A stretch of 64,000 nucleotides of DNA from Pseudomonadota bacterium (GTDB taxonomy: Bacteria > Pseudomonadota > Alphaproteobacteria > Rhizobiales > Hyphomicrobiaceae): the NCBI GenBank assembly GCA_018242215.1, contig JAFECG010000019.1:547994-611993 (forward strand), read 5' to 3'. The position numbers were made by a program, and so were the translations under genes. The notes below the pieces were generated by a model, which ran no database searches, was not told the origin of the DNA, and saw only the letters and a list, made by a program, of their open reading frames with translations. Below are positions 1 through 64,000 of this stretch, in pieces (positions within the stretch are counted from its first letter, which is position 1; each line of letters starts with the position of its first letter).

Positions 1-411
1 GGACGCAAGCGCCAGCACAAGCGCGCGGTCTCGCTTCGTGACGGGCGCCAAATGGCTTTTGAAGTCCATCGACGGCGAGATGTCGGGCCAGAGGTAGAGC
101 GTGTGCGCGGCTTCCCATTCGCGCTCGCGCACGAAGAGATGATCGGAACTCGCGGATCGGCGCCAATCGACGAGGCTCGCGTTCTCGCCGGACTGATATT
201 GGCGGAATTGCCAGAATGTTTCGCCGGGGCCGGCGCGGCGGCGTCCGTGAATGCCCTGCGCGACGGTCGAGGCGATGCGCGCCGCTTCCATCAGCAATTC
301 CGGCATCCGGTCGACGAGGGTGACGGCTTCGCGCTCAAGCGCGAGAACGCGCCGGCTCTCGGCGTTCGGGCCTTCGCTTCCGCTGTTTCTCCGCCCAAGT
401 GGGCTCGCCAT
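1..411 (-). CDS. DUF58 domain protein (5' part only; gene runs off the left edge)
   Basis: Hand translation of the minus strand from the ATG at complement 409-411 gives MASPLGRRNSGSEG...AQGIHGRRRAGPGETFWQFRQYQSGENASLVDWRRSASSDHLFVREREWEAAHTLYLWPDISPSMDF. The G-x-G-E-x-F...R-x-Y...D-W-R pattern is the DUF58 signature. The gene starts 8 nt after the MoxR stop, the usual MoxR-DUF58 order. It is absent from the ORF track because it has no stop in the window. Confidence 0.75.
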   Translation of the reverse strand, partial: MASPLGRRNSGSEGPNAESRRVLALEREAVTLVDRMPELLMEAARIASTVAQGIHGRRRAGPGETFWQFRQYQSGENASLVDWRRSASSDHLFVREREWEAAHTLYLWPDISPSMDFKSHLAPVTKRDRALVLALAS

Positions 412-418
412 CCCGCAC

Positions 419-1417
<999 letters not shown>

Positions 1418-1606
1418 AAAGGGGGCCTCGTGCAGCTGCGTATTGCCTGTCCCAGTGGCGAAATTCGCCTTGCAAAACAAAGGCCGAGCGGCTGCATTCC
1501 CGGCGCTGGGATAAGCCTAGACGATCCTGCCCGGCCCTCATAGGGTCAAGTGAATGTTACGTTAGGATGTGGTGCATCTGAAGGCACCTTTTGCAAGCGG
1601 GCGCAA

Positions 1607-2212
1607 ATGCCGACTGAAAAACCGCAAGTTGCTTCTCCGAATGGAAATTCTGACGCACGGCCCTCGGGTTTGGAGGCGCTTTTGCGTGCGGCGTCGGAGG
1701 GCGGCGCCCACGGTGCGAGACCAGTGGAAAAGTGGGATCCGCCCTACTGCGGCGACATCGGCATGGCGATCCGCCGCGACGGGACGTGGACGTATCAGGG
1801 CAGTCCGATCGGGCGCATGGCGCTCGTCAAGCTCTTCGCGTCGATTTTGAGAAAGGACGACGACGGACGAACGTATCTGGTCACGCCTGCCGAGAAGGTG
1901 GATGTGGCCGTCGAGGACGCGCCGTTCCTCGCGGTCGAGATGGCGGTGTCCGGTGAGGGACGCGAGCAGGCGCTGACGTTCCGCACGAATGTCGATGACG
2001 TGGTGACGGCCGGCCCCGAGCATCCGTTGCGGTTCGAGGTGAGTGGGCCTGACGGCGGGTTGAAGCCGTATGTGTTGGTGCGCGGGCGCTTGGAGGCGCT
2101 GGCGACGCGGGCGGTTTATGCGGAGTTGGTGGAGTTGGCGGAGGCGGGTGGCGACGGCGCGGGCGATGATGTGGGCGTGTGGAGCGGCGGCGTGTGGTGG
2201 GGGTTGGAATAA
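1607..2212 (+). CDS. DUF1285 domain protein
   Basis: Track ORF 1550..2212, with the start moved to ATG 1607 (MPTEKPQ...). The core WDPPYCGDIGMAIRRDGTWTYQGSPIGRMALVKLFASILRKDDDGRTYLVTP is what I recognise as DUF1285, which is often near MoxR in alphaproteobacteria. The family assignment is from memory. Confidence 0.7.
   Translation: MPTEKPQVASPNGNSDARPSGLEALLRAASEGGAHGARPVEKWDPPYCGDIGMAIRRDGTWTYQGSPIGRMALVKLFASILRKDDDGRTYLVTPAEKVDVAVEDAPFLAVEMAVSGEGREQALTFRTNVDDVVTAGPEHPLRFEVSGPDGGLKPYVLVRGRLEALATRAVYAELVELAEAGGDGAGDDVGVWSGGVWWGLE
2147..2203 (+). repeat. Copy A of a 57-nt direct repeat (native 3' end of the DUF1285 CDS, encodes GGDGAGDDVGVWSGGVWWG)
   Basis: Hand alignment with 2809-2865 gives 46 of the first 56 positions identical. 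Eight of the 10 differences fall on third codon positions of the DUF1285 frame. Confidence 0.85.
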
Positions 2213-2257
2213 GAGCGCCACTCTCCATTCGCGACGCTTTCGTCGACGCCGCGGCGT

Positions 2258-2745
2258 TTACAAACGAACCTTCGCATTCTGATTGCGGTCGATCTCGGGC
2301 CGCTCGCCCTTAACGTACGCCGCTGCGGCCCGAAAGGCATATTTTACGGCTTGTGTCCCGCTCGTATCCCAGAACTCCGCGTCGGTCGGATCGACGCGAA
2401 TGAGCCCCAGATTGGGATCATCTTTGCCATCAGGGAACCACACGCGCCACGCTTCCGACCAGAGCTTGTCGATCAGCGCCCGATCGCGAACGAGCTGTGC
2501 GCGCCCATTGAAACTGACGAATTTGTGTCCGCTCTGAAACGTCGCCATGACGGCGGATCGGCTTCGATCTCACGAGCCTTGGGCGAATCCAGGCTCGTGG
2601 GGAAATAGAGATCGCCGCTGTCTTGGACGGACGCCAACGCCATCGGGCGGCCGTGCAATTGGCCTTCGGGCCGCGTAATCAGAATTCCGGTATCGAAGCT
2701 CTTGATGAGCTCCAACACATGTTTTTGCGGGTCTTCGGATGTCAC
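2258..2745 (-). pseudogene. PNPOx-like / general stress protein 26 family gene, split by a frameshift
   Basis: The N-terminal half sits in one frame, starting at GTG complement 2743-2745: VTSEDPQKHVLELIKSFDTGILITRPEGQLHGRPMALASVQDSGDLYFPTSLDSPKAREIEADP. The C-terminal half sits in another frame (track ORF 2258..2548): MATFQSGHKFVSFNGRAQLVRDRALIDKLWSEAWRVWFPDGKDDPNLGLIRVDPTDAEFWD. Together they give a normal ~160-aa pyridoxamine-5'-phosphate-oxidase-like protein. The frames switch at about 2548-2556 (gatccgccgtcatg on the minus strand). Confidence 0.7.
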
Positions 2746-2808
2746 GGCTTCAGCTCCGCTGTTGGGTAAAATGCCAACGCGCGCGGCCAACGCGGGGTTC
2801 CGGTGGGC

Positions 2809-2865
2809 GGTGGTGATGGTGCGGGCGATGAGGTTGGGGTGTGGAGTGGCGGGACGTGGTGGGGT
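2809..2865 (+). repeat. Copy B of the 57-nt repeat: orphan fragment of a DUF1285 3' end (would encode GGDGAGDEVGVWSGGTWWG)
   Basis: See copy A. No DUF1285-like sequence precedes it, because an in-frame stop lies at 2767-2769. It has no stop where the gene ends in copy A. It lies 55 nt from the stop of the retron RT. Confidence 0.8.
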
Positions 2866-2920
2866 GATCTCGACTATGAAACGTTTGGCCCTTCCCTGCG
2901 ACTTCAGAGAGTCGCTTATA

Positions 2921-4633
2921 TTAGTTTTTCCTGTAATCGGCGATCGCCCCCTCAATTAGAGAGAATAAGCTATCAAATCCTCCAAAATCGATCTCGCCAG
3001 CGTGCGTTTCAACCACTTTCTTTGCGAACGCAACTTTCCCAAGCGAAGTGTGGTCCCCGTGCTTTTTGGATGGATCGAATATTTTTCCATCGACCGAAAA
3101 TTTAAGCCACTTCTCCGGAAATAATTCCTCAATACTCTTTGGACTTTTGCTTCCGCCGTGAGGAACTTTTACCAGATAAAGATTATCGCCAAGATGGTGC
3201 CAGCAATCATTCGATTCTATCGATATTTCGATGTCCTTCTTAAGCGTGGCTTTCGCAGCGTCTTTCGCAACCTTGAATATAGACTTTTTGCTTCCATCAT
3301 CGTTGTCGATCAATATTATGATAGGAAAAGCAGAGGGGCGGCCAAATGCGGAAATCTCCTTTGCATATGTCGCGACTAGTTTTCCGATTCCTCCACATCC
3401 GTCGCCGAGTCCCAAAACCTCTTTAACAGTTTTTGAGTTTTTCAGAAATCGTATCTGTAGCGTTTTGTCGAATAGCAACGGAAATTTCTTCTTGGAATGC
3501 CGAATAGCTGTACGAAGATAAATTATATCGGAGGCACCCTCCGTAATAATTAATGGCCTCTCCTGCGCGAAAAAATTCTTATAAAAGAGAAATTTCTTAT
3601 ACAGACGTAACGTTCCGGGAGGTGGGTCGAACTTTCTCGATTTCTTCTGCTGATCCGTGAGATCAACGCGCGTTTTTACTGCATGGATATGACATAATTT
3701 GCCTTCCAAAATATCGAGATTCTTAATTAGCTTGGGCGCTTCACCCTCTTTCGTGTTCTGGAGAAAATATGCGTCTTTTTTAAATAGGTGATTGCACATA
3801 GCACGCGTTTGTCTGCAATATTCTTCCTTTATATTCACCTTTTTGTTGACGACCAAGCCAGTTGCGAGTTGTCGAGAACCGACGATCTGCATCCGCGTTT
3901 TTTGAGGGTTTATTTCAAAGCCCGCCTGCTTAATCAGGCCTTCGAGCTTCGTGGACACTGACCATTTACCTGGGTCTTGGGCGTCGCGAATTGCAATTGA
4001 AGATGGGAATTCTCGCTCGTTTGTGGAAAACGTCATGTCGTCGGCATATCGCGTATATCTACATTTGGATTCTTTGGCCAACTTGAGCATTTTCACGTCT
4101 AGGATATGCCCAATGAGATTCGATATGACGGGAGAACACGGGCTGCCTTGAGGCAGGGAGTTTTCCCAGCAGGCAATTTGGGCTATTGCGGTGCAAATTT
4201 CTTTATCGAGCAGGAATTCTCGGTCTTTGTTAAAAAATCCTCTGACTCGACCAAAATTAATCGAATCGAAGAAATCTTTGACATCCACATTGAAGACGTA
4301 TCTTCTATTTTTATGTCGGTCGGCGTTGGTTATTATAGATCGGCCCGGCTGAAATCCGTGCGTTACTTTTTTCCTGTTAGGCTGCGCGTTTTCAATTTCT
4401 TTTGTGCATTCATAGAGTTTCGACGCAAGTCGCCTTTGGACTAATTTAATATGCGAATTAGGCGCGGATATTTCACGATGACCACCCGATCTCTTCGGAA
4501 TTTGAAATTTATGATATTTTGCTTCCTGCGGAATTACAAACAATGCGTACGTAAGTCCTGAGGGAGTAACGCCTAGAATTTTCGCAAGATCGGACCGAGT
4601 TCTTGCATTCTTCAATTTTTGAAGTGTGGACAT
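2921..4633 (-). CDS. Retron-type reverse transcriptase fused to a C-terminal TOPRIM domain (Ec67 / Retron-Eco2-like)
   Basis: Track ORF 2921..4735. RT motifs are in order: IPKRSGGHREISAP; HGFQPGRSIITNADRH (retron NAxxH); VFNVDVKDFFDSI; LPQGSPCSPVISNL; RYADDMTFS (YADD); GFEINPQKT; RQLATGLVVN (variant of the retron VTG motif). The C-terminal ~230 aa carry a TOPRIM-like E...DxD pair: PLIITEGASDIIYL and IIILIDNDDG. The N-terminus DLAKILGV...YHKFQIPKRSGG is typical of retron RTs. I moved the start to the ATG at complement 4631-4633 (MSTLQKLKN...), because the upstream 34 codons overlap the structured RNA candidate. The region is strongly AT-rich compared with its surroundings. Confidence 0.9.
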   Translation of the reverse strand: MSTLQKLKNARTRSDLAKILGVTPSGLTYALFVIPQEAKYHKFQIPKRSGGHREISAPNSHIKLVQRRLASKLYECTKEIENAQPNRKKVTHGFQPGRSIITNADRHKNRRYVFNVDVKDFFDSINFGRVRGFFNKDREFLLDKEICTAIAQIACWENSLPQGSPCSPVISNLIGHILDVKMLKLAKESKCRYTRYADDMTFSTNEREFPSSIAIRDAQDPGKWSVSTKLEGLIKQAGFEINPQKTRMQIVGSRQLATGLVVNKKVNIKEEYCRQTRAMCNHLFKKDAYFLQNTKEGEAPKLIKNLDILEGKLCHIHAVKTRVDLTDQQKKSRKFDPPPGTLRLYKKFLFYKNFFAQERPLIITEGASDIIYLRTAIRHSKKKFPLLFDKTLQIRFLKNSKTVKEVLGLGDGCGGIGKLVATYAKEISAFGRPSAFPIIILIDNDDGSKKSIFKVAKDAAKATLKKDIEISIESNDCWHHLGDNLYLVKVPHGGSKSPKSIEELFPEKWLKFSVDGKIFDPSKKHGDHTSLGKVAFAKKVVETHAGEIDFGGFDSLFSLIEGAIADYRKN

Positions 4634-4652
4634 TTTGGAAACCCAAAAAGAG

Positions 4653-4773
4653 AAGCTTGTGAGCACTCCTCTGCGTGAGGTTGCGAGCGATAAAGAGTTG
4701 TAGCGTAGAGGCAGTACTCTGGACATTTCTGTCATAGATCGCGAAACGCGATCATAAATCTGCTCACAAGCTT
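4653..4773 (-). ncRNA. Candidate retron msr-msd non-coding RNA
   Basis: On the minus strand, AAGCTTGTGAGCA (complement of 4761-4773) and its exact reverse complement TGCTCACAAGCTT (complement of 4653-4665) bracket 95 nt and end 19 nt before the RT ATG. This is the a1/a2 arrangement of retrons. A G follows the 5' repeat immediately (complement of 4760). Two hairpins follow: GATCGCG-TTT-CGCGATC and GACA-GAAA-TGTC. The 3' part shows only short pairings (CCTCT.../...AGAGG). The ends and the branching G are not established. Confidence 0.55.
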
Positions 4774-4801
4774 GCCCCGATTTTGAGCCTGATTCTTCTT
4801 A

Positions 4802-4830
4802 TGCCGCAACTCGGCGGCACGTTTTCGTTT
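4802..4830 (+). terminator. Terminator-like hairpin plus T-run at the GC/AT transition right of the retron
   Basis: The stem is tgccgc(4802-4807), loop aactcg, gcggca(4814-4819), followed by cgttttcgttt. It is oriented for the plus strand, where no gene ends here, so its function is unclear. Confidence 0.3.
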
Positions 4831-5080
4831 CAGCCAGAAAAAACTTATCCCCGCTCTGAAAACCTCCCGCATACTTCCTCGCATCCCGCCGCGACTTGCA
4901 AGGGCGCGAAACTCGAGCATGGGGTTTTGCTTGCGGATGGGAGCGTGCCGGGCCGCCAGCGATATCGGCGCGCCTGGGGATTCCTGCCGGCCGCGAGAGG
5001 TCCTCCAAGACAGGTGAGGTGCCGCGGTTCAACTCCCGCTCCAACGCGAGATGCACGGGAGGATGGTGGGTTCACGGCTC

Positions 5081-5102
5081 GAAAGAACGCCTGCGTTCTT
5101 TC
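5081..5102. terminator. Perfect palindromic hairpin (possible bidirectional terminator)
   Basis: The sequence gaaagaacgc-ct-gcgttctttc forms a 9-10 bp stem with A-rich and T-rich arms, so it reads as hairpin plus U-rich arm on either strand. It lies in the non-coding stretch downstream of the 5378 membrane-protein gene. Confidence 0.35.
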
Positions 5103-5268
5103 AGGTTGCGAGTGCCCGGGAATGCCGGTTCGGCCGCCGCCCGGAGCATGAACAAGACTTGGCACTGTCACGGGGCGGCGAAGGCTGCATCCGAAATTGA
5201 AAATGACAAGAGCGAGAGGCCCCGCCGTCCCGTCCCTTGTTTGTTGGCGCCTCCGACTCTGCTCCGCA

Positions 5269-5358
5269 GAGCCGGCCGTCGGCGCACGGATGTTTGAGCC
5301 GGCCGCCGATCAGTTTTTCGTTTGCGATCGGCGACTCGCGTTCCGCGAGCCGGCCGCC
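5269..5358. repeat. Three copies of GAGCCGGCCG(C/T)C interleaved with two hairpins
   Basis: The copies are gagccggccgtc at 5269-5280, gagccggccgcc at 5296-5307 and gagccggccgcc at 5347-5358. The hairpins are gccgccgatc(5302-5311)/gatcggcgac(5326-5335) and ctcgcg(5335-5340)-ttc-cgcgag(5344-5349). Confidence 0.6.
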
Positions 5359-5377
5359 AATCGCGTGGGCCGTTGGG

Positions 5378-5659
5378 TCAGGGATGATCCTGCCGGAAAT
5401 AGGTCTTCGACTTGATGTGCAGGAGCACGATCGGCATCGCCATCAAAAGTGCCGCAAGCACGAACCATCCGATGAGGTTCGTCGTGTCGAGCACGCCCGC
5501 GTCGTTCGCCGCCACGTAGCAGGCCATCCCCATCGGCAGGAACAGGATCACGGCCGTGATCAATCCCGGCGAGAAGCGTCCGCGCATTTTGAAAAACGGC
5601 GCGATGTGAAAGAAGACGGCGTTGATCAGCATCAGCGCCGGGAACGCCAGCGCGATCAC
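5378..5659 (-). CDS. Small integral membrane protein (about 3 TM helices), possibly a truncated gene
   Basis: Track ORF 5378..5752. The hydrophobic product reads IALAFPALMLINAVFFHIAPFF...GLITAVILFLPMGMACYV...LIGWFVLAALLMAMPIVLL. I moved the start to GTG at complement 5657-5659 to avoid a 58-nt overlap with the upstream gene. No family was recognised with confidence. Confidence 0.45.
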   Translation of the reverse strand: MIALAFPALMLINAVFFHIAPFFKMRGRFSPGLITAVILFLPMGMACYVAANDAGVLDTTNLIGWFVLAALLMAMPIVLLHIKSKTYFRQDHP

Positions 5660-5693
5660 GCGACTTCTGCCAGGGCGGATCGATCGCGCGCGG

Positions 5694-6992
5694 CTATTCG
5701 ACGGGAACGGATCGCGGCGCTGCGATGCGGCGCCGGTCGGGATTGCGGCCATTATGTTCGTGATAGGCGCGCCGATAAAGTCCGCAATCGGCGCAGGAGA
5801 GTTTTACGCCGCACTCCACCGCCCAACAGTGAACCTCGTCAATCCTGTCGAGCAGAAGGCGATCGAGGTGCAGATTGCGCGCGGACTTGACGACAACGAC
5901 TTCGCCTTCGACCGCCGTTTCCTTGAGGTGGATCGACAGGTCCCTGAGGCTCGAAAAGCTTCGGAATTTTCCGCTTTCGACGTCGGCGGCCGGGGCGCGT
6001 GCCTTATGGCCCCAAGGGCCGACAAAGCAGACCTCGTCGGCGACCTTCGACGCGGCGGCATAGGTGTCCTTATATTTTTTCGTCGCGTTGCCGGAGTAGT
6101 CGCTGATCTGTCCCATGACGAACCGCTTTTTCGGGGCGGCCATCGCATTCAGTGTTTCGAGCGGAAGATGGAGGCTGTGATAGGGCGCCTTCGCGGTATC
6201 GAGAATCATTCTCGTTCCGTCGGCGAGGGTATGCAGACTCATACGGCCGCGAACCGGTGTGAACGAGGCGATGCGATCTTTCACCATTGCGGGTGGAATG
6301 CCGAGCTCGAGCGCGCAGGTCGCGGCGGCTGCGACCGACAGCCAATTGTATTTGCCGAGAAGCTGCGTGTTGAGGGGCACGGTGAGATCGCCGTGCCTCA
6401 GCGTGAACGAGAGGACGCCGTTCTGGCAAATCGAAATGTTCTCGACGCGGTAATCGCCGCCGCTCGTTCCGAAGGTCACCGCGCGGGCGGCCGTCAATTC
6501 CGACATCGCGCGGACGTGGGGATCGTCGAAATTCAAAATGGCCACGCCGGTATGCGGAAGCCTGGCGACAAACGACGACTTCTCTGTCGCGACGGCGTCG
6601 ATGTTGCGGAAGGCCGTGTAGTGCTCGATGGCCACGAGCGTGACGACGGCAACGTCTGGGCTGATGAGGGCCGCCGATTTCGGCAAATCGCCAGGACGTT
6701 CGGTGCCTTGCTCGATCGCCACGTAGCGATGGTCGCGCCGCAGGGCATTGAGTGTCTTTAGCGCGTCACCGTACATGTTGGTGGCTATTTGCGACAAGAC
6801 CGGGCCGTCGCCGGAAAGAATGTGAGTGAGCAGCGCGGTCGTTGTCGTCTTTCCGCTGCTGCCCGTGACGGCAATTACAGTTGCCGACGTCATCTTGCGC
6901 TTGAGCTTTGCACGAAGCGCGCGCAGTTTCGATTTGATGCGCCTGCGGACGTCCTTTGCTCGCTGCACAGTCTTGCTGATCGCGCCGGTCAC
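5694..6992 (-). CDS. Mur ligase family protein (central plus C-terminal domains only) with a Cys-rich tail
   Basis: Track ORF. The P-loop VIAVTGSSGKTTTTALL sits about 40 aa from the N-terminus, so no Mur N-terminal substrate domain is present. It is preceded by a basic helix, RAKDVRRRIKSKLRALRAKLKRK. The body resembles MurF/Mpl-type ligases. The C-terminal extension is HCWAVECGVKLSCADCGLY. An alternative start is the ATG at 6893 (MTSATVIAV). Confidence 0.7.
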   Translation of the reverse strand: MTGAISKTVQRAKDVRRRIKSKLRALRAKLKRKMTSATVIAVTGSSGKTTTTALLTHILSGDGPVLSQIATNMYGDALKTLNALRRDHRYVAIEQGTERPGDLPKSAALISPDVAVVTLVAIEHYTAFRNIDAVATEKSSFVARLPHTGVAILNFDDPHVRAMSELTAARAVTFGTSGGDYRVENISICQNGVLSFTLRHGDLTVPLNTQLLGKYNWLSVAAAATCALELGIPPAMVKDRIASFTPVRGRMSLHTLADGTRMILDTAKAPYHSLHLPLETLNAMAAPKKRFVMGQISDYSGNATKKYKDTYAAASKVADEVCFVGPWGHKARAPAADVESGKFRSFSSLRDLSIHLKETAVEGEVVVVKSARNLHLDRLLLDRIDEVHCWAVECGVKLSCADCGLYRRAYHEHNGRNPDRRRIAAPRSVPVE

Positions 6993-7129
6993 GTGGGGGC
7001 CCTTCGCAATGATCGATCTCGAATGTCAGCATACGGAAATCATACAGGCTTTGCCGATGCAACAGGGTGCAATTCCCAAAAAAATGCGAACGATCCACAG
7101 GTGCATGGGAAAAGAGGCGCCGGGTTTGG

Positions 7130-7543
7130 CTAACGACTTTTTCGACCCGGTACGACTTCGCCGTCTTCTTTTGTGAAGGGGTCGGGGCCTGCATTCGGCA
7201 AGATCTCGAGGACCGTTTCGGACGGACGGCAGAGACGGGTTCCAAGCGGCGTCACGACGATCGGCCGGTTGATAAGGACGGGATGCTCGAGCATGAACGT
7301 GACAAGATCGTCGTCCGTCCATTTGGGGTTGTCGAGGTCCAGCTCGGCAAAGGGCGTGCCCTTGCGGCGCAGGAGATCCCGCGGCGCGATCTCCATTGCA
7401 CGGATGAGCGTCTTTAATTCGGCCCGCGTCGGCGGCGTCTTCAGATACTCGACGATGCGCGGTTCCTCGCCGGATTGGCGGATCATCGCAAGCGTGTTGC
7501 GGGATGTTCCGCAGCTCGGATTATGATAGATTGTGATCGCCAT
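7130..7543 (-). CDS. arsC: Arsenate reductase, glutaredoxin-coupled (R773 ArsC type)
   Basis: The stretches MAITIYHNPSCGTSRNTLAMIR...HPVLINRPIVVTPLGTRLCRPSETVLEIL are near-collinear with classical ArsC, including the catalytic Cys in HNPSCGTSRN. Confidence 0.85.
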   Translation of the reverse strand: MAITIYHNPSCGTSRNTLAMIRQSGEEPRIVEYLKTPPTRAELKTLIRAMEIAPRDLLRRKGTPFAELDLDNPKWTDDDLVTFMLEHPVLINRPIVVTPLGTRLCRPSETVLEILPNAGPDPFTKEDGEVVPGRKSR

Positions 7544-7567
7544 CGCTGCGGTCTATCTTGCTTGGAC

Positions 7568-7945
7568 TTATTCCCAGAGGCCCAGGTCTTCATACTGGCT
7601 TTTGGGAATTTCCGGTCCAAGCTCGTAATCGAAGGACGTGGCTGTCATCTGGTCCTTGCCGACGCCGCAGGTGAATTTCAATCTGTACCAGCGATGGTTG
7701 GCCCGAACGGCGCCGCCCTTGGCGATCACCGTCTCTCCGTCGAACGTTGCGCGGGAGAGAATGCTCGTTTTGAGGCGGTCGACCTTCTTCAGCTTCTTCG
7801 AGCGGTTGAGGGTGTCGATCCCGCGGAGGATGCAGACCTGATGCGCACGCTCCTCAGGATCAAGCCTCATCAGCGTCTGGTCCATCGAAGCGGCGGCGGC
7901 TGGCGCAGTCATGCCAACAAGAACGAGTAGAGACCAGCGCTTCAT
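7568..7945 (-). CDS. Exported small protein, DUF930-like
   Basis: It has an N-terminal signal peptide, MKRWSLLVLVGMTAPAAAAS. The body with conserved Cys (HQVCILRGID...YRLKFTCG) resembles the Rhizobiales DUF930 family as I recall it. Confidence 0.5.
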   Translation of the reverse strand: MKRWSLLVLVGMTAPAAAASMDQTLMRLDPEERAHQVCILRGIDTLNRSKKLKKVDRLKTSILSRATFDGETVIAKGGAVRANHRWYRLKFTCGVGKDQMTATSFDYELGPEIPKSQYEDLGLWE

Positions 7946-8245
7946 TTCCCCTCCGTCGTCGCGTGGCTATGGCCCGACCGACTTAATGCCCATAGCGGCA
8001 GGCGTCAAAGTCTTGGTGCCGTTCGCAAGCGCACATGATGCGATCCGTCTCACTCGGATCCGAAGGAGCGCCTCACGCGAATAGGAACGGCATGACCGTT
8101 TCGTGTTTTCGGCGTGAGTCGTGGGGCCAGATTCCGATGAACAATTTGTTTGCGGGGCCAGAAAAGTTCTTTCAGATCAATGGTCCGCCGCAAAGGCAAA
8201 ACGACCCTTCTGAACAATTTCGCGTTCCAATGCGTTTGGGCCATC

Positions 8246-9259
8246 ATGGATAAATCGATCGCCGCGATACATCAGGCCGCACTTGCTACCCGCTCCATCC
8301 CCGTCGCCGTACGCTACGCGATAACGGTGCTCCTGGTAGCTCTCACAGTTTTGCTGCAGTACGCATGGGGAGACAACGGAAGCAGCCGCTATCCGTTTCT
8401 GGCCTTTATTCCCGTCGTGTTCCTTTGCGGCACGTTCTTGGATCGAGGGAACGGTTTTTTTGCGACCGTTCTCAGCGCGATCGCATGTGCCTACTTTTTC
8501 CTCGATCCGCGGCAATCGCTCAACCTGCTGCATGGGGAGGACCAAGGTGCCTTCGTTCTGTTTCTCGTTATCGGCTTCACCATTTCCTTCGTTGTCGAGG
8601 CGTTGCACGTCGGCCTTGTTTCCCTTGCCGTCGAACGGGAAAAGGCAAATACGACGCTGAGGGATCGCGATCTGCTTCTCGACGAACTCTCCCACAGGAC
8701 TCGCAATGATTTTGCGAACGTGGTGACGTTGCTGAACCTGCAAGCGCGATCTGCGAATGAGGAGGCGCGCGAGGCTCTCATGTCGGCAGCGGAGCGCGTG
8801 CAAACGATCGCTCGCGTGCACCGGCGGTTGGAACTGCGATATGATCGCGTCGTCGTCGACACGAGGTCATACATCTCGGAGTTATGCGCCGACCTTCGGC
8901 TGTCCCGGCTGGCCATGCGGCCCATTGCGATCGATTGCGACATTGAGAGTCATTCGATCAGCCTGGAGAAGGCCGTTCCGCTGGGACTGATCATCAACGA
9001 GTCCGTCACCAATGCCGCCAAACATGCGTTTCCGGATCAGAGGCAAGGCAATATAAGCGTCACTTTTCGGCGCGAGGGCCAAACGTATAAACTCGTCATA
9101 TCCGATGACGGCATCGGTGGCGGCAACGTTTCGAACGGCGGCATTGGCAATCGCCTAATGGGGATGCTCGCGGCGCAACTCGGATCGACGCTTGAGATCG
9201 TGCAACAGCCTGCGGGATTGGCCGTTGCCGTGGATATTCCCGTGAAGACTGAAAAATAA
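8246..9259 (+). CDS. Membrane sensor histidine kinase (HisKA_2/HWE type)
   Basis: Track ORF 8150..9259, with the start moved to ATG 8246. It has four N-terminal TM helices (KdpD/DUF4118-like). The H-box is LSHRTRNDFANVV and the ATPase region is LIINESVTNAAKHAF...ISDDGIG. No response regulator is adjacent. Confidence 0.8.
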   Translation: MDKSIAAIHQAALATRSIPVAVRYAITVLLVALTVLLQYAWGDNGSSRYPFLAFIPVVFLCGTFLDRGNGFFATVLSAIACAYFFLDPRQSLNLLHGEDQGAFVLFLVIGFTISFVVEALHVGLVSLAVEREKANTTLRDRDLLLDELSHRTRNDFANVVTLLNLQARSANEEAREALMSAAERVQTIARVHRRLELRYDRVVVDTRSYISELCADLRLSRLAMRPIAIDCDIESHSISLEKAVPLGLIINESVTNAAKHAFPDQRQGNISVTFRREGQTYKLVISDDGIGGGNVSNGGIGNRLMGMLAAQLGSTLEIVQQPAGLAVAVDIPVKTEK

Positions 9260-9319
9260 TCTCCCGTATGCCCGCCTGCCGCCAGCCCTTGCGAAAAGGC
9301 GCGCGTCTTAAAATACTAA

Positions 9320-9607
9320 CTAATGAACCTTCAACTCCGAGCCGATCAGCCTGAGTTCGCGCGGACGGATCAATTTCGAATGGGCCACCGTGACGCGATA
9401 AAGCTTTCCCTCAAGCTTTGCAGTCCAGAAATCGAGGAAGGATTTGAGCTTCGGAAAACGCGGCGCGGAATCGTATTCCTGCCAAATATAACTCTGAAGA
9501 AGTGACGGATGGTCCGGAAGACGATAGAGGATTTCGGCGGTCGTCAGGCTGAAGCCGGCCAGCTGAGCCTTAAAACCGTTATCGCAAGACATTTCCCGTT
9601 CGGTCAC
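9320..9607 (-). CDS. Usg family protein
   Basis: The 95-aa product LTTAEILYRLPDHPSLLQSYIWQEYDSAPRFPKLKSFLDFW matches my memory of the alphaproteobacterial Usg-like family. Confidence 0.65.
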   Translation of the reverse strand: MTEREMSCDNGFKAQLAGFSLTTAEILYRLPDHPSLLQSYIWQEYDSAPRFPKLKSFLDFWTAKLEGKLYRVTVAHSKLIRPRELRLIGSELKVH

Positions 9608-9833
9608 GTAGCAATCTCCCTTTGAATTAGGTGATTGGGCGCCCTCCCTGAAATGACGATGATCCAGCGAGAATCGTTCCTTGTCTACGGAGAAGATTGG
9701 CGGAATCTGATTGTTAGCACGCTGATCTGCCGAGTGCTTACGGTCTTCGCTGCAGCGCTAAGCATTGCGCCGAATGGATGTGCACAAATCCGTCTCGCGA
9801 GAATGCCTAGCGCGCCTCGTGGAGTGCAAGGCC

Positions 9834-10481
9834 ATGCTTGAGGTGGTGCTCAAGAGCTTCACGACATTTTTCGCGACGGTCGGGCCGATCGAGGCCGCGG
9901 TCGTCTTTACGACGCTCACACCCAAGATGGCGGTTGCCGAGCGCGAGACGATCGCCGTGCGCGCAACGCTGATCGCATCTGCGATTCTTTTGTTTTTTAC
10001 ACTTCTCGGCGGACCGATACTCAATCAGCTCGGCGTCTCGATTGCGGCGCTTCAGACAGCGGGCGGCGTGATCCTTCTGATGATTGCCCTCGATATGATT
10101 TTTGCGCGTCCGGGCAGCTCGGTTAAATTGACAGCGCCGGAGGGCGCGGAAGCGCATTCTCGTGAGGACGTCGCAGTCTTTCCGCTCGCAACGCCGTTGC
10201 TCGCAGGACCCGGCGCAATGAGCGCAGGAATTCTGCTGGCGGCCAACGTAAATGGTCAGCCTCTGGGACTGGTGCTCGTCACGGCGGCCCTTGCTGCAGT
10301 GATGGTGCTGACGCTGATGTTTCTGATTACCGCCAATCAGCTCAATCACATTCTCGGCCTTACGGCGCAGCGTGTTCTGATGCGCGTCTTTGGGATTCTT
10401 CTCGCGGCCATCGCCGTCCAGGCGGTGTTCAATGGGATCAGTGCGTCGGGCCTTATTCCAGCGGCGGCAAAACTATCCTGA
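9834..10481 (+). CDS. MarC family (UPF0056) membrane protein
   Basis: Track ORF 9765..10481, with the start moved to ATG 9834 (MLEVVLKSFTTFFATVGPIE...). It is a multi-TM protein with the MarC-like N-terminus. Confidence 0.7.
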   Translation: MLEVVLKSFTTFFATVGPIEAAVVFTTLTPKMAVAERETIAVRATLIASAILLFFTLLGGPILNQLGVSIAALQTAGGVILLMIALDMIFARPGSSVKLTAPEGAEAHSREDVAVFPLATPLLAGPGAMSAGILLAANVNGQPLGLVLVTAALAAVMVLTLMFLITANQLNHILGLTAQRVLMRVFGILLAAIAVQAVFNGISASGLIPAAAKLS

Positions 10482-10607
10482 TCAGCGCGAACGCCTCCCA
10501 TTTTGAAATGCTGCAGACGTTAGGACGTATTTAACGCCCTGCTGTTTCAATCCCGCACAACCGTTGAGTTTCCGTAGCGTTCTGTTGCGTTGTCGAAGGC
10601 GTATCCG

Positions 10608-11015
10608 ATGTCCGCGTTTGCCATTCGTCGCCGGGCGGTGAAAACCGCTCGCGTAAGTTTTGTTCTTTTTGGTGCCGGCGCCGCGGCGCTTTGCGCTGGT
10701 TGTGCGAACACCAATACTCATTATGCCGCCACTGTCGCACCGGCAGCGTATGTCGCGCAGGGACCGTCGGTGCCTACGGAAAGCGACGGTTTGCCCGTAC
10801 AGGCGGCGCCCTCGTCGACGATCCGGCAGCTGCCCGATGATCCAACGCAACCCTTCAGTCCGAACTACGGCGGCGCCAATCCGGCGAGCACAATTCCGAA
10901 ACAGCCGACAGTTAAAGCTTCAAACGATATTGCGCCCGTCAGAGCCTCCATTCCCGACGATCTCCCGCCGAGATTTCGAAGGCAGCTCGTAGCGGCCGTG
11001 GATGCGGCAGGTTGA
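10608..11015 (+). CDS. Putative lipoprotein, Pro/Ala-rich
   Basis: The signal peptide has a lipobox: FVLFGAGAAALCAGC. The start ATG 10608 has GAAGG upstream. No family was recognised. Confidence 0.5.
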   Translation: MSAFAIRRRAVKTARVSFVLFGAGAAALCAGCANTNTHYAATVAPAAYVAQGPSVPTESDGLPVQAAPSSTIRQLPDDPTQPFSPNYGGANPASTIPKQPTVKASNDIAPVRASIPDDLPPRFRRQLVAAVDAAG

Positions 11016-11056
11016 ACGCGATGTCCACGTCGCGGGCGGTGTGGTAGGCAGGGCAA

Positions 11057-11596
11057 ATGCCTGGGCCCGTCAGCATTCGCCGATATCTCGATGTGAATCT
11101 GACGCCCGAACGGGTGAACGAGATCGATGCCATCTTTTTTGAATCGAGTAACACCAAGACCTTCGAGGACAACGCGGCACGTGCGGCGTTTCGTGAGCGC
11201 TGGCTTGGCCGCTATCTCGTTCACGATCCGAACTTCGCGTTCCTGGCGCAGGCGGCCGATGGCAAAGTCGTCGGATATCTTGTGGGCGCAATCGATGATC
11301 CGGCGCAGGCCGCGCGTTTCGGCGACATAAGCTATTTCGCGGAACTCGCTGAGCAGACAAAACGCTACCCAGCACATCTGCACGTGAACGTCAGTCCCGC
11401 TTTTCGCAATCAAGGGATCGGGGGTCGCCTGATGGATCGCTTCGTCGCCGCCGCCAAAGCCGCAGCAGCGCCGGGCGTACACGTCGTGACGAGCGACGGC
11501 GCGACGAATATCAGCTTCTACAACCGGAATGGCTTTTCGGAAATCGCGCGGGCGGGGAAGAGCGGTCGACTTGTGTTTCTGGCGCGTTCGCTGTGA
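11057..11596 (+). CDS. GNAT family N-acetyltransferase
   Basis: The acetyl-CoA binding motif is LHVNVSPAFRNQGIGGRLMDRFV followed by FYNRNGF. Confidence 0.8.
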   Translation: MPGPVSIRRYLDVNLTPERVNEIDAIFFESSNTKTFEDNAARAAFRERWLGRYLVHDPNFAFLAQAADGKVVGYLVGAIDDPAQAARFGDISYFAELAEQTKRYPAHLHVNVSPAFRNQGIGGRLMDRFVAAAKAAAAPGVHVVTSDGATNISFYNRNGFSEIARAGKSGRLVFLARSL

Positions 11597-11706
11597 CGAG
11601 CTTTGTTCGTCGGGAGATCGAATTCCTCTCCGGTCACCGACTGCATTACAAACTGGTGACCGGAAAGGTGAAGTTGCGGCTCCTGGGGGAGGAGCCGTGG
11701 GGATAT

Positions 11707-12234
11707 TTAATTCGGAAGGTCGGGCAGGCGCGGCGGGACGACGAAGCCGATCGGTTCGGACTTGGTGACCACGGTGCGGGGATCATCCTTGGTGCGGCGC
11801 GACTTGCCTTCGAACATGGCGCCCTGCTCGATCGAGAGCGACTGGTGATAAATGTCGCCTTCGACCTGGCTGGTCGTTTGCAACATCACGCGTTTGCCGC
11901 GAACGGATCCAATCACGTGGCCCCGGACGATGACTTCCTCGCCCGAGATGCTGCCGGTGACCGTCGCCTCTTCACCGACAACAACGTGACTCCCCTGGAT
12001 GTCGCCCTCGACGATGCCGTCGACCTGGACTTCGCCCTTGCAGATGAGATTGCCGGTAATTGTGAGGTCGGCGCCGATCACGGATACCGATTTGGGGCTT
12101 TCAGCCGTGGCGCGCGGGACCGAAAGAAAGGGGCGCGGCTGAAAGGCTGGTGAAGCGGAACTCGTGTCGGCTGCGGAGGCCGTCGGCTGAGATTTCAGGG
12201 TGTCGGCGTCGGAACGGCGGAAATTTGGCAACAT
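11707..12234 (-). CDS. Bactofilin (polymer-forming cytoskeletal protein)
   Basis: The beta-helical repeat region is VIGADLTITGNLICKGEVQVDGIVEGDIQGSHVVVGEEATVTGSISGEEVIVRGHVIGSVRGKRVMLQTTSQVEGDIYHQSLSIEQGAMFEG, flanked by disordered termini. Confidence 0.85.
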   Translation of the reverse strand: MLPNFRRSDADTLKSQPTASAADTSSASPAFQPRPFLSVPRATAESPKSVSVIGADLTITGNLICKGEVQVDGIVEGDIQGSHVVVGEEATVTGSISGEEVIVRGHVIGSVRGKRVMLQTTSQVEGDIYHQSLSIEQGAMFEGKSRRTKDDPRTVVTKSEPIGFVVPPRLPDLPN

Positions 12235-12469
12235 GTCGGACTTCCCTCTGACACAACTTAAGCAACAATCCGCACCCGAAACGACTCAACGCATCACAAC
12301 ATCGCTTTGCGACGAGCGCGTTTGATTCGCGTAGCATTTTTGCGGCGTCCGTCCACCGTAAAGCCAAAGTCTTTCCACCGGAAATTCTATGGTTTGCCGC
12401 CGCGGATTTTTTCTTCACGGAGAACTGTGGCGGAAGATCAACGATGAGACGAGATTCTCATCATTGTGG

Positions 12470-12937
12470 TTACATCTCGACCGTCCGGACCGCCTCCAGC
12501 ACCTCCTCGGCATGCCCGGGAACTTTCACCTTGCGCCAGCTTTTGACGAGCTTGCCGGACTTGTCGATCAGAAACGTCGAGCGCTCGACGCCCATGTATT
12601 TCCGGCCGTACATCGATTTCTCGACCCATACGCCATAAGCCGTGGCCGCCTCTTTCTGCTCGTCGGCGAGCAGCCGGATCGAGAGGCCGTGCTTGGATTT
12701 GAACTTCTGGTGACTTGCCGAACTGTCGGGCGAAATACCAATAAGCTCGGCGCCCTCCGCGGCGAAGGCATCAGCGAGGCAGGTGAAATCTTTTGCTTCC
12801 TGGGTGCAGCCCGAGGTGTCGTCCTTGGGATAGAAATAAACGACGACCACGCGGCCCTTGAGCTTCGAAAGGCGGACCTTGTTGCCGGTCTCGTCCGGCA
12901 GATTGAAGTCGGGTGCTTTTTTGCCGTCTTCGATCAT
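12470..12937 (-). CDS. bcp: Thioredoxin-dependent peroxiredoxin Bcp
   Basis: The product reads KAPDFNLPDETGNKVRLSKLKGRVVVVYFYPKDDTSGCTQEA, with the peroxidatic Cys in the T-x-x-C context. Confidence 0.9.
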   Translation of the reverse strand: MIEDGKKAPDFNLPDETGNKVRLSKLKGRVVVVYFYPKDDTSGCTQEAKDFTCLADAFAAEGAELIGISPDSSASHQKFKSKHGLSIRLLADEQKEAATAYGVWVEKSMYGRKYMGVERSTFLIDKSGKLVKSWRKVKVPGHAEEVLEAVRTVEM

Positions 12938-13102
12938 CTTGAAAGTGCCTTTCTTTTGTCGTTTTTGCCCTTAGTAGCTGACGTCACGCGAGCGGGGTGC
13001 AGAGGGTTTAGACTTTCCTTTGAAAGCGTTTTCTGTCCGTTCCCGGCTACTATACGGGCGACCGGGCCGCAATCGGTCCGCGGGGGTTTTTGAGGAGCGG
13101 AG

Positions 13103-16100
13103 TTGACGAAGCTGGCAACCGGCGGGCGGCCTGCCAATCGGCGGAACGCTGACCAGAGCGCGCAGCGGCACGCATCGCCACGCTTGTCGGTCTATGCGGA
13201 GCAGCATGATGCGCCGCAGACGCCTTCGCCTGAGCCGCTCCCTGAAACGGCGGTCGCATTCGGCATCCGGCATTTCTTTACCGGCTGCCGGGTCTTTTTC
13301 TATCTGGCGATGCCGCTCGCGCTTCTCGCGATGATGGCTGTCGGCATTCTTTACGTCCGCCTTCGACATGGGCCGATTGCGCTCGATTTCGTCGTCGCAC
13401 CGATCGAACGTGGCATCAACGCGGAACTCGTGGCCAGTTCGGTCAAGATCGACGGCGCCGAATTGCGCGTCGGACCGACGGGTGAGCTCGAGTTCCGATT
13501 GCGCGATGTCAGCGTGCTCGAGCAGGGGGGCGATGTCGTCCTGTCCTCGCCGCTTGCGGCGGTCAATATCTCTATGGCGGCGCTGGCGCGCGGCCGTATC
13601 GTTCCCGCCCGGATCGAGCTGATCGATCCGATCATCGCGCTTGCCTATTCCGAGCAATCCGGCTTCGTGTTCGAACGCGCCATTCCGAAACCCGTACCGG
13701 CTGGTTCCCAACAGGGCACAACCGCTCAGATGCCCGCGAGCGGCGCGCCGACGACGACGATTGTCGTCCCGACCTCAGGGGCAACGGGAACCAAGGTCAA
13801 CCTCGCCAAAATGCTCACCGAGTCCTCGCGGCGGGCACGGCAGCGGCTCGATGCAACCTCCTATCTGACCGAATTCGGCATCTCGAACGCGACCGTCGTC
13901 GTCGACTACGAAGGACAGCGAAGTTCCTGGCGGATCGACGAGGCGAGTGTCGATTTCGATCACGCGACTCGGCGCAGCGTGATTTCCGGACGCGCGACGG
14001 TCGCCTCTCCAAGAGGTCCCTGGTCGCTTTCGTTCCTGACAGATGAGAGCGAACAATCGGGGAAGATCGAGGTCAAGGCGACGGTGCGCGATCTCGTGCC
14101 ATCGACACTGGCTTCAGCCGCGCCGCCGCTGGCATTGCTCGGCAACTTCGAATTTCCGGTATCGGGCGATGCGACCGTCGATCTTTCAACGGTCGGAGAT
14201 ATCGAGGATGCCGATCTCGCCATTCAGATCGGGCAGGGGCGGGCGCGGCTTCCCTACATGGTCCAGCCGATGGACATCACGGCAGGGCTTTTCAAGCTCG
14301 CATATGACGGCAAGACCCGACATTGGGATCTGAAACCCAGCCCCGTCAAATGGGCGGACGGCGCCATCATGTTCACCGGGAGCATGGCCGACGTCGCGAA
14401 AGGTTCGGATTCACCGACATGGACCTTTGCTCTCGACGGTAAGAATGGGATTTTCGAGGCGCCTGAGTTCAACGTCCCGCCGGTATCCATCGATCGCTGG
14501 ACGGCGCGCGGCACGATCATTCCAAGTCGCGGTTATGTCGATCTCGCGGAATTCCGTCTCGCGGGCGGTGGCGGCGAGGCGACCGTGAAGGCGATGACGC
14601 AGGCGGGTCCGCACGGCCAAAGCATGTCGGCCGAATTCAACGTTTCGCCGATGCCCCTTGCCACGCTGAAGGCGCTCTGGCCACGTGCGGTGGCGACAGG
14701 AACGCGCGACTGGGTTGGCAAGAACGTCAGCGCCGTCGATTTCAAAGGCGGCACGCTTACGTTCTCGAACGGCAATGTCGGCGGTATCGAACCTGGAACC
14801 GTTCAGACGGAGACCGAGCGCGCTAGTGCGAACTTCGAAGCGGAAAACGCGGTGTTCACGCCGTTGCCCGGCATGCAGCCGATTACAGCCCCCACGACGC
14901 AGATCCATCTCGAAAACAATGAGCTTCAGATCGCTGTACCCGAAGGAACGGTCGCGTTGCCGGACGGACGTCAGGTGCCGCTGAAGAACGGCACAATGAC
15001 TGCCGATAATATCATGTCTCCACGCCCAAATGGCGAAATCGTCTTCTCGGCCGACGGCGATCTCGGACCGTTCGTCGAAGCCATCGGGCGGCTGCCCGTT
15101 CGCACGCTGCGTGAAGCTCCGCCTCTTCCGAAAGCCGCGGAAGGCAAGATCGATGCGCAGTTTCACGTCAAACTGCCCCTCTATCCCGGGGTGACGGGAG
15201 ACGACATGGCGATCACGGGCAAGGCGCGCGTCACCGATGGCCGCTTCGGCAAAGTCGCAGGACGTTTCGACATCCAGAATTTTTCGCTCAATCTCAATCT
15301 CACCGAGACCTCGCTCGACGCCAAAGGTGATCTGCTCATCAATGGCGTTCCTGCGAAAGTCGTCGGTCAGCGCCTCCTCGGGCCGGATGCAGGGCAACAG
15401 CCGCCCGTCAAGATCGTCGCGAGGCTCGACGAGGCGGATCGCACCCAGCTGGGACTCGATATCAACGACATGGTGCATGGTGTCGTGCCGGTCGAAGTTT
15501 CCTATCAGAAGGGCGAAAATCCCGAGCCCACGATCAAGGTGCACGCCGACCTGACGGATGCGGAGATCACGATCGACAAGTTGCAATGGCGAAAAGCTCC
15601 CGGGCGGACAGCCTCCCTCGATACCGATGTGATTTCCGCCCCATCGCGTGATACGGAACTGCAGAACTTCAAGGTCCTCAGCGATAACATCGCGGCTGAA
15701 GGGAAGATCGTTTTCGGGCCCGACAACAAGATCAAGGCATTCGAATTTCCCGACCTCAACCTCAACGTCATTTCGAAGCTCGACGTCGACGGCACGCGGA
15801 GCAAGGATGACTTTTGGACGATCCATATCAATGGATCGAACTACGATGGACGGAATTTCTTTCGTTCGCTGTTCAACGTCGGCAACGGTCCGGATCGTAA
15901 TGCCAAGTCGGCTGCAAAGGGCTCGCATATCTCGATCGACCTCGCCAATGTCATCGGCAGTTCCGATGTCTCGCTGCGCAATCTGAAAATGGAGGCCGAG
16001 ACACGGAACGGAAACCTGTCGAGCCTCGACGCTCGTGGAACGCTCGATGGCGGGGCGCCGCTGGTCGCGACGCTTGATCAATCGTCCGGATCACGCCGAC

Positions 16101-16885
16101 TGGTCATAACGTCGAGCAACGCCGGGCAGGTCATGAAGCTCGTCAATTTCTATCCGAACATGAAGGGCGGGCAGATGCGCCTCGATGTCGGGCTTGATGG
16201 CTCGGGACCGGCAGAGAAGACTGGTGTCCTGGTGGTCGACAATTTCCAGATTCTCGGCGACCCGATCGTCTCCGAAGTCGTGAGCAGCGCCGACAGCGGC
16301 CGGCCGGCTATCAGCGGCAATCGGACCGTCACGCGGGAAACGTTCGATTTCAGCAGGCTTAGAGCACCCTTCTCGGTCGGATATGGGCAGTTCGTGCTGC
16401 AGGAATCTTATCTGAAGGGCCCGCTGCTCGGGGCGACGCTGCGGGGCAAAGTCGATTTCCGGACCAAGCGCGTCAACATCGGAGGCACCTACATTCCGCT
16501 GCAGGGCCTCAACGGAGCGCTCGGGGATATTCCGGTGCTGGGGCAAATTCTTTCGGGCACGCAGGGCGAAGGCATTCTGGGCATGACGTTCGCGGTGCAG
16601 GGGCCGACGTCGTCGCCACAGGTTATCGTCAATCCGTTCTCGCTCGTGGCACCCGGAATCTTCCGCGACATCTTCCAGATGACATCGATGGATCCGACCA
16701 TCCAGGTCCGAGATGACGGACGGCAGGCGCCGGGTGCGAGTGCCGTTCGGGCGGCGCCGCCCGAAACCGCCGCCTCGACAGCCAAGTCGAAGAAGAAATC
16801 AAAGTCAGCGTCGAAGACGAAAAAGAGCGGGTCGAAGGCGGCGGCACAGGTCGACGGCTGGTCCTCGACGACGACCAGCCCATGA
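13103..16885 (+). CDS. Large envelope protein of the AsmA/YhdP-like family
   Basis: The 1260-aa ORF has a TTG start. It has an N-terminal TM helix (FFYLAMPLALLAMMAVGILYV) and a long beta-rich body. The C-terminal segment GGTYIPLQGLNGALGDIPVLGQILSG...GMTFAVQGPTSSPQVIVNPFSLVAPGIFRDIF resembles the AsmA-like C-terminal region. It ends in a Lys/Ser-rich tail. Confidence 0.65.
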   Translation: MTKLATGGRPANRRNADQSAQRHASPRLSVYAEQHDAPQTPSPEPLPETAVAFGIRHFFTGCRVFFYLAMPLALLAMMAVGILYVRLRHGPIALDFVVAPIERGINAELVASSVKIDGAELRVGPTGELEFRLRDVSVLEQGGDVVLSSPLAAVNISMAALARGRIVPARIELIDPIIALAYSEQSGFVFERAIPKPVPAGSQQGTTAQMPASGAPTTTIVVPTSGATGTKVNLAKMLTESSRRARQRLDATSYLTEFGISNATVVVDYEGQRSSWRIDEASVDFDHATRRSVISGRATVASPRGPWSLSFLTDESEQSGKIEVKATVRDLVPSTLASAAPPLALLGNFEFPVSGDATVDLSTVGDIEDADLAIQIGQGRARLPYMVQPMDITAGLFKLAYDGKTRHWDLKPSPVKWADGAIMFTGSMADVAKGSDSPTWTFALDGKNGIFEAPEFNVPPVSIDRWTARGTIIPSRGYVDLAEFRLAGGGGEATVKAMTQAGPHGQSMSAEFNVSPMPLATLKALWPRAVATGTRDWVGKNVSAVDFKGGTLTFSNGNVGGIEPGTVQTETERASANFEAENAVFTPLPGMQPITAPTTQIHLENNELQIAVPEGTVALPDGRQVPLKNGTMTADNIMSPRPNGEIVFSADGDLGPFVEAIGRLPVRTLREAPPLPKAAEGKIDAQFHVKLPLYPGVTGDDMAITGKARVTDGRFGKVAGRFDIQNFSLNLNLTETSLDAKGDLLINGVPAKVVGQRLLGPDAGQQPPVKIVARLDEADRTQLGLDINDMVHGVVPVEVSYQKGENPEPTIKVHADLTDAEITIDKLQWRKAPGRTASLDTDVISAPSRDTELQNFKVLSDNIAAEGKIVFGPDNKIKAFEFPDLNLNVISKLDVDGTRSKDDFWTIHINGSNYDGRNFFRSLFNVGNGPDRNAKSAAKGSHISIDLANVIGSSDVSLRNLKMEAETRNGNLSSLDARGTLDGGAPLVATLDQSSGSRRLVITSSNAGQVMKLVNFYPNMKGGQMRLDVGLDGSGPAEKTGVLVVDNFQILGDPIVSEVVSSADSGRPAISGNRTVTRETFDFSRLRAPFSVGYGQFVLQESYLKGPLLGATLRGKVDFRTKRVNIGGTYIPLQGLNGALGDIPVLGQILSGTQGEGILGMTFAVQGPTSSPQVIVNPFSLVAPGIFRDIFQMTSMDPTIQVRDDGRQAPGASAVRAAPPETAASTAKSKKKSKSASKTKKSGSKAAAQVDGWSSTTTSP

Positions 16886-16895
16886 GGGTCGCGGC

Positions 16896-18152
16896 CTAGA
16901 CCGGCTTCAGAAGCACGTGCTTCTTTTTGCCGAGCGAAAGTTTGATGACGCCGCTTTTGAGCACGTCGGCTGCCGTCAAATTCGCCTTGTCGCTCGAGAC
17001 TGCCTGATCGTTGACCTTGAGACCGCCTCCCTGGATCTGCCGGCGCGCCTCGCTGTTCGAGGCGACGAGGCCGGATTTAACGAAGGCGGTCAGAACGCCG
17101 ATGCCGGAAGCGAGTTCGGCGCCCGTGATTTCCACCGTCGGAAGATCTGCGGCGAGCGCACCTTGCTCGAATGTTTTGCGCGCCGTTTCGGCGGCAGCGT
17201 CGGCTTTCTCGCGGCCGTGGAGAAGCGCAGTCGCCTCGGTCGCCAGCAGCTTTTTGGCTTCGTTAATCTCGGAGCCCGAAAGCTTTTCGAGCTTGGCGAT
17301 CTCGTCGAGCGGGAGAAAAGTGAAAAGCTTCAGGAAGCGCGAGACATCGGCGTCTTCCGTGTTCCGCCAGAACTGCCAGTAGTCGTAAGCGGAGAGCTGC
17401 GCTTCGTTGAGCCAGATCGCGCCGGCTGCAGTCTTTCCCATCTTGGCGCCGGACGCCGTCGTCAGCAGCGGGCAGGTCAGCGCATAGAGCTGATCCTTCA
17501 CGCCCATGCGGCGGCCGAGATCGATACCGGTAACGATGTTGCCCCATTGGTCGGAGCCGCCCATCTGGAGATTGCAGCCGTAACGGCGGTTCAGTTCGAC
17601 GAAGTCGTAGGCCTGCAGCAGCATGTAGTTGAACTCGATGAATGACAGCTCCTGCTCGCGCTCAAGGCGGAGTTTCGCGCTGTCCATCGTCAGCATGCGG
17701 TTGACCGAGAAATGACGGCCGACGTCGCGCAGGAAATCGATATAGTTCAAAGGAGCGAGCCATTCGGCGTTGTCGACCATCATGGCATCCGACGCCGTGT
17801 CGCCGAACGTCAGAAATTTCGAGAAGACCTGCCTGATGCCTTCCTTATTGGCCTCGATCTCCGCGATCGAGCGCATCTGGCGCGTCTCGTCCTTGCCCGA
17901 AGGATCGCCGACACGGGTCGTGCCGCCGCCCATCAGCGCAATCGGCTTGCCGCCGAGCTTCTGCAACCAGGTCAGCATCATGATCGAGATGAGCGAACCG
18001 ACGTGCAACGACGGCGCGGTGCAATCGTAACCGACATAGGCGACGACGCGCCCCTCGCCCGCCAGCTTGTCCAAGCCTTCGATATCCGAGCACTGGTGAA
18101 AAAAGCCACGCTCAGTCATGGTCTTGAGAAATTCGGATTTCGGTGTCGTCAT
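16896..18152 (-). CDS. tyrS: Tyrosine--tRNA ligase
   Basis: The class I motifs are HVGSL (HIGH) and KMGKT (KMSKS). A C-terminal S4-like domain is present, and the 418-aa length fits TyrS. Confidence 0.95.
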
Positions 18153-18263
18153 CGCAATTCAGGCTTTCGCTTCGGTCTTCGCGGGTTATGTTTCTTGGAC
18201 GGTGGTGCTCGATGGTTTGCGGCTGCGCCGCGGGGCGGCGGCACCTTGCACGGGAAGGTCGTG

Positions 18264-19385
18264 ATGAGCAAGTTGATGAAGGCGATCGGGCTAATGAGCG
18301 GAACGTCGCTCGACGGCATCGATGTCGCCCTGATCGAGACGGACGGCGAAGACCATGTGGTTCGCGGACCGGCAATGACATTTCCGTACGACGATACGAT
18401 GCGTCGCATGCTTATAAATGCCATTGCGGATGCCAGAGATCTTCAGTCGCGAGACGAGCGTCCGGGCTCGTTGGCGGAAACGGAGCGTGCCCTGACCGAA
18501 CAACATGCGGTGGCGGTCGCGCAGTTTCTCAAGGACACGGGCATCGAGCGGTCGTCGGTGGAAGTCATCGGTTTTCACGGCCAAACGGTGCTCCATAAGC
18601 CGGACCGCGGACTGACCGTTCAGCTTGGCCTTGGCGATCTGCTCGCGAATTTCACCCGCCGTCCGGTTGTCTATGATCTCCGGGGCGCCGACGTGGAAGC
18701 GGGCGGCGAGGGCGCACCGCTTGTTCCGGCCTATCACAGGGCGCTCGCGGCAAAGCTGCCGCAACGTCCGATAGCGGTCGTCAATGTCGGAGGCGTCGCC
18801 AATCTCACGTGGATCGGCCAAGACAAGACGCTGATCGCGTTCGACACAGGACCGGGGAATGCGCTGATCAACGACTGGATGCTGAAGAAGGCGGGCGCCT
18901 ATCTCGATTCCGCAGGCGCCACAGCGGCGCAGGGCGCGGTCGACGAAGAGATCCTCCGCACGCTGCTGAGCCATGACTATTTTGCGGAAACGCCGCCAAA
19001 ATCACTCGACCGCAACACGTTCGCGACCGATGTCGCCGCCGGGCTCAGCGTCGAAGACGGCGCTGCGACGCTGACTGCGTTCACCGTCCGATCGATCGCG
19101 AAGGCGCGAGAGCATCTGCCGGTCGAGCCGGAACTCTGGGTGATTGCGGGTGGCGGCCGACGCAACCGGACGATCATGCGGATGATCGCGGAGCAAGTTC
19201 TGCACGCCGTCGTTCCTGCGGAAGCGGTCGGGCTTGACGGAGACAGCATGGAAGCGGAGGCATGGGCCTATCTTGCCGTTCGTTCCATCCGCGGCCTGCC
19301 GATTACATTCCCGGGAACGACAGGGGTGTCAGAACCCATGAGCGGTGGCCTCAGAGTCGATCCCACCGCTCACGTCATTCACTGA
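18264..19385 (+). CDS. anmK: Anhydro-N-acetylmuramic acid kinase
   Basis: Track ORF 17712..19385. Its first 184 codons overlap tyrS antisense, so I moved the start to ATG 18264. The N-terminus MSKLMKAIGLMSGTSLDGIDVAL is the AnmK hallmark. Confidence 0.9.
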   Translation: MSKLMKAIGLMSGTSLDGIDVALIETDGEDHVVRGPAMTFPYDDTMRRMLINAIADARDLQSRDERPGSLAETERALTEQHAVAVAQFLKDTGIERSSVEVIGFHGQTVLHKPDRGLTVQLGLGDLLANFTRRPVVYDLRGADVEAGGEGAPLVPAYHRALAAKLPQRPIAVVNVGGVANLTWIGQDKTLIAFDTGPGNALINDWMLKKAGAYLDSAGATAAQGAVDEEILRTLLSHDYFAETPPKSLDRNTFATDVAAGLSVEDGAATLTAFTVRSIAKAREHLPVEPELWVIAGGGRRNRTIMRMIAEQVLHAVVPAEAVGLDGDSMEAEAWAYLAVRSIRGLPITFPGTTGVSEPMSGGLRVDPTAHVIH

Positions 19386-19400
19386 TTGCCGGGACGGGGG

Positions 19401-20186
19401 CTATTCCTCCTCACCCTCTTCTTCACTTCCGCCAGCTGCGGCGGCCGGAGCACTTTGCGCCTCGAGACGCTCAAGCTCACGCTGACGCTGGCGTTCGCGC
19501 TCACGCTCACGCTCACGCTCCTTGTTGCGCTCACGGTCGAGCTCGAACTGCGTCATGCGCTCGTCCAGGTAGCTGCCGACGATGTTGCCGAGTTCTTCGG
19601 TCTTGTTCTCGAAGAAGTGGTTGGCGCCGGGAACGATCTCGTGGGTGATCTTGATCCCCTTCTGGACCTTCACCTTGGCCGCCATTTCGGCGACGGAGGC
19701 TGTCGGGACGACGCGGTCCATGTCGCCATTGATGATCAGCCCGGAAGCCGGGCATGGCGCCAGGAACGAAAAATCATAGAGGTTCGACGGCGGTGCGACG
19801 CAGATGAAGCCGTCGACCTCGGGCCGGCGCATCAGAAGCTGCATCGCAATCCAGGTGCCGAATGATACTCCGGCGATCCAGCAGGTCTTGGCGTCGGGTT
19901 TGACCAGCTGCAGCCAATCGAGCGCGGAAGCCGCATCGGCAAGTTCGCCCGGGCCCCCGTCCCAGACGCCCTGGCTGCGGCCAACGCCCCGGAAATTGAA
20001 GCGGAGCACCGAAAATCCCCGGGCCGCAAAGGTGTGGTACAGATTATAGACCACCTGGTTGTTCATCGTGCCGCCGAACTGCGGATGCGGGTGCAGGATG
20101 AGCGCGATCGGGCTGTCGCTGTTGCTTTCGTGGTGGTAACGGGCCTCAAGGCGTCCGCCTGGGCCGTTTATTATGAGTTCGGGCAT
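19401..20186 (-). CDS. Alpha/beta hydrolase (COG2945-like) with a Glu/Arg repeat tail
   Basis: The product reads LILHPHPQFGGTMNNQVVY...FNFRGVGRSQG...WIAGVSFGT (nucleophile elbow). The C-terminal tail is DRERNKERERERERERQRQRELERLEA...EEEGEEE. Confidence 0.75.
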   Translation of the reverse strand: MPELIINGPGGRLEARYHHESNSDSPIALILHPHPQFGGTMNNQVVYNLYHTFAARGFSVLRFNFRGVGRSQGVWDGGPGELADAASALDWLQLVKPDAKTCWIAGVSFGTWIAMQLLMRRPEVDGFICVAPPSNLYDFSFLAPCPASGLIINGDMDRVVPTASVAEMAAKVKVQKGIKITHEIVPGANHFFENKTEELGNIVGSYLDERMTQFELDRERNKERERERERERQRQRELERLEAQSAPAAAAGGSEEEGEEE

Positions 20187-20292
20187 CAGAAGATCTCGGT
20201 TTTTGTTCGTGTGGGTATGGCTCTAGGCACTTTCATCGGCCCGCCTGCGACCTTTCGGCCTTCAAATCCTTGTGGGTCGAATTCTCAATCCT

Positions 20293-20307
20293 TGACTCCG
20301 GCACTCA
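20293..20307 (+). promoter_or_regulatory. IRO-like motif TGA-N9-TCA overlapping a CTTGAC -35-like hexamer
   Basis: The sequence is tgactccggcactca. CTTGAC lies at 20291-20296, with CCATAA 17 nt downstream as a possible -10. The motif has low information content, so a chance occurrence is plausible. Confidence 0.3.
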
Positions 20308-20320
20308 GGATTTCCATAAC

Positions 20321-20337
20321 TTTAGAACCGTTCGAAA
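20321..20337 (+). promoter_or_regulatory. ICE-like (Irr iron control element) motif upstream of the suf operon
   Basis: The sequence tttagaa-ccg-ttcgaaa matches the ICE consensus TTTAGAA-N3-TTCTAAA at 13 of 14 specified positions. It lies about 140 nt upstream of the operon start, just after the putative -10. Confidence 0.5.
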
Positions 20338-20479
20338 TGTAGGGACTGTCTTCGGTTACGAAGAGCCCTGCTGGCAGGGCGGCTCTCTTAGCACAGTCCG
20401 GGGTGCCGGATGCAAGCTAAGGATGCATGTGTTTGGATTCCGCCGCCATTTGGGGCGACGACAGTCCGGGGATTGAAAC

Positions 20480-22057
20480 GTGGAATTGACGACCAAAGGC
20501 CGGTACGCGGTCATGGCGATGGCGGATCTCGCCGGTCATGCCGACGAAAGTGCGATACCTTTGTCCGTCGTGGCTGAACGGCAAAGCCTGCCGCTCGCCT
20601 ATCTCGAACAGATTTTCGTTCCGTTGCGGCGGGCGGGCCTCGTGGAGAGCGCTCGCGGGCGTTCGGGCGGATACCGCCTTGCAAAACCGGCCAGCAAAAT
20701 TTCCGTAGCCGACGTGATGGACGCAGTCGAAGAGGACACGCGGTTCACCCGGTGCTCTCATAACGATCCGCGCTGCTCGGCGGCGACCCCCTGCGTAACG
20801 CATGGTCTCTGGAATGCGCTGAGCGAGGCGACAAGCGAGTTTTTATCCTCGATCAGCTTGGCTGACGTCGTCGCAGGCGGGCGATATGCGGCGCGTCCCG
20901 TCCGGCAGACTTCTTTCGCTTCTACCGGGTCGACGCTTCGCCGCACGTACCTCGATTACAACGCCACGGCGCCGCTTCGGCCGGAAGCCAAGGCTGCCAT
21001 GATCGCGGCATTGGACGTCGTCGGCAATCCGTCATCGGTGCATGCCGAGGGACGCCGTGCTCGCTCGATCGTCGAAAGCGCGCGCGAAAGCGTAGCGCGT
21101 CTGGTCGGTGCGAAACCCTCCGAGATCGTTTTCACCAGCGGCGCGAGCGAGGCCAACACCTGGGTTCTGTCGCAGCCGTGGGCGACCATCCTGACGAGCG
21201 GCATCGAGCATGAGTCCGTTCTGGCGCCGGCGCGGGCATCACAGGGGGAGCTGGTCTTGCTGCCGGTCGGCTCTGACGGCCGCGTCAATGTCGAGGAGGT
21301 CGCGGCGTTATTGGAGTCGCGCACCTTTACTGCTCCCGCGGTTATCGCCGTGCAGATGGCCAACAATGAAACGGGTGTTATCCAGCCCGTGGCCGAGATC
21401 TCGGCACTTGCCCGCACGCACGACATCAAAATGCACGTCGACGCCGTGCAGGCGGCAGGTCGAATGCCGATCGATTTTACCGCCCTTGGTGTCGATACGC
21501 TTGCAATTTCGGCGCACAAATTTGGCGGCCCGAAAGGGGTTGGCGCGCTCGTCAATCGTGACCATTTTGACCTTGTGCCGCTGATCAGAGGTGGTGGCCA
21601 GGAACGCCGGCGACGGGCCGGAACTGAGAATATTCCTGCGATCGCAGGTTTCGGAGCGGCCGCCAAAGCGTCGCTTAACGATGTGCCGGTGGTCGATGCG
21701 GTCGGTTTTCTGCGGGACGAACTCGAGACGGAACTCAAGCGGATCAGCCCGAATGCAGTGATCGTCGGCGAAGGTGCACCGCGTCTTGCAAATACGACGG
21801 CCGTGGCGCTTCCGGGCAAGCTTGCCGAGACTCTCGTCATTCGGCTGGATCTCGCAGGCATCGCGGTCAGCGCGGGTTCGGCCTGCTCGTCGGGCAAAGT
21901 CGGCGCGAGCCATGTTCTGGAGGCGATGGGCTTCGGCCCCGACATCGCGGCGAGCACGATCCGCATCAGTCTCGGACCGACGACCACAAAGGACGACATC
22001 GCGGCGTTTCTCGCTGTGTGGAAGACGATTGCGGGTGCGCCGGCGCTCGCGGCTTAA
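20480..22057 (+). CDS. Rrf2-family (IscR/RirA-like) regulator fused in frame to an NifS/IscS-type cysteine desulfurase
   Basis: This is a single 525-aa ORF with a GTG start. Residues 1 to about 140 read MELTTKGRYAVMAMADLA...SGGYRLAKP, the wHTH of Rrf2. The putative Fe-S ligand cluster is C-SHNDPR-C-SAATP-C. From about residue 160 the ORF reads YLDYNATAPLRPEAKAAM...SAHKFGGPKGVGAL (PLP lysine)...SAGSACSSG (catalytic Cys loop). I checked codon by codon across 20879-20960: there is no stop and no in-frame ATG/GTG/TTG in the ~20-aa linker. Confidence 0.75.
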   Translation: MELTTKGRYAVMAMADLAGHADESAIPLSVVAERQSLPLAYLEQIFVPLRRAGLVESARGRSGGYRLAKPASKISVADVMDAVEEDTRFTRCSHNDPRCSAATPCVTHGLWNALSEATSEFLSSISLADVVAGGRYAARPVRQTSFASTGSTLRRTYLDYNATAPLRPEAKAAMIAALDVVGNPSSVHAEGRRARSIVESARESVARLVGAKPSEIVFTSGASEANTWVLSQPWATILTSGIEHESVLAPARASQGELVLLPVGSDGRVNVEEVAALLESRTFTAPAVIAVQMANNETGVIQPVAEISALARTHDIKMHVDAVQAAGRMPIDFTALGVDTLAISAHKFGGPKGVGALVNRDHFDLVPLIRGGGQERRRRAGTENIPAIAGFGAAAKASLNDVPVVDAVGFLRDELETELKRISPNAVIVGEGAPRLANTTAVALPGKLAETLVIRLDLAGIAVSAGSACSSGKVGASHVLEAMGFGPDIAASTIRISLGPTTTKDDIAAFLAVWKTIAGAPALAA

Positions 22058-22114
22058 AAGATCAGGTTCAAAGGTGCGGCCGAGAGGCGGCGCGTAAGGA
22101 AGAGAGACGAGGAA

Positions 22115-23584
<1,470 letters not shown>

Positions 23585-23644
23585 CGAAGGTTGTTGGTAT
23601 GCGTGTTTCGCTATGTGCGCGTTGTCGTTCTAGGAAACACACAC

Positions 23645-24010
23645 ATGGTCACGGACACAGAGATTTTGGACGGAGCTTTGCAAATTGGACTGAGAGATCT
23701 GGTGCGCGCAAACCGCGATATGGGTCTATCAACCTATGAGGAGCAAGGAGCATTCTATGTCGTTCGCGGTAAGAGCGTCATATGTCAGATTTCTCCCCAT
23801 TATAAGGGCTTTTTCGCTCGCATTTTTGAATGGTGGAGAATCCCAGACGAATTTCGTTTACGCGGACTGAGCGTCAATGTGGATGATACTTCGAAGCACG
23901 CGCGGTTCGTGAAGAGAAATCCAAAATGCGTCGGTGACGTGGAGCGAGTAGTAGATAACTGTCTGGCCGCGTATCGGAAGGCGAAGTTTGAGAAAGAGGA
24001 AGAGGTTTGA
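23645..24010 (+). CDS. Hypothetical protein (121 aa) inserted between sufB and sufC
   Basis: Track ORF 23591..24010. The ATG at 23645 is preceded by AGGAAA. The product MVTDTEILDGALQIGLRDLV...ISPHYKGFFARIFEWWRIPDEF...CLAAYRKAKFEKEEEV matches no family I recognise. Local GC is lower: 29 G+C in 23761-23820 against 35 in 23401-23460 of sufB. Confidence 0.5.
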   Translation: MVTDTEILDGALQIGLRDLVRANRDMGLSTYEEQGAFYVVRGKSVICQISPHYKGFFARIFEWWRIPDEFRLRGLSVNVDDTSKHARFVKRNPKCVGDVERVVDNCLAAYRKAKFEKEEEV

Positions 24011-24027
24011 GTCCTCGGAGTTGAGAA

Positions 24028-24783
24028 ATGCTTGAAATCAAAAATCTGCACGTGAAGCTCGCGGACGAGGATCGGGAGATCCTCAAAGGCCTGTCGCTGA
24101 CGGTGCCGAAGGGCGAAGTGCACGCGATCATGGGGCCGAACGGATCGGGCAAGTCGACGCTCGCGTATGTGCTCGCAGGACGCGACGGCTATGAAGTGAC
24201 CGACGGCGACATCCTGTGGAACGGTGAATCTCTTATCGACATGGAGCCGGACGAACGCGCGGCGAAAGGTGTGTTCCTCGCGTTTCAATATCCGATGGAG
24301 ATTCCAGGTGTCGCGGGCCTTACGTTCCTGCGCACCGCGCTCAATTCCGTGCGCAAGAAGCGCGGCGAAGCGGAACTCACGACGCCTGCCTTCCTCAAGC
24401 TCGCCAAGGAGAAGGGTGAAAAACTCAATATCGACATCGAGATGCTGAAGCGTCCCGTGAACGTCGGCTTCTCGGGCGGCGAGAAAAAGCGCTCGGAAAT
24501 TCTGCAAATGGCGCTGCTGGAGCCGACGCTGTGCGTGCTCGATGAAACCGATTCCGGCCTCGACATCGACGCACTGCGGATCGTGTCGGAAGGCGTGAAC
24601 GCTTTGCGCGACAAGGATCGCGCGTTCGTCGTCATAACGCACTATCAGCGGCTGTTGAATTACATCGTGCCGGACAAGGTGCACGTGCTGGCCGACGGCC
24701 GGATTCAGAAGACGGGCGGCAAGGACTTGGCGCTCGAACTCGAGAAATCAGGCTACGCGGAATATACCCATAAGGCGGCCTAG
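24028..24783 (+). CDS. sufC: Fe-S cluster assembly ATPase SufC
   Basis: The motifs are Walker A GPNGSGKST, ABC signature FSGGEKKR and Walker B LCVLDETDSGLD. Confidence 0.95.
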   Translation: MLEIKNLHVKLADEDREILKGLSLTVPKGEVHAIMGPNGSGKSTLAYVLAGRDGYEVTDGDILWNGESLIDMEPDERAAKGVFLAFQYPMEIPGVAGLTFLRTALNSVRKKRGEAELTTPAFLKLAKEKGEKLNIDIEMLKRPVNVGFSGGEKKRSEILQMALLEPTLCVLDETDSGLDIDALRIVSEGVNALRDKDRAFVVITHYQRLLNYIVPDKVHVLADGRIQKTGGKDLALELEKSGYAEYTHKAA

Positions 24784-24791
24784 AGGAAATT

Positions 24792-24908
24792 CCCTCTCCC
24801 CATGCCTCTAAAGCATGGGGAGAGGGTTAGGGTGAGGGGCTGAGGCTGGCGCCGGAATTTGTGGCCGCCCCTCACCCCAACCCTCTCCCCGTAAAGACGG
24901 GGCGAGGG
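24792..24908. repeat. REP-like composite palindromic element (three hairpins) in the sufC-sufD spacer
   Basis: Hairpin 1 is ccctctccccatgc(24792-24805)/gcatggggagaggg(24813-24826). Hairpin 2 is gggtgaggggc(24830-24840)/gcccctcaccc(24867-24877). Hairpin 3 is ccctctccccg(24881-24891)/cggggcgaggg(24898-24908). Hairpins 1 and 3 share the CCCTCTCCCC arm. Confidence 0.75.
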
Positions 24909-24922
24909 AGAAAGGGATCGAG

Positions 24923-26260
24923 ATGAATGTTGCAGTGATGAAGACGAAGGCCGAGCAGGCCATTTCGGAAAGCTTCGAGGCCGTCGCCGAAAAACTTCCG
25001 GGAAGTGCTGCCGTCAAAGCGCGTCGTGCGCAGGCGATCGGCGCGTTCAGCGGACTTGGGCTGCCGCATCGGCGCATCGAGGAATGGAAATACACCGACC
25101 TTCGCGTCAACGTGAAAGAGGTGCTGGCGCCGTCTGTCGAAGACGAGACACCAGTGACAATTGCTGAGCTGCTGGTCGCGCTCGGGCCCATGGCGCACGT
25201 CGATGGGCATCGGTTCGTGTTCGTCAACGGGCATCATCGCGCCGAACTCGACGATGTCGCCGACGCAGGCGGGCTCAAGATTGCAGCAGTGGGTGAATTG
25301 CTGGCGTCGGCTACCGAGGACCTGAGCGCGACGCTAGCTGCGACGCCCGAGGGTGGCGATGCGGTCGAAGCACTCAATACGGCTTTCATGACCGACGGCG
25401 CTGCCGTTCGTGTCGCCGAGGGCGCATCGGTTACGAAACCGCTGATGATCGTCTTCGTTCGTGCGGGCTCTCAAGCCTCATCGGTGACTGTCCGCAATTT
25501 CGTGACAGTCGAGGCTGGTGCGACCGCGACGGTCATCGAAGCGCACGTCGTCCTGCCGGGCGCGTCCCCTGACGTTCAGCTCAATGCTTTGACGGAAGTG
25601 ACGGTCGGCAAGGGGGCGACGCTGCATCATGCCAAGGTGGCTGTCGACGAGGGCAAGGCGCTCCATCTTTCCAACTGCGACGTGACGCTCGACGCCGATG
25701 CAACCTATCGCAACTTCCAATTCTCGGCAGGTCTCGGTCTCGCGAGGAACGGGCTCAATATCATTTTCGAAGGCGAGGGCAGCAAGATCGACATTTCGGG
25801 CGCGTATCTTGCTCGCCATTCCGAGCATATCGACACAACCCTCGTCGTCGATCATGCCGTGCCACGCTGCGAGAGCCGGGAACTGTTCAAGGGCGTGATC
25901 GACGGCCACGGCCGTGGGGTGTTTCAGGGCAAGATTATCGTCCGGCCCGACGCGCAGAAGACCGACGGCAAGCAGATGTCGCAGGCTCTGATGCTTACGG
26001 AGGATGCGGAGTTCGATTCGAAACCCGAACTCGAGATTTTTGCGGACGATGTCGTCTGTGGCCACGGTACGACGGCCGCCGAACTCGATCCCGACCTGCT
26101 TTTCTATTGCCGGTCGCGCGGCATTCCCGAAAAGGAAGCCCGCGCGCTGATGATCGAATCCTTTATTGGTGAAGCCATCGAGAAGGTGGAAAACGAGCCG
26201 CTTCGGGACGCGCTGGCTGCTTATGCCATGCAGTGGCTCGGGCACTCCCCGCGCGGATAG
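24923..26260 (+). CDS. sufD: Fe-S cluster assembly protein SufD
   Basis: The 445-aa product has the SufBD-fold C-terminal region (TLVVDHAVPRCESRELFKGVIDGHGRGVFQGKIIVRPDAQKTDGKQ). Its position after sufC is canonical. Confidence 0.9.
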   Translation: MNVAVMKTKAEQAISESFEAVAEKLPGSAAVKARRAQAIGAFSGLGLPHRRIEEWKYTDLRVNVKEVLAPSVEDETPVTIAELLVALGPMAHVDGHRFVFVNGHHRAELDDVADAGGLKIAAVGELLASATEDLSATLAATPEGGDAVEALNTAFMTDGAAVRVAEGASVTKPLMIVFVRAGSQASSVTVRNFVTVEAGATATVIEAHVVLPGASPDVQLNALTEVTVGKGATLHHAKVAVDEGKALHLSNCDVTLDADATYRNFQFSAGLGLARNGLNIIFEGEGSKIDISGAYLARHSEHIDTTLVVDHAVPRCESRELFKGVIDGHGRGVFQGKIIVRPDAQKTDGKQMSQALMLTEDAEFDSKPELEIFADDVVCGHGTTAAELDPDLLFYCRSRGIPEKEARALMIESFIGEAIEKVENEPLRDALAAYAMQWLGHSPRG

Positions 26261-26265
26261 ATATC

Positions 26266-27549
26266 ATGGGACGTGAAGCAAACATCGCCGTCGCACGGAG
26301 CACCGCATCGCAGGCCGGCCTGACGGGCGCGCCCTATGATGTCGAGCGCATTCGGGCGGATTTCCCGATTCTGTTTCGCGAGGTCAATGATAAGCCACTG
26401 GTCTATCTCGATAACGGGGCTTCGGCACAGAAGCCGCTTCCCGTCATCGAGGCAATGGATCACGCGTATCGGTTCGAATATGCGAACGTCCACCGCGGGC
26501 TGCACTATCTGTCGAACACCGCGACCGATCGTTACGAAGCAGCGCGCGAGACCGTGCGGCGTTTCCTCAATGCCGAATACGCGGATGAAATCATTTTTAC
26601 CCGGAACGCGACGAGCGCGATCAATCTCGTTTCGAGGTCGTTCGGGGAGCCTCGGATCGGCGCGGGCGACGAGATCGTCATCACGATCATGGAGCACCAC
26701 GCCAACATCGTGCCCTGGCATTTCCTGAGATCGCGGAACGGCGCGGTTCTGAAGTGGGCGCCGATGACGGATCGCGGCGAACTGATGCTCGACAAGCTCG
26801 ACAGCCTGATCACGAAGCGGACCAAGCTCGTTGCCGTCACGCACATGTCAAACGTGCTCGGCACGATCAATCCGGTGAAGGACATCATCCGGATGGCACA
26901 CGCGAAAGGCGTGCCGGTGCTGGTCGACGGCAGCCAGGCGGCCGTTCACATGGGCGTCGATGTCCGCGATCTCGATGCCGATTTCTATGTCTTTACCGGC
27001 CACAAGACCTACGGGCCGACAGGCATCGGTGTGCTTTATGCCAAGCGCCAATTGCTGCAATCTATGCCGCCTTACGAAGGCGGCGGGGACATGATCGAAA
27101 GCGTAACGCTCGAGAACGTCACGTACAACGAGCCTCCGCACCGGTTCGAGGCCGGAACGCCGATGATCGTCGAGGCGGTAGGTTTAGGCGCGGCGCTCAA
27201 TTACATGATGCAGATCGGGCGCGAAAAGATTGCGCGTTATGAAGCGGAGCTTGGTTCTTACGCGGCAGAGCGGCTGGCGGAGCTGCCCTGGCTCAAGCTT
27301 TATGGAACGGCGCCGGGGAAAGGCGCGATTTTTTCGTTCACCGTCGATGGGCTTCATCCTCACGACGTCTCAACGATCATCGATCGCTCTGGTGTGGCGA
27401 TCCGCGCAGGGCACCACTGCGCGCAGCCCCTGATGGAACGCCTGGGCGTAACTGCAACCTGTCGCGCGTCCTTCGCGTTGTACAACACAAAAGCCGAGGC
27501 CGATGCGCTCGTTGTCGCGCTCACCAAAGCCCATGATCTGTTCGCGTAA
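26266..27549 (+). CDS. sufS: Cysteine desulfurase SufS (group II)
   Basis: Track ORF 26233..27549, with the start moved to ATG 26266, just after the sufD stop. The PLP lysine is in FTGHKTYGPTGIG and the active-site loop is RAGHHCAQPL. Confidence 0.9.
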   Translation: MGREANIAVARSTASQAGLTGAPYDVERIRADFPILFREVNDKPLVYLDNGASAQKPLPVIEAMDHAYRFEYANVHRGLHYLSNTATDRYEAARETVRRFLNAEYADEIIFTRNATSAINLVSRSFGEPRIGAGDEIVITIMEHHANIVPWHFLRSRNGAVLKWAPMTDRGELMLDKLDSLITKRTKLVAVTHMSNVLGTINPVKDIIRMAHAKGVPVLVDGSQAAVHMGVDVRDLDADFYVFTGHKTYGPTGIGVLYAKRQLLQSMPPYEGGGDMIESVTLENVTYNEPPHRFEAGTPMIVEAVGLGAALNYMMQIGREKIARYEAELGSYAAERLAELPWLKLYGTAPGKGAIFSFTVDGLHPHDVSTIIDRSGVAIRAGHHCAQPLMERLGVTATCRASFALYNTKAEADALVVALTKAHDLFA

Positions 27550-27560
27550 GGAGCTTCCAC

Positions 27561-28046
27561 ATGGATGACAGGAAGCAAGTCGAGGATCGCGATGTGCTGA
27601 AGACGGCTGTGGAGGCGCTCGACGCGCCGGCGCCGGTCCCCCCTGACGGCGGGATTGCTCCGGACCCGGCGCCGAATATCGCCACATCCGATGAGCAGCC
27701 GAAGCCTGACGGGAACGCCTCATCGTTGCCGCCTGAAGAAATCGAACGGTTGACGACCGACATTATCGCGGCGCTTAAAACAGTATACGATCCGGAAATT
27801 CCGGCAGACATCTACGAGCTCGGGTTGATCTACAAGGTCGAGGTCGATGACGACCGCAACGTGGCCATCAACATGACATTGACGGCACCGGGTTGCCCCG
27901 TCGCCGGCGAAATGCCGGTGTGGGTGGAGAACGCGGTCAATGCCGTGCCGGGCGTCGCGGGGACCAAGGTCAATATCGTGTTTGATCCGCCCTGGGATCA
28001 AAGCCGCATGTCGGATGAAGCGCGCCTCGCCGTAGGCATGTTTTGA
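27561..28046 (+). CDS. DUF59 / SufT-like Fe-S assembly protein
   Basis: The core is IIAALKTVYDPEIPADIYELGLIYKVEV...MTLTAPGCPVAGEM, preceded by a Pro/Asp-rich N-terminal extension. Confidence 0.8.
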   Translation: MDDRKQVEDRDVLKTAVEALDAPAPVPPDGGIAPDPAPNIATSDEQPKPDGNASSLPPEEIERLTTDIIAALKTVYDPEIPADIYELGLIYKVEVDDDRNVAINMTLTAPGCPVAGEMPVWVENAVNAVPGVAGTKVNIVFDPPWDQSRMSDEARLAVGMF

Positions 28047-28135
28047 GGGACCCTCGCTTTTGCGCGCCGAATTCCCATATAATTTCTGCCAAGTCACGAT
28101 TCAGAGCCACGGAGGCGCGCGTGCCCTCGCTTAGA

Positions 28136-28504
28136 ATGATGCCAAAAGTCATGACCCTAACCGACGCCGCGGCGGCTCGGATTTCTGCTCTTCTCGCGCA
28201 GAAACCGGGCGTCAAAGCTCTGAAGATCGGGATCAAGAAGGGCGGCTGCGCCGGCATGGAATACACCATGACGTGGGCGGAAGAGATCGGCAAATTCGAC
28301 GAAATCATCGAGGACAAAGGCGCGGTCGTGCTGATCGATCCCGCGGCGATCATGTATCTGATCGGCACGGAGATGGACTACAAAACCGACAAGCTGTCAT
28401 CGCAGTTCGTGTTCAATAATCCGAACCAGAAGAGCGCCTGCGGGTGCGGTGAGAGCGTCAACCTCGAACCGGCGACGCCGGAAGGCTTTGCGCCCGCCGA
28501 GTGA
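28136..28504 (+). CDS. HesB/IscA-family Fe-S carrier (SufA-like)
   Basis: Track ORF 28043..28504, with the start moved to ATG 28136. It contains GGCAGMEY and the C-terminal CGCGES ligand motif. Confidence 0.85.
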   Translation: MMPKVMTLTDAAAARISALLAQKPGVKALKIGIKKGGCAGMEYTMTWAEEIGKFDEIIEDKGAVVLIDPAAIMYLIGTEMDYKTDKLSSQFVFNNPNQKSACGCGESVNLEPATPEGFAPAE

Positions 28505-28527
28505 CAGGGTTTGCGGAGCCGTCCGCA

Positions 28528-28935
28528 ATGTCCGCGAACGACGATCTTCTCGAAATCCTGAAAGAAGCCCTGGATCGCGCCGGAATCGTGAGCGGGCGGC
28601 GTATGTTCGGCGGTGTCGGCGTCTATTTCGACGGCACGTTCTTCGCCATTATCGACGACGGCGCGATTTTTTTCAAAACGTCCGCTGAGACACAGCTGGC
28701 GTTCGAGGCTGAAGGCTCGCGGCCGTTTTCTTATCAGACGAAATCGGGCGAGACGCATCTGACCTCTTACTGGCGGCTGCCGGAGCGTCTTCTCGACGAA
28801 GTGGATGAATTGCGCGAGTGGGCGTGCGCTTCAATCGCTGCTTCCCGCGATGCAGCGGCCAAGCGGCGAAAACCACCAATCACAAAGGCCGAAGCGGCGC
28901 GAAAGACGAAATCGGCGCGACGTTCGTCCCGGTGA
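28528..28935 (+). CDS. TfoX N-terminal domain protein
   Basis: The product reads RRMFGGVGVYFDGTFFAIIDDGAIFFKT...SYWRLPERLLDE and ends in a basic tail. The start is ATG 28528. Confidence 0.7.
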   Translation: MSANDDLLEILKEALDRAGIVSGRRMFGGVGVYFDGTFFAIIDDGAIFFKTSAETQLAFEAEGSRPFSYQTKSGETHLTSYWRLPERLLDEVDELREWACASIAASRDAAAKRRKPPITKAEAARKTKSARRSSR

Positions 28936-29022
28936 ATGTTGATCCTCGGTATAAAGCCGAGGGTGACTGGTTGGGGAGCGAGCCGACGCGGCGGCCCTGA
29001 GCGCTCCCCAAACGAAGACCGA

Positions 29023-30654
29023 TCAGCCCCGGCCAGGGACTTTCATCGGGCGCGCGGGTCTGCGCATAAAGGCCGGAACGTTTTCCGCAAATCCCAACCG
29101 TTCTCCGCCCTTCTGCTGGGCGGGCGGCGGAGATTTGCGCGCCTGTTCGGGAGCCGCCTGGCGCTTTTCCGGTGTGCGCTCGGAGCGACGGACTGGTTTT
29201 GGCTCGTCCGTCCAGGTGTCGACCGTTGGCTGCTCATTGGAGGGCTTTGCCCGCTGTGCCTGCGCGCGCTGGGGCGGTGCCGACGGGCGACCACTCTGCT
29301 GCGCGCGAGGCTGTTCGGTGCGGCCTGAGGCCGGCCGAGCTTCTGCGTCGTCCCGTGGGGCGGGACCTCGCCTGTCGGCGGAGGGTTTCTGCTCGCGACG
29401 GCCGGCTTGAGACCCGCGCTCCGGCCTGGCTGACTTTTCGCGTCCGCCCGCGGCATGTCCATGGCTGCGACCGCCGCGACCTCGGCGTCGCTTGCCGGCT
29501 CCGGCAATGTCTTCCTCCGATGGCGGTTCGCCAAGCCAGACGGCGGTTTCGGCGGTGACCTTTTCGATGTCTTTGACGAACTTCAGGTCATCGGGGCTGA
29601 CCAAGGAGACTGAATGGCCCTCATGTCCGGCGCGTCCCGTACGGCCGATGCGATGGACGTAATCATCGGCTGCCCACGGAAGGTCGAAGTTGAAGACGTG
29701 GGACACTTCAGGGATATCCAGGCCGCGGGCCGCGACGTCGGAGGCCGCCAACAACATGATCTCGCCGTTGCGGAACTTGTCGAGCGTCTCCATCCGGCTT
29801 GCCTGATCCATGTCGCCATGGAGAGCGCCAGCATTGAATCCGTGTTTCGTGAGTGATTTGAAGAGGACAGCGACGTCGCGCTTGCGGTTGCAGAAGATGA
29901 TGGCGTTCTTGACGTTGCCGTTGCGGATCAGATCGCGGAGGACCTCGCGCTTAGCCCAATCCTCGCCGTTCGGACAGTAAACGAAGCGCTGTGTAATGGT
30001 TTTCGCCGTTGTCGCCGGTTTGGCAACCTCGATGCGTTCCGGATTGTTAAGGAACTGGTTGACGAGGCGCGTGATCTCGGGCGGCATCGTCGCCGAGAAA
30101 AACAGCGTCTGGCGGCGCGGGGGCAGCAGCTTGCAGATTTTTTCGATGTCCGGGATGAAGCCCATGTCGAGCATGCGGTCGGCTTCGTCGATCACCAGGA
30201 TCTCGACGCCCATCAACATCACGCGACCGCGGCCGAAATGGTCGAGCAGGCGGCCGGGCGTTGCGATCAGCACGTCGACGCCGCGATCGAGCTTTTTCAC
30301 CTGATCGTCCATCGAAACGCCGCCGATGAGCAGCGCGAGCGACAGCTTGTGATTGACCCCATATTTTTCGAAGCTTTGTGCCACCTGCGCGGCAAGTTCT
30401 CGAGTCGGCGCGAGGATCAGGGAGCGGGGCATTCGCGCTCGCGCCCGACCGGTTTCGAGGCGCGTGATCATCGGAAGGACGAACGATGCCGTTTTGCCGG
30501 TGCCCGTCTGGGCAATGCCGAGGACGTCTCGGCCGGTGACGGCGACGGGTATCGCGGCGGCTTGAATTGGGGTTGGCGCGACGTAACCCGCAGCCGTAAT
30601 GGCTGCCTGGACCTTGGGCGAAAGCCCGAGGTCAGCGAACGTCTTGGTTTCCAA
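29023..30654 (-). CDS. rhlE: DEAD-box ATP-dependent RNA helicase (RhlE-like) with an Arg/Gly/Pro-rich tail
   Basis: The motifs are the Q motif TPIQ, AQTGTGKT, VIDEADRM, SAT and HRIGRTGRAG. I moved the start to TTG at complement 30652-30654 (METKTFADLG), with GGAGA 9 nt upstream. Confidence 0.85.
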   Translation of the reverse strand: METKTFADLGLSPKVQAAITAAGYVAPTPIQAAAIPVAVTGRDVLGIAQTGTGKTASFVLPMITRLETGRARARMPRSLILAPTRELAAQVAQSFEKYGVNHKLSLALLIGGVSMDDQVKKLDRGVDVLIATPGRLLDHFGRGRVMLMGVEILVIDEADRMLDMGFIPDIEKICKLLPPRRQTLFFSATMPPEITRLVNQFLNNPERIEVAKPATTAKTITQRFVYCPNGEDWAKREVLRDLIRNGNVKNAIIFCNRKRDVAVLFKSLTKHGFNAGALHGDMDQASRMETLDKFRNGEIMLLAASDVAARGLDIPEVSHVFNFDLPWAADDYVHRIGRTGRAGHEGHSVSLVSPDDLKFVKDIEKVTAETAVWLGEPPSEEDIAGAGKRRRGRGGRSHGHAAGGREKSARPERGSQAGRREQKPSADRRGPAPRDDAEARPASGRTEQPRAQQSGRPSAPPQRAQAQRAKPSNEQPTVDTWTDEPKPVRRSERTPEKRQAAPEQARKSPPPAQQKGGERLGFAENVPAFMRRPARPMKVPGRG

Positions 30655-31277
30655 AAGCAGGTATCTCCATCTGCACACAGGCTCAGGTGTCCGGCGCAGG
30701 GCGCCAGACAGTCTTCGTAAGAGCGCAGGGGGACGGGTGCCGAAAGGACCTAAGCCAAATAGGAGTGCGGATCAAAAAGCATCAAAAAATGCGTAAATCG
30801 ATCCCCTGCGCTCCGGCACGCTCGCGTGCTCGCATACATCTTGAAGAATCGCAAGGAAAACCGACCGGTTTTTACCTCTTAATCCGCGAGGTTCTGTCAC
30901 AGGTGGCCAGCTGAGCCGCAAATTGGCGGTGTCTTCCGGTGCAGTGCCGCATGATGAAAGATTTAAGATGGCGGCATCGGATCAGGATCTCGCGAAGGGC
31001 GCTGATCGCGTTGGCGGCCTGCGGCCCGAATGTAAGGACTGCGATTTCCTGCTGCGGATCAGGAAAATTGCAATTCCATCAATGCGAAACAGTGCGGGAA
31101 TGGAGCATTAATTCGGTATTACGGCGAAGCAGGGCTTATTTGTCGTATCAAAGAAATTGTCTTTCTGAACGATAATCCCTGCCGTAGATTCTGGCGCGTC
31201 GTCGTCGGCTACGGTCCGGATATTTGTGCCAGCCGAACAGATGGCGCTGCATCTGCTTCGCGTTGGCGCCGTGAGTG

Positions 31278-32717
31278 ATGCCGGACAATGGATATTCGCA
31301 AGGACTTCGGGCGATGACAGTGAATGCTGGTTCCGCGGCGGACGGTTTAACCGCCCGCGAGGTTAAGGCCCCTGCATCAGGGTCGCGTCCGAGAGGAGTA
31401 CGACGCGGGGAAGTCATCCGGGAACTCAAGAAGCGCGACAATTACACGAACTTCGCGCACATCGCGTTCGTCTACCTCGTCATCATTGCATCGATCGGCA
31501 TCACGATCTGGAGCTACGGCGCCGTCGCGGCGGCCGGACTCGGATGGTGGTGGGACATTCCGATGACGCTGCTGTGCATCGCTGCGGTCGGCGCTTCGCA
31601 ACATCAGTTCGGTGGCGTCATCCACGAGGGGACCCATTTCACGCTATTCGAAAACAAGATCATGAACGAGCTGGTGTCCGATTGGCTCGGCGGATTTCCG
31701 ATCTATACGTCGACCTTCCAATACCGGCTTCATCATCTGGCGCACCATCAGTTCATCAATGATCCGCTGCGCGATCCCGACTGGGCGCAGCTCAACGAAA
31801 GCGGGCACGATCTCGATTTTCCGATCACGCATCTCGACATGCTGAAGGAACTCGGCAAGCAGCTCTGGCTGCCGAATTTATTCCGCTACATGATCGTGCG
31901 CGCGCGCTACAGCGCACTTGGGACGGATAACAACCCGTACATGGATCGCGAGCGTAAAGGCGAGAGATTGCCAACGACCGCGGGCGTGATCTACGCGATC
32001 CTGGCACCGGCTGCGGCCATCACTTTGATCAAGACTGGACATGGCGCATGGGCGTTCGCGGCGATCGCCGCACTCACGGCGATCGTGGTCGCGTATTTCT
32101 ATTTTCTCGATGAAGACAAGCTGCCCCACGCGCACGTCGAAACGGTCATCTCTCATCGCGCGACCAATATCAGCCGCATCGTTTACATGGCGATCATGTA
32201 CTCGGCGTTGACGACCGTCGAAGTCGCGGGATGGGGCCCGGCGTGGGCCTATTTCGGCTTGCTCTGGATCCTGCCACTGTTCACGGCGTTTCCACTCTTC
32301 ATGATCATGCGCCAGTGGGTGCAGCACGGAAACGCAGATCGCGGGCGCTATACAAACACGCGCGTGTTTCTGGTCAATCCGTTCATTCGCTATGCGGTTT
32401 TTCCGTTCGGCATGGACTATCACCTGCCGCATCATATCTACGCATCAGTGCCGCACTACAAACTGAAGGCTTTGCACGAGCTGCTGCTGCAGGATCCCGA
32501 GTACGAGGAAAAGGGGATCGTCGTAGAGGGCTATTTCAACTCGCCGCATGGTAAGGTCGAAGATCGCAATCCGACGGTTATCGAAGTGCTCGGCGAAAAA
32601 TATGCGCCGAAAGCCGACGGCGAGGTCTACGTCGATACCGATACACTCGAATATGCGAAGGTCAGCGACGCGGCTGCGATCCAGCGAGAGAACGAAGCCT
32701 CTGTGCGCGGGGAATAG
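31278..32717 (+). CDS. Membrane fatty-acid desaturase family protein
   Basis: The histidine boxes are HEGTH, HHLAHH and LPHHIY, with several TM helices. The start is uncertain: ATG 31278 or 31314. Confidence 0.75.
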   Translation: MPDNGYSQGLRAMTVNAGSAADGLTAREVKAPASGSRPRGVRRGEVIRELKKRDNYTNFAHIAFVYLVIIASIGITIWSYGAVAAAGLGWWWDIPMTLLCIAAVGASQHQFGGVIHEGTHFTLFENKIMNELVSDWLGGFPIYTSTFQYRLHHLAHHQFINDPLRDPDWAQLNESGHDLDFPITHLDMLKELGKQLWLPNLFRYMIVRARYSALGTDNNPYMDRERKGERLPTTAGVIYAILAPAAAITLIKTGHGAWAFAAIAALTAIVVAYFYFLDEDKLPHAHVETVISHRATNISRIVYMAIMYSALTTVEVAGWGPAWAYFGLLWILPLFTAFPLFMIMRQWVQHGNADRGRYTNTRVFLVNPFIRYAVFPFGMDYHLPHHIYASVPHYKLKALHELLLQDPEYEEKGIVVEGYFNSPHGKVEDRNPTVIEVLGEKYAPKADGEVYVDTDTLEYAKVSDAAAIQRENEASVRGE

Positions 32718-32744
32718 GCGCCATTTTGCGAATAGAGACCTGCC

Positions 32745-34751
32745 TTAAATATCCAGATCCTTGGCGAAGGCGGCGTTCTCCTGGATGAAACGGAAACGTG
32801 CTTCCGGCTTCGAGCCCATCAACGCATTCACGACTTCCGATAGGCCTTCACGCGCGCCTTCGGCGATGGCGACGCGCAGAAGTGTGCGACGTTTCTTGTC
32901 CATCGTTGTTTCCTTGAGGTCTTTGAAGTCCATTTCGCCCAAACCTTTAAAGCGGGTGACTTTGGGCTTTTTGTTCTTGAAATGCGTCTCGAGAAGCTGA
33001 TCGCGGTGGACTTCGTTGCGGGCATAGGCCACGTCGGCCTTATCCGAGATTTTATAGAGCGGCGGCACGGCCAGGAAGAGGTGGCCATTCTCGACGAGCT
33101 CCGGCATCTCCTGATAGAAGAACGTGATCAGCAACGACGCGATGTGCGCGCCGTCGACGTCGGCGTCGGTCATTACGATGACGCGCTCGTAGCGCAAGTC
33201 TTCGTCGCGATATTTGGTTCCGGTGCCGACGCCGAGCGCCTGGATCAGATCGGCGAGAAGCTGGTTCTGCGATAGCTTTGCCGATGACGCATTGGCGACG
33301 TTCAGGATTTTACCGCGCAAGGGAAGAATGGCCTGGGTCTCGCGGTCGCGGGCGCTCTTGGCGCTGCCGCCTGCGGAGTCACCTTCGACGATGAAGATTT
33401 CGGTGCCGGCGGCCTGCTGGATCGAGCAGTCGGCAAGCTTGCCAGGAAGGCGCAATTTGCGCGTCGCCGATTGGCGGCCGACTTCTTTCTCGCGGCGACG
33501 CTTCAGGCGCTCTTCGGACTGATCGATCGTCCATTCGAGAAGCTTTGTCGCCTGCTGGGGCGAATCCGCGAGCCAATGATCGAAGGCATCACGGACGGCC
33601 GTTTCGACGATTTTGGTCGCCTCGACGGTTGCGAGCTTGTCTTTGGTCTGGCCCTGGAATTCAGGCTCGCGGATGAAGACCGACAGCATCGAGGCCGCAG
33701 TTCCCATCACGTCCTCGGACGTGATCTGCTGAGCTTTCTTGGCGCCGACCAGCTCGCCGTAAGCGCGCAGCCCCTTGTAAAGGGCCTGGCGCAAGCCGTT
33801 CTCGTGTGTGCCGCCTTCCGCCGTCGGGATCGTGTTGCAATAGGATGACGAGAAGCCGTCCTCGTCGGCAATCCATGCGACCGCCCATTCGACCGAGCCG
33901 TGCCCGGCGTCCTTTTCGACGCGGCCTGAAAAGATATCCTTGGTGACGCGCGTCTGGCCCTCGATCGATGATGTGAGATAATCGCTGAGGCCGCCAGGGA
34001 AATGGAAGACGGCTTCGGCGGGCGTATCGTCTTTGATGAGTTCGGGCGCGCACTTCCAGCGGATCTCGACGCCGCCGAAAAGGTAAGCCTTCGAGCGCGC
34101 CATTTTCATCAGGCGTGCCGGCTTGAATGCAGCGCCTTTGCCGAAGATCTTTTCGTCCGGCTTGAAGCGCGTTTTCGTGCCGCGCCGATTCATGATCGAG
34201 CCGAGCTTTTCAAGCTTGGTCTGCGGCTCGCCGCGAGAGAACACCATGCGGTAAAGCTGTTGGTCGCGGGCAACTTGGACTTCGAGCGTTTCGGACAGAG
34301 CGTTGACGACCGAGACGCCGACGCCGTGTAGACCGCCCGAGGTATTGTAGGCCTTGGAATCGAACTTGCCGCCGGCGTGCAGGACCGTCATGACAACTTC
34401 GAGCGCGCTTTTGTTCTTGTATTTCGGGTGCGGTCCCACGGGAATGCCGCGGCCGTTGTCCGTGACGGTCAGAAAGCCGTCTGCCGACAGTTCGACCTCG
34501 ATCCACGTCGCGTGGCCGGCCACGGCTTCGTCCATCGAGTTGTCGATCACCTCGGCAAAGAGGTGATGCATGGCCTTTTCATCGGTGCCGCCGATATACA
34601 TGCCAGGGCGACGGCGTACCGGCTCCAGGCCTTCGAGCACCTCGATATCGTGCTCGCTGTAAGCGGCATCGACAGATTTGCGGGCACGCGACGATTTTTC
34701 AGCCATTTCGAATTCGAATTCCGGAAAGAGGTCAGTTTGCGATCGGCTCAT
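32745..34751 (-). CDS. parE: DNA topoisomerase IV subunit B
   Basis: The GHKL ATPase region is EVIDNSMDEA and DNGRGIP, and the TOPRIM region is IVEGDSAGGSAK. The length of about 670 aa fits ParE rather than GyrB. I moved the start to the ATG at complement 34749-34751 (MSRSQTDLF). Confidence 0.85.
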   Translation of the reverse strand: MSRSQTDLFPEFEFEMAEKSSRARKSVDAAYSEHDIEVLEGLEPVRRRPGMYIGGTDEKAMHHLFAEVIDNSMDEAVAGHATWIEVELSADGFLTVTDNGRGIPVGPHPKYKNKSALEVVMTVLHAGGKFDSKAYNTSGGLHGVGVSVVNALSETLEVQVARDQQLYRMVFSRGEPQTKLEKLGSIMNRRGTKTRFKPDEKIFGKGAAFKPARLMKMARSKAYLFGGVEIRWKCAPELIKDDTPAEAVFHFPGGLSDYLTSSIEGQTRVTKDIFSGRVEKDAGHGSVEWAVAWIADEDGFSSSYCNTIPTAEGGTHENGLRQALYKGLRAYGELVGAKKAQQITSEDVMGTAASMLSVFIREPEFQGQTKDKLATVEATKIVETAVRDAFDHWLADSPQQATKLLEWTIDQSEERLKRRREKEVGRQSATRKLRLPGKLADCSIQQAAGTEIFIVEGDSAGGSAKSARDRETQAILPLRGKILNVANASSAKLSQNQLLADLIQALGVGTGTKYRDEDLRYERVIVMTDADVDGAHIASLLITFFYQEMPELVENGHLFLAVPPLYKISDKADVAYARNEVHRDQLLETHFKNKKPKVTRFKGLGEMDFKDLKETTMDKKRRTLLRVAIAEGAREGLSEVVNALMGSKPEARFRFIQENAAFAKDLDI

Positions 34752-34927
34752 CGGCAAGCCCTCAAGTCGTACACTGGCGTGACCACGCGTTCGGAGCGAA
34801 GCGGCGGGGGACGCATGACGGCTCAAGCCGCTGAAGCGAATCTTTGCAGGCTTCTTATAGCCCGAGGCGGCCGGCTGCTACCATGGCGTTTCAACCTTGT
34901 TGCGGCCCGGCCACGCGCGGGCTGGGA

Positions 34928-35779
34928 TCAGACTGCGACGTTATCGATCAACCGCGTCTTGCCGAGCCAACACGCCGCGAGGACGCGTAAGGGCCGGCCA
35001 CTTGCGGTTGCTGCGGGGTCGAGTGTTTCGGCGTCGCGAACCTCTAGGTAGTCGACTTTCGCGAAGCCAGCGGACGCGAGCTTTCTTTTGGCAGCGGTGA
35101 CGGCCGATGGAATGTCCGCGCCTGCCGCGACTTCCGCTGCGAGAGCCGAGATCACGGCATAGAGCGCCGGTGCGATCTTGCGTTCGGCCTCCGACAGATA
35201 GGCATTGCGCGAGGAAAGCGCCAGTCCATCAGCATCACGTTTGGTTGGCACGCCGATTAATTTCACCGGGATGTCGAGGTCGCGAACCATCTGGCGAAGC
35301 ACGGTAAACTGTTGAAAATCCTTTTCCCCGAAAAATGCGACGTTGGGGGTTACCTGGTTGAAAAGCTTGGCGCACACAGTCGTGACGCCGTCGAAATGAT
35401 GCGGGCGGAACGCGCCCTCGAGGTCTTTCGCGGTGCTGCCCGCACGGACACTGGTCGAAAAACCTTCCGGGTACATCTCCGCGACGTTCGGTGCCCAGAC
35501 GAGATCGGTGTCAGCATCGAGGAGCTTTTTGAGGTCACCTGCTTCGTCGCGCGGGTAGCGCGAGAGATCCTCATTCGGGGCGAACTGGGTCGGATTGACA
35601 AAGATCGACACGACGGCTCGATCGGTCTTTTTCTTCGCCTGCTTGACGAGCGAGATATGGCCGGCATGGAGCGCGCCCATTGTCGGGACAAGCCCGATCG
35701 TGTGGCCGCGATCGCGCCATTCGGCGGTGATCTTTCTCAGGTCATGAACGGTGCGGACAATTTTGACGATATCGGACAA
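34928..35779 (-). CDS. panC: Pantoate--beta-alanine ligase
   Basis: The product contains PTMGALHAGHISLV (HxGH) and is 283 aa long, typical of PanC. Confidence 0.95.
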   Translation of the reverse strand: MSDIVKIVRTVHDLRKITAEWRDRGHTIGLVPTMGALHAGHISLVKQAKKKTDRAVVSIFVNPTQFAPNEDLSRYPRDEAGDLKKLLDADTDLVWAPNVAEMYPEGFSTSVRAGSTAKDLEGAFRPHHFDGVTTVCAKLFNQVTPNVAFFGEKDFQQFTVLRQMVRDLDIPVKLIGVPTKRDADGLALSSRNAYLSEAERKIAPALYAVISALAAEVAAGADIPSAVTAAKRKLASAGFAKVDYLEVRDAETLDPAATASGRPLRVLAACWLGKTRLIDNVAV

Positions 35780-35945
35780 AGTTCGGCCTCGGCGCGGTTT
35801 TCGGCAGAGGTGCCGAGATTAGGAGCGAGCCGTCAAGGGGATAAGGGGACGCCTGCGTTCAGGGAGGGAAGCGCAGGCGAGGCCTATCTGCTAATATCCA
35901 TTAACGGGCGAATCGCATCGGGCGCCCACTATCAGCGGGAACGGT

Positions 35946-38900
35946 ATGGTCGCGACATTGCGGCGTGAGGATAGCGTGACACAGCGGGGTCTCCCGTTCC
36001 GGGATGAGTTCGCAACCCAATATCTGATGGATGAGCAGCGGCTCGTCGGAGCGCTGATCGAGCGCGCGTTTTTCACCGAAGACGAGCGCCGCCGCACCGC
36101 CGACATCGCGCGGCGACTTGTTCACACCGCACGCAGCGACAAGGCGAGCCACGCAGGTGTCGACGCCTTCATGCACGAATATGGCTTGGCGACGGACGAG
36201 GGGGTGATCCTCATGTGCCTCGCTGAAGCGCTTCTGCGCATTCCGGATGCGGAAACGGCGAATGCCTTCATTGCCGACAAGATTTCCGGCGGCGCCTGGG
36301 AAAAACATCGTGGGCATTCCGACAATCTGTTCGTCAATGCATCGACATGGGGCTTGATGCTGACGGGCCGGATCATGCGGCTCAAGGAAGCGAAAGGCGC
36401 CAATCCGCTGCAGGCGATGAAGCGGCTCGTGGCGCGTTCGGGCGAGGGCACGATCCGGCTTGCGGTTCGCCACGCGGTGAAGCTGCTTGGCGAGCAATTC
36501 GTGCTCGGCCCCACGATCGAAAGCGCATTGGCGCGTGCGCGATCATACGAGGAGAAGGGATACCGGTTTTCCTACGACATGTTGGGAGAGACGGCGCGAT
36601 CGGAGCAAGACGCCGAACGCTATTTCCAGCGCTACATGGCGGCGATCGATGTTGTCGGCGCTGGGGCGGGACCGTTCGCGACGCAGCACGCCGATGCGAT
36701 TTTCGCGCGGCCTTCGATTTCGTTGAAGCTTTCGGCCCTGCATCCCCGCTTCGAACCCGGAAAGGAAAAGCGTTTACGCGCGGAACTCGGACCGCGTCTG
36801 CTGACGCTTGCGCGGGCGGCGCGAGCGAAAGGCCTCGGGTTGACCGTCGATGCAGAAGAACAGGACCGGCTCGATATTACGGCCGACCTTTTCGGTGAAA
36901 CGCTGATCAACCCGCAACTCGACGGATGGAACGGGCTTGGCATCGCCGTCCAGGCCTACGGCAAGCGCGCGATCCCGATGCTGCGCTGGCTCAGGCGTCT
37001 CTCCGAACAGACCGGAAAGCGTATTCCGGTGCGACTGGTCAAAGGCGCTTATTGGGACAGCGAGATCAAATGGGCGCAGGAGCGCGGGCTCGAGGATTAC
37101 CCTGTCTTCTCACGCAAGCTGCACACTGACGTTTCCTATCTCGCCGCGATGCGGCTCTTGATCTCCGATCCGGTCGCGTTTTTTCCGCAGTTCGCGACCC
37201 ATAACGCTCATACGATCGCGGCGGCCGCAGTCGCCGGCGGCGCGGTTGAATTCGAATATCAGCGGCTCCACGGCATGGGCGAAGCGCTTTACGAGCAAAT
37301 CGTCGGAGAGGGCAAGTTCGGACGCGTGTGCCGGATCTATGCGCCGGTGGGTGGCCACGAAGATCTGCTTGGCTATCTCGTTCGGCGTCTGCTCGAGAAC
37401 GGTGCGAACACGTCGTTCGTCAATCGGCTGGGCGATGAGGAAACGCCGATCTCCGAGATCATTGCCGATCCCGTCGAGATTGCCGATCACGAATTCAGTT
37501 CAGGCGAGCGGCCAAAGCTGATCGCACGGCCGCGCGACATCTTTTTGCCGGAGCGCAAAAACAGCGCTGGACTTGCTCTCACTGAGTTGAGCGTGCGGAA
37601 CGCACTGCAGAACGATCTCGTCAAGGTTCTGAAAACGCCTTTTGCGGCAGGGCCGATCATCAACGGCTTGGCGACTACCGGCGGAGAATCGGCAAGCGTC
37701 GGCGTTTCGCCGCACGATCACCGGGACAAAATCGGTACGGTGCGTCTTGCCACGCCGCAGCATCTCGAAGATGCGATTGCGTCGGCGAAGAAGGCATGTT
37801 CGCGCTGGGAAAAGACGGATGCCGCGGAGCGCGCTCGCATCCTGGAAGCCGCGGCCGATCTTTTCGAGCGGGATCGCCCCCTGTTGATGGCTGCGCTCAT
37901 TCGCGAGGCCGGCAAAACGATCGAGGCAGCGCATTCGGAAGTCCGTGAGGCCGTCGATTACCTGCGCTACTACGCGATCGAGGCACGCCGTCTCTTTTCG
38001 GATTCCACGTTTCTCAAGGGTCCGACAGGCGAAGAGAATACGCTGACGCTTCGCGGTCGCGGCGTTTTCGGCTGTATTTCGCCATGGAATTTTCCGATCG
38101 CGATCTTCACCGGTCAGGTTGCGGCGGCGCTCGCGGCCGGAAACGCGGTCGTCGCGAAGCCCGCAGAACAGGCGCCGGTCTCGGGATTCCTCGCGGTGAA
38201 ATTGTTGCACGAAGCGGGCGTGCCTCGTGACGTTTTGCAGTTTGTGACGGGCGGGGGCAAGCTCGGCGATGCGCTCGTCAAAGATGCGCGCATACAAGGC
38301 ATTGCCTTTACTGGCTCGAACGAGACTGCGTGGTCCATACAGCGCGCGCTTGCCGATCGCCGGTCTGCCATTGTGCCGTTCATCGCAGAGACGGGGGGCA
38401 TCAATGCGATGATCGCGGACTCCTCCGCGTTGCCGGAGCAGGTCGTGCGGGATGCCGTGCGGTCGGCATTCGACAGCGCCGGGCAACGATGCTCGGCTGC
38501 GCGCATCCTTTTCGTGCAGGACGATAATGCCCCGCGCATCCGATCGTTGCTGGCGGGCGCTATCGAGGCGCTGGACGTCGGCGATCCCCTCGATTACGCG
38601 ACGGATATTGGCCCGGTCATCGACGAAGCGGCGCAGGACAATCTCGAGAGCCACAAGGTTTTCATGCAGCGTGAGGGCCGCGAGATCATCGATATCGCTA
38701 TGCCGGAAGCATGTCGCGTCGGAACTTACGTCACGCCAGCGCTTTACGAAATCGACCGGCTCGATCGTCTGCAGAGCGAAGTCTTCGGCCCTATTCTCCA
38801 CATGATCCGCTATGAGCGCGGACACCTCGATAAGGTCGTCGCGGCACTCAACGCCACTGGGTTCGGGTTGACGCTCGGGCTTCACAGCCGCATCGAAAGC

Positions 38901-39128
38901 GTCGCCGACTATGTCGCGGAGAACGCGCATGTCGGCAATCTCTACGTCAACCGCAATCAGATCGGGGCCGTCGTCGGCGTGCAGCCTTTTGGAGGGGAGG
39001 GGCTTTCGGGCACCGGGCCGAAGGCGGGCGGACCGCATTATCTCGCGCGCTTCGCGACGGAGCGGACGCGATCGACTGATATCACCGCGACAGGCGGGAA
39101 TTACACGCTTTTGAGCGGAAAGGGCTAG
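35946..39128 (+). CDS. putA: Bifunctional proline dehydrogenase / 1-pyrroline-5-carboxylate dehydrogenase
   Basis: The 1060-aa product has an N-terminal PRODH barrel and a C-terminal aldehyde dehydrogenase region (FGCISPWNFPIAIF...AETGGINAM...GQRCSA). Confidence 0.95.
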   Translation: MVATLRREDSVTQRGLPFRDEFATQYLMDEQRLVGALIERAFFTEDERRRTADIARRLVHTARSDKASHAGVDAFMHEYGLATDEGVILMCLAEALLRIPDAETANAFIADKISGGAWEKHRGHSDNLFVNASTWGLMLTGRIMRLKEAKGANPLQAMKRLVARSGEGTIRLAVRHAVKLLGEQFVLGPTIESALARARSYEEKGYRFSYDMLGETARSEQDAERYFQRYMAAIDVVGAGAGPFATQHADAIFARPSISLKLSALHPRFEPGKEKRLRAELGPRLLTLARAARAKGLGLTVDAEEQDRLDITADLFGETLINPQLDGWNGLGIAVQAYGKRAIPMLRWLRRLSEQTGKRIPVRLVKGAYWDSEIKWAQERGLEDYPVFSRKLHTDVSYLAAMRLLISDPVAFFPQFATHNAHTIAAAAVAGGAVEFEYQRLHGMGEALYEQIVGEGKFGRVCRIYAPVGGHEDLLGYLVRRLLENGANTSFVNRLGDEETPISEIIADPVEIADHEFSSGERPKLIARPRDIFLPERKNSAGLALTELSVRNALQNDLVKVLKTPFAAGPIINGLATTGGESASVGVSPHDHRDKIGTVRLATPQHLEDAIASAKKACSRWEKTDAAERARILEAAADLFERDRPLLMAALIREAGKTIEAAHSEVREAVDYLRYYAIEARRLFSDSTFLKGPTGEENTLTLRGRGVFGCISPWNFPIAIFTGQVAAALAAGNAVVAKPAEQAPVSGFLAVKLLHEAGVPRDVLQFVTGGGKLGDALVKDARIQGIAFTGSNETAWSIQRALADRRSAIVPFIAETGGINAMIADSSALPEQVVRDAVRSAFDSAGQRCSAARILFVQDDNAPRIRSLLAGAIEALDVGDPLDYATDIGPVIDEAAQDNLESHKVFMQREGREIIDIAMPEACRVGTYVTPALYEIDRLDRLQSEVFGPILHMIRYERGHLDKVVAALNATGFGLTLGLHSRIESVADYVAENAHVGNLYVNRNQIGAVVGVQPFGGEGLSGTGPKAGGPHYLARFATERTRSTDITATGGNYTLLSGKG

Positions 39129-39144
39129 TTCGCATCGGCAACAC

Positions 39145-39180
39145 CGTCATGCCGACCTTCGTCGGCATGACGTAGTTTTG
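39145..39180. terminator. Rho-independent terminator between putA and the convergent cupin gene
   Basis: The 12-bp stem is cgtcatgccgac(39145-39156), loop cttc, gtcggcatgacg(39161-39172), followed by tagttttg. Confidence 0.65.
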
Positions 39181-39214
39181 GAGTAAAGCGCTGGCGCGAG
39201 CTGCGCAGGGATAA

Positions 39215-39586
39215 TTATTCGTACACCGCATAGAATTTCCTTGCGGGCTCGACGATTTCCCAAGTTCCGGTGAAGCCAGCAGGGGTCAGGAAGGCGTCGC
39301 CCGCGCGGAACGTTGCTTCCGAGCCGTCGTCACCACGGACAATGATGATCCCTTCCAGGATGTGGCAAAACTCCGTCTCGGTGAACACGACACGCCAGGT
39401 TCCGGGATCCCCACTCCAGATGCCGGCATTGAAGTGACCATCGGGGCTCTGGAACAAATTTTGTGAGCACTGCACGGGATCGCCCGCGACGACGCGGCCC
39501 TCGGCAGGGCGATAGACGTCTCCCGGCGGAAGGACGCCTTGAAAGAGCACGAGTTTCGGAAACTCTGCGGTATCAGCCACGAGCAA
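39215..39586 (-). CDS. Cupin domain protein (DUF861-like)
   Basis: The product reads FNAGIWSGDPGTWRVVFTETEFCHILEGIIIVRGDDGSEATFRAGDAFLTPAGFTGTWEI. Confidence 0.7.
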   Translation of the reverse strand: MLVADTAEFPKLVLFQGVLPPGDVYRPAEGRVVAGDPVQCSQNLFQSPDGHFNAGIWSGDPGTWRVVFTETEFCHILEGIIIVRGDDGSEATFRAGDAFLTPAGFTGTWEIVEPARKFYAVYE

Positions 39587-39643
39587 GCCCTGCGTTGCGA
39601 ACGATCCGCGATGCTACGACCGCGTCGCTTGATCGGGCAAGCG

Positions 39644-41281
39644 TCAGTCGGCAGCCATGACGAAGCAATCGACCGATTGTCGGCGCAAGGCGTTGCAGGT
39701 CTTGGTGGCACGACCGGCGTCGAAACCTGTGAAGCGCGCCCGGAAGATCTGATGGCCGTTTTTCATGGTTGGATTCGTGACCGAAGAAATGCCGGCGAGA
39801 AGCCGTCCGGCGCGGCCTTGGACATTCGTCAGGGCGCGCTGGGCGTCGTCGATCGAGCTATAGGCGCCGATCTGGACGGCATATCCGCCACTTGTCTTTT
39901 GGGGTGCCCCGCGGCGCGGTTCGAATCCCTGTCCGGTTTCTGCTACGAGTGCACGGGCCTGGGCCCCAAGTGTGGACGGCGGCAAACCACGGATGACCGG
40001 TGCGGCATGCGTCTCCGCACTGGCCAATGTCTGCTGCATTCGCGGCGGGCTCGTCTCGGCGTTCGGGGACCGCACGTTGGCAGGAGAAGCGCCGACGTTG
40101 CGATTTGAAACCGTCGTCAAAGGCATAGGAGCGTTTGGCAGACCTGCAGGAGCGAAGCTGCGCAGTTGCGGAATTTCGGTGCGACCTGCCGCGGGCGTGT
40201 CGCCGGCATCTTCCATGTCCGTCGTTTCATCGGGTGACGGGGCCTGCCTTTGAGCCTTGGCAACAATCGGAACGGCGCGGACCTTGAAGATTTGGACTGG
40301 CGTTTCATCGCTTGCAGCGGAAACGGCGGCGTTGCGGTTCTCAGGCGGGGAAGGCGGCGAAATCGGGCGCGTCGCAGCGACCTCTACGGCAGGTTTTCGT
40401 GGACTTGGGCGATGGGCGATCTTGGGCTCACCCTTGAGCCGTGCGAGGAACATCGGTTTGCGGGTTTTGACCGGGGATGCGCGCGAAACCAGCCGGGTGA
40501 GAAGAACACGCATCTCGGCGTTTCTCTCGGCCGCGGTGTCGCCGCCGAAGACGACGCCGATCAGATGGCGGTTGCCGCGGTGCCACGACGTCACGAGATT
40601 GAAGCCCGACGCCCGCGTATAGCCCGTCTTGATGCCGTCGACGCCGGCAAAGGTGTTCAGCATCGTGTTGTGGTTGCGGTACGACTTGCCGCCGTATGAA
40701 AACACCTTCGTTGAGAAGAGCGGGTAGTATTGCGGGAAGTCGTCCTGCAGGTGCAGGGCTAGAATCGCCATGTCATGCGCGGTCGTGATCTGGGCATCGT
40801 TCGGAAGGCCGGAGGCGTTCTCGTAATGCGTGCCAGTCATTCCAAATTCGCGGGCGCGGGCATTCATCAGACGCGCAAAGTTCGGTTCTGAGCCGCCGAC
40901 TTTTTCGGCAAGTGCCACAGCGATGTCATTCGCGGATTTCGTGACAATGGCTCTGATGGCGTCGGAGATGGAAATCTGATCTCCAGGGTCGAGGTCGAGC
41001 TTTGACGGTGCGGCCGCTGCCGCATGCTCTGACATCGTGAGCTTGTCCGACATCTTGAGCCGGCCGGACTGTAAAGTCTCGAACGTCAGGTAGAGCGTCA
41101 TCATCTTGGTGAGAGACGCGGGGTGGCGTGGTGCGTCACCGGCGACATTGTGGAGGATGGCACCAGTATTGGCATCGAGGATCAGCGCAGCGTGGCGGTT
41201 TACGCGAGCGTAGGCGCTCGGCAGCGCGGCTGCGAAGACGACCGCAAATGTCAACGCGTAAGCTAACGCTCGTCGCAACAC
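39644..41281 (-). CDS. D-alanyl-D-alanine carboxypeptidase (PBP5-type) with Pro-rich linker and C-terminal SPOR domain
   Basis: The SxxK motif is in HPASLTKMMT, within a peptidase S11-like body. The C-terminal part GGYAVQIGAYSSIDDAQRAL...IFRARFTGF is SPOR-like. I moved the start to GTG at complement 41279-41281, with AGAGGGA upstream, giving the signal peptide RRALAYALTFAVVFAAALPSAYA. Confidence 0.8.
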   Translation of the reverse strand: MLRRALAYALTFAVVFAAALPSAYARVNRHAALILDANTGAILHNVAGDAPRHPASLTKMMTLYLTFETLQSGRLKMSDKLTMSEHAAAAAPSKLDLDPGDQISISDAIRAIVTKSANDIAVALAEKVGGSEPNFARLMNARAREFGMTGTHYENASGLPNDAQITTAHDMAILALHLQDDFPQYYPLFSTKVFSYGGKSYRNHNTMLNTFAGVDGIKTGYTRASGFNLVTSWHRGNRHLIGVVFGGDTAAERNAEMRVLLTRLVSRASPVKTRKPMFLARLKGEPKIAHRPSPRKPAVEVAATRPISPPSPPENRNAAVSAASDETPVQIFKVRAVPIVAKAQRQAPSPDETTDMEDAGDTPAAGRTEIPQLRSFAPAGLPNAPMPLTTVSNRNVGASPANVRSPNAETSPPRMQQTLASAETHAAPVIRGLPPSTLGAQARALVAETGQGFEPRRGAPQKTSGGYAVQIGAYSSIDDAQRALTNVQGRAGRLLAGISSVTNPTMKNGHQIFRARFTGFDAGRATKTCNALRRQSVDCFVMAAD

Positions 41282-41930
41282 GACGTTGTATCCCTCTGGC
41301 CGCTCAGAAAAAGCGGCTTCGATGACCCATCCCCACGGGGCCTGACGGCTTCCGCGATCGCCCCACCCATCCATCTGACAGGGAGAGCATTGTTTTTAGG
41401 CACCTTTTGGGCGCCAAGGAGGCCTTTGGCGCTCGAAGATGCCGTCTCACTGTAGGTTCGGAGGGCTGCATTAGCGTTAAGGAACACGGTAAAATTTCCC
41501 TGTTTGGCCGTCCCGGAATTGAGCGCTAGGCTTGGCGCCGCGGCGCGCTAGGGTTTGGAGGAGAGGGGCTAAGGCGAACCTCGCCGCCGGCGGCTTCAGG
41601 CGCGCGCTGGACACGCCAGAGGGGGCTCGGCGCAACGGCAACGAGTGGTCGTTGTTCCAAAGCGCCGGAACCTTCGCGGCCGGTGCACTATTCGACACTT
41701 GGGATAGGTCCGATGTGTCGCTCAGCTCATTCTGTTTTTTTGCTCGTCAGCGTGCCTATATTACGGGCTTGATGAACACGGGTGTTTCGCTTGAACATTT
41801 ACTCGAGAAGACAGGTGCCCGTCCGCGTGAGCGATTGCGGTGCGGGCGTCACTTTTCTGCCTCCAACATCTCGCGACTGCGGGATAGTTTCAGGAGATTC
41901 GATGGATTCGGGTTTTGCCCGAGGCACGCG

Positions 41931-42323
41931 ATGAAGAAGGTGGAAATCAATTCCATACTGGGCGCTGCTCGCATGGCAGCGAACAATGATCCGCCCGATG
42001 GACCCCGCCACGACGATGGCGACGGCGAGTCCAAGACGGGTATTGTTACGAAGACCCGTCCAAAAACCAAGAAGCCGAACCTATATAAGGTTCTTCTGTT
42101 GAACGACGACTTCACTCCGATGGAATTCGTGGTTCTCGTGCTGCAGCGTTTTTTCAACAAGGGACAGGAAGATGCGACACGTATCATGCTCCATGTCCAC
42201 CACAAAGGTGTCGGGATTTGCGGCGTCTATACGTACGAGGTTGCTGAAACAAAGGTGACGCAGGTCATGGACTTTTCGCGGCAGCATGGCCACCCTCTTC
42301 AATGCACCATGGAGAAAGAGTAG
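41931..42323 (+). CDS. clpS: ATP-dependent Clp protease adaptor ClpS
   Basis: Track ORF 41532..42323. The conserved core is [58 protein letters not shown]. The start is ATG 41931 or 41973. Confidence 0.85.
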
Positions 42324-42330
42324 GATTCGA

Positions 42331-44781
42331 TTGACATCGCTCTCCAAAAATCTCGAAGCCTCGCTGCACCGGGCGGTGCAGTACGCTAACGTTCGCCATC
42401 ACGAATTCGCGACGCTGGAGCATCTGCTTCTCGCGCTCGTGGATGATCGCGATGCGGCGGCGGTGATGCGCGCTTGTTCGGTCGATCTTGAGCAGCTTAG
42501 AGCGCGGCTGATCGAATACCTGGACACGGAGCTTAAGCCGATCATCTCCAAGTCGGCGCGGGATGCGCATCCGACGAACTCGTTTCAGCGGGTTGTTCAG
42601 AGGGCGATCGTGCATGTGCAGACGTCGGGGCGCGAAGAAGTAACCGGAGCGAACGTTCTCGTCGGGATTTTCTCGGAACGGGAAAGCCACGCGGCCTACT
42701 TTCTGCAGGAGCAGGAAATGACTCGTTTTGATGCCGTGCAGTATATCGCTCATGGCATCGCAAAACGGCCTGGCATGTTCGAGCCGCGTACAGTCCGTGG
42801 GGTCGATGACGACGTGAGCGCTGCCGAGAGCGAAGAGAAAAAGCCCGGCGACGCGCTCAATACCTACTGCGTCAACCTCAACAAGAAGGCCCGCGACGGC
42901 AAGATCGATCCATTGATCGGGCGCGAGCAGGAGGTGATGCGCACCGTCCAGGTGCTCTGCCGCCGACAGAAGAACAACCCATTGTTCGTCGGTGATCCAG
43001 GCGTCGGCAAAACGGCTATCGCCGAAGGCTTGGCGCGCAAGATCATCAGCGGGCAAGTGCCTGACGTTCTGAAGGGTGCCACGATTTTTGCGCTCGACAT
43101 GGGCGCTTTGCTTGCGGGTACCCGTTATCGCGGCGATTTCGAAGAGCGGCTCAAGGCCGTAATGAAAGAGGTCGAGGCGTTCCCGGGCGCGGTCCTGTTC
43201 ATCGACGAGATCCACACCGTTATCGGTGCGGGTGCGACGTCGGGCGGAGCCATGGACGCGTCGAACCTTCTGAAGCCCGCGCTTCAGTCGGGCACGCTGC
43301 GCTGCATCGGTTCGACGACCTACAAGGAATATCGCCAGCACTTCGAAAAAGACCGCGCACTCGTTCGCCGGTTCCAGAAGATCGACGTCAAGGAGCCGAC
43401 CGTCGAGGATGCGATCGAGATTCTCAAAGGCCTGAAGTCGGTCTTCGAGGACTATCATAAGGTCAAGTATACGAACGAGGCCATCAAGGCGGCGGTCGAG
43501 CTGTCGGCCAAGTACATTCACGACCGGAAGCTTCCCGATAAGGCGATCGATGTGATCGACGAGACCGGCGCTTCGCAGATGCTGCTTTCGGAGGGCAAGC
43601 GGAAGAAGAAGATCACCACTAAGGAGATCGAGGCGACGGTCGCGACGATGGCGCGCATTCCGCCGAAAACCGTCACAAAGAGCGACGCCGAGATCATCGC
43701 CCATATCGGCCGCGATCTGAAGCGGCTCGTGTTCGGTCAGGACAAGGCGATCGAGGCTCTTTCGAGCGCGATCAAGCTGGCGCGGGCCGGGCTGCGGGAG
43801 CCGGAAAAGCCGATCGGCTGCTACCTGTTCTCGGGGCCGACGGGCGTCGGCAAGACGGAAGTTGCGAAGCAGCTCGCCAACCTCATGGGCGTGGAGCTTT
43901 TGCGCTTCGACATGTCCGAATACATGGAGAAGCACACGGTTTCGCGGCTCATCGGCGCGCCTCCGGGTTACGTAGGTTTCGATCAGGGTGGTCTTCTGAC
44001 AGATGGTGTCGATCAGCACCCGCACTGCGTGCTGCTGCTCGACGAGATCGAGAAGGCGCACCCCGACCTGTTCAACATCCTGTTGCAGGTGATGGACCAC
44101 GGCAAGCTCACCGACCACAACGGCAAGTCGGTCGATTTCCGCAACGTCGTTCTCATCATGACGACGAACGCGGGCGCGTCCGACATGGCAAAGCCGCCCA
44201 TGGGCTTCAACCGGTCGAAACGCGAGGGCGAGGATACGGAAGCGGTGACGAAGCTGTTCACGCCGGAGTTCCGCAACCGCCTCGATGCCATCGTGCCATT
44301 CTCCGGCTTGTCGCCCGAGATCATCGCGCAGGTCGTCGAGAAGTTCATCTTCCAGCTCGAAGCCCAGCTTGCCGATCGCGGTGTTTCGATCGAGCTTTCG
44401 GATGAAGCAACGCGTTGGCTCGCGGAGAAGGGCTACGACGACAAGTTCGGTGCTCGGCCTTTGGGTCGCGTCATCCAGGAGTACATCAAGAAGCCGCTCG
44501 CGGAAGAGTTGCTGTTCGGCAAGCTCGAGAACGGTGGAACGGTGAAGGTCCTGGTGGCCGGCAAGGGCGAGGATCGGACTTTGGCATTCGATTTCCTACC
44601 GCTCGATCCTTCGAAGAAGATGAAGACGCCGGAAGACGAAGAGACCGACGACGACGGTCCGCAGCCGGTTCTCGCTGATGCGACGCCGAAGAAAGCGCTG
44701 CCGGGTCCGAAGGAAAAGGGTGACAAGCCGAGCGGATCAGGCGCGGTGCCCAGTGTGCCCCGTAAGAAAAAGGAAGAGTAG
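42331..44781 (+). CDS. clpA: ATP-dependent Clp protease ATP-binding subunit ClpA
   Basis: The two AAA+ modules carry GDPGVGKT and GPTGVGKT. The N-domain reads [30 protein letters not shown] moved the start to TTG 42331 to avoid overlap with clpS. Confidence 0.95.
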
Positions 44782-44786
44782 TTTCG

Positions 44787-44821
44787 ACGGCGCGGCCTAA
44801 GAACCGCGCCGTTGTTCATTT
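44787..44821 (+). terminator. Rho-independent terminator after clpA
   Basis: The stem is acggcgcgg(44787-44795), loop cctaagaa, ccgcgccgt(44804-44812), followed by tgttcattt. Confidence 0.6.
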
Positions 44822-44836
44822 GGCGATCTGAGCACG

Positions 44837-45256
44837 CTATGCGAGCGCCGCTTTGAGCTTTTCGGCGTTGGCTGCAAGCACAGCGGAGTCTTCCATTTTC
44901 CGGGCATGCAATTGCAGCGGCTGACCGTCGTAGCGCGGCATGATGTGGAAGTGCAGGTGGAATACGGTCTGGCCGCCGGCCGGTTCGTTGAATTGTGCGA
45001 TGCTGACGCCGTCGGCATTGAACGCGGCCTTTGCGGCGACGGCGACCTTCTGGACGAGCGGAATGACCTTTGCCAGAACTGCCGGGTCTGCGTCGAGAAG
45101 GTTGCGCGAGGGAGCCTTCGGAACGACCAGCGTGTGCCCAGCCGATTGAGGCATCACGTCCATGAATACGATGGCGTCGGCATCCTCGTAGACCTTGTGG
45201 CAGGGAATCTCGCCGCGCAGGATTTTCGCGAAGATATTCGAGCTATCGTACGACAT
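44837..45256 (-). CDS. HIT family (histidine triad) protein
   Basis: The histidine triad is in VFHLHFHIMPR. The product is 139 aa. Confidence 0.9.
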   Translation of the reverse strand: MSYDSSNIFAKILRGEIPCHKVYEDADAIVFMDVMPQSAGHTLVVPKAPSRNLLDADPAVLAKVIPLVQKVAVAAKAAFNADGVSIAQFNEPAGGQTVFHLHFHIMPRYDGQPLQLHARKMEDSAVLAANAEKLKAALA

Positions 45257-45282
45257 GGCGGAGTTCCCATCGCAAAAGGCAA

Positions 45283-46491
45283 TTATGCCTCGTCTTTGCG
45301 ATAGGGGCCCATTTCGGTCAAGTCGGCATTCATTTCGGCGATCGCGGCACGCTCCTGGATGAGGAATCGTTCGACGGCCCGGCGCAGTGACGGATCGGCG
45401 ATCCAGTGGGCGGAATGCGTCTCGACCGGCAAGTAGCCGCGAGCAAGTTTATGCTCGCCCTGGGCGCCCGCCTCGATGCGGGAAAGCCTGTTTGCAATGG
45501 CGTAGTCGATGGCCTGATAATAGCAGACCTCGAAGTGAAGGGCTGGGTGGTGCTCGATGGCACCCCAATAGCGGCCATAGAGGCAGTTGCCGCCGACGAG
45601 GTTCAGCGCGCCGGCGATATACCTGCCATTGCGTCGTGCCAGAATGAGCAGGCAGCTTTCCGGCATCGTTTCGCCAAGCAGCGAAAAAAAAGTTCGGTTG
45701 AGATAGGGACGGCCCCATTTGCGGTTCCCGGTGTCCATGTAGAACCCGAACATCGCGTCCCAATGGTCTTCCGTGATGGCACTCCCCGAAACCTGTTCGA
45801 TCTCGATGCCAGCCGCCAATGCGGTCTGACGCTCTTTCCTCGTGGCTTTTCGCTTGCGGGAAGCCAGACTTGCAAGAAAATCGTCGAACGATCCGTAACC
45901 CTGGTTTTGCCAATGGAACTGTTGGCCAACTCTGGTGAGAAAGCCGAGTGCCTTTAGGCGCGCTGCAACCTCGCCGTCGAGAAACGTCAGGTGGACCGAC
46001 GAGAGCCCTCCCTGTCTTGCGACTTCGATGGCTGCTGCCGCCAGAAGCTGCTCGTCGCTGCAGGCCTGCGGTCCCGGCTTCACCAACAGGCGCGGGCCGG
46101 GAACCGGCGTAAATGGAACTGCAATCTGAAGCTTTGGGTAATAGCGACCGCCGGCCTGCTCGTATGCGTCCGCCCAGCCGTGATCGAAGACATATTCGCC
46201 CTGGCTATGCGATTTAACGTAAGCGGGCGCAGCAGCGGTGATGTTGCCGCTTTCGTCGTTGATCACGAGATGACGTGGCAGCCAGCCGGTCTGGCGGCCG
46301 ACGGTGCGCGACTCTTCGAGGGCCTTCAGGAAGGCGTGACTGACGAATGGATTGAAGGCGCCGGGATCGGGATTAGCACAGGCATCCCACTGGGTGGCGT
46401 CGAGCGTTGTAATCGACGAGACGAGGTTTGCTGTGGTGTCGGGAAAGATCGGCATCTCAATCGTTGTCGCGCGAGACTCAAGTCTATGCAA
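45283..46491 (-). CDS. DUF482 / FemAB-like GNAT-fold protein (COG3146)
   Basis: The product reads PFVSHAFLKALEESRTVGRQTGWLPRHLV...SHSQGEYVFDHGWADAYEQAGGRYYPKLQIAVPFTPVPGPRLL. The family name is from memory. Confidence 0.65.
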   Translation of the reverse strand: MHRLESRATTIEMPIFPDTTANLVSSITTLDATQWDACANPDPGAFNPFVSHAFLKALEESRTVGRQTGWLPRHLVINDESGNITAAAPAYVKSHSQGEYVFDHGWADAYEQAGGRYYPKLQIAVPFTPVPGPRLLVKPGPQACSDEQLLAAAAIEVARQGGLSSVHLTFLDGEVAARLKALGFLTRVGQQFHWQNQGYGSFDDFLASLASRKRKATRKERQTALAAGIEIEQVSGSAITEDHWDAMFGFYMDTGNRKWGRPYLNRTFFSLLGETMPESCLLILARRNGRYIAGALNLVGGNCLYGRYWGAIEHHPALHFEVCYYQAIDYAIANRLSRIEAGAQGEHKLARGYLPVETHSAHWIADPSLRRAVERFLIQERAAIAEMNADLTEMGPYRKDEA

Positions 46492-46563
46492 CTTCCTGAT
46501 ATGGGATCAAAGCGATCCCAAGACAGAGCAGACCTGCAGGTTGCGCGCGATGTCGCGGGCCAA

Positions 46564-47313
46564 TCAGGGGCGAAAGCCTTCGAAGATCATGGCGTCTGAC
46601 CATTTCTCGGCGATCTGGCGCTGCTTTTCGGTGCGCACCGTCCACGCGATAACGGGAATGTTTGAGACACGGCGGACAAATTCAGTCACAGGCGTTGGCA
46701 GCGCATCGACTTCGTAGGAGAAAAAATCAGGTGCTACGGGCCCTGACTCAAGCAGATTTCGCAACGCCTCCGCGCGCGCCTTGCCGATCTTGCGTAGCCA
46801 CCAGCCGGAGCCCCGATATCCTCCGGAATCGATTCCGCGGGGAATTTCCGGTGCGAGGCGGCGGGCGACGGTCAGTACGGCGGGATCGAATGAAATGAGC
46901 GCAAGGGGTCCTTGGTACTTTCTGACAAGAGCGGCGGTGTTCGCGATGAACCGCTCGTCGGGGGGATCCCATTCGCTCTTGATTTCAACATAGAGTGGAA
47001 CGCGCCCCGCAACGAGATCGAGAAGCTCGGCAAGAGTCATGATCGGGGCGCCGCCGATACGATGCCGCAACGACTTCAGATCGCTTTCTTTCAGATCGGC
47101 GACCGCCTTCGGCGAATTGATGAGTCTCCGTAAGACTTGGTCGTGGAATACGATCGGAACGCCGCTCTTCATCGGACGGATATCGCATTCTATGCCGTAG
47201 CCTGCTGCGATCGCCGCTTCGAACGCGGGAGCCGTGTTTTCCACGATTTCACGTTTGACGTCGTGGAGGCCGCGGTGCGCGATCGGACGCAGGAATTTTG
47301 AGGGATCGAACAC
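46564..47313 (-). CDS. Glycerophosphodiester phosphodiesterase family protein
   Basis: The product reads IAHRGLHDVKREIVENTAPAFEAAIAAGYGIECDIR...VFHD. I moved the start to GTG at complement 47311-47313, directly after the RidA stop. The track ORF start at 47427 would overlap RidA. Confidence 0.8.
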   Translation of the reverse strand: MFDPSKFLRPIAHRGLHDVKREIVENTAPAFEAAIAAGYGIECDIRPMKSGVPIVFHDQVLRRLINSPKAVADLKESDLKSLRHRIGGAPIMTLAELLDLVAGRVPLYVEIKSEWDPPDERFIANTAALVRKYQGPLALISFDPAVLTVARRLAPEIPRGIDSGGYRGSGWWLRKIGKARAEALRNLLESGPVAPDFFSYEVDALPTPVTEFVRRVSNIPVIAWTVRTEKQRQIAEKWSDAMIFEGFRP

Positions 47314-47317
47314 GGCG

Positions 47318-47779
47318 TCAGCGGATCTTGAAAATGGCGTCGATCTCGACGCAGGCGTTGAGTGGTAGACTGGCGACGCCCACGGCCGATCGCGTGTGGC
47401 GGCCGGCATCTCCCAATACCGCAACAAGTAAGTCGGATGCGCCGTTGATCACTTTCGGGTGGTCGGTAAAATCGGGCGCCGACGCGACGAAGCCCGTCAA
47501 CCGCAAGACCTGGACAATGCGGCTCAGATCGCCGAGCGCAGCTTTCGCTTGCGCCAGCAAGTTGAGCGCACAATGGCGAGCCGCCTCCTGCCCCTCCTCG
47601 ATCGAGACGCCGGCGCCGAGCGTGCCGGTCAGAATCGTGCCCATGCCGTCCTTGGCGACCTGTCCGGAGACGAAGAGCTGGTCGCCCGAGAGAAGGTAGG
47701 GGACGTAATTGGCGACGGGTTGGGGTGCTTCGGGAAGTTTCAAACCCAGTTCCGCGAGCCTTTGGTCGATGGCGCTCAT
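47318..47779 (-). CDS. RidA/YjgF family protein
   Basis: The 153-aa product ends with the RidA-like C-terminus RSAVGVASLPLNACVEIDAIFKI. Confidence 0.8.
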   Translation of the reverse strand: MSAIDQRLAELGLKLPEAPQPVANYVPYLLSGDQLFVSGQVAKDGMGTILTGTLGAGVSIEEGQEAARHCALNLLAQAKAALGDLSRIVQVLRLTGFVASAPDFTDHPKVINGASDLLVAVLGDAGRHTRSAVGVASLPLNACVEIDAIFKIR

Positions 47780-47907
47780 TGCGAGATTACCCGATGTTTA
47801 GGATTGCGCTGGAGCTTGTGGCCGCGGGTACGCCTCTTTGCAATGCTTTATCTGCGGCTTCGATTGCTGTAGATAACGATATTCCGACGGGAGAGTGAGT
47901 TAGGCCG

Positions 47908-48777
47908 ATGATGACGCGTTATGGCTTCGCCGTATTGGGGCTACTCATCCTCACACCGGGGAGTGCAATTGGATCCGCGTCAGCTGCTGAGCTTGCGCCG
48001 TTTGCACCGCATCGTGCGATCTATGATCTTTCGCTCGGAGATGCAACGGCGGGCTCCGGTGTTACCGGGATCACCGGCAGAATGGTGTACGAGCTCAATG
48101 GGTCGCCGTGCGCCGGTTATACGCAGAACATGCGTTTCGTCACGGTGATGACGAACCAGGATGGCGCGGATACCGTCAGCGACCTCAGGAATTCGAGCTG
48201 GGAAGAGGCTGACGCCAAGAAGCTGACTTTCTCTTCGACACAATATCAGAACGACGAGCTGGCAGACGCGAGTCAGGGAGATGCGCTGCGAACGAAAGGC
48301 GCGACGCCGGTCGTCGGTGTCGATCTCGTGAAGCCCGCGAAGAAGCGCGTGTCTCTCCCGACGGACATCTATTTTCCGATGCAGCACGCATCGACGTTGG
48401 TCCAGGCCGCCAAGAGCGGGGTGAAGATGTTCACGGCCAATCTCTACGATGGCTCGGAGAAGGGCGAGAAATATTACCTAACGAATACGATCATCGGTAA
48501 AGCGTTTGGAACGGGGACCAATGCGTCTCCCGGTAATTTCAAAGGCGCGGATCGGCTGGCCAATGTCGAATCTTGGCCGATGACGATCAGCTATTTCGAG
48601 CCGGGCAAAGACAAGCAAGATCAGACGCCGGCCTATGAGCTGTCATTCCGCTATTTCGAGGATGGTGTCACCAGCGATCTCAAGATCGACTACGGCGAGT
48701 TCTCGATCAAAGGCGAACTCAAGGAACTGACATTCCTTGATCCGGGCAAATGCCCCGCGACAAAGGATGGACAGTAG
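47908..48777 (+). CDS. EipB-like / DUF1849 periplasmic protein
   Basis: It has a signal peptide, then HRAIYDLSLGDATAGSGVTGITGRMVYELNGSPCAGYTQNMRFV, which I recognise as DUF1849 (the cell envelope integrity EipB family). Confidence 0.65.
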   Translation: MMTRYGFAVLGLLILTPGSAIGSASAAELAPFAPHRAIYDLSLGDATAGSGVTGITGRMVYELNGSPCAGYTQNMRFVTVMTNQDGADTVSDLRNSSWEEADAKKLTFSSTQYQNDELADASQGDALRTKGATPVVGVDLVKPAKKRVSLPTDIYFPMQHASTLVQAAKSGVKMFTANLYDGSEKGEKYYLTNTIIGKAFGTGTNASPGNFKGADRLANVESWPMTISYFEPGKDKQDQTPAYELSFRYFEDGVTSDLKIDYGEFSIKGELKELTFLDPGKCPATKDGQ

Positions 48778-48810
48778 CCGCTCCTGGCGAAGGCGTTTCG
48801 GCAAGCGGGT

Positions 48811-49104
48811 CTACAACTCGCTTGGACCCGTCAAAACCCGCAGCGCGGGCGCGATCGTCGTAGGATCAACTCCGGTTTCCTGACAGAACGTCAGCAGAAG
48901 TCCTTCATCAGACAGAAGATATTCGAGTGTTGCGACCTGCAGCTCTCGAGTCGTCGCGACATCGCGAAGGTCCTGGGGTGCCGTTCCGGTAAGGGCTAAG
49001 AACCGCGAGATCTGCTTCGCATCTGCCAACAAGAAAGTCAGCACCTGCAAGGCGAGCGACTCTGCCTGGTCTTCAGATAATCGCTGCGATTTCGGTCGAA
49101 GCAT
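48811..49104 (-). CDS. DUF3572 domain protein
   Basis: The product reads AESLALQVLTFLLADAKQISRFLALTGTAPQDLR...TLEYLLSDEGLLLTFCQETGVDP. It is divergent from divK, as is usual for this family. Confidence 0.65.
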   Translation of the reverse strand: MLRPKSQRLSEDQAESLALQVLTFLLADAKQISRFLALTGTAPQDLRDVATTRELQVATLEYLLSDEGLLLTFCQETGVDPTTIAPALRVLTGPSEL

Positions 49105-49132
49105 GTATGGTTACCTAATCATCTGGCTGCCA

Positions 49133-49147
49133 TTAACTGTTGGTTAC
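49133..49147 (+). promoter_or_regulatory. CtrA-box-like half-degenerate motif TTAA-N7-TTAC upstream of divK
   Basis: The sequence is ttaactgttggttac. A direct repeat of ggttacc lies at 49109-49115 and 49142-48. This is a weak motif match only. Confidence 0.25.
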
Positions 49148-49228
49148 CGCTTTGAAGCGCAAAGTCGGCGGCTGAAGCGGAAGAGAGAATCGGTGCACAA
49201 CGGCCGCGATGGAGAGTGAGCGGTTGCT

Positions 49229-49663
49229 ATGACGTATCAAGAATCCAGAACGAACGTCGAGCGTCGTGTGCCGGAGCCTCGCCTTGCAGCGCCGTCCGTT
49301 CTGATCGTCGAAGACAATGAGCTCAACATGAAGCTCTTCAACGATCTCCTGGCCGCGAATGGGTACAAGACGATCCAGACGCGCAACGGCTTTGAGGCGC
49401 TGGAACTTGCCCGCAGGCATCGGCCCGATCTCATTCTGATGGATATCCAGTTGCCCGAAGTTTCAGGCCTCGAGGTGACGCGCTGGCTCAAGGACGATGA
49501 CGCCCTCTGTCAGATCCCGATCGTTGCCGTCACTGCCTTCGCGATGAAGGGAGACGAGGAAAGGATCCGCGCGGGAGGCTGCGAAGCCTACATTTCAAAG
49601 CCGATTTCCGTGACGTCGTTCCTTGAAACCGTTCGAAGGTTCATAGGAGCCTCGAGGACGTAG
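49229..49663 (+). CDS. divK: Single-domain response regulator DivK
   Basis: The product reads [23 protein letters not shown]...[23 protein letters not shown]...[27 protein letters not shown]. It is followed by pleD, the canonical pairing. Confidence 0.85.
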
Positions 49664-49683
49664 CCCTCTCCCAGATTTGATCC

Positions 49684-51054
49684 ATGACCGCCCGTGTTCT
49701 CGTCGTCGATGATATCCTCGCGAACCTGAAGCTTCTGGAAGCGAGGCTTCGGGCCGAGTATTTTGAAGTTCTGACAGCCAGTGGCGGACAGCAAGCTCTG
49801 GACATCCTGGAGCGCGAGAGTGTCGATGTCGTGCTTCTCGACGTTATGATGCCGGGGATGGATGGGTTCGAAACCTGCCGGCGCATCAAAGGCAGTCACA
49901 TAACCCACCATATTCCGGTCGTGATGGTCACGGCGCTCGACCAGCCTTCCGACAAAGTCTTGGGGCTCGAAAGCGGCGCGGACGATTTCCTGACAAAGCC
50001 GGTCGATGATATCGCGCTCGTGACGCGCGTCAGAAATCTCGCACGTCTCAAGATGCTCAACGACGAGATGATGATGCGGGCGTCGACAGGCAAGGACATG
50101 GGAATTCCGGACGATGGATCTCTCGCGCGCGCCCTTTCGGCGCGTTCCGGGCGCGTCCTCCTCGTCGACGATCATCCACGTTCATCGCCGCGGCTGCTCG
50201 AAGTGTTGTCACGCGCGAACGATGCGCACGCTGAAAGCGATGCACAGACCGCGCTGATGCGGCTTGCGGAAGGCAACTTCGATCTGCTGATCGTAAGTCT
50301 TTCCCTCGCAGGATCCGATGGATTGCGACTTTGCTCTCAGGTGCGGTCACTGGAACGGACGCGCCATCTGCCCGTCATCATGCTCGTCGAACCCGGTGAT
50401 GAAGCGCGGCTGCTTCGCGGGCTCGATATGGGCGTCAACGATTATCTGATCCGTCCGATTGACCGGCATGAGCTATTGGCCCGGGTCAAGACGCAGATCA
50501 AACGGAAGCGCCATTCCGATTTTCTGCGGCATCGGCTTGCGGAAAGCGTCGAGCTGTCGATTACGGATTCTCTCACCGGCCTGCACAACCGGCGCTACAT
50601 GGAAGGGCATTTGAGAACGCTCGTCTCGGAGGCGGCGCGAACGGGCCGGAACCTCTCGATGCTCGTTGCAGATATCGATTACTTCAAAGCCGTAAACGAT
50701 ACCTATGGCCATGACGCCGGCGATGCCGTTTTGAAGGAGTTCTCAGTCCGCCTGAAACGAAACACCCGCGGGGTCGATCTCGCGTGCCGGCTCGGCGGCG
50801 AGGAGTTTGTGATCATCATGCCGGATACCGACATCACCCATGCATACCAGGTGGGGGAGAGATTGCGGGCGTGCGTTGCTTCCGACGAATTCATGATCGG
50901 CGACGGGCGGAATATCCGCGTAACGGCCAGCGTCGGTATTGGCACGCTGGAAGCGCCTGACGATACCCCGGATACGATGTTCAAGCGTGCGGACAGCGCG
51001 CTTTATATCGCCAAGAGGCGTGGGCGAAATCGGGTCGTTGCCGACGCGGCGTAA
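49684..51054 (+). CDS. pleD: Response regulator diguanylate cyclase PleD (REC-REC-GGDEF)
   Basis: It has two receiver domains and a GGDEF domain with the active site RLGGEEFVIIM and an upstream RxxD-type I-site region. Confidence 0.9.
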   Translation: MTARVLVVDDILANLKLLEARLRAEYFEVLTASGGQQALDILERESVDVVLLDVMMPGMDGFETCRRIKGSHITHHIPVVMVTALDQPSDKVLGLESGADDFLTKPVDDIALVTRVRNLARLKMLNDEMMMRASTGKDMGIPDDGSLARALSARSGRVLLVDDHPRSSPRLLEVLSRANDAHAESDAQTALMRLAEGNFDLLIVSLSLAGSDGLRLCSQVRSLERTRHLPVIMLVEPGDEARLLRGLDMGVNDYLIRPIDRHELLARVKTQIKRKRHSDFLRHRLAESVELSITDSLTGLHNRRYMEGHLRTLVSEAARTGRNLSMLVADIDYFKAVNDTYGHDAGDAVLKEFSVRLKRNTRGVDLACRLGGEEFVIIMPDTDITHAYQVGERLRACVASDEFMIGDGRNIRVTASVGIGTLEAPDDTPDTMFKRADSALYIAKRRGRNRVVADAA

Positions 51055-51639
51055 TTGCTACTTTGTGTCGATATCCCGTTGCGATTGTGCCATTTGCGTC
51101 GGCAATTCCGATTGCTATCCTGCGGGGATTGCAAACTGACAGATATTTCCGAGGGTTAGATATTTCGCTATTTTTCGGATCTCACGCCGAATCGTAGCCG
51201 CAATGACACAGTAAAGCAGTTGTTGCTTTCTGCTACGTATTCTGGCACCAATCTACGCGACAAAGTGGGGATAAACAGGAATTTTGCGTTAATTTGACGC
51301 CATCCTTGCGGAGCTTTGCTTTTGGGATGGCGATCATAAGATCCCGCGCTATTGGGCCCGCCGCATAGCCTGATAGAGTGGGGTATGATCGAACCGAGTG
51401 ACCACACGAGTGGCCTCCTCGAACGGTTGCGGAGGGTCGATCGCGAAGCTGGGTGAGGAACAACGCCCTCTTTGAACCTCGCCCGGTCGTGGCCAGGGTT
51501 GCGAAGCTGTCTCGGAACGATTTACCCCGCTGCCGAGTTTGCTTTAAGCCCTGGCCACATTGTACTTAGCCAGTGCTTTTCACCCCCGATCGACCATCGT
51601 CAATCGCAGTTGCCATGGTAAATGCGCCCAGTGCGCTAT

Positions 51640-51807
51640 TTACTTAATCTTTGTTTCTTTGAATTCGACGTGCTTGCGGGCAACGGGATCGTATTTCTTA
51701 AAAACAAGCTTTTCCGTCGACGTGCGCGGGTTCTTCTTCGTGACATAGAAGAAGCCCGTTCCGGCGGACGACAACAGTTTGATCTTTTGTGTAATAGGCT
51801 TTGCCAT
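51640..51807 (-). CDS. rpmG: 50S ribosomal protein L33
   Basis: The 55-aa product is [55 protein letters not shown]. The track ORF start at 51885 is a spurious extension. Confidence 0.95.
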
Positions 51808-51881
51808 GGATCGTGGCCTTAAGTGAACTGCCAAGAAACCTTGGCCAAGGAGCGCGCAACATACGCGCCAACTTTGCCATG

Positions 51882-52559
51882 TCAAGGCGGCGAAGGTGCG
51901 ACTTTACACGATATCAGCTCGCGGCGGAAGGACGAGTTGTCGTAATAATAGAAAGGTAGAGTTTCGCTGCTGTCATGGATGGCGCGCGCATTCGCCAGCA
52001 CCGCTGTCACATCATTGAGAATGAGCCGAGTGATATTCGGTAAGTCGAGATTGGCGGCTTCGGAAAATGTGAACCAATCGAGATCGAGCAATTCGCCATC
52101 CGTCGTCGCGTGGTTCGCCGAAAGAGCATCGGCGCTCGCCATGAAGAACCAAGTGTCGTAGCGGCGCACACGTCCGGGCGGTGTGATTGCGCGTGCCAGC
52201 GGAAAGAGATGTACGGGTGCGGGCGTTTGCCCGGATGCTGCGAACATTTTCCAGACCGGCGTCGTGCTATCAAAAGGTTCATCGCTGCCGATCAGCAATC
52301 CGGTTTCCTCGTAAAGCTCGCGGATTCCTGCGAGCGCAAACGGCCTGATCTCGTTCGCAAGGTCGCGGGGCGAGAACACGCCTGAAAACAGATCGGCAAA
52401 TCGGCGGTCTTCATCCTCGACGCGGCCGCCGGGAAACACCCACTTGTCCGGTAGAAAAACCTGATCTGCATGGCGACGGCCCATGAGCAGTTTAGGCTCC
52501 GCCTGCGAGAGGTCCACGACAAGGAGGCAGGCAGCGTCGCGGATCGCGGCTTCGGCCAT
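51882..52559 (-). CDS. NUDIX hydrolase
   Basis: Track ORF 51882..52637. The Nudix elements are WVFPGGRVE and [11 protein letters not shown] moved the start to the ATG at 52559 (MAEAAIRD) to remove the overlap with the upstream gene; the start is uncertain. Confidence 0.75.
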
Positions 52560-52603
52560 CACCTGATCGGCTTGCCGTTCGGATTCAGGGATCGACGGCA
52601 CGA

Positions 52604-53059
52604 CTAGGATGCTGTCTCGGCCGGCGGTGGCGGCCACTCTTCGGGTTCATCGAGGCTCGGGTCGCCGAAGCCGTGCATGCGAAGCGCCCATTGATAACCG
52701 ATCAATGTTCCCTTGACGCGAGGAAGAAGCCACAAGCTCAGCAGCACGAGCGTGGGAAGCCAGATCGCGAGTTGCACCCATGTCGGCGGCGAATACAGCT
52801 GCTCGAGGATCAGAATTCCGCCAACCACGATGTGCGCCGTGATCGTCATGACGAAATAGGGAGGCGCGTCGTCAGCCCGCTGGTGAAAGAGCTCGGTCTT
52901 GCACTCGGGACATACGTCGTTGACTTTGAGATATTTCCCGTAAAGGCGCCCGCTGCCGCAACTTGGACACCGCTGCCGCCAGCCGCGCTTCATCGCCGGC
53001 CATACGTCGCGGGGTGAGCCGTCGTCGATTGGATGCACTGTCTCGTGGAGGTCTGCCAT
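52604..53059 (-). CDS. DUF983 domain membrane protein
   Basis: The zinc-ribbon-like segment CPSCGSGRLYGKYLKVNDVCPECKTEL is followed by DDAPPYFVMTITAHIVVGGIL and TM helices. Confidence 0.75.
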   Translation of the reverse strand: MADLHETVHPIDDGSPRDVWPAMKRGWRQRCPSCGSGRLYGKYLKVNDVCPECKTELFHQRADDAPPYFVMTITAHIVVGGILILEQLYSPPTWVQLAIWLPTLVLLSLWLLPRVKGTLIGYQWALRMHGFGDPSLDEPEEWPPPPAETAS

Positions 53060-53130
53060 TTTATGGTGATGGGCCCTCTCTGGACCGAGGTCAAGGCGGG
53101 GGGTTGTCCTGCGGCGTTAATGGCGGGTTT

Positions 53131-55407
53131 TCAGCGTCGCCGGCCGTGCGACTTTCCGAACTTTCTTTTGCCGCTTGTGCTGCGACGCAAAGCAGGGTTC
53201 GAACTGAAATGACTGCGCGACGGCTCCGTCAGCATTTCGAAGCGAAGCGCGCCTGCCGACGGGATCGCCTCAAGCAGACGAACCTCGACGGTATCACCGA
53301 GACGGTAGCCCTCTCCCGATCTGGCGCCGATCAACGCGTGCGCGGCTTCGACGTGATGGTAATAATCGTTTCCGAGGCTCGAAATCGGGATGTATCCATC
53401 GGCGCCCGTCTCCTTGAGGCGAACGAAGAGGCCAGACCGCGTCACGCCGGCAATGCGAGCAGTGAATGTGGCACCGATACGGTCGGCAAGATGGGCGGCG
53501 ATGAGACGGTCCGTTGTCTCGCGCTCGGCGGACATCGCGCGTCGCTCGGTATCGGAAATCGCTTTGGCGATGTTTCCCAGACGCGGGATTTCGTCGTCCG
53601 TCAGCCCATCTGATCCGAGATTCAACGCACGGATCAGCGCCCGGTGCACGATGAGGTCGGCATATCGCCGGATCGGCGACGTGAAGTGGGCATAGCGGAC
53701 GAGGTTCAGACCGAAGTGTCCGATGTTCTTCGGATTGTATTCGGCCTGGGACTGCGAGCGCAGAATGACTTCGCTGATGAGATCCGGCACAGGCAAGTCT
53801 TTTGCCTGCTGGAGAACGCGATTGAACGCTTCCGGCTTCAGCGCGCCCGCGTGGGGGATCTTCATGTCGAGCGTTTCGAGGAAATCGCGCAAGCCTTTGA
53901 GTTTCTCAGGGCTCGGCTGATCATGGACGCGGTAGACGAGGGGAAGGCGCTTTTCTTCCAAGGTTTCGGCGGCCGCGACATTCGCCTGAATCATGAACTC
54001 TTCGATGAGGCGATGGGCTTCGAGACGCTCGGGAATGACAACGCGCGCGACCTTGCCTTCCTCATTCAGCACGATCTTTCGCTCGGGCAGGTCGAGATCG
54101 AGGGGGCCGCGCTTGTCCCGCGCTTTGGCGACGATCCGGTAAGCGGACCAGAGCGGAAGCAGCGCGCGTTCCATCAAAGGCTGACATTTTTCCGACGGCT
54201 TGCCATCAATCGCGGCCTGCGCCTCCTGATAGGAGAGCTTCGCTGCCGACTTCATCATGGCACGCAGAAACGTATGGCTTCGTTTTTCGCCGTGGTTGTC
54301 GAAGACCATGCGGACAGCGAGGCACGGCCGGTCCTCAAGCTCGCGCAATGAGCAAAGGTCGTTCGAAATCTTCTCCGGAAGCATCGGCACGACGCGATCG
54401 GGAAAATAGACGGAGTTGCCGCGCAGTTGCGCCTCACGGTCGAGCTTCGAACCCGGGCGGATATAGTGTGCAACATCGGCGATGGCGACAATCACGACAA
54501 AGCCACCGGAATTCTTCGGGTCGGAATCCGGTTCGGCATGAACCGCGTCATCGTGATCGCGGGCATCCATCGGGTCGATCGTCAGCAGCGGCACATTGCG
54601 GAGATCCATGCGCGCGTCCATCGTCGGCGGCGAGAGCGTTTCGCATTCCTTCAGAACGGATTCTGGAAAATCCTCAGGGATGCCGTGGGCATGAATGGCG
54701 ATAAGCGAAATCTTCCGCTGATCATCGGGATTGCCGAGGCTCTCGACAATTTCGGCGCGGGGCGTCGCAAAGCGACCGCGGCGATTGAGCTGGAAGCGGA
54801 CAAGGTCTCCATCTTCAGCACTGCCCATGTCGTCGGGCAGTATGGGCCAGCTCTTCAATTCCTTGCGGTCGATCGGTTCGATGGTGCCGCCGCCGCGTTT
54901 TGAAGCGCGGAAGATGCCGAGCAGCCTTCGCTTCTCGCGGGGAAGCTTCTTGATCGGCGTTGCTTCGTAGGATGCCGGGCCGCTTCCACGCGGCAGTTTG
55001 TGGAGGCGCGCAAGAAGATGATCGCCGACGCCGATTTCGGCGTCGCGTCCGTCGCGGGCAGCGACAACGCGGACGACCGGGCGTCTGCCGTCGGATTCTT
55101 CCCACTGCAGCGGTTTCGCCAGCAGATCGCCGTCATCATCGCGGCCAGTAATTTCGAGTGTTGTGACGGACGCGAGCTTGCCCTTTTCGCGCAGGTGCTT
55201 CTTGTCACCCGCGAGCGTACCTTCTTCCGCCATTTCGGCGAGCAAGCGTTTCAACGCGATTTTTGCGCCGCCTGATACACCGAAGGCTCGCGCGATCTCG
55301 CGTTTTCCCGCTTTGCCGGGTGCAGAATTCAAAAATTCGAGGATCTGCTCTTTCGTGGGCAGGCCGCCATCGGCTGGGGCTCGCGTCGCACTGGATTTGC
55401 GGGCCAC
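53131..55407 (-). CDS. rnr: Ribonuclease R
   Basis: The 758-aa product has an RNB catalytic core (TIDPMDARDHDDAVH...) and a C-terminal S1 domain (FTARIAGVTRSGLFVRLKETGADGYIPIS), and ends in a basic tail. Confidence 0.9.
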   Translation of the reverse strand: MARKSSATRAPADGGLPTKEQILEFLNSAPGKAGKREIARAFGVSGGAKIALKRLLAEMAEEGTLAGDKKHLREKGKLASVTTLEITGRDDDGDLLAKPLQWEESDGRRPVVRVVAARDGRDAEIGVGDHLLARLHKLPRGSGPASYEATPIKKLPREKRRLLGIFRASKRGGGTIEPIDRKELKSWPILPDDMGSAEDGDLVRFQLNRRGRFATPRAEIVESLGNPDDQRKISLIAIHAHGIPEDFPESVLKECETLSPPTMDARMDLRNVPLLTIDPMDARDHDDAVHAEPDSDPKNSGGFVVIVAIADVAHYIRPGSKLDREAQLRGNSVYFPDRVVPMLPEKISNDLCSLRELEDRPCLAVRMVFDNHGEKRSHTFLRAMMKSAAKLSYQEAQAAIDGKPSEKCQPLMERALLPLWSAYRIVAKARDKRGPLDLDLPERKIVLNEEGKVARVVIPERLEAHRLIEEFMIQANVAAAETLEEKRLPLVYRVHDQPSPEKLKGLRDFLETLDMKIPHAGALKPEAFNRVLQQAKDLPVPDLISEVILRSQSQAEYNPKNIGHFGLNLVRYAHFTSPIRRYADLIVHRALIRALNLGSDGLTDDEIPRLGNIAKAISDTERRAMSAERETTDRLIAAHLADRIGATFTARIAGVTRSGLFVRLKETGADGYIPISSLGNDYYHHVEAAHALIGARSGEGYRLGDTVEVRLLEAIPSAGALRFEMLTEPSRSHFSSNPALRRSTSGKRKFGKSHGRRR

Positions 55408-55430
55408 CAGGGTGCCTCGTCGTTTTGCGG

Positions 55431-58214
55431 TCAGGCTTTTGCCCTTGCAAGTTTCTTGGTCTCGGGGGAAGCCGAATCCGATTTCTTCGCCGGGGTTTTC
55501 CCGGATTTCGTCGCAGCCGGTTTCTTTGCGGCTTTCGTAGCGGCCGCCTTTTCCGCCTTCGATGCTTTCGCAGTCTTTGCGGGTTTATCTTCCTTTGCAG
55601 CTTTGGCCTTGGCACCGCGTGCAGGCTTGCCCTTCTTGCCGCCGCCGTTTGCGATGCGTTCGGCGAGAAGCGCCAGCGCTTCGTCCATCGTCAGATCCGC
55701 AGGGTTCTTGGCTCGCGGAACGGTGGCGTTGACCTTGTTATGCGTGACGTAAGGACCATAGCGGCCTTCGAGCACCTGTACCGGGCCGCCTTCGCTTGGG
55801 TGCTGTCCCAGTTCTTTCACGACCTTCGGGGCGTTGCGCTGGAATCGACTCTTGCCGCCGCCCGCGCGTTTTTCGGCAATAAGCGTGACGGCGCGATTGA
55901 GGCCGATGGTAAAGACGTCTTCAAGGCTTTCGAGATTGACGTATGTCTTCGCGCCGTCTTTCTCATGCAGGATGAACGGGCCGAAACGCCCGAGGCCGGC
56001 GGTGATCATACCGCCTTCGGGGTGCTCTCCGACATCGCGCGGCAGCGACAGAAGCTGCATCGCCCGTTCGAAGTCGAGCGTCGCGGCGTCGATCCCTTTC
56101 GGAATGCTCGAACGCTTCGGCTTCTCGTCGCCTTCAGCTTCGCCCAATTGGATATAGGGTCCGAAGCGGCCGGTCTTCAGCGTCACCGCGAGGCCGTCCT
56201 CATTGTAACCAAGGATCTTGCCGTCCAGCGCAGCTGCATCGCCGTCAGTGTTCTGTGTCAGTTGACGCGTGTAGTTGCATTCAGGGTAATTGCCGCAGCC
56301 TATGAAGGCGCCATATTTTCCCGAGATTTTAAGGCTCAGGCGGCCCGTGCCGCACTTCGGGCAAAGGCGCGGATCGCTGCCGTCACCCTTGTCGGGGAAG
56401 ACGTGCGGCCCGAGCATTTCGTTCAGCGCTTCGAGGACGTCGCCGACACGGAGATCCTTGATCTCGCCAACGGCCGCCATGAAGTCGCGCCAGAAATCGC
56501 GCAGCACGTCTTTATATTCGAGCTCATCATTCGAGATGAGGTCGAGTTTTTCCTCGAGATCGGCCGTGAAATCGTATTCGACATAGCGCTTGAAGAAGCT
56601 TTCGAGGAACGCGATGACGAGGCGTCCCTTGTCCTCGGGAACGAGGCGCTTCTTTTCGATCCGTACGTAATCGCGATCGACGAGGACTGCCATCGTCGAA
56701 GCGTACGTCGACGGGCGGCCGATGCCGAGTTCTTCCATACGCTTCACCAGCGTCGCTTCGGAGAAGCGCGGCGGCGGCTGGGTGAAGTGCTGGTCGGCGC
56801 TGATTTCCTTGTCTTTCAAATGATCGCCAACGGCGAGCGGCGGCAAGCGGCGGTTGTTCTCGTCTTCGTCCGACGTATCGTCCTTGCCTTTTTCGATTGC
56901 GCGCACGCGATCGTCGCGGCCTTCCTCATAAACTTTCAAAAAGCCATCAAACAAGAGAACCGAGCCATTGGCGCGCATGCCATAGGTCTTGCCATCGGCG
57001 CCTTTGACTTCAATTTCAGCGGTCGTCTGCTCGATATCGGCGGGTGCCATCTGACTGGCGATGGTGCGTTTCCAGATCAAGTCATAAAGAGCGGCCTGGT
57101 CCTTCTCGAGGTGTTTGCGGACCTGATCGGGTGTGCGGCGCGGGTCTGTCGGGCGGATGGCCTCGTGCGCTTCCTGGGCGTTCTTGGCCTTGGTTTTGTA
57201 CTCGCGTGCGAACGGTGTGTAGTTCCGGCCGTATTCCGCCGAGATCACGTCGCGGATGGCGCTGACGGCCTCGGGAACGATCTGGACGCCGTCCGTTCGC
57301 ATATAGGTAATGAGGCCAACGGTCTCGCCACCAATGTCGACGCCTTCATAGAGGCGCTGGGCAATCTGCATCGTCTGCTTTGCCGAGAAGCCGAGCTTGC
57401 GGGAAGCATCCATCTGCAGCGTCGAGGTGGTGAACGGCGGAAAGGGATTGCGCTTCGTCGCTTTCTTCTCGACCGACGCGACGCGGAAATCCCGGCCGAG
57501 CAAGGCATTCTTGATCGCCGTGGCCGTCGCTTCGTCTTTGATATCCAGTTTTTTCAGCGCCGTGCCATCGATGGCAACGAGGCGGGAGCGTACATCTTCG
57601 TTCTTTGCAGTCGAAAGAAGGGCCTCGATCGTCCAGTATTCTTCGGTTTTGAATGCCTCGATTTCGGCTTCGCGGTCGCAAATGAGCCGGAGTGCGACGG
57701 ACTGGACGCGGCCGGCTGAGCGCGAGCCGGGGAGCTTGCGCCAGAGAACGGGCGACAGCGTGAAGCCGACCAAATAGTCGAGGGCCCGGCGGGCGAGGTA
57801 GGCGTCAACCAGCGGCTCATCGATCTTCCGCGGCTCTTTTAATGCGGCAAGGATCGACTGTTTGGTAATGGCGTTGAAGGCGACGCGCTCGACCTCGGTG
57901 TCCTTCTTAAGCGCCTTCTTTTGATTGAGAATCTGCAGGATATGCCACGAGATCGCCTCGCCCTCGCGATCAGGGTCGGTGGCGAGGATCAGCTTGTCGG
58001 CCTTTTTGACCGCCTCGGCGATCTCACGCATGATCTTCTGGGATTTCGCGTCGACTTCCCAATGCATGTTGAAATCGTGGTCGGGCTCGACAGAGCCATC
58101 TTTCGCAGGCAAGTCGCGGACGTGCCCGTAAGACGCGATGACCTTGTAGCCTGAACCCAAATATTTGTTGATCGTCTTGGCCTTAGCGGCGGATTCGACG
58201 ATGACGACATTCAT
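55431..58214 (-). CDS. topA: DNA topoisomerase I
   Basis: The TOPRIM N-terminus is MNVVIVESAAKAKTINKYLG...ATDPDREGEAISWH, and the type IA core contains ITYMRTD. The tail is Lys/Ala-rich. I moved the start to the ATG at complement 58212-58214. Confidence 0.95.
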   Translation of the reverse strand: MNVVIVESAAKAKTINKYLGSGYKVIASYGHVRDLPAKDGSVEPDHDFNMHWEVDAKSQKIMREIAEAVKKADKLILATDPDREGEAISWHILQILNQKKALKKDTEVERVAFNAITKQSILAALKEPRKIDEPLVDAYLARRALDYLVGFTLSPVLWRKLPGSRSAGRVQSVALRLICDREAEIEAFKTEEYWTIEALLSTAKNEDVRSRLVAIDGTALKKLDIKDEATATAIKNALLGRDFRVASVEKKATKRNPFPPFTTSTLQMDASRKLGFSAKQTMQIAQRLYEGVDIGGETVGLITYMRTDGVQIVPEAVSAIRDVISAEYGRNYTPFAREYKTKAKNAQEAHEAIRPTDPRRTPDQVRKHLEKDQAALYDLIWKRTIASQMAPADIEQTTAEIEVKGADGKTYGMRANGSVLLFDGFLKVYEEGRDDRVRAIEKGKDDTSDEDENNRRLPPLAVGDHLKDKEISADQHFTQPPPRFSEATLVKRMEELGIGRPSTYASTMAVLVDRDYVRIEKKRLVPEDKGRLVIAFLESFFKRYVEYDFTADLEEKLDLISNDELEYKDVLRDFWRDFMAAVGEIKDLRVGDVLEALNEMLGPHVFPDKGDGSDPRLCPKCGTGRLSLKISGKYGAFIGCGNYPECNYTRQLTQNTDGDAAALDGKILGYNEDGLAVTLKTGRFGPYIQLGEAEGDEKPKRSSIPKGIDAATLDFERAMQLLSLPRDVGEHPEGGMITAGLGRFGPFILHEKDGAKTYVNLESLEDVFTIGLNRAVTLIAEKRAGGGKSRFQRNAPKVVKELGQHPSEGGPVQVLEGRYGPYVTHNKVNATVPRAKNPADLTMDEALALLAERIANGGGKKGKPARGAKAKAAKEDKPAKTAKASKAEKAAATKAAKKPAATKSGKTPAKKSDSASPETKKLARAKA

Positions 58215-58406
58215 CTGGCGATTTCGCTCCTGGCGCCGCAGAAACCCGCAGTTGCTGCGGATCAGCGGCTTCAATCTGGTGCCGCTCGGCGGGGCGGGAA
58301 CATGGTTGATCGCCGCAGCGCTGTCAAATCCCTGGTTGTTCCATTTGGGATTGTGAAGCGTTAATATTGCAACTATAGAGAGATCTGGATACGTTAAGCA
58401 TATCGG

Positions 58407-58625
58407 GTGCGGTATGGAATGAGTTTAGTCGCTATGGACGATTTGGACAGCGGTGGTGTTACTGGCGGGGCGGAGGGCGTTCGGCGGGAGAACCTTGAAT
58501 ATCTTGCTGATTTAATCGGAGAATTGCAGCAACTGGCAGAACGGGAGGGTTGCTGCACGCTCTCGCGGCTGCTCGCGATTTCCCACGCTGAGGCTCAACG
58601 CGAAACCCGCCGCGCAGGACCTTAG
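58407..58625 (+). CDS. Hypothetical small ORF (72 aa) in the topA-dprA spacer
   Basis: Track ORF only. The helical-looking product reads ENLEYLADLIGELQQLAEREGCCTLSRLLAISHAEAQRE. Many codons end in A/T, which is atypical for this genome. No family was recognised, and it may be non-coding. Confidence 0.2.
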   Translation: MRYGMSLVAMDDLDSGGVTGGAEGVRRENLEYLADLIGELQQLAEREGCCTLSRLLAISHAEAQRETRRAGP

Positions 58626-58633
58626 AGCAACGA

Positions 58634-59815
58634 TCAGCTGCGCTTCAACGCAACGAGGCTGTGGCCCTGCCGCTCGATGCGGCCTGCCAGATCGAGTTCC
58701 AGCAGGGCGATTTGGACCGCCTGGGCGTTGAGGCCTGTTTGGCGGGCGATCGCGTCAGCTGCGACCGGAGCCGGACCAAGCGCGGTCAGAACGGCCTTCA
58801 GAACGTCTTCAGGAGCGAAATCGGTCGCCGCCGGGAGCGGAACTGAGGGTACCGGCTCGGCAGATACGCGGTCCATGTATTCGATGTGGCGTTCTTCGAG
58901 CCCGAGAATGGGGCGAAGAACCGCGATGGTGTCCTCCGCTTCCGTGACAAGCGTTGCGCCCTGTTTGATCAGGCGGTTGGTTCCTTCCGCACGCGGGTCA
59001 AGCGGGTGGCCTGGGACTGCGAAGACCTCACGGCCCAGTTCGTTCGCATACCGGGCCGTTACGAGCGTTCCGGAGCGAGCGGCTGCTTCTATAATGACAA
59101 CACCATATGCGAGGCCAGCGATGATGCGGTTCCGTCGAGGGAAGTCCTTATCTCGTGGTTGAAGACCGGGCGGCCTGTCCGTGATGAGGCACCCATCGGA
59201 GCCTATGCGCGCCTGCAACTCGGCATGCTCCGGGGGATAGATCCAGTCTATACCTCCCGCCAGTACGGCTATCGTGCCGCTCTTCAGCGATGCTTCGTGA
59301 GCCGCGCGGTCGATGCCCCGGGCGAGTCCCGAGACGATGACAAAACCGACCCCGGCCAATTGGGTCGTAAACAACCTCGTCAATTGAACCCCCGCGGCAG
59401 AGCACTGCCGCGACCCCACGATCGCGACCGCCGGACGTTTCAAAAGCTCTAGGTTGCCTTTGACGTAGACCATCGGTGGCGGCGCATCGATCTGCGCCAG
59501 AAGTGACGGATAACCGGCTTCAACGGTGAACAGCGCGGCTGCACCGAGGCGCTCCGCCGTTTCGAGCTCGCGTTCGGCATCGGCCTTCGGGCAGATCCGA
59601 AGGGGACGGCCGGAGCCGCCACGCCGCGAAAGTGTCGGGAGGATCTCGAGCGCTTTGGCGGCGCCGCCGTAGTAGCTGATCAGATCGCGAAACGTCACCG
59701 GTCCAACGTTCTCCGACCGGATCAGCCGGAGACATGCCAATCTTTCCTCATCGGAGAGTTTCGCGGGTTGGGGGGACGCGGCGAAAAGCTCAGATTGGTC
59801 AGGTTTTGGAGCCAA
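58634..59815 (-). CDS. dprA: DNA-processing protein DprA
   Basis: The Rossmann-like DprA core is [48 protein letters not shown]...[11 protein letters not shown]. Confidence 0.9.
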
Positions 59816-60431
59816 TTCTCGGCTCCTCCCCAGCCAGAAGACGTTCGATGTTCGCGCGGTGCTTGAAGATGATCATCACGCTCATCAGCGTAACAGCGAC
59901 AGCGAGATTACGGTCTCCCCAGAACCACGATACAAGCGTGACCGCAAGCGTTGCGACGAGAGCGGCCAGCGAGGATATGCGGCCAAGCTTTGCGATTGCG
60001 AGCCATGAGACCGCAAAAACGGCGGCGAGTTGCCATGCGAGCGCGATCAGGACTCCGAGATATGTCGCGACACCCTTCCCGCCTTTGAAGCCGAGCCAAG
60101 CGGGATAGATATGCCCCAGGAATGCGGCAACGCCTGCCGTCATCGCAGGCGTCTCTCCGAGCCAATGCCTCGCTAACAGCACCGCAACCGCGCCCTTCGC
60201 TGCATCAAGAACGAGTGTGGCAGCCGCGAGTTTTTTGTTGCCGGTGCGCAGAACGTTTGTCGCGCCGATATTGCCGGAGCCGATCCGACGGATATCGCCC
60301 AATCCGGCCGCTTGGGTAAGCAGCAGGCCAAATGGAATGGAGCCCAGCAAATATCCAAGGATAAGTGCTGCGATCGTCGAGAGCCACGAGCCGTCGTCCG
60401 CCAGCAATGCCAAGGGTGACAAGAAGCTCAT
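59799..60431 (-). CDS. plsY: Glycerol-3-phosphate acyltransferase PlsY
   Basis: The product reads [37 protein letters not shown]...[10 protein letters not shown] and is a multi-TM protein of 210 aa. Confidence 0.9.
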
Positions 60432-60478
60432 GACTGAAAATTCTCGCGTGCCGAAGGATCGAGCCCGAGCGTTAAAGC

Positions 60479-61810
60479 CTAGGTGCGCTCGACGCCAGCG
60501 TATTCATAGACCGTTTCACCGGCAACCACGGTTTTGAGCACGCGACCTTGCATTTTGGCTTCGTCGAAAGGTGTGTTCTTTGAACGCGAGCGCAGCAGAT
60601 CCTTGTTGACGACCCAAGGTTCGCCGGGGTCGAACAGGACGAGGTCGGCAATGGCGCCCTTTGCGAGGCGGCCGGAATGGAGGCCGAGCAGCCGGGCGGG
60701 ATTGATCGTCAGCGCCTTGAGCATCGCGGGTAGCGTGATATCGCCGGAGTGCACGAGGCGGAGAGCGGCAGATAGCAGCGTTTCGAGTCCGACGGCGCCG
60801 TCGGCGGCTTCCGCGAACGGGCGGCGCTTGGTGTCTGCGTCCTGAGGATCATGGCTCGAGACGATAATATCGATATCGCCGTTCGCGATCCCTTGAACCA
60901 TCGCGGCGCGATCTTCTTCGCGCCGCAGTGGCGGCCGCACCTTAAAGAAGGTGCGGTAGGAGCCGATGTCGTTCTCGTTGAGCGTCAAGTGATTGATTGA
61001 GACGCCACAGCTTACCGGCAGCTTTCTGGCCTTCGCATGTCTGACAACGTCGAGGCTTTCCTGACAGCTGATCGTCGCGGCGTGATAACGGCCCCCCGTC
61101 ATTTCGACGAGACGGACGTCACGCTCGAGCATGATGGTCTCCGATATTTTCGAGACGCCGGAAAGCCCGAGCCGTGAGGCGACCTCGCCCGAATTCATCG
61201 CGCCGCTCGAAAGATAGGGATCTTCGGTGTGGTGGACGACGAGGGCGCCGAAGTCCTTCGCGTAGCTCAGGGCATTACGCATCACGCGCGTATTCACGAC
61301 GCTCGACTTGCCATTGGAAAACGCGATGGCGCCAGCGCGTTTCAGAAGGCCGATCTCGGTCATTTCCTCGCCCTGTAGGCCTTTCGTCATCGCCGCCATG
61401 GTGTGAACGTGGACAAGGGCGTTGTCACGGGCGCGACGCTGGATGAAATCGACGAGCGCGACCTGATCGATCACCGGGTTCGTATCAGGCATGACGACGA
61501 TCGTCGTGACACCACCGGCAGCGGCCGCGTGACTCGCCGTCTTCAATGTTTCGCGGTGTTCGTAGCCCGGTTCGCCGGTGAAGACCTGCGCGTCGATCAG
61601 GCCGGGCGCGAGAACGTTCCCCTTGCAGTCGACGACGGTCGCCCCTTCCGGCGCGTTCCGGCGCAAATGCGCACCGAGATCGGCGATCACTCCGTCCTTG
61701 ACGAGAAGGCCGCCGGGTTCGTCACGGTTCGAGGCCGGATCGATCAGGCGGGCGTTGATGAAGACGGTCGCCGGACCGACGCTTTTCGGCTTTTCGATCG
61801 GCTTTCTCAT
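60479..61810 (-). CDS. Dihydroorotase-like protein, probably the non-catalytic PyrC' type
   Basis: It has the amidohydrolase fold and overlaps the pyrB stop by 4 nt. Where class I dihydroorotases have D-x-H-x-H, this protein has [13 protein letters not shown]. Later ligand positions also look altered (SINHLTL, SSHDPQD). Confidence 0.7.
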
Positions 61811-62781
61811 GGCGCGTCCTCCGAGAAGCCCGGAAGGTGCGCGGACAAGGCTTCGAGAACGGCCATGCGGACCGCAACGCCCATTTCTACCTGGTCGCGG
61901 ATCACGCTTCTCGAATGATCAGCGATGGTTGAAGCAATCTCGACGCCGCGGTTCATCGGTCCTGGATGCATGACGAGCGCATCGGGTTTCGCGCGCGCGA
62001 GCTTTTCGTGATCGAGGCCAAAGAAATGAAAGAATTCGCGGACAGAGGGCACATAGGACGATTCCATGCGCTCGCGCTGGAGGCGCAGCATCATGACGAT
62101 GTCGACGTTTTCGATGCCCTTCCACATATCCGTGAAAACTTCACAGCCGAGGCGTTCCGGTGATGAGGGCAGAAGGGTCGTCGGAGCGATGATGCGCACG
62201 CGGGCGCCGAGCGCATTCAACACATTGATGTTGGAGCGCGCGACACGCGAGTGGAGGATGTCGCCGCAGATTGCGACCGTCAGGCCTGCGACGCGACCCT
62301 TCGCGCGGCGGATCGTCAGGGCGTCGAGAAGCGCCTGCGTCGGATGCTGATGCGCACCGTCTCCGGCATTGATCACAGAGCAATCGACTTTCTGAGACAA
62401 AAGTTCGACGGCGCCCGCCGCGTGATGGCGAACAACGATGATGTCGGGGCGCATCGCGTTGAGCGTCACGGCCGTGTCGATCAGTGTCTCACCTTTGGTG
62501 ACCGACGACGTTGCGACGTTCATATTCATCACGTCCGCGCTCAGTCGCTTACCGGCCATCTCGAACGAGGACTGCGTGCGGGTGGAGGATTCAAAGAAGA
62601 GATTGATCAGCGTTCGTCCAGCGAGGACCTGACGCTTGCGGCCGTTGTTGCGGATGTGATCGGCGTTCCGGTCGGCGAGATCGAGAAGAAAATTGATCTC
62701 GTTTGCCGACAGACCTTCGCAAGTCAGCAAATGGCGGCGCGGAAAAACTTTCAGCGCGTTGGCGTTCGATTTCGATGTCAT
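61807..62781 (-). CDS. pyrB: Aspartate carbamoyltransferase catalytic subunit
   Basis: The motifs are STRTQSSFE (carbamoyl-phosphate site), HPTQ and HPGPMNRG. I moved the start to the ATG at complement 62779-62781 (MTSKSNA). Confidence 0.9.
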
Positions 62782-63058
62782 TAAAGGCGCTTCTATAGGG
62801 GGAGTCTTGCGAGGCTGCAAGCGCGGGGGGCGACATCAATCGTAAAGACCTTAATGGAGCCTCAAATACCACGGCTCGTGTGGCCGAAAGGCGGGGATAT
62901 TGTCTATCCTCGGACGAGCGCGGCTGAGCCCGTCAGCTTGTCGGAGAGTCAATATTGAGCCTTCGGCGCATTTTAAGCTGGATTCCCGATCGGTCTCGCA
63001 GGCTCAGCCGATCGAGAATGACGGGGGGCTGGCATCCGCGTGTGGTTGGGTCGGACTG

Positions 63059-63559
63059 CTATGTTTCCTGCTTCAGCCGGTCGAGTGCGCTTTGCAGAAT
63101 GATTGTCGCGGCCAATTTGTCGATGACCTCAGCCCGGCGTTTTCGCGTCTGGTCGGCGTCGATCAGCATGCGCTCGGCCTCGGCTGTGGTCAGACGTTCG
63201 TCCCACAGCAGAATGGGCAACGGCGAGAGCTTATTGAGGTTGCGTGCGAGAGCGCGGGTTGCCTGGGCGCGCGGACCTTCGGTTCCGTCCAAATTGCGCG
63301 GGAGGCCGAGCACAAGTCCGGAAATCCCGTGTTCGGCGACGATGGCGAACAGCCGTGCGGCATCGGACGTGAACTTTGTCCTGCGGATCGTCTCGAGGGG
63401 GGACGCGATCGTCCGGCGGACGTCGGAAAGAGCGAGGCCGAGCGTTTTCGTACCGGCGTCAATTCCGATCAGCCGGCCCGAATCCATCGCGGCGGCGCGG
63501 AATTGCTCAGGGTCTTCCGTGGTTAGCCCTTGCGGGCCGGGCGTGGTGGTCTGTGTCAC
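63059..63559 (-). CDS. ruvX: Holliday junction resolvase-like protein RuvX (YqgF)
   Basis: The product reads LIGIDAGTKTLGLALSD...GLVLGLPRNLDGTEGPRAQATRALARNL...LWDERLTTAEAER. The start is GTG 63559 or ATG 63487. The track ORF start at 63982 is far too long. Confidence 0.85.
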   Translation of the reverse strand: MTQTTTPGPQGLTTEDPEQFRAAAMDSGRLIGIDAGTKTLGLALSDVRRTIASPLETIRRTKFTSDAARLFAIVAEHGISGLVLGLPRNLDGTEGPRAQATRALARNLNKLSPLPILLWDERLTTAEAERMLIDADQTRKRRAEVIDKLAATIILQSALDRLKQET

Positions 63560-63766
63560 TCGGGAAGCCTGACGTCGAAAGCCGTGGGATCGAGAAGTGC
63601 CTCTAGCAGCTTCGGCGGCAAATTGGCATTGTCCGAGCGGCCGGATTTGGCTTTCCCGGCCATTTCCGTGGCTTAATGCCGGTGGGATGGCGCCTCTTGT
63701 TGCATTTGAGGCATCGGGCCGGTTATGAGAGCGGCGCGATCCCCCGATTTTCTTGAAGGGACTTTT

Positions 63767-64000
63767 CATGCAGGTCGACGAAGCGACCGTTCGCCGTATC
63801 GCGCGTCTCGCCCGGATCAAGGTGAGCGACGAGGAGGCCAAGGGTCTCGAGAAGGAGCTTTCCGGTATCCTCGACTGGGTGAAGCAACTCGACGAGGTCG
63901 ATACGTCGTCGGTCGAGCCGATGACCCGGGTCGTCGACCAAAAGCTGAAGATGCGGGACGATGTCGTGACGGATGGCGACATCGCAGATCAGATCACGGC
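63767..64000 (+). CDS. gatC: Asp-tRNA(Asn)/Glu-tRNA(Gln) amidotransferase subunit C (3' end beyond the window)
   Basis: Hand translation from ATG 63767 gives [56 protein letters not shown], the GatC signature. It has no stop in the window, so it is absent from the ORF track. Confidence 0.85.

What the first reader, a model, noticed from the sequence alone, without database searches (positions are those of the whole stretch)
2921..4773. Compact retron: RT fused to a TOPRIM nuclease domain (Ec67/Retron-Eco2-like) in an alphaproteobacterial core region
The 570-aa product carries the full RT motif series, including the two retron-diagnostic elements: NAxxH (ITNADRH) and the VTG-region motif (here ATGLVVN). 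About 230 extra C-terminal residues carry a TOPRIM-like E...DxD pair (IITEGASD, LIDNDDG). From memory, several blocks line up with the E. coli Ec67 RT: FGRVRG.F, LPQGSPCSP.ISNL, IITEG, D.LFP, IDF. In Ec67 the fused TOPRIM is the effector of an anti-phage retron. This would make the gene a one-protein defence system plus its ncRNA. It is the only clearly foreign gene in the window, so it is the best candidate for a system worth experimental follow-up. The architecture itself is already known, so the novelty lies in the host lineage, the very small islet and the short ncRNA.
Basis: partly seen in the sequence, partly recalled or inferred. Interest (0 to 1): 0.8.

Follow-up and report, generated by a model that had tools for sequence, protein, structure and literature searches.

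The report
Ec67-type single-gene retron, ordinary member
This is an intact one-gene anti-phage retron of the well-studied E. coli Ec67/Eco2 type, with its small RNA gene, in a Hyphomicrobium-like genome; it is a correct call but an ordinary member of a common family that public databases already name.

Summary
A 570-aa minus-strand ORF (2921-4633) encodes a reverse transcriptase fused to a C-terminal TOPRIM nuclease. A 121-nt msr-msd ncRNA gene (4653-4773) lies just upstream. Together they form a 1.9-kb low-GC islet. Evidence for the Ec67 family (type I-C1):
- PADLOC RT-Toprim_I-C, E 3e-212.
- NCBIfam retron_Ec67_fus, 681.6 bits against a cut-off of 450.
- Full-length sequence and fold matches to the Retron-Eco2 cryo-EM structures.
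- YADD and six Eco2 TOPRIM residues whose alanine substitution abolished Eco2 defence are conserved.
- The ncRNA has the family's a1/a2 stem, the invariant branching G, the msr hairpin and the msd/a2 junction, supported by covariation across 61 loci.

By homology it most likely works as Eco2 does. A roughly 58-nt msDNA cages the nuclease, a phage nuclease degrades the msDNA, and the freed TOPRIM cuts tRNAs.

The novelty claims do not hold:
- NCBI already names the exact protein.
- At least 580 species genomes, many alphaproteobacterial, carry relatives.
- Solitary 2-kb modules are the norm for this clade.
- The short ncRNA is a sub-clade trait.
- The site is a variable hotspot downstream of a DUF1285 gene, not core DNA.

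It is a new member of a known kind, of low interest.

The parts
2921..4633 (-). RT-TOPRIM fusion gene, 570 aa, ATG at 4633 and TAA at 2923-2921. The RT domain covers roughly residues 1-340 and the TOPRIM domain roughly 355-570.
   Evidence: ORF. PADLOC RT-Toprim_I-C, E 3e-212. NCBIfam NF038237, 681.6 bits against cut-off 450. Ec67 PDB chains, E 1.2e-98, residues 2-563. AF2 model with pLDDT 88.5, and Foldseek top hits on Eco2 at E 4e-49.
4313..4327 (-). Retron-type NAxxH motif (N103-A-D-R-H107).
   Evidence: Position. N103, A104 and H107 are invariant in 28 family members.
4037..4048 (-). RT active site YADD (residues 196-199), matching Eco2 residues 199-202.
   Evidence: Mapping. The Eco2 active site is described in PMC12916289. 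Invariant in alignment A1.
3845..3865 (-). VTG-region motif, here ATGLVVN (residues 257-263).
   Evidence: T258, G259, L260 and N263 are invariant; the family consensus is VTGLVVN. The model has low confidence here (residues 252-264), possibly because no RNA is present in the model (inference).
3527..3541 (-). TOPRIM motif IV, EGASD (E365...D369), matching Eco2 E374 and D378.
   Evidence: Mapping. Alanine mutants of these residues abolish Eco2 defence and RNase activity (PMC12405507; PMC12916289). EGxxD is the type I-C motif (PMC7736814). Invariant.
3299..3307 (-). TOPRIM motif V, DxD (D443-N-D445), matching Eco2 D460 and D462.
   Evidence: It is DxD, not the DxE that marks subtype I-C2.
3128..3136 (-). 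Second-metal ligands S500 and E502, matching Eco2 S513 and E515.
   Evidence: E502 is invariant.
4653..4773 (-). Retron ncRNA gene (msr-msd), 121 nt from the first base of a1 to the last base of a2.
   Evidence: Inverted repeat. Fold of -48.6 kcal/mol, z = -4.1. Aligns with 60 homologous upstream regions and with the verified Ec67 ncRNA.
4761..4773 (-). a1 arm, AAGCTTGTGAGCA.
   Evidence: Perfect 13-nt complement of a2. All 11 consensus pairs show compensatory double changes across 61 loci.
4760..4760 (-). Predicted branching guanosine (ncRNA position 14), equivalent to Ec67 G15.
   Evidence: G in all 61 sequences, within an invariant A-G-A. Aligns to Ec67 G15; G15 is the priming site according to PMC12916289. 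The 2'-5' branch itself is inferred.
4737..4753 (-). msr hairpin, GATCGC-GTTTC-GCGATC.
   Evidence: RNAalifold helix 2. Five of six pairs have double changes and 94.7% of cells are paired. This helix was not used to select the sequences.
4667..4724 (-). Predicted msd template (ncRNA positions 50-107), giving an msDNA of about 58 nt: 5'-TCCTCTGCGTGAGG...CTCTGGAC-3'.
   Evidence: Limits transferred from Ec67, where termination is at G52:dC67 (PMC12916289), through the alignment. The G at the termination column is present in 60 of 61 sequences. This is inference, not measurement.
4653..4665 (-). a2 arm, TGCTCACAAGCTT, ending 20 nt upstream of the RT start codon.
   Evidence: In most relatives a2 ends about 15-29 nt upstream of the RT start.
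4780..4809 (-). Putative promoter: TTGCGG (4809-4804), an 18-nt spacer, then CAAAAT (4785-4780). It would start transcription at about the first base of a1.
   Evidence: A TTG at -52..-46 from the branching G occurs in 52 of 61 loci, against a mean of 7.3 in control windows. The generic sigma-70 scan did not call this site, so the evidence is weak and inferred.
2898..2915 (-). Hairpin GCGACTCTCTGAAGTCGC, 6 nt after the stop codon. It may be a terminator or stabiliser but has no T-run on the minus strand.
   Evidence: The number of terminator-like hits in the region is not above chance (5 found against 3.4 +/- 2.2 expected).
2865..4836 (.). Extent of the retron-specific, low-GC DNA (about 1.97 kb). 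It lies between a decayed copy of the DUF1285 3' end (2801-2864) and a segment shared with a related genome (from 4837).
   Evidence: GC profile. Repeat. blastn against Hyphomicrobium relatives.

Best explanation
This is a complete type I-C1 retron of the Ec67/Retron-Eco2 family, carried as a horizontally acquired module of about 1.9 kb in a Hyphomicrobium-like alphaproteobacterium.

Proposed mechanism, taken from Eco2 by homology:
1. A promoter about 35-50 nt upstream of a1 drives one transcript that carries the ncRNA and the RT-TOPRIM mRNA.
2. The a1 and a2 arms pair. The RT binds the msr hairpin and primes from the 2'-OH of the guanosine at 4760.
3. The RT copies the msd segment up to the G at 4724, producing a branched msDNA of about 58 nt.
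4. msDNA and protein assemble into an oligomer in which the DNA blocks the TOPRIM active site.
5. A phage nuclease degrades the msDNA during infection.
6. The freed TOPRIM RNase cuts tRNAs and other RNAs and stops translation, which is an abortive-infection outcome.

What is shown here: gene and ncRNA anatomy, family membership, conserved catalytic residues, and covariation in the RNA.

What is inferred: msDNA synthesis and length, oligomeric caging, the trigger, the RNA targets, and defence itself.
For: - Family HMMs: PADLOC RT-Toprim_I-C at E 3e-212 with full-length coverage. NCBIfam retron_Ec67_fus at 681.6 bits against a cut-off of 450.
- Ec67 itself scores best on the same two PADLOC models, 02963 and 02966. 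The motifs are EGxxD plus DxD, as defined for I-C1.
- Sequence match to solved Eco2 chains at E 1.2e-98, 37.9% identity over 552 aligned columns.
- AF2 model (pLDDT 88.5) has its best Foldseek hits on the Eco2 structures 9lm3, 9i2f and 9s1f, at E 4e-49 to 1e-45.
- YADD and the Eco2 TOPRIM residues E374, D378, D460, D462, S513 and E515, whose alanine substitution abolished Eco2 defence, are all conserved. All of them except S500 are also invariant in 28 relatives.
- In the great majority of the 76 related loci scanned (61 were aligned), an a1/a2 repeat of mostly 11-14 nt sits at the same offset from the RT start.
- Covariation: 16 of 17 pairs have double changes and 98.1% of cells are paired, against 24-43% when partners are slid. 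No shuffle out of 500 reaches the observed values.
- The branching G and the GAGT msd/a2 junction are invariant. The window ncRNA aligns to the verified Ec67 ncRNA, with G15 matching G14 and G52 matching G50.
- The Eco2 mechanism comes from PMC12916289 and PMC12405507.
Against: - Nothing functional was measured. msDNA, oligomer, trigger and target are all extrapolated from a protein that is only 38% identical.
- The predicted msDNA (58 nt) is the shortest of 61 relatives, and its central region is deleted relative to most of them. The three-way-junction cage described for Eco2 may therefore not form in the same way.
- The whole-chain TM-score to Eco2 is only about 0.48 (pTM 0.56). This is probably a difference in domain orientation, but it could be a real difference.
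- The catalytic lysine given as 'K562' in one Eco2 paper cannot be mapped, because Ec67 position 562 is Asp in the PDB chains.
- Known Eco2 triggers (T-even DenB, T5 A1) come from coliphages. Hyphomicrobium phages may use others.
- The generic sigma-70 scan found no promoter at the proposed site.
Confidence: 0.8

Rival explanations
1. It is a real Ec67-family retron, but its regulation differs from Eco2. The truncated msd would give an msDNA too short or wrongly shaped for the trimeric three-way-junction cage. The complex would then have a different stoichiometry or inhibitory geometry, and possibly a different trigger or RNA target.
For: - The predicted msDNA is 58 nt, against 67 nt in Ec67 and a median of 76 nt in 60 relatives.
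- The alignment shows a gap of about 35 columns in the central msd region.
- Identity to Ec67 is only 37.9%.
- msd sequences are hypervariable across the family.
Against: - The two nearest relatives also have short spacers (101 nt), and several others have predicted msDNAs of 61-63 nt. The window is at the end of a continuum, not an outlier.
- The predicted msDNA still has a self-complementary 9-bp stem.
- All catalytic and ncRNA anchor elements are conserved.
Confidence: 0.12
2. It is a decaying or inactive relic. The gene was acquired horizontally, no longer makes msDNA or defends, and persists only because the insertion is recent.
For: - The adjacent PNPOx-like gene is frameshifted, and the surrounding segment shows rearrangement scars.
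- No strong sigma-70 promoter was called.
Against: - The 570-codon ORF is intact, with every catalytic residue conserved.
- The ncRNA keeps a perfect 13-bp a1/a2 stem. The one base in which a1 differs from its nearest relatives is compensated in a2.
- The msr hairpin and the branching G are intact.
- A family-conserved -35-like TTG is present at the expected offset.
Confidence: 0.05
3. It is not a retron but another class of bacterial reverse transcriptase (group II intron maturase, Abi, or DRT/UG) that happens to carry a C-terminal nuclease.
For: Pfam alone reports only the generic RVT_1 domain.
Against: - Group II intron RT model: 64.1 bits against a cut-off of 300. Drt2: 36.3 against 390. 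Drt3a: 35.3 against 200.
- Foldseek E-values for group II, Abi-P2 and DRT structures are 1e-8 to 1e-10, against 4e-49 for Eco2.
- No intron RNA domains or any other Rfam family were found in 2000-6000.
- The upstream RNA has retron a1/a2 architecture with covariation.
Confidence: 0.01
4. The low-GC islet does not belong to this genome. It would be an assembly or binning chimera in a metagenome-assembled genome.
For: - NCBI labels the source record as a MAG.
- The islet is 17 GC points below its flanks.
Against: - The islet is embedded in one contiguous sequence, with Hyphomicrobium-like DNA on both sides.
- In 39 of 49 related loci, including isolate genomes, the RT gene is more than 5 GC points below its host, so the contrast is a family trait.
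- The borders are sharp and the unit is complete.
Confidence: 0.02

Closest known systems
Retron-Eco2 (Ec67), type I-C1 retron of E. coli; PDB 9LM3, 9I2F, 9I2G, 9S1F
   Same: - Single-gene architecture, with an msr-msd ncRNA directly upstream of an RT-TOPRIM fusion on the same strand.
- Colinear over the full length (residues 2-563 against 5-576).
- YADD, EGxxD, DxD and the S/E second-metal ligands are conserved.
- Both proteins score best on the same PADLOC models.
- The ncRNA shares the ...GGCA|G|A end of a1, the msr hairpin, the AATG termination block and the GGAG|TGCC msd/a2 junction.
   Different: - Only 37.9% amino-acid identity.
- The ncRNA is 121 nt against 132 nt, and the predicted msDNA is about 58 nt against 67 nt, with an unrelated msd sequence.
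- The motif reads ATG where the family has VTG.
- The host is a Hyphomicrobium-like alphaproteobacterium, and the retron is a solitary 1.9-kb module in a chromosomal hotspot. The literature describes type I-C retrons as often prophage-borne.
- Trigger and targets are unknown.
Uncharacterised Ec67-family retrons of Alphaproteobacteria and other phyla (for example Ruegeria atlantica, Paracoccus denitrificans, Rhizobium leguminosarum, Methylobacterium, Sphingobium, Bradyrhizobium)
   Same: - 45-59% identity over the full length.
- The same ncRNA architecture at the same offset.
- The same low-GC, roughly 2-kb solitary module.
- The nearest relatives (P0002, P0003) share the a1 sequence except for one compensated base, and also have short spacers.
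   Different: - No relative closer than 56-59% identity was found among 5.8 billion clustered proteins.
- The insertion sites are unrelated.
- The window's msd is 6 nt shorter than in its nearest relatives.
Type XII (RT-TIR) and type XI (RT-protease) retrons, the sister groups in RT clade 8
   Same: The RT domain is clearly related. PADLOC scores are 355 and 331 bits over the RT part. These types share RT clade 8 with I-C in Mestre et al. 2020.
   Different: The C-terminal effector here is a TOPRIM domain, not a TIR or protease. The NCBIfam RT-TIR model scores 303 bits against a cut-off of 600 and matches only residues 48-356.
TOPRIM nucleases acting in trans: class 2 OLD nucleases, retron Eco8 (I-B2) OLD effector, Gabija GajA, PARIS AriB
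   Same: They use a two-metal TOPRIM active site with Glu, DxD and second-metal ligands. The Eco2 TOPRIM is reported as structurally similar to these proteins (PMC12405507).
   Different: There is no ATPase domain here, and the TOPRIM is fused to the RT. According to Mestre et al., the I-C TOPRIM forms its own lineage. In Eco2 the substrate is RNA, not DNA.

Membership tests
Type I-C1 retron (Ec67/Retron-Eco2 family) | Full-length match to the curated family model, above its cut-off | tested here: met
   NCBIfam NF038237 retron_Ec67_fus scores 681.6 bits against a cut-off of 450, covering profile positions 1-572 of 572. PADLOC RT-Toprim_I-C gives E 3e-212.
Type I-C1 retron (Ec67/Retron-Eco2 family) | Retron-type RT with YADD catalytic site, NAxxH motif and VTG-region motif | tested here: met
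   YADD at 196-199, NADRH at 103-107, ATGLVVN at 257-263. The first residue of VTG is A here, while T, G, L and N are invariant in the family.
Type I-C1 retron (Ec67/Retron-Eco2 family) | TOPRIM domain fused to the RT C-terminus, with motif IV EGxxD and motif V DxD (DxE would indicate I-C2) | tested here: met
   EGASD at 365-369 and DND at 443-445. Definitions from PMC7736814. Ec67 and the window protein rank the six PADLOC I-C models in the same order of model pairs. I-C3 has the same motifs, so the I-C1 assignment over I-C3 rests on that shared model ranking.
Type I-C1 retron (Ec67/Retron-Eco2 family) | Eco2 TOPRIM residues shown by mutagenesis to be required: E374, D378, D460, D462, S513, E515 | tested here: met
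   They correspond to E365, D369, D443, D445, S500 and E502, all identical.
Type I-C1 retron (Ec67/Retron-Eco2 family) | Catalytic lysine of the TOPRIM site (reported as 'K562') | tested here: inconclusive
   Ec67 position 562 is Asp in the PDB chains, so the published number probably refers to the class 2 OLD nuclease. K533 (Ec67 K546) is invariant in the family and is a candidate.
Type I-C1 retron (Ec67/Retron-Eco2 family) | TOPRIM and RT folds as in the solved Eco2 structure | tested here: met
   The AF2 model has pLDDT 88.5, with most of residues 360-570 near or above 90. Foldseek's best hits are 9lm3, 9i2f and 9s1f at E 4e-49 to 1e-45 over about 592 columns. The global TM-score of 0.48 is attributed to domain orientation; that attribution is an inference.
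Type I-C1 retron (Ec67/Retron-Eco2 family) | msr-msd ncRNA directly upstream on the same strand, closed by complementary a1/a2 arms | tested here: met
   A perfect 13-nt repeat, 4761-4773 with 4653-4665. The same feature sits at the same offset in the great majority of the 76 relatives scanned. All 11 pairs show compensatory changes. Caveat: the sequences were selected with a repeat finder.
Type I-C1 retron (Ec67/Retron-Eco2 family) | Conserved branching guanosine at the 3' end of a1, and a conserved msr hairpin | tested here: met
   The G at 4760 is invariant in 61 of 61 sequences and aligns to Ec67 G15. In the msr hairpin, 5 of 6 pairs covary.
Type I-C1 retron (Ec67/Retron-Eco2 family) | Single protein gene, with no separate effector ORF | tested here: met
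   The low-GC unit holds only the ncRNA and the RT-TOPRIM gene. The six neighbouring window proteins tested, within about 5 kb, have no PADLOC match.
Type I-C1 retron (Ec67/Retron-Eco2 family) | Production of branched msDNA (2'-5' linked RNA-DNA) | not testable with these tools
   This needs nucleic-acid preparations. The predicted length of about 58 nt is an inference.
Type I-C1 retron (Ec67/Retron-Eco2 family) | RT- and TOPRIM-dependent anti-phage defence; msDNA-caged oligomer released by a phage nuclease | not testable with these tools
   Shown only for Eco2 (PMC12916289, PMC12405507).
Group II intron reverse transcriptase/maturase | Score above the curated cut-off, and flanking intron RNA domains | tested here: not met
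   TIGR04416 scores 64.1 bits against a cut-off of 300. No Rfam intron hit in 2000-6000.
Defence-associated RTs (DRT2, DRT3a) and Abi RTs | Score above the curated cut-off, or closest structural neighbour | tested here: not met
   Drt2 scores 36.3 against 390 and Drt3a 35.3 against 200. DRT and Abi-P2 structures give E 1e-8 to 1e-9, against 4e-49 for Eco2.
Type XII retron (RT-TIR) | C-terminal TIR domain and a full-length model match | tested here: not met
   NF042941 scores 303 bits against a cut-off of 600, and the match is limited to the RT part, residues 48-356.

The most novel reading that the evidence does not exclude
The window retron and its two nearest relatives may form a sub-clade whose truncated msd yields an msDNA of about 58-64 nt. 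That may be too short to build the inter-subunit DNA three-way junction that cages the TOPRIM in Eco2. If so, this sub-clade would use a different inhibitory geometry or stoichiometry, and perhaps sense a different phage cue. It would also define the smallest natural msDNA scaffold for this single-protein retron.
Probability: 0.12. Interest if true: 0.4.

Novelty: new member of a known kind. Interest (0 to 1): 0.17.

Why it matters
The practical value is modest. The locus is a compact 1.9-kb, single-protein retron from a non-enteric host, with the shortest predicted msDNA among 61 sampled relatives. It could serve as a comparison point for the recently solved Eco2 mechanism, or as a small chassis for retron engineering. 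It does not open a new question. The family, architecture, structure, trigger logic and effector activity are already described. The protein is already named correctly in NCBI, and relatives occur in at least 580 species genomes.

The context adds a small ecological note. In Hyphomicrobium genomes, the DNA just downstream of the DUF1285 gene appears to be a swap site for mobile and defence cargo: a retron here, and an AbiE pair plus an IS element in a relative.

Tried and rejected
1. Rfam scans of 2000-6000 at E<=1 and of 4774-5400 at E<=10 found no retron msr family and no credible family. The three weak hits (Mcr7, GNAS-AS1, CC3552) score far below their gathering thresholds. The ncRNA was therefore established by comparison instead.

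2. ARAGORN found no tRNA or tmRNA in 1-10000, so there is no tRNA-type att site.

3. The generic sigma-70 and terminator scan gave no promoter upstream of a1, and its terminator count is not above chance. A family-specific positional TTG count was used instead.

4. Looking up the contig that encodes the exact protein returned nothing on record. The host was inferred from the flanking DUF1285 orthologs.

5. I considered the longer 604-aa reading from ATG 4735 and rejected it. That start lies inside the msr region, all homologs and profiles begin at MSTLQ, and NCBI's protein is 570 aa.

6. I tested whether the conserved 490-nt segment X (4837-5323) is part of the retron or a structured RNA.
   - It also occurs in L081, where no RT gene was called in the 16.6 kb examined.
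   - Its substitutions show no codon periodicity.
   - Its folding z-score is about 0 on both strands.
   - It has no Rfam match.
   I rejected it as part of the system, and its nature is unresolved.

7. I looked for other defence genes next to the retron. The six window neighbours scanned gave no PADLOC hits.

8. I tried to map the published 'K562' catalytic lysine and could not reconcile the numbering.

9. I did not use the metagenome scan, the representative-protein search or the second structure job, because the verdict did not depend on them.


Full report
**1. Observation**

The minus strand carries an ORF at 2921..4735, which is 604 aa counted from the first ATG. All profile, PDB and homolog alignments begin at about residue 35 of that reading. 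The identical 570-aa protein is in NCBI.

The gene is 43.3% GC, against about 60% in the flanks. It is the only strong GC dip in the 64-kb window.

The arms are 4761-4773 and 4653-4665, with 95 nt between them.

**2. Identity of the protein**

Pfam sees only RVT_1. The specialised libraries are unambiguous:
- PADLOC RT-Toprim_I-C gives E 3e-212 over the whole length.
- NCBIfam NF038237 'retron Ec67 family RNA-directed DNA polymerase/endonuclease' gives 681.6 bits against a curated cut-off of 450.

Competing RT classes fall far below their cut-offs:
- Group II intron RT: 64 bits against 300.
- Drt2: 36 bits against 390.
- Drt3a: 35 bits against 200.
- RT-TIR: 303 bits against 600, covering the RT part only.

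The PDB holds four Retron Ec67/Eco2 entries. The window protein aligns to them over residues 2-563 at E 1.2e-98, with 37.9% identity.

An AlphaFold2 model built on 28 homologs has a mean pLDDT of 88.5. Foldseek ranks matches as follows:
- Eco2 structures 9lm3, 9i2f and 9s1f: E 4e-49 to 1e-45, over about 592 columns.
- Other retron RTs: about 1e-14.
- Group II intron, Abi and DRT RTs: 1e-8 to 1e-10.

The whole-chain TM-score is only about 0.48 and pTM is 0.56. I attribute this to the relative placement of the two domains in a model without nucleic acid. That attribution is an inference.

**3. Active sites**

Two papers define the Eco2 residues that matter: PMC12916289 (Nat Struct Mol Biol 2026) and PMC12405507 (Cell Discov 2025). 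They are YADD 199-202 and TOPRIM E374, D378, D460, D462, S513 and E515. Alanine substitutions abolish defence and RNase activity.

Through the HMMER alignment these map to Y196-A-D-D199, E365, D369, D443, D445, S500 and E502, all identical. All except S500 are invariant in a 28-protein family alignment.

Mestre et al. 2020 (PMC7736814) define I-C1 by EGxxD plus DxD and I-C2 by DxE. The window has EGASD and DND. Ec67 itself scores best on the same two PADLOC I-C models as the window protein. I therefore file the protein under I-C1. One caveat applies: I-C3 has the same motifs, so separating I-C1 from I-C3 rests on the model ranking and not on a tree.

One item could not be resolved. The 'catalytic lysine K562' of PMC12405507 is an Asp in the Ec67 PDB numbering, so the number probably belongs to the class 2 OLD nuclease. 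The invariant K533 (Ec67 K546) is a candidate only.

**4. The ncRNA**

Rfam finds nothing here, so I tested the RNA by comparison.

A scan of one genome per species found at least 580 genomes that encode a relative, and 80 loci were fetched. In the great majority of the 76 loci I scanned, and in all 61 I went on to align, a perfect inverted repeat lies at the same offset. The repeat is usually 11-14 nt. The a1 arm sits about 140-170 nt upstream of the RT start, and a2 ends about 20 nt upstream of it. The a1 arm is usually followed by 'GA'.

An alignment of 61 such regions shows these conserved elements, all present in the window:
- An invariant A-G-A directly after a1.
- A conserved msr hairpin.
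- An AATG...AGG block.
- An invariant GAGT at the msd/a2 junction.

RNAalifold and the pair-count controls give the following:
- 16 of 17 pairs have double compensatory changes.
- 98.1% of cells are paired, against 24-43% when the partners are slid by 1-3 columns.
- No shuffle out of 500 reaches the observed values.

The a1/a2 helix was selected with a perfect-repeat finder, so its 100% pairing is partly by construction. The msr hairpin was not selected that way, and 5 of its 6 pairs still covary.

The Ec67 ncRNA sequence I recalled from memory was verified. It matches 14 complete E. coli genomes at 100%, beside genes annotated as the Ec67-family RT. Aligning it to the window maps the Ec67 branching G15 to window 4760. 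It also maps the termination position G52 (PMC12916289) to window 4724.

That predicts an msDNA of about 58 nt, 5'-TCCTCTGCG...CTCTGGAC-3', against 67 nt in Ec67. This is an inference. It is the shortest of the 61 sampled; the others run 61-87 nt with a median of 76.

The two nearest RT relatives, P0002 and P0003 (55-59% identity), share the window's a1 except for one base. That change is compensated in a2. Their spacers are also short, at 101 nt. The short ncRNA is therefore a trait of the sub-clade and not a singular oddity.

A TTG about 47-48 nt upstream of the branching G occurs in 52 of 61 loci, against a mean of 7.3 in control windows. The window has TTGCGG at 4809-4804 and CAAAAT at 4785-4780. 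This would start transcription at about the first base of a1. It is weak, inferred evidence, and the generic sigma-70 scan did not call it.

**5. Context**

The flanking DUF1285 protein has orthologs at 75-93% identity, almost all labelled Hyphomicrobium. The host is therefore a Hyphomicrobium-like alphaproteobacterium.

blastn against three relatives' loci shows the following:
- Synteny at 85-94% identity runs up to the DUF1285 stop codon, at about 2207-2214, and breaks there in all of them.
- With one relative (L082/L083) synteny resumes only at 7374.
- So about 5.2 kb is a variable segment. It holds the PNPOx-like gene, the retron, a non-coding segment X, an HXXEE protein, a Mur-ligase-like protein and ArsC.
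- Each relative fills this segment differently. L081 carries an IS element, a WD40 protein, an AbiEii/DUF6088 pair and an acetyltransferase. L082 carries unrelated genes. L084 differs again.

The phrase 'core region' is therefore wrong.

A decayed 64-nt copy of the DUF1285 3' end (80% identity) lies at 2801-2864, 57 nt from the RT stop codon. L081 also has a second copy of this 3' end. The two sequence types are swapped between the genomes. That is the kind of scar left by recombination at an att-like site.

The retron-specific DNA is thus about 2865-4836, or 1.97 kb.

Among 49 related loci, the RT gene averages 10 GC points below its far flanks. In 24 loci with clear contrast, the low-GC patch has a median length of 2,060 bp, against 1,920 bp here. 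A solitary module of about 2 kb is therefore the norm for this clade.

The nearest relatives sit in unrelated contexts. One is among housekeeping genes and one is in a toxin-antitoxin, ParA and SMODS neighbourhood. The six neighbouring window proteins I scanned have no PADLOC match.

**6. Mechanism**

By homology to Eco2, the most likely mechanism is as follows:
1. The ncRNA folds through a1/a2.
2. The RT primes at the 2'-OH of G4760 and copies msd to about G4724.
3. The branched msDNA and the protein assemble into an oligomer in which the DNA blocks the TOPRIM site.
4. A phage nuclease degrades the msDNA.
5. The freed TOPRIM cuts tRNAs and other RNAs, and translation stops.

What is shown here is anatomy, family membership, catalytic-residue conservation and RNA covariation. 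Everything downstream of that is inferred.

The main open point is whether a 58-nt msDNA, which lacks the central msd segment present in most relatives, can form the same three-way-junction cage.

**7. Novelty and verdict**

- The family was described decades ago.
- Type I-C retrons make up about 11% of all retrons.
- Structure and mechanism were published in 2025-2026.
- NCBI already names this exact protein as an Ec67-family retron RT/endonuclease.
- Alphaproteobacterial relatives are numerous.

I rate it a new member of a known kind, with an interest score of about 0.17.

Noticed in passing
window 2139-2202 and 2801-2864; L081 8490-8603 and 11665-11817: There is a 64-nt direct repeat at 80% identity. 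One copy is the functional 3' end of the DUF1285 gene. The other is a displaced, decayed copy next to the retron. The relative L081 also carries two copies, and the two sequence types are swapped between the genomes: the window's functional end resembles L081's displaced copy, and the reverse also holds. This suggests repeated site-specific integration or exchange at the 3' end of DUF1285.
   Followed up: partly
window 2215-7373: A segment of about 5.2 kb downstream of DUF1285 is variable among Hyphomicrobium genomes. The window has a PNPOx-like gene, the retron, an HXXEE protein, a Mur-ligase-like protein and ArsC. L081 has a DUF772 IS element, a WD40 protein, AbiEii plus DUF6088, an acetyltransferase and PNPOx. 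L082 has a 299-aa protein and a PMT_2 glycosyltransferase. L084 differs again. It looks like a hotspot for mobile and defence cargo.
   Followed up: partly
window 2258-2745 (minus strand): The PNPOx/general-stress-protein-26-like gene is frameshifted near 2548-2555. Residues 1-66 read in one frame and residues 67-160 in another, compared with the intact 162-aa ortholog in L081. It is either a real pseudogene or a MAG assembly error.
   Followed up: yes
window 4837-5323; L081 14546-15026 and 13678-13748: A 490-nt segment just upstream of the retron is 90% identical to a stretch of L081 where no gene is called, which is more conserved than the neighbouring coding genes (81-87%). Its substitutions show no codon periodicity, it has 1-nt and 6-nt indels, and one hairpin (about 5080-5101) carries a compensatory change. 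However, the overall folding z-score is about 0 on both strands and there is no credible Rfam match. Its first 72 nt are duplicated in L081 on either side of an acetyltransferase gene. Its nature is unknown.
   Followed up: partly
L001-L080 (RT genes and flanks): Across 49 related loci from many phyla, the Ec67-family RT gene averages 10 GC points below its host flanks; 39 of 49 are more than 5 points lower. The low-GC patch is usually only about 1.9-2.2 kb long. The retron therefore seems to travel as a bare ncRNA-plus-RT module, with no recognisable mobility gene.
   Followed up: partly
PMC12405507, section on the Toprim domain, compared with PDB chains 9lm3_A and 9i2f_C: The 'catalytic lysine K562' cited for Eco2 corresponds to an Asp in the deposited Ec67 chain numbering. 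The number probably belongs to the class 2 OLD nuclease used for comparison. The family-invariant lysine is Ec67 K546, which is window K533.
   Followed up: partly
L088/L089 (context of P0003, 55% identical RT): This close relative of the retron lies in a neighbourhood with ParE/YafQ-RelB toxin-antitoxin pairs, ParA, an SMODS (CBASS-type) gene, and MC2/CTD6 conflict-system domains. It is probably a plasmid or a defence island.
   Followed up: no
window 4802-4819: A GC-rich hairpin, TGCCGCAACTCGGCGGCA, is followed by a T-rich run on the + strand. It overlaps the proposed -35 element of the retron promoter and lies at the right edge of the low-GC islet. It was called terminator-like, but the number of such calls in the region is not above chance.
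   Followed up: no
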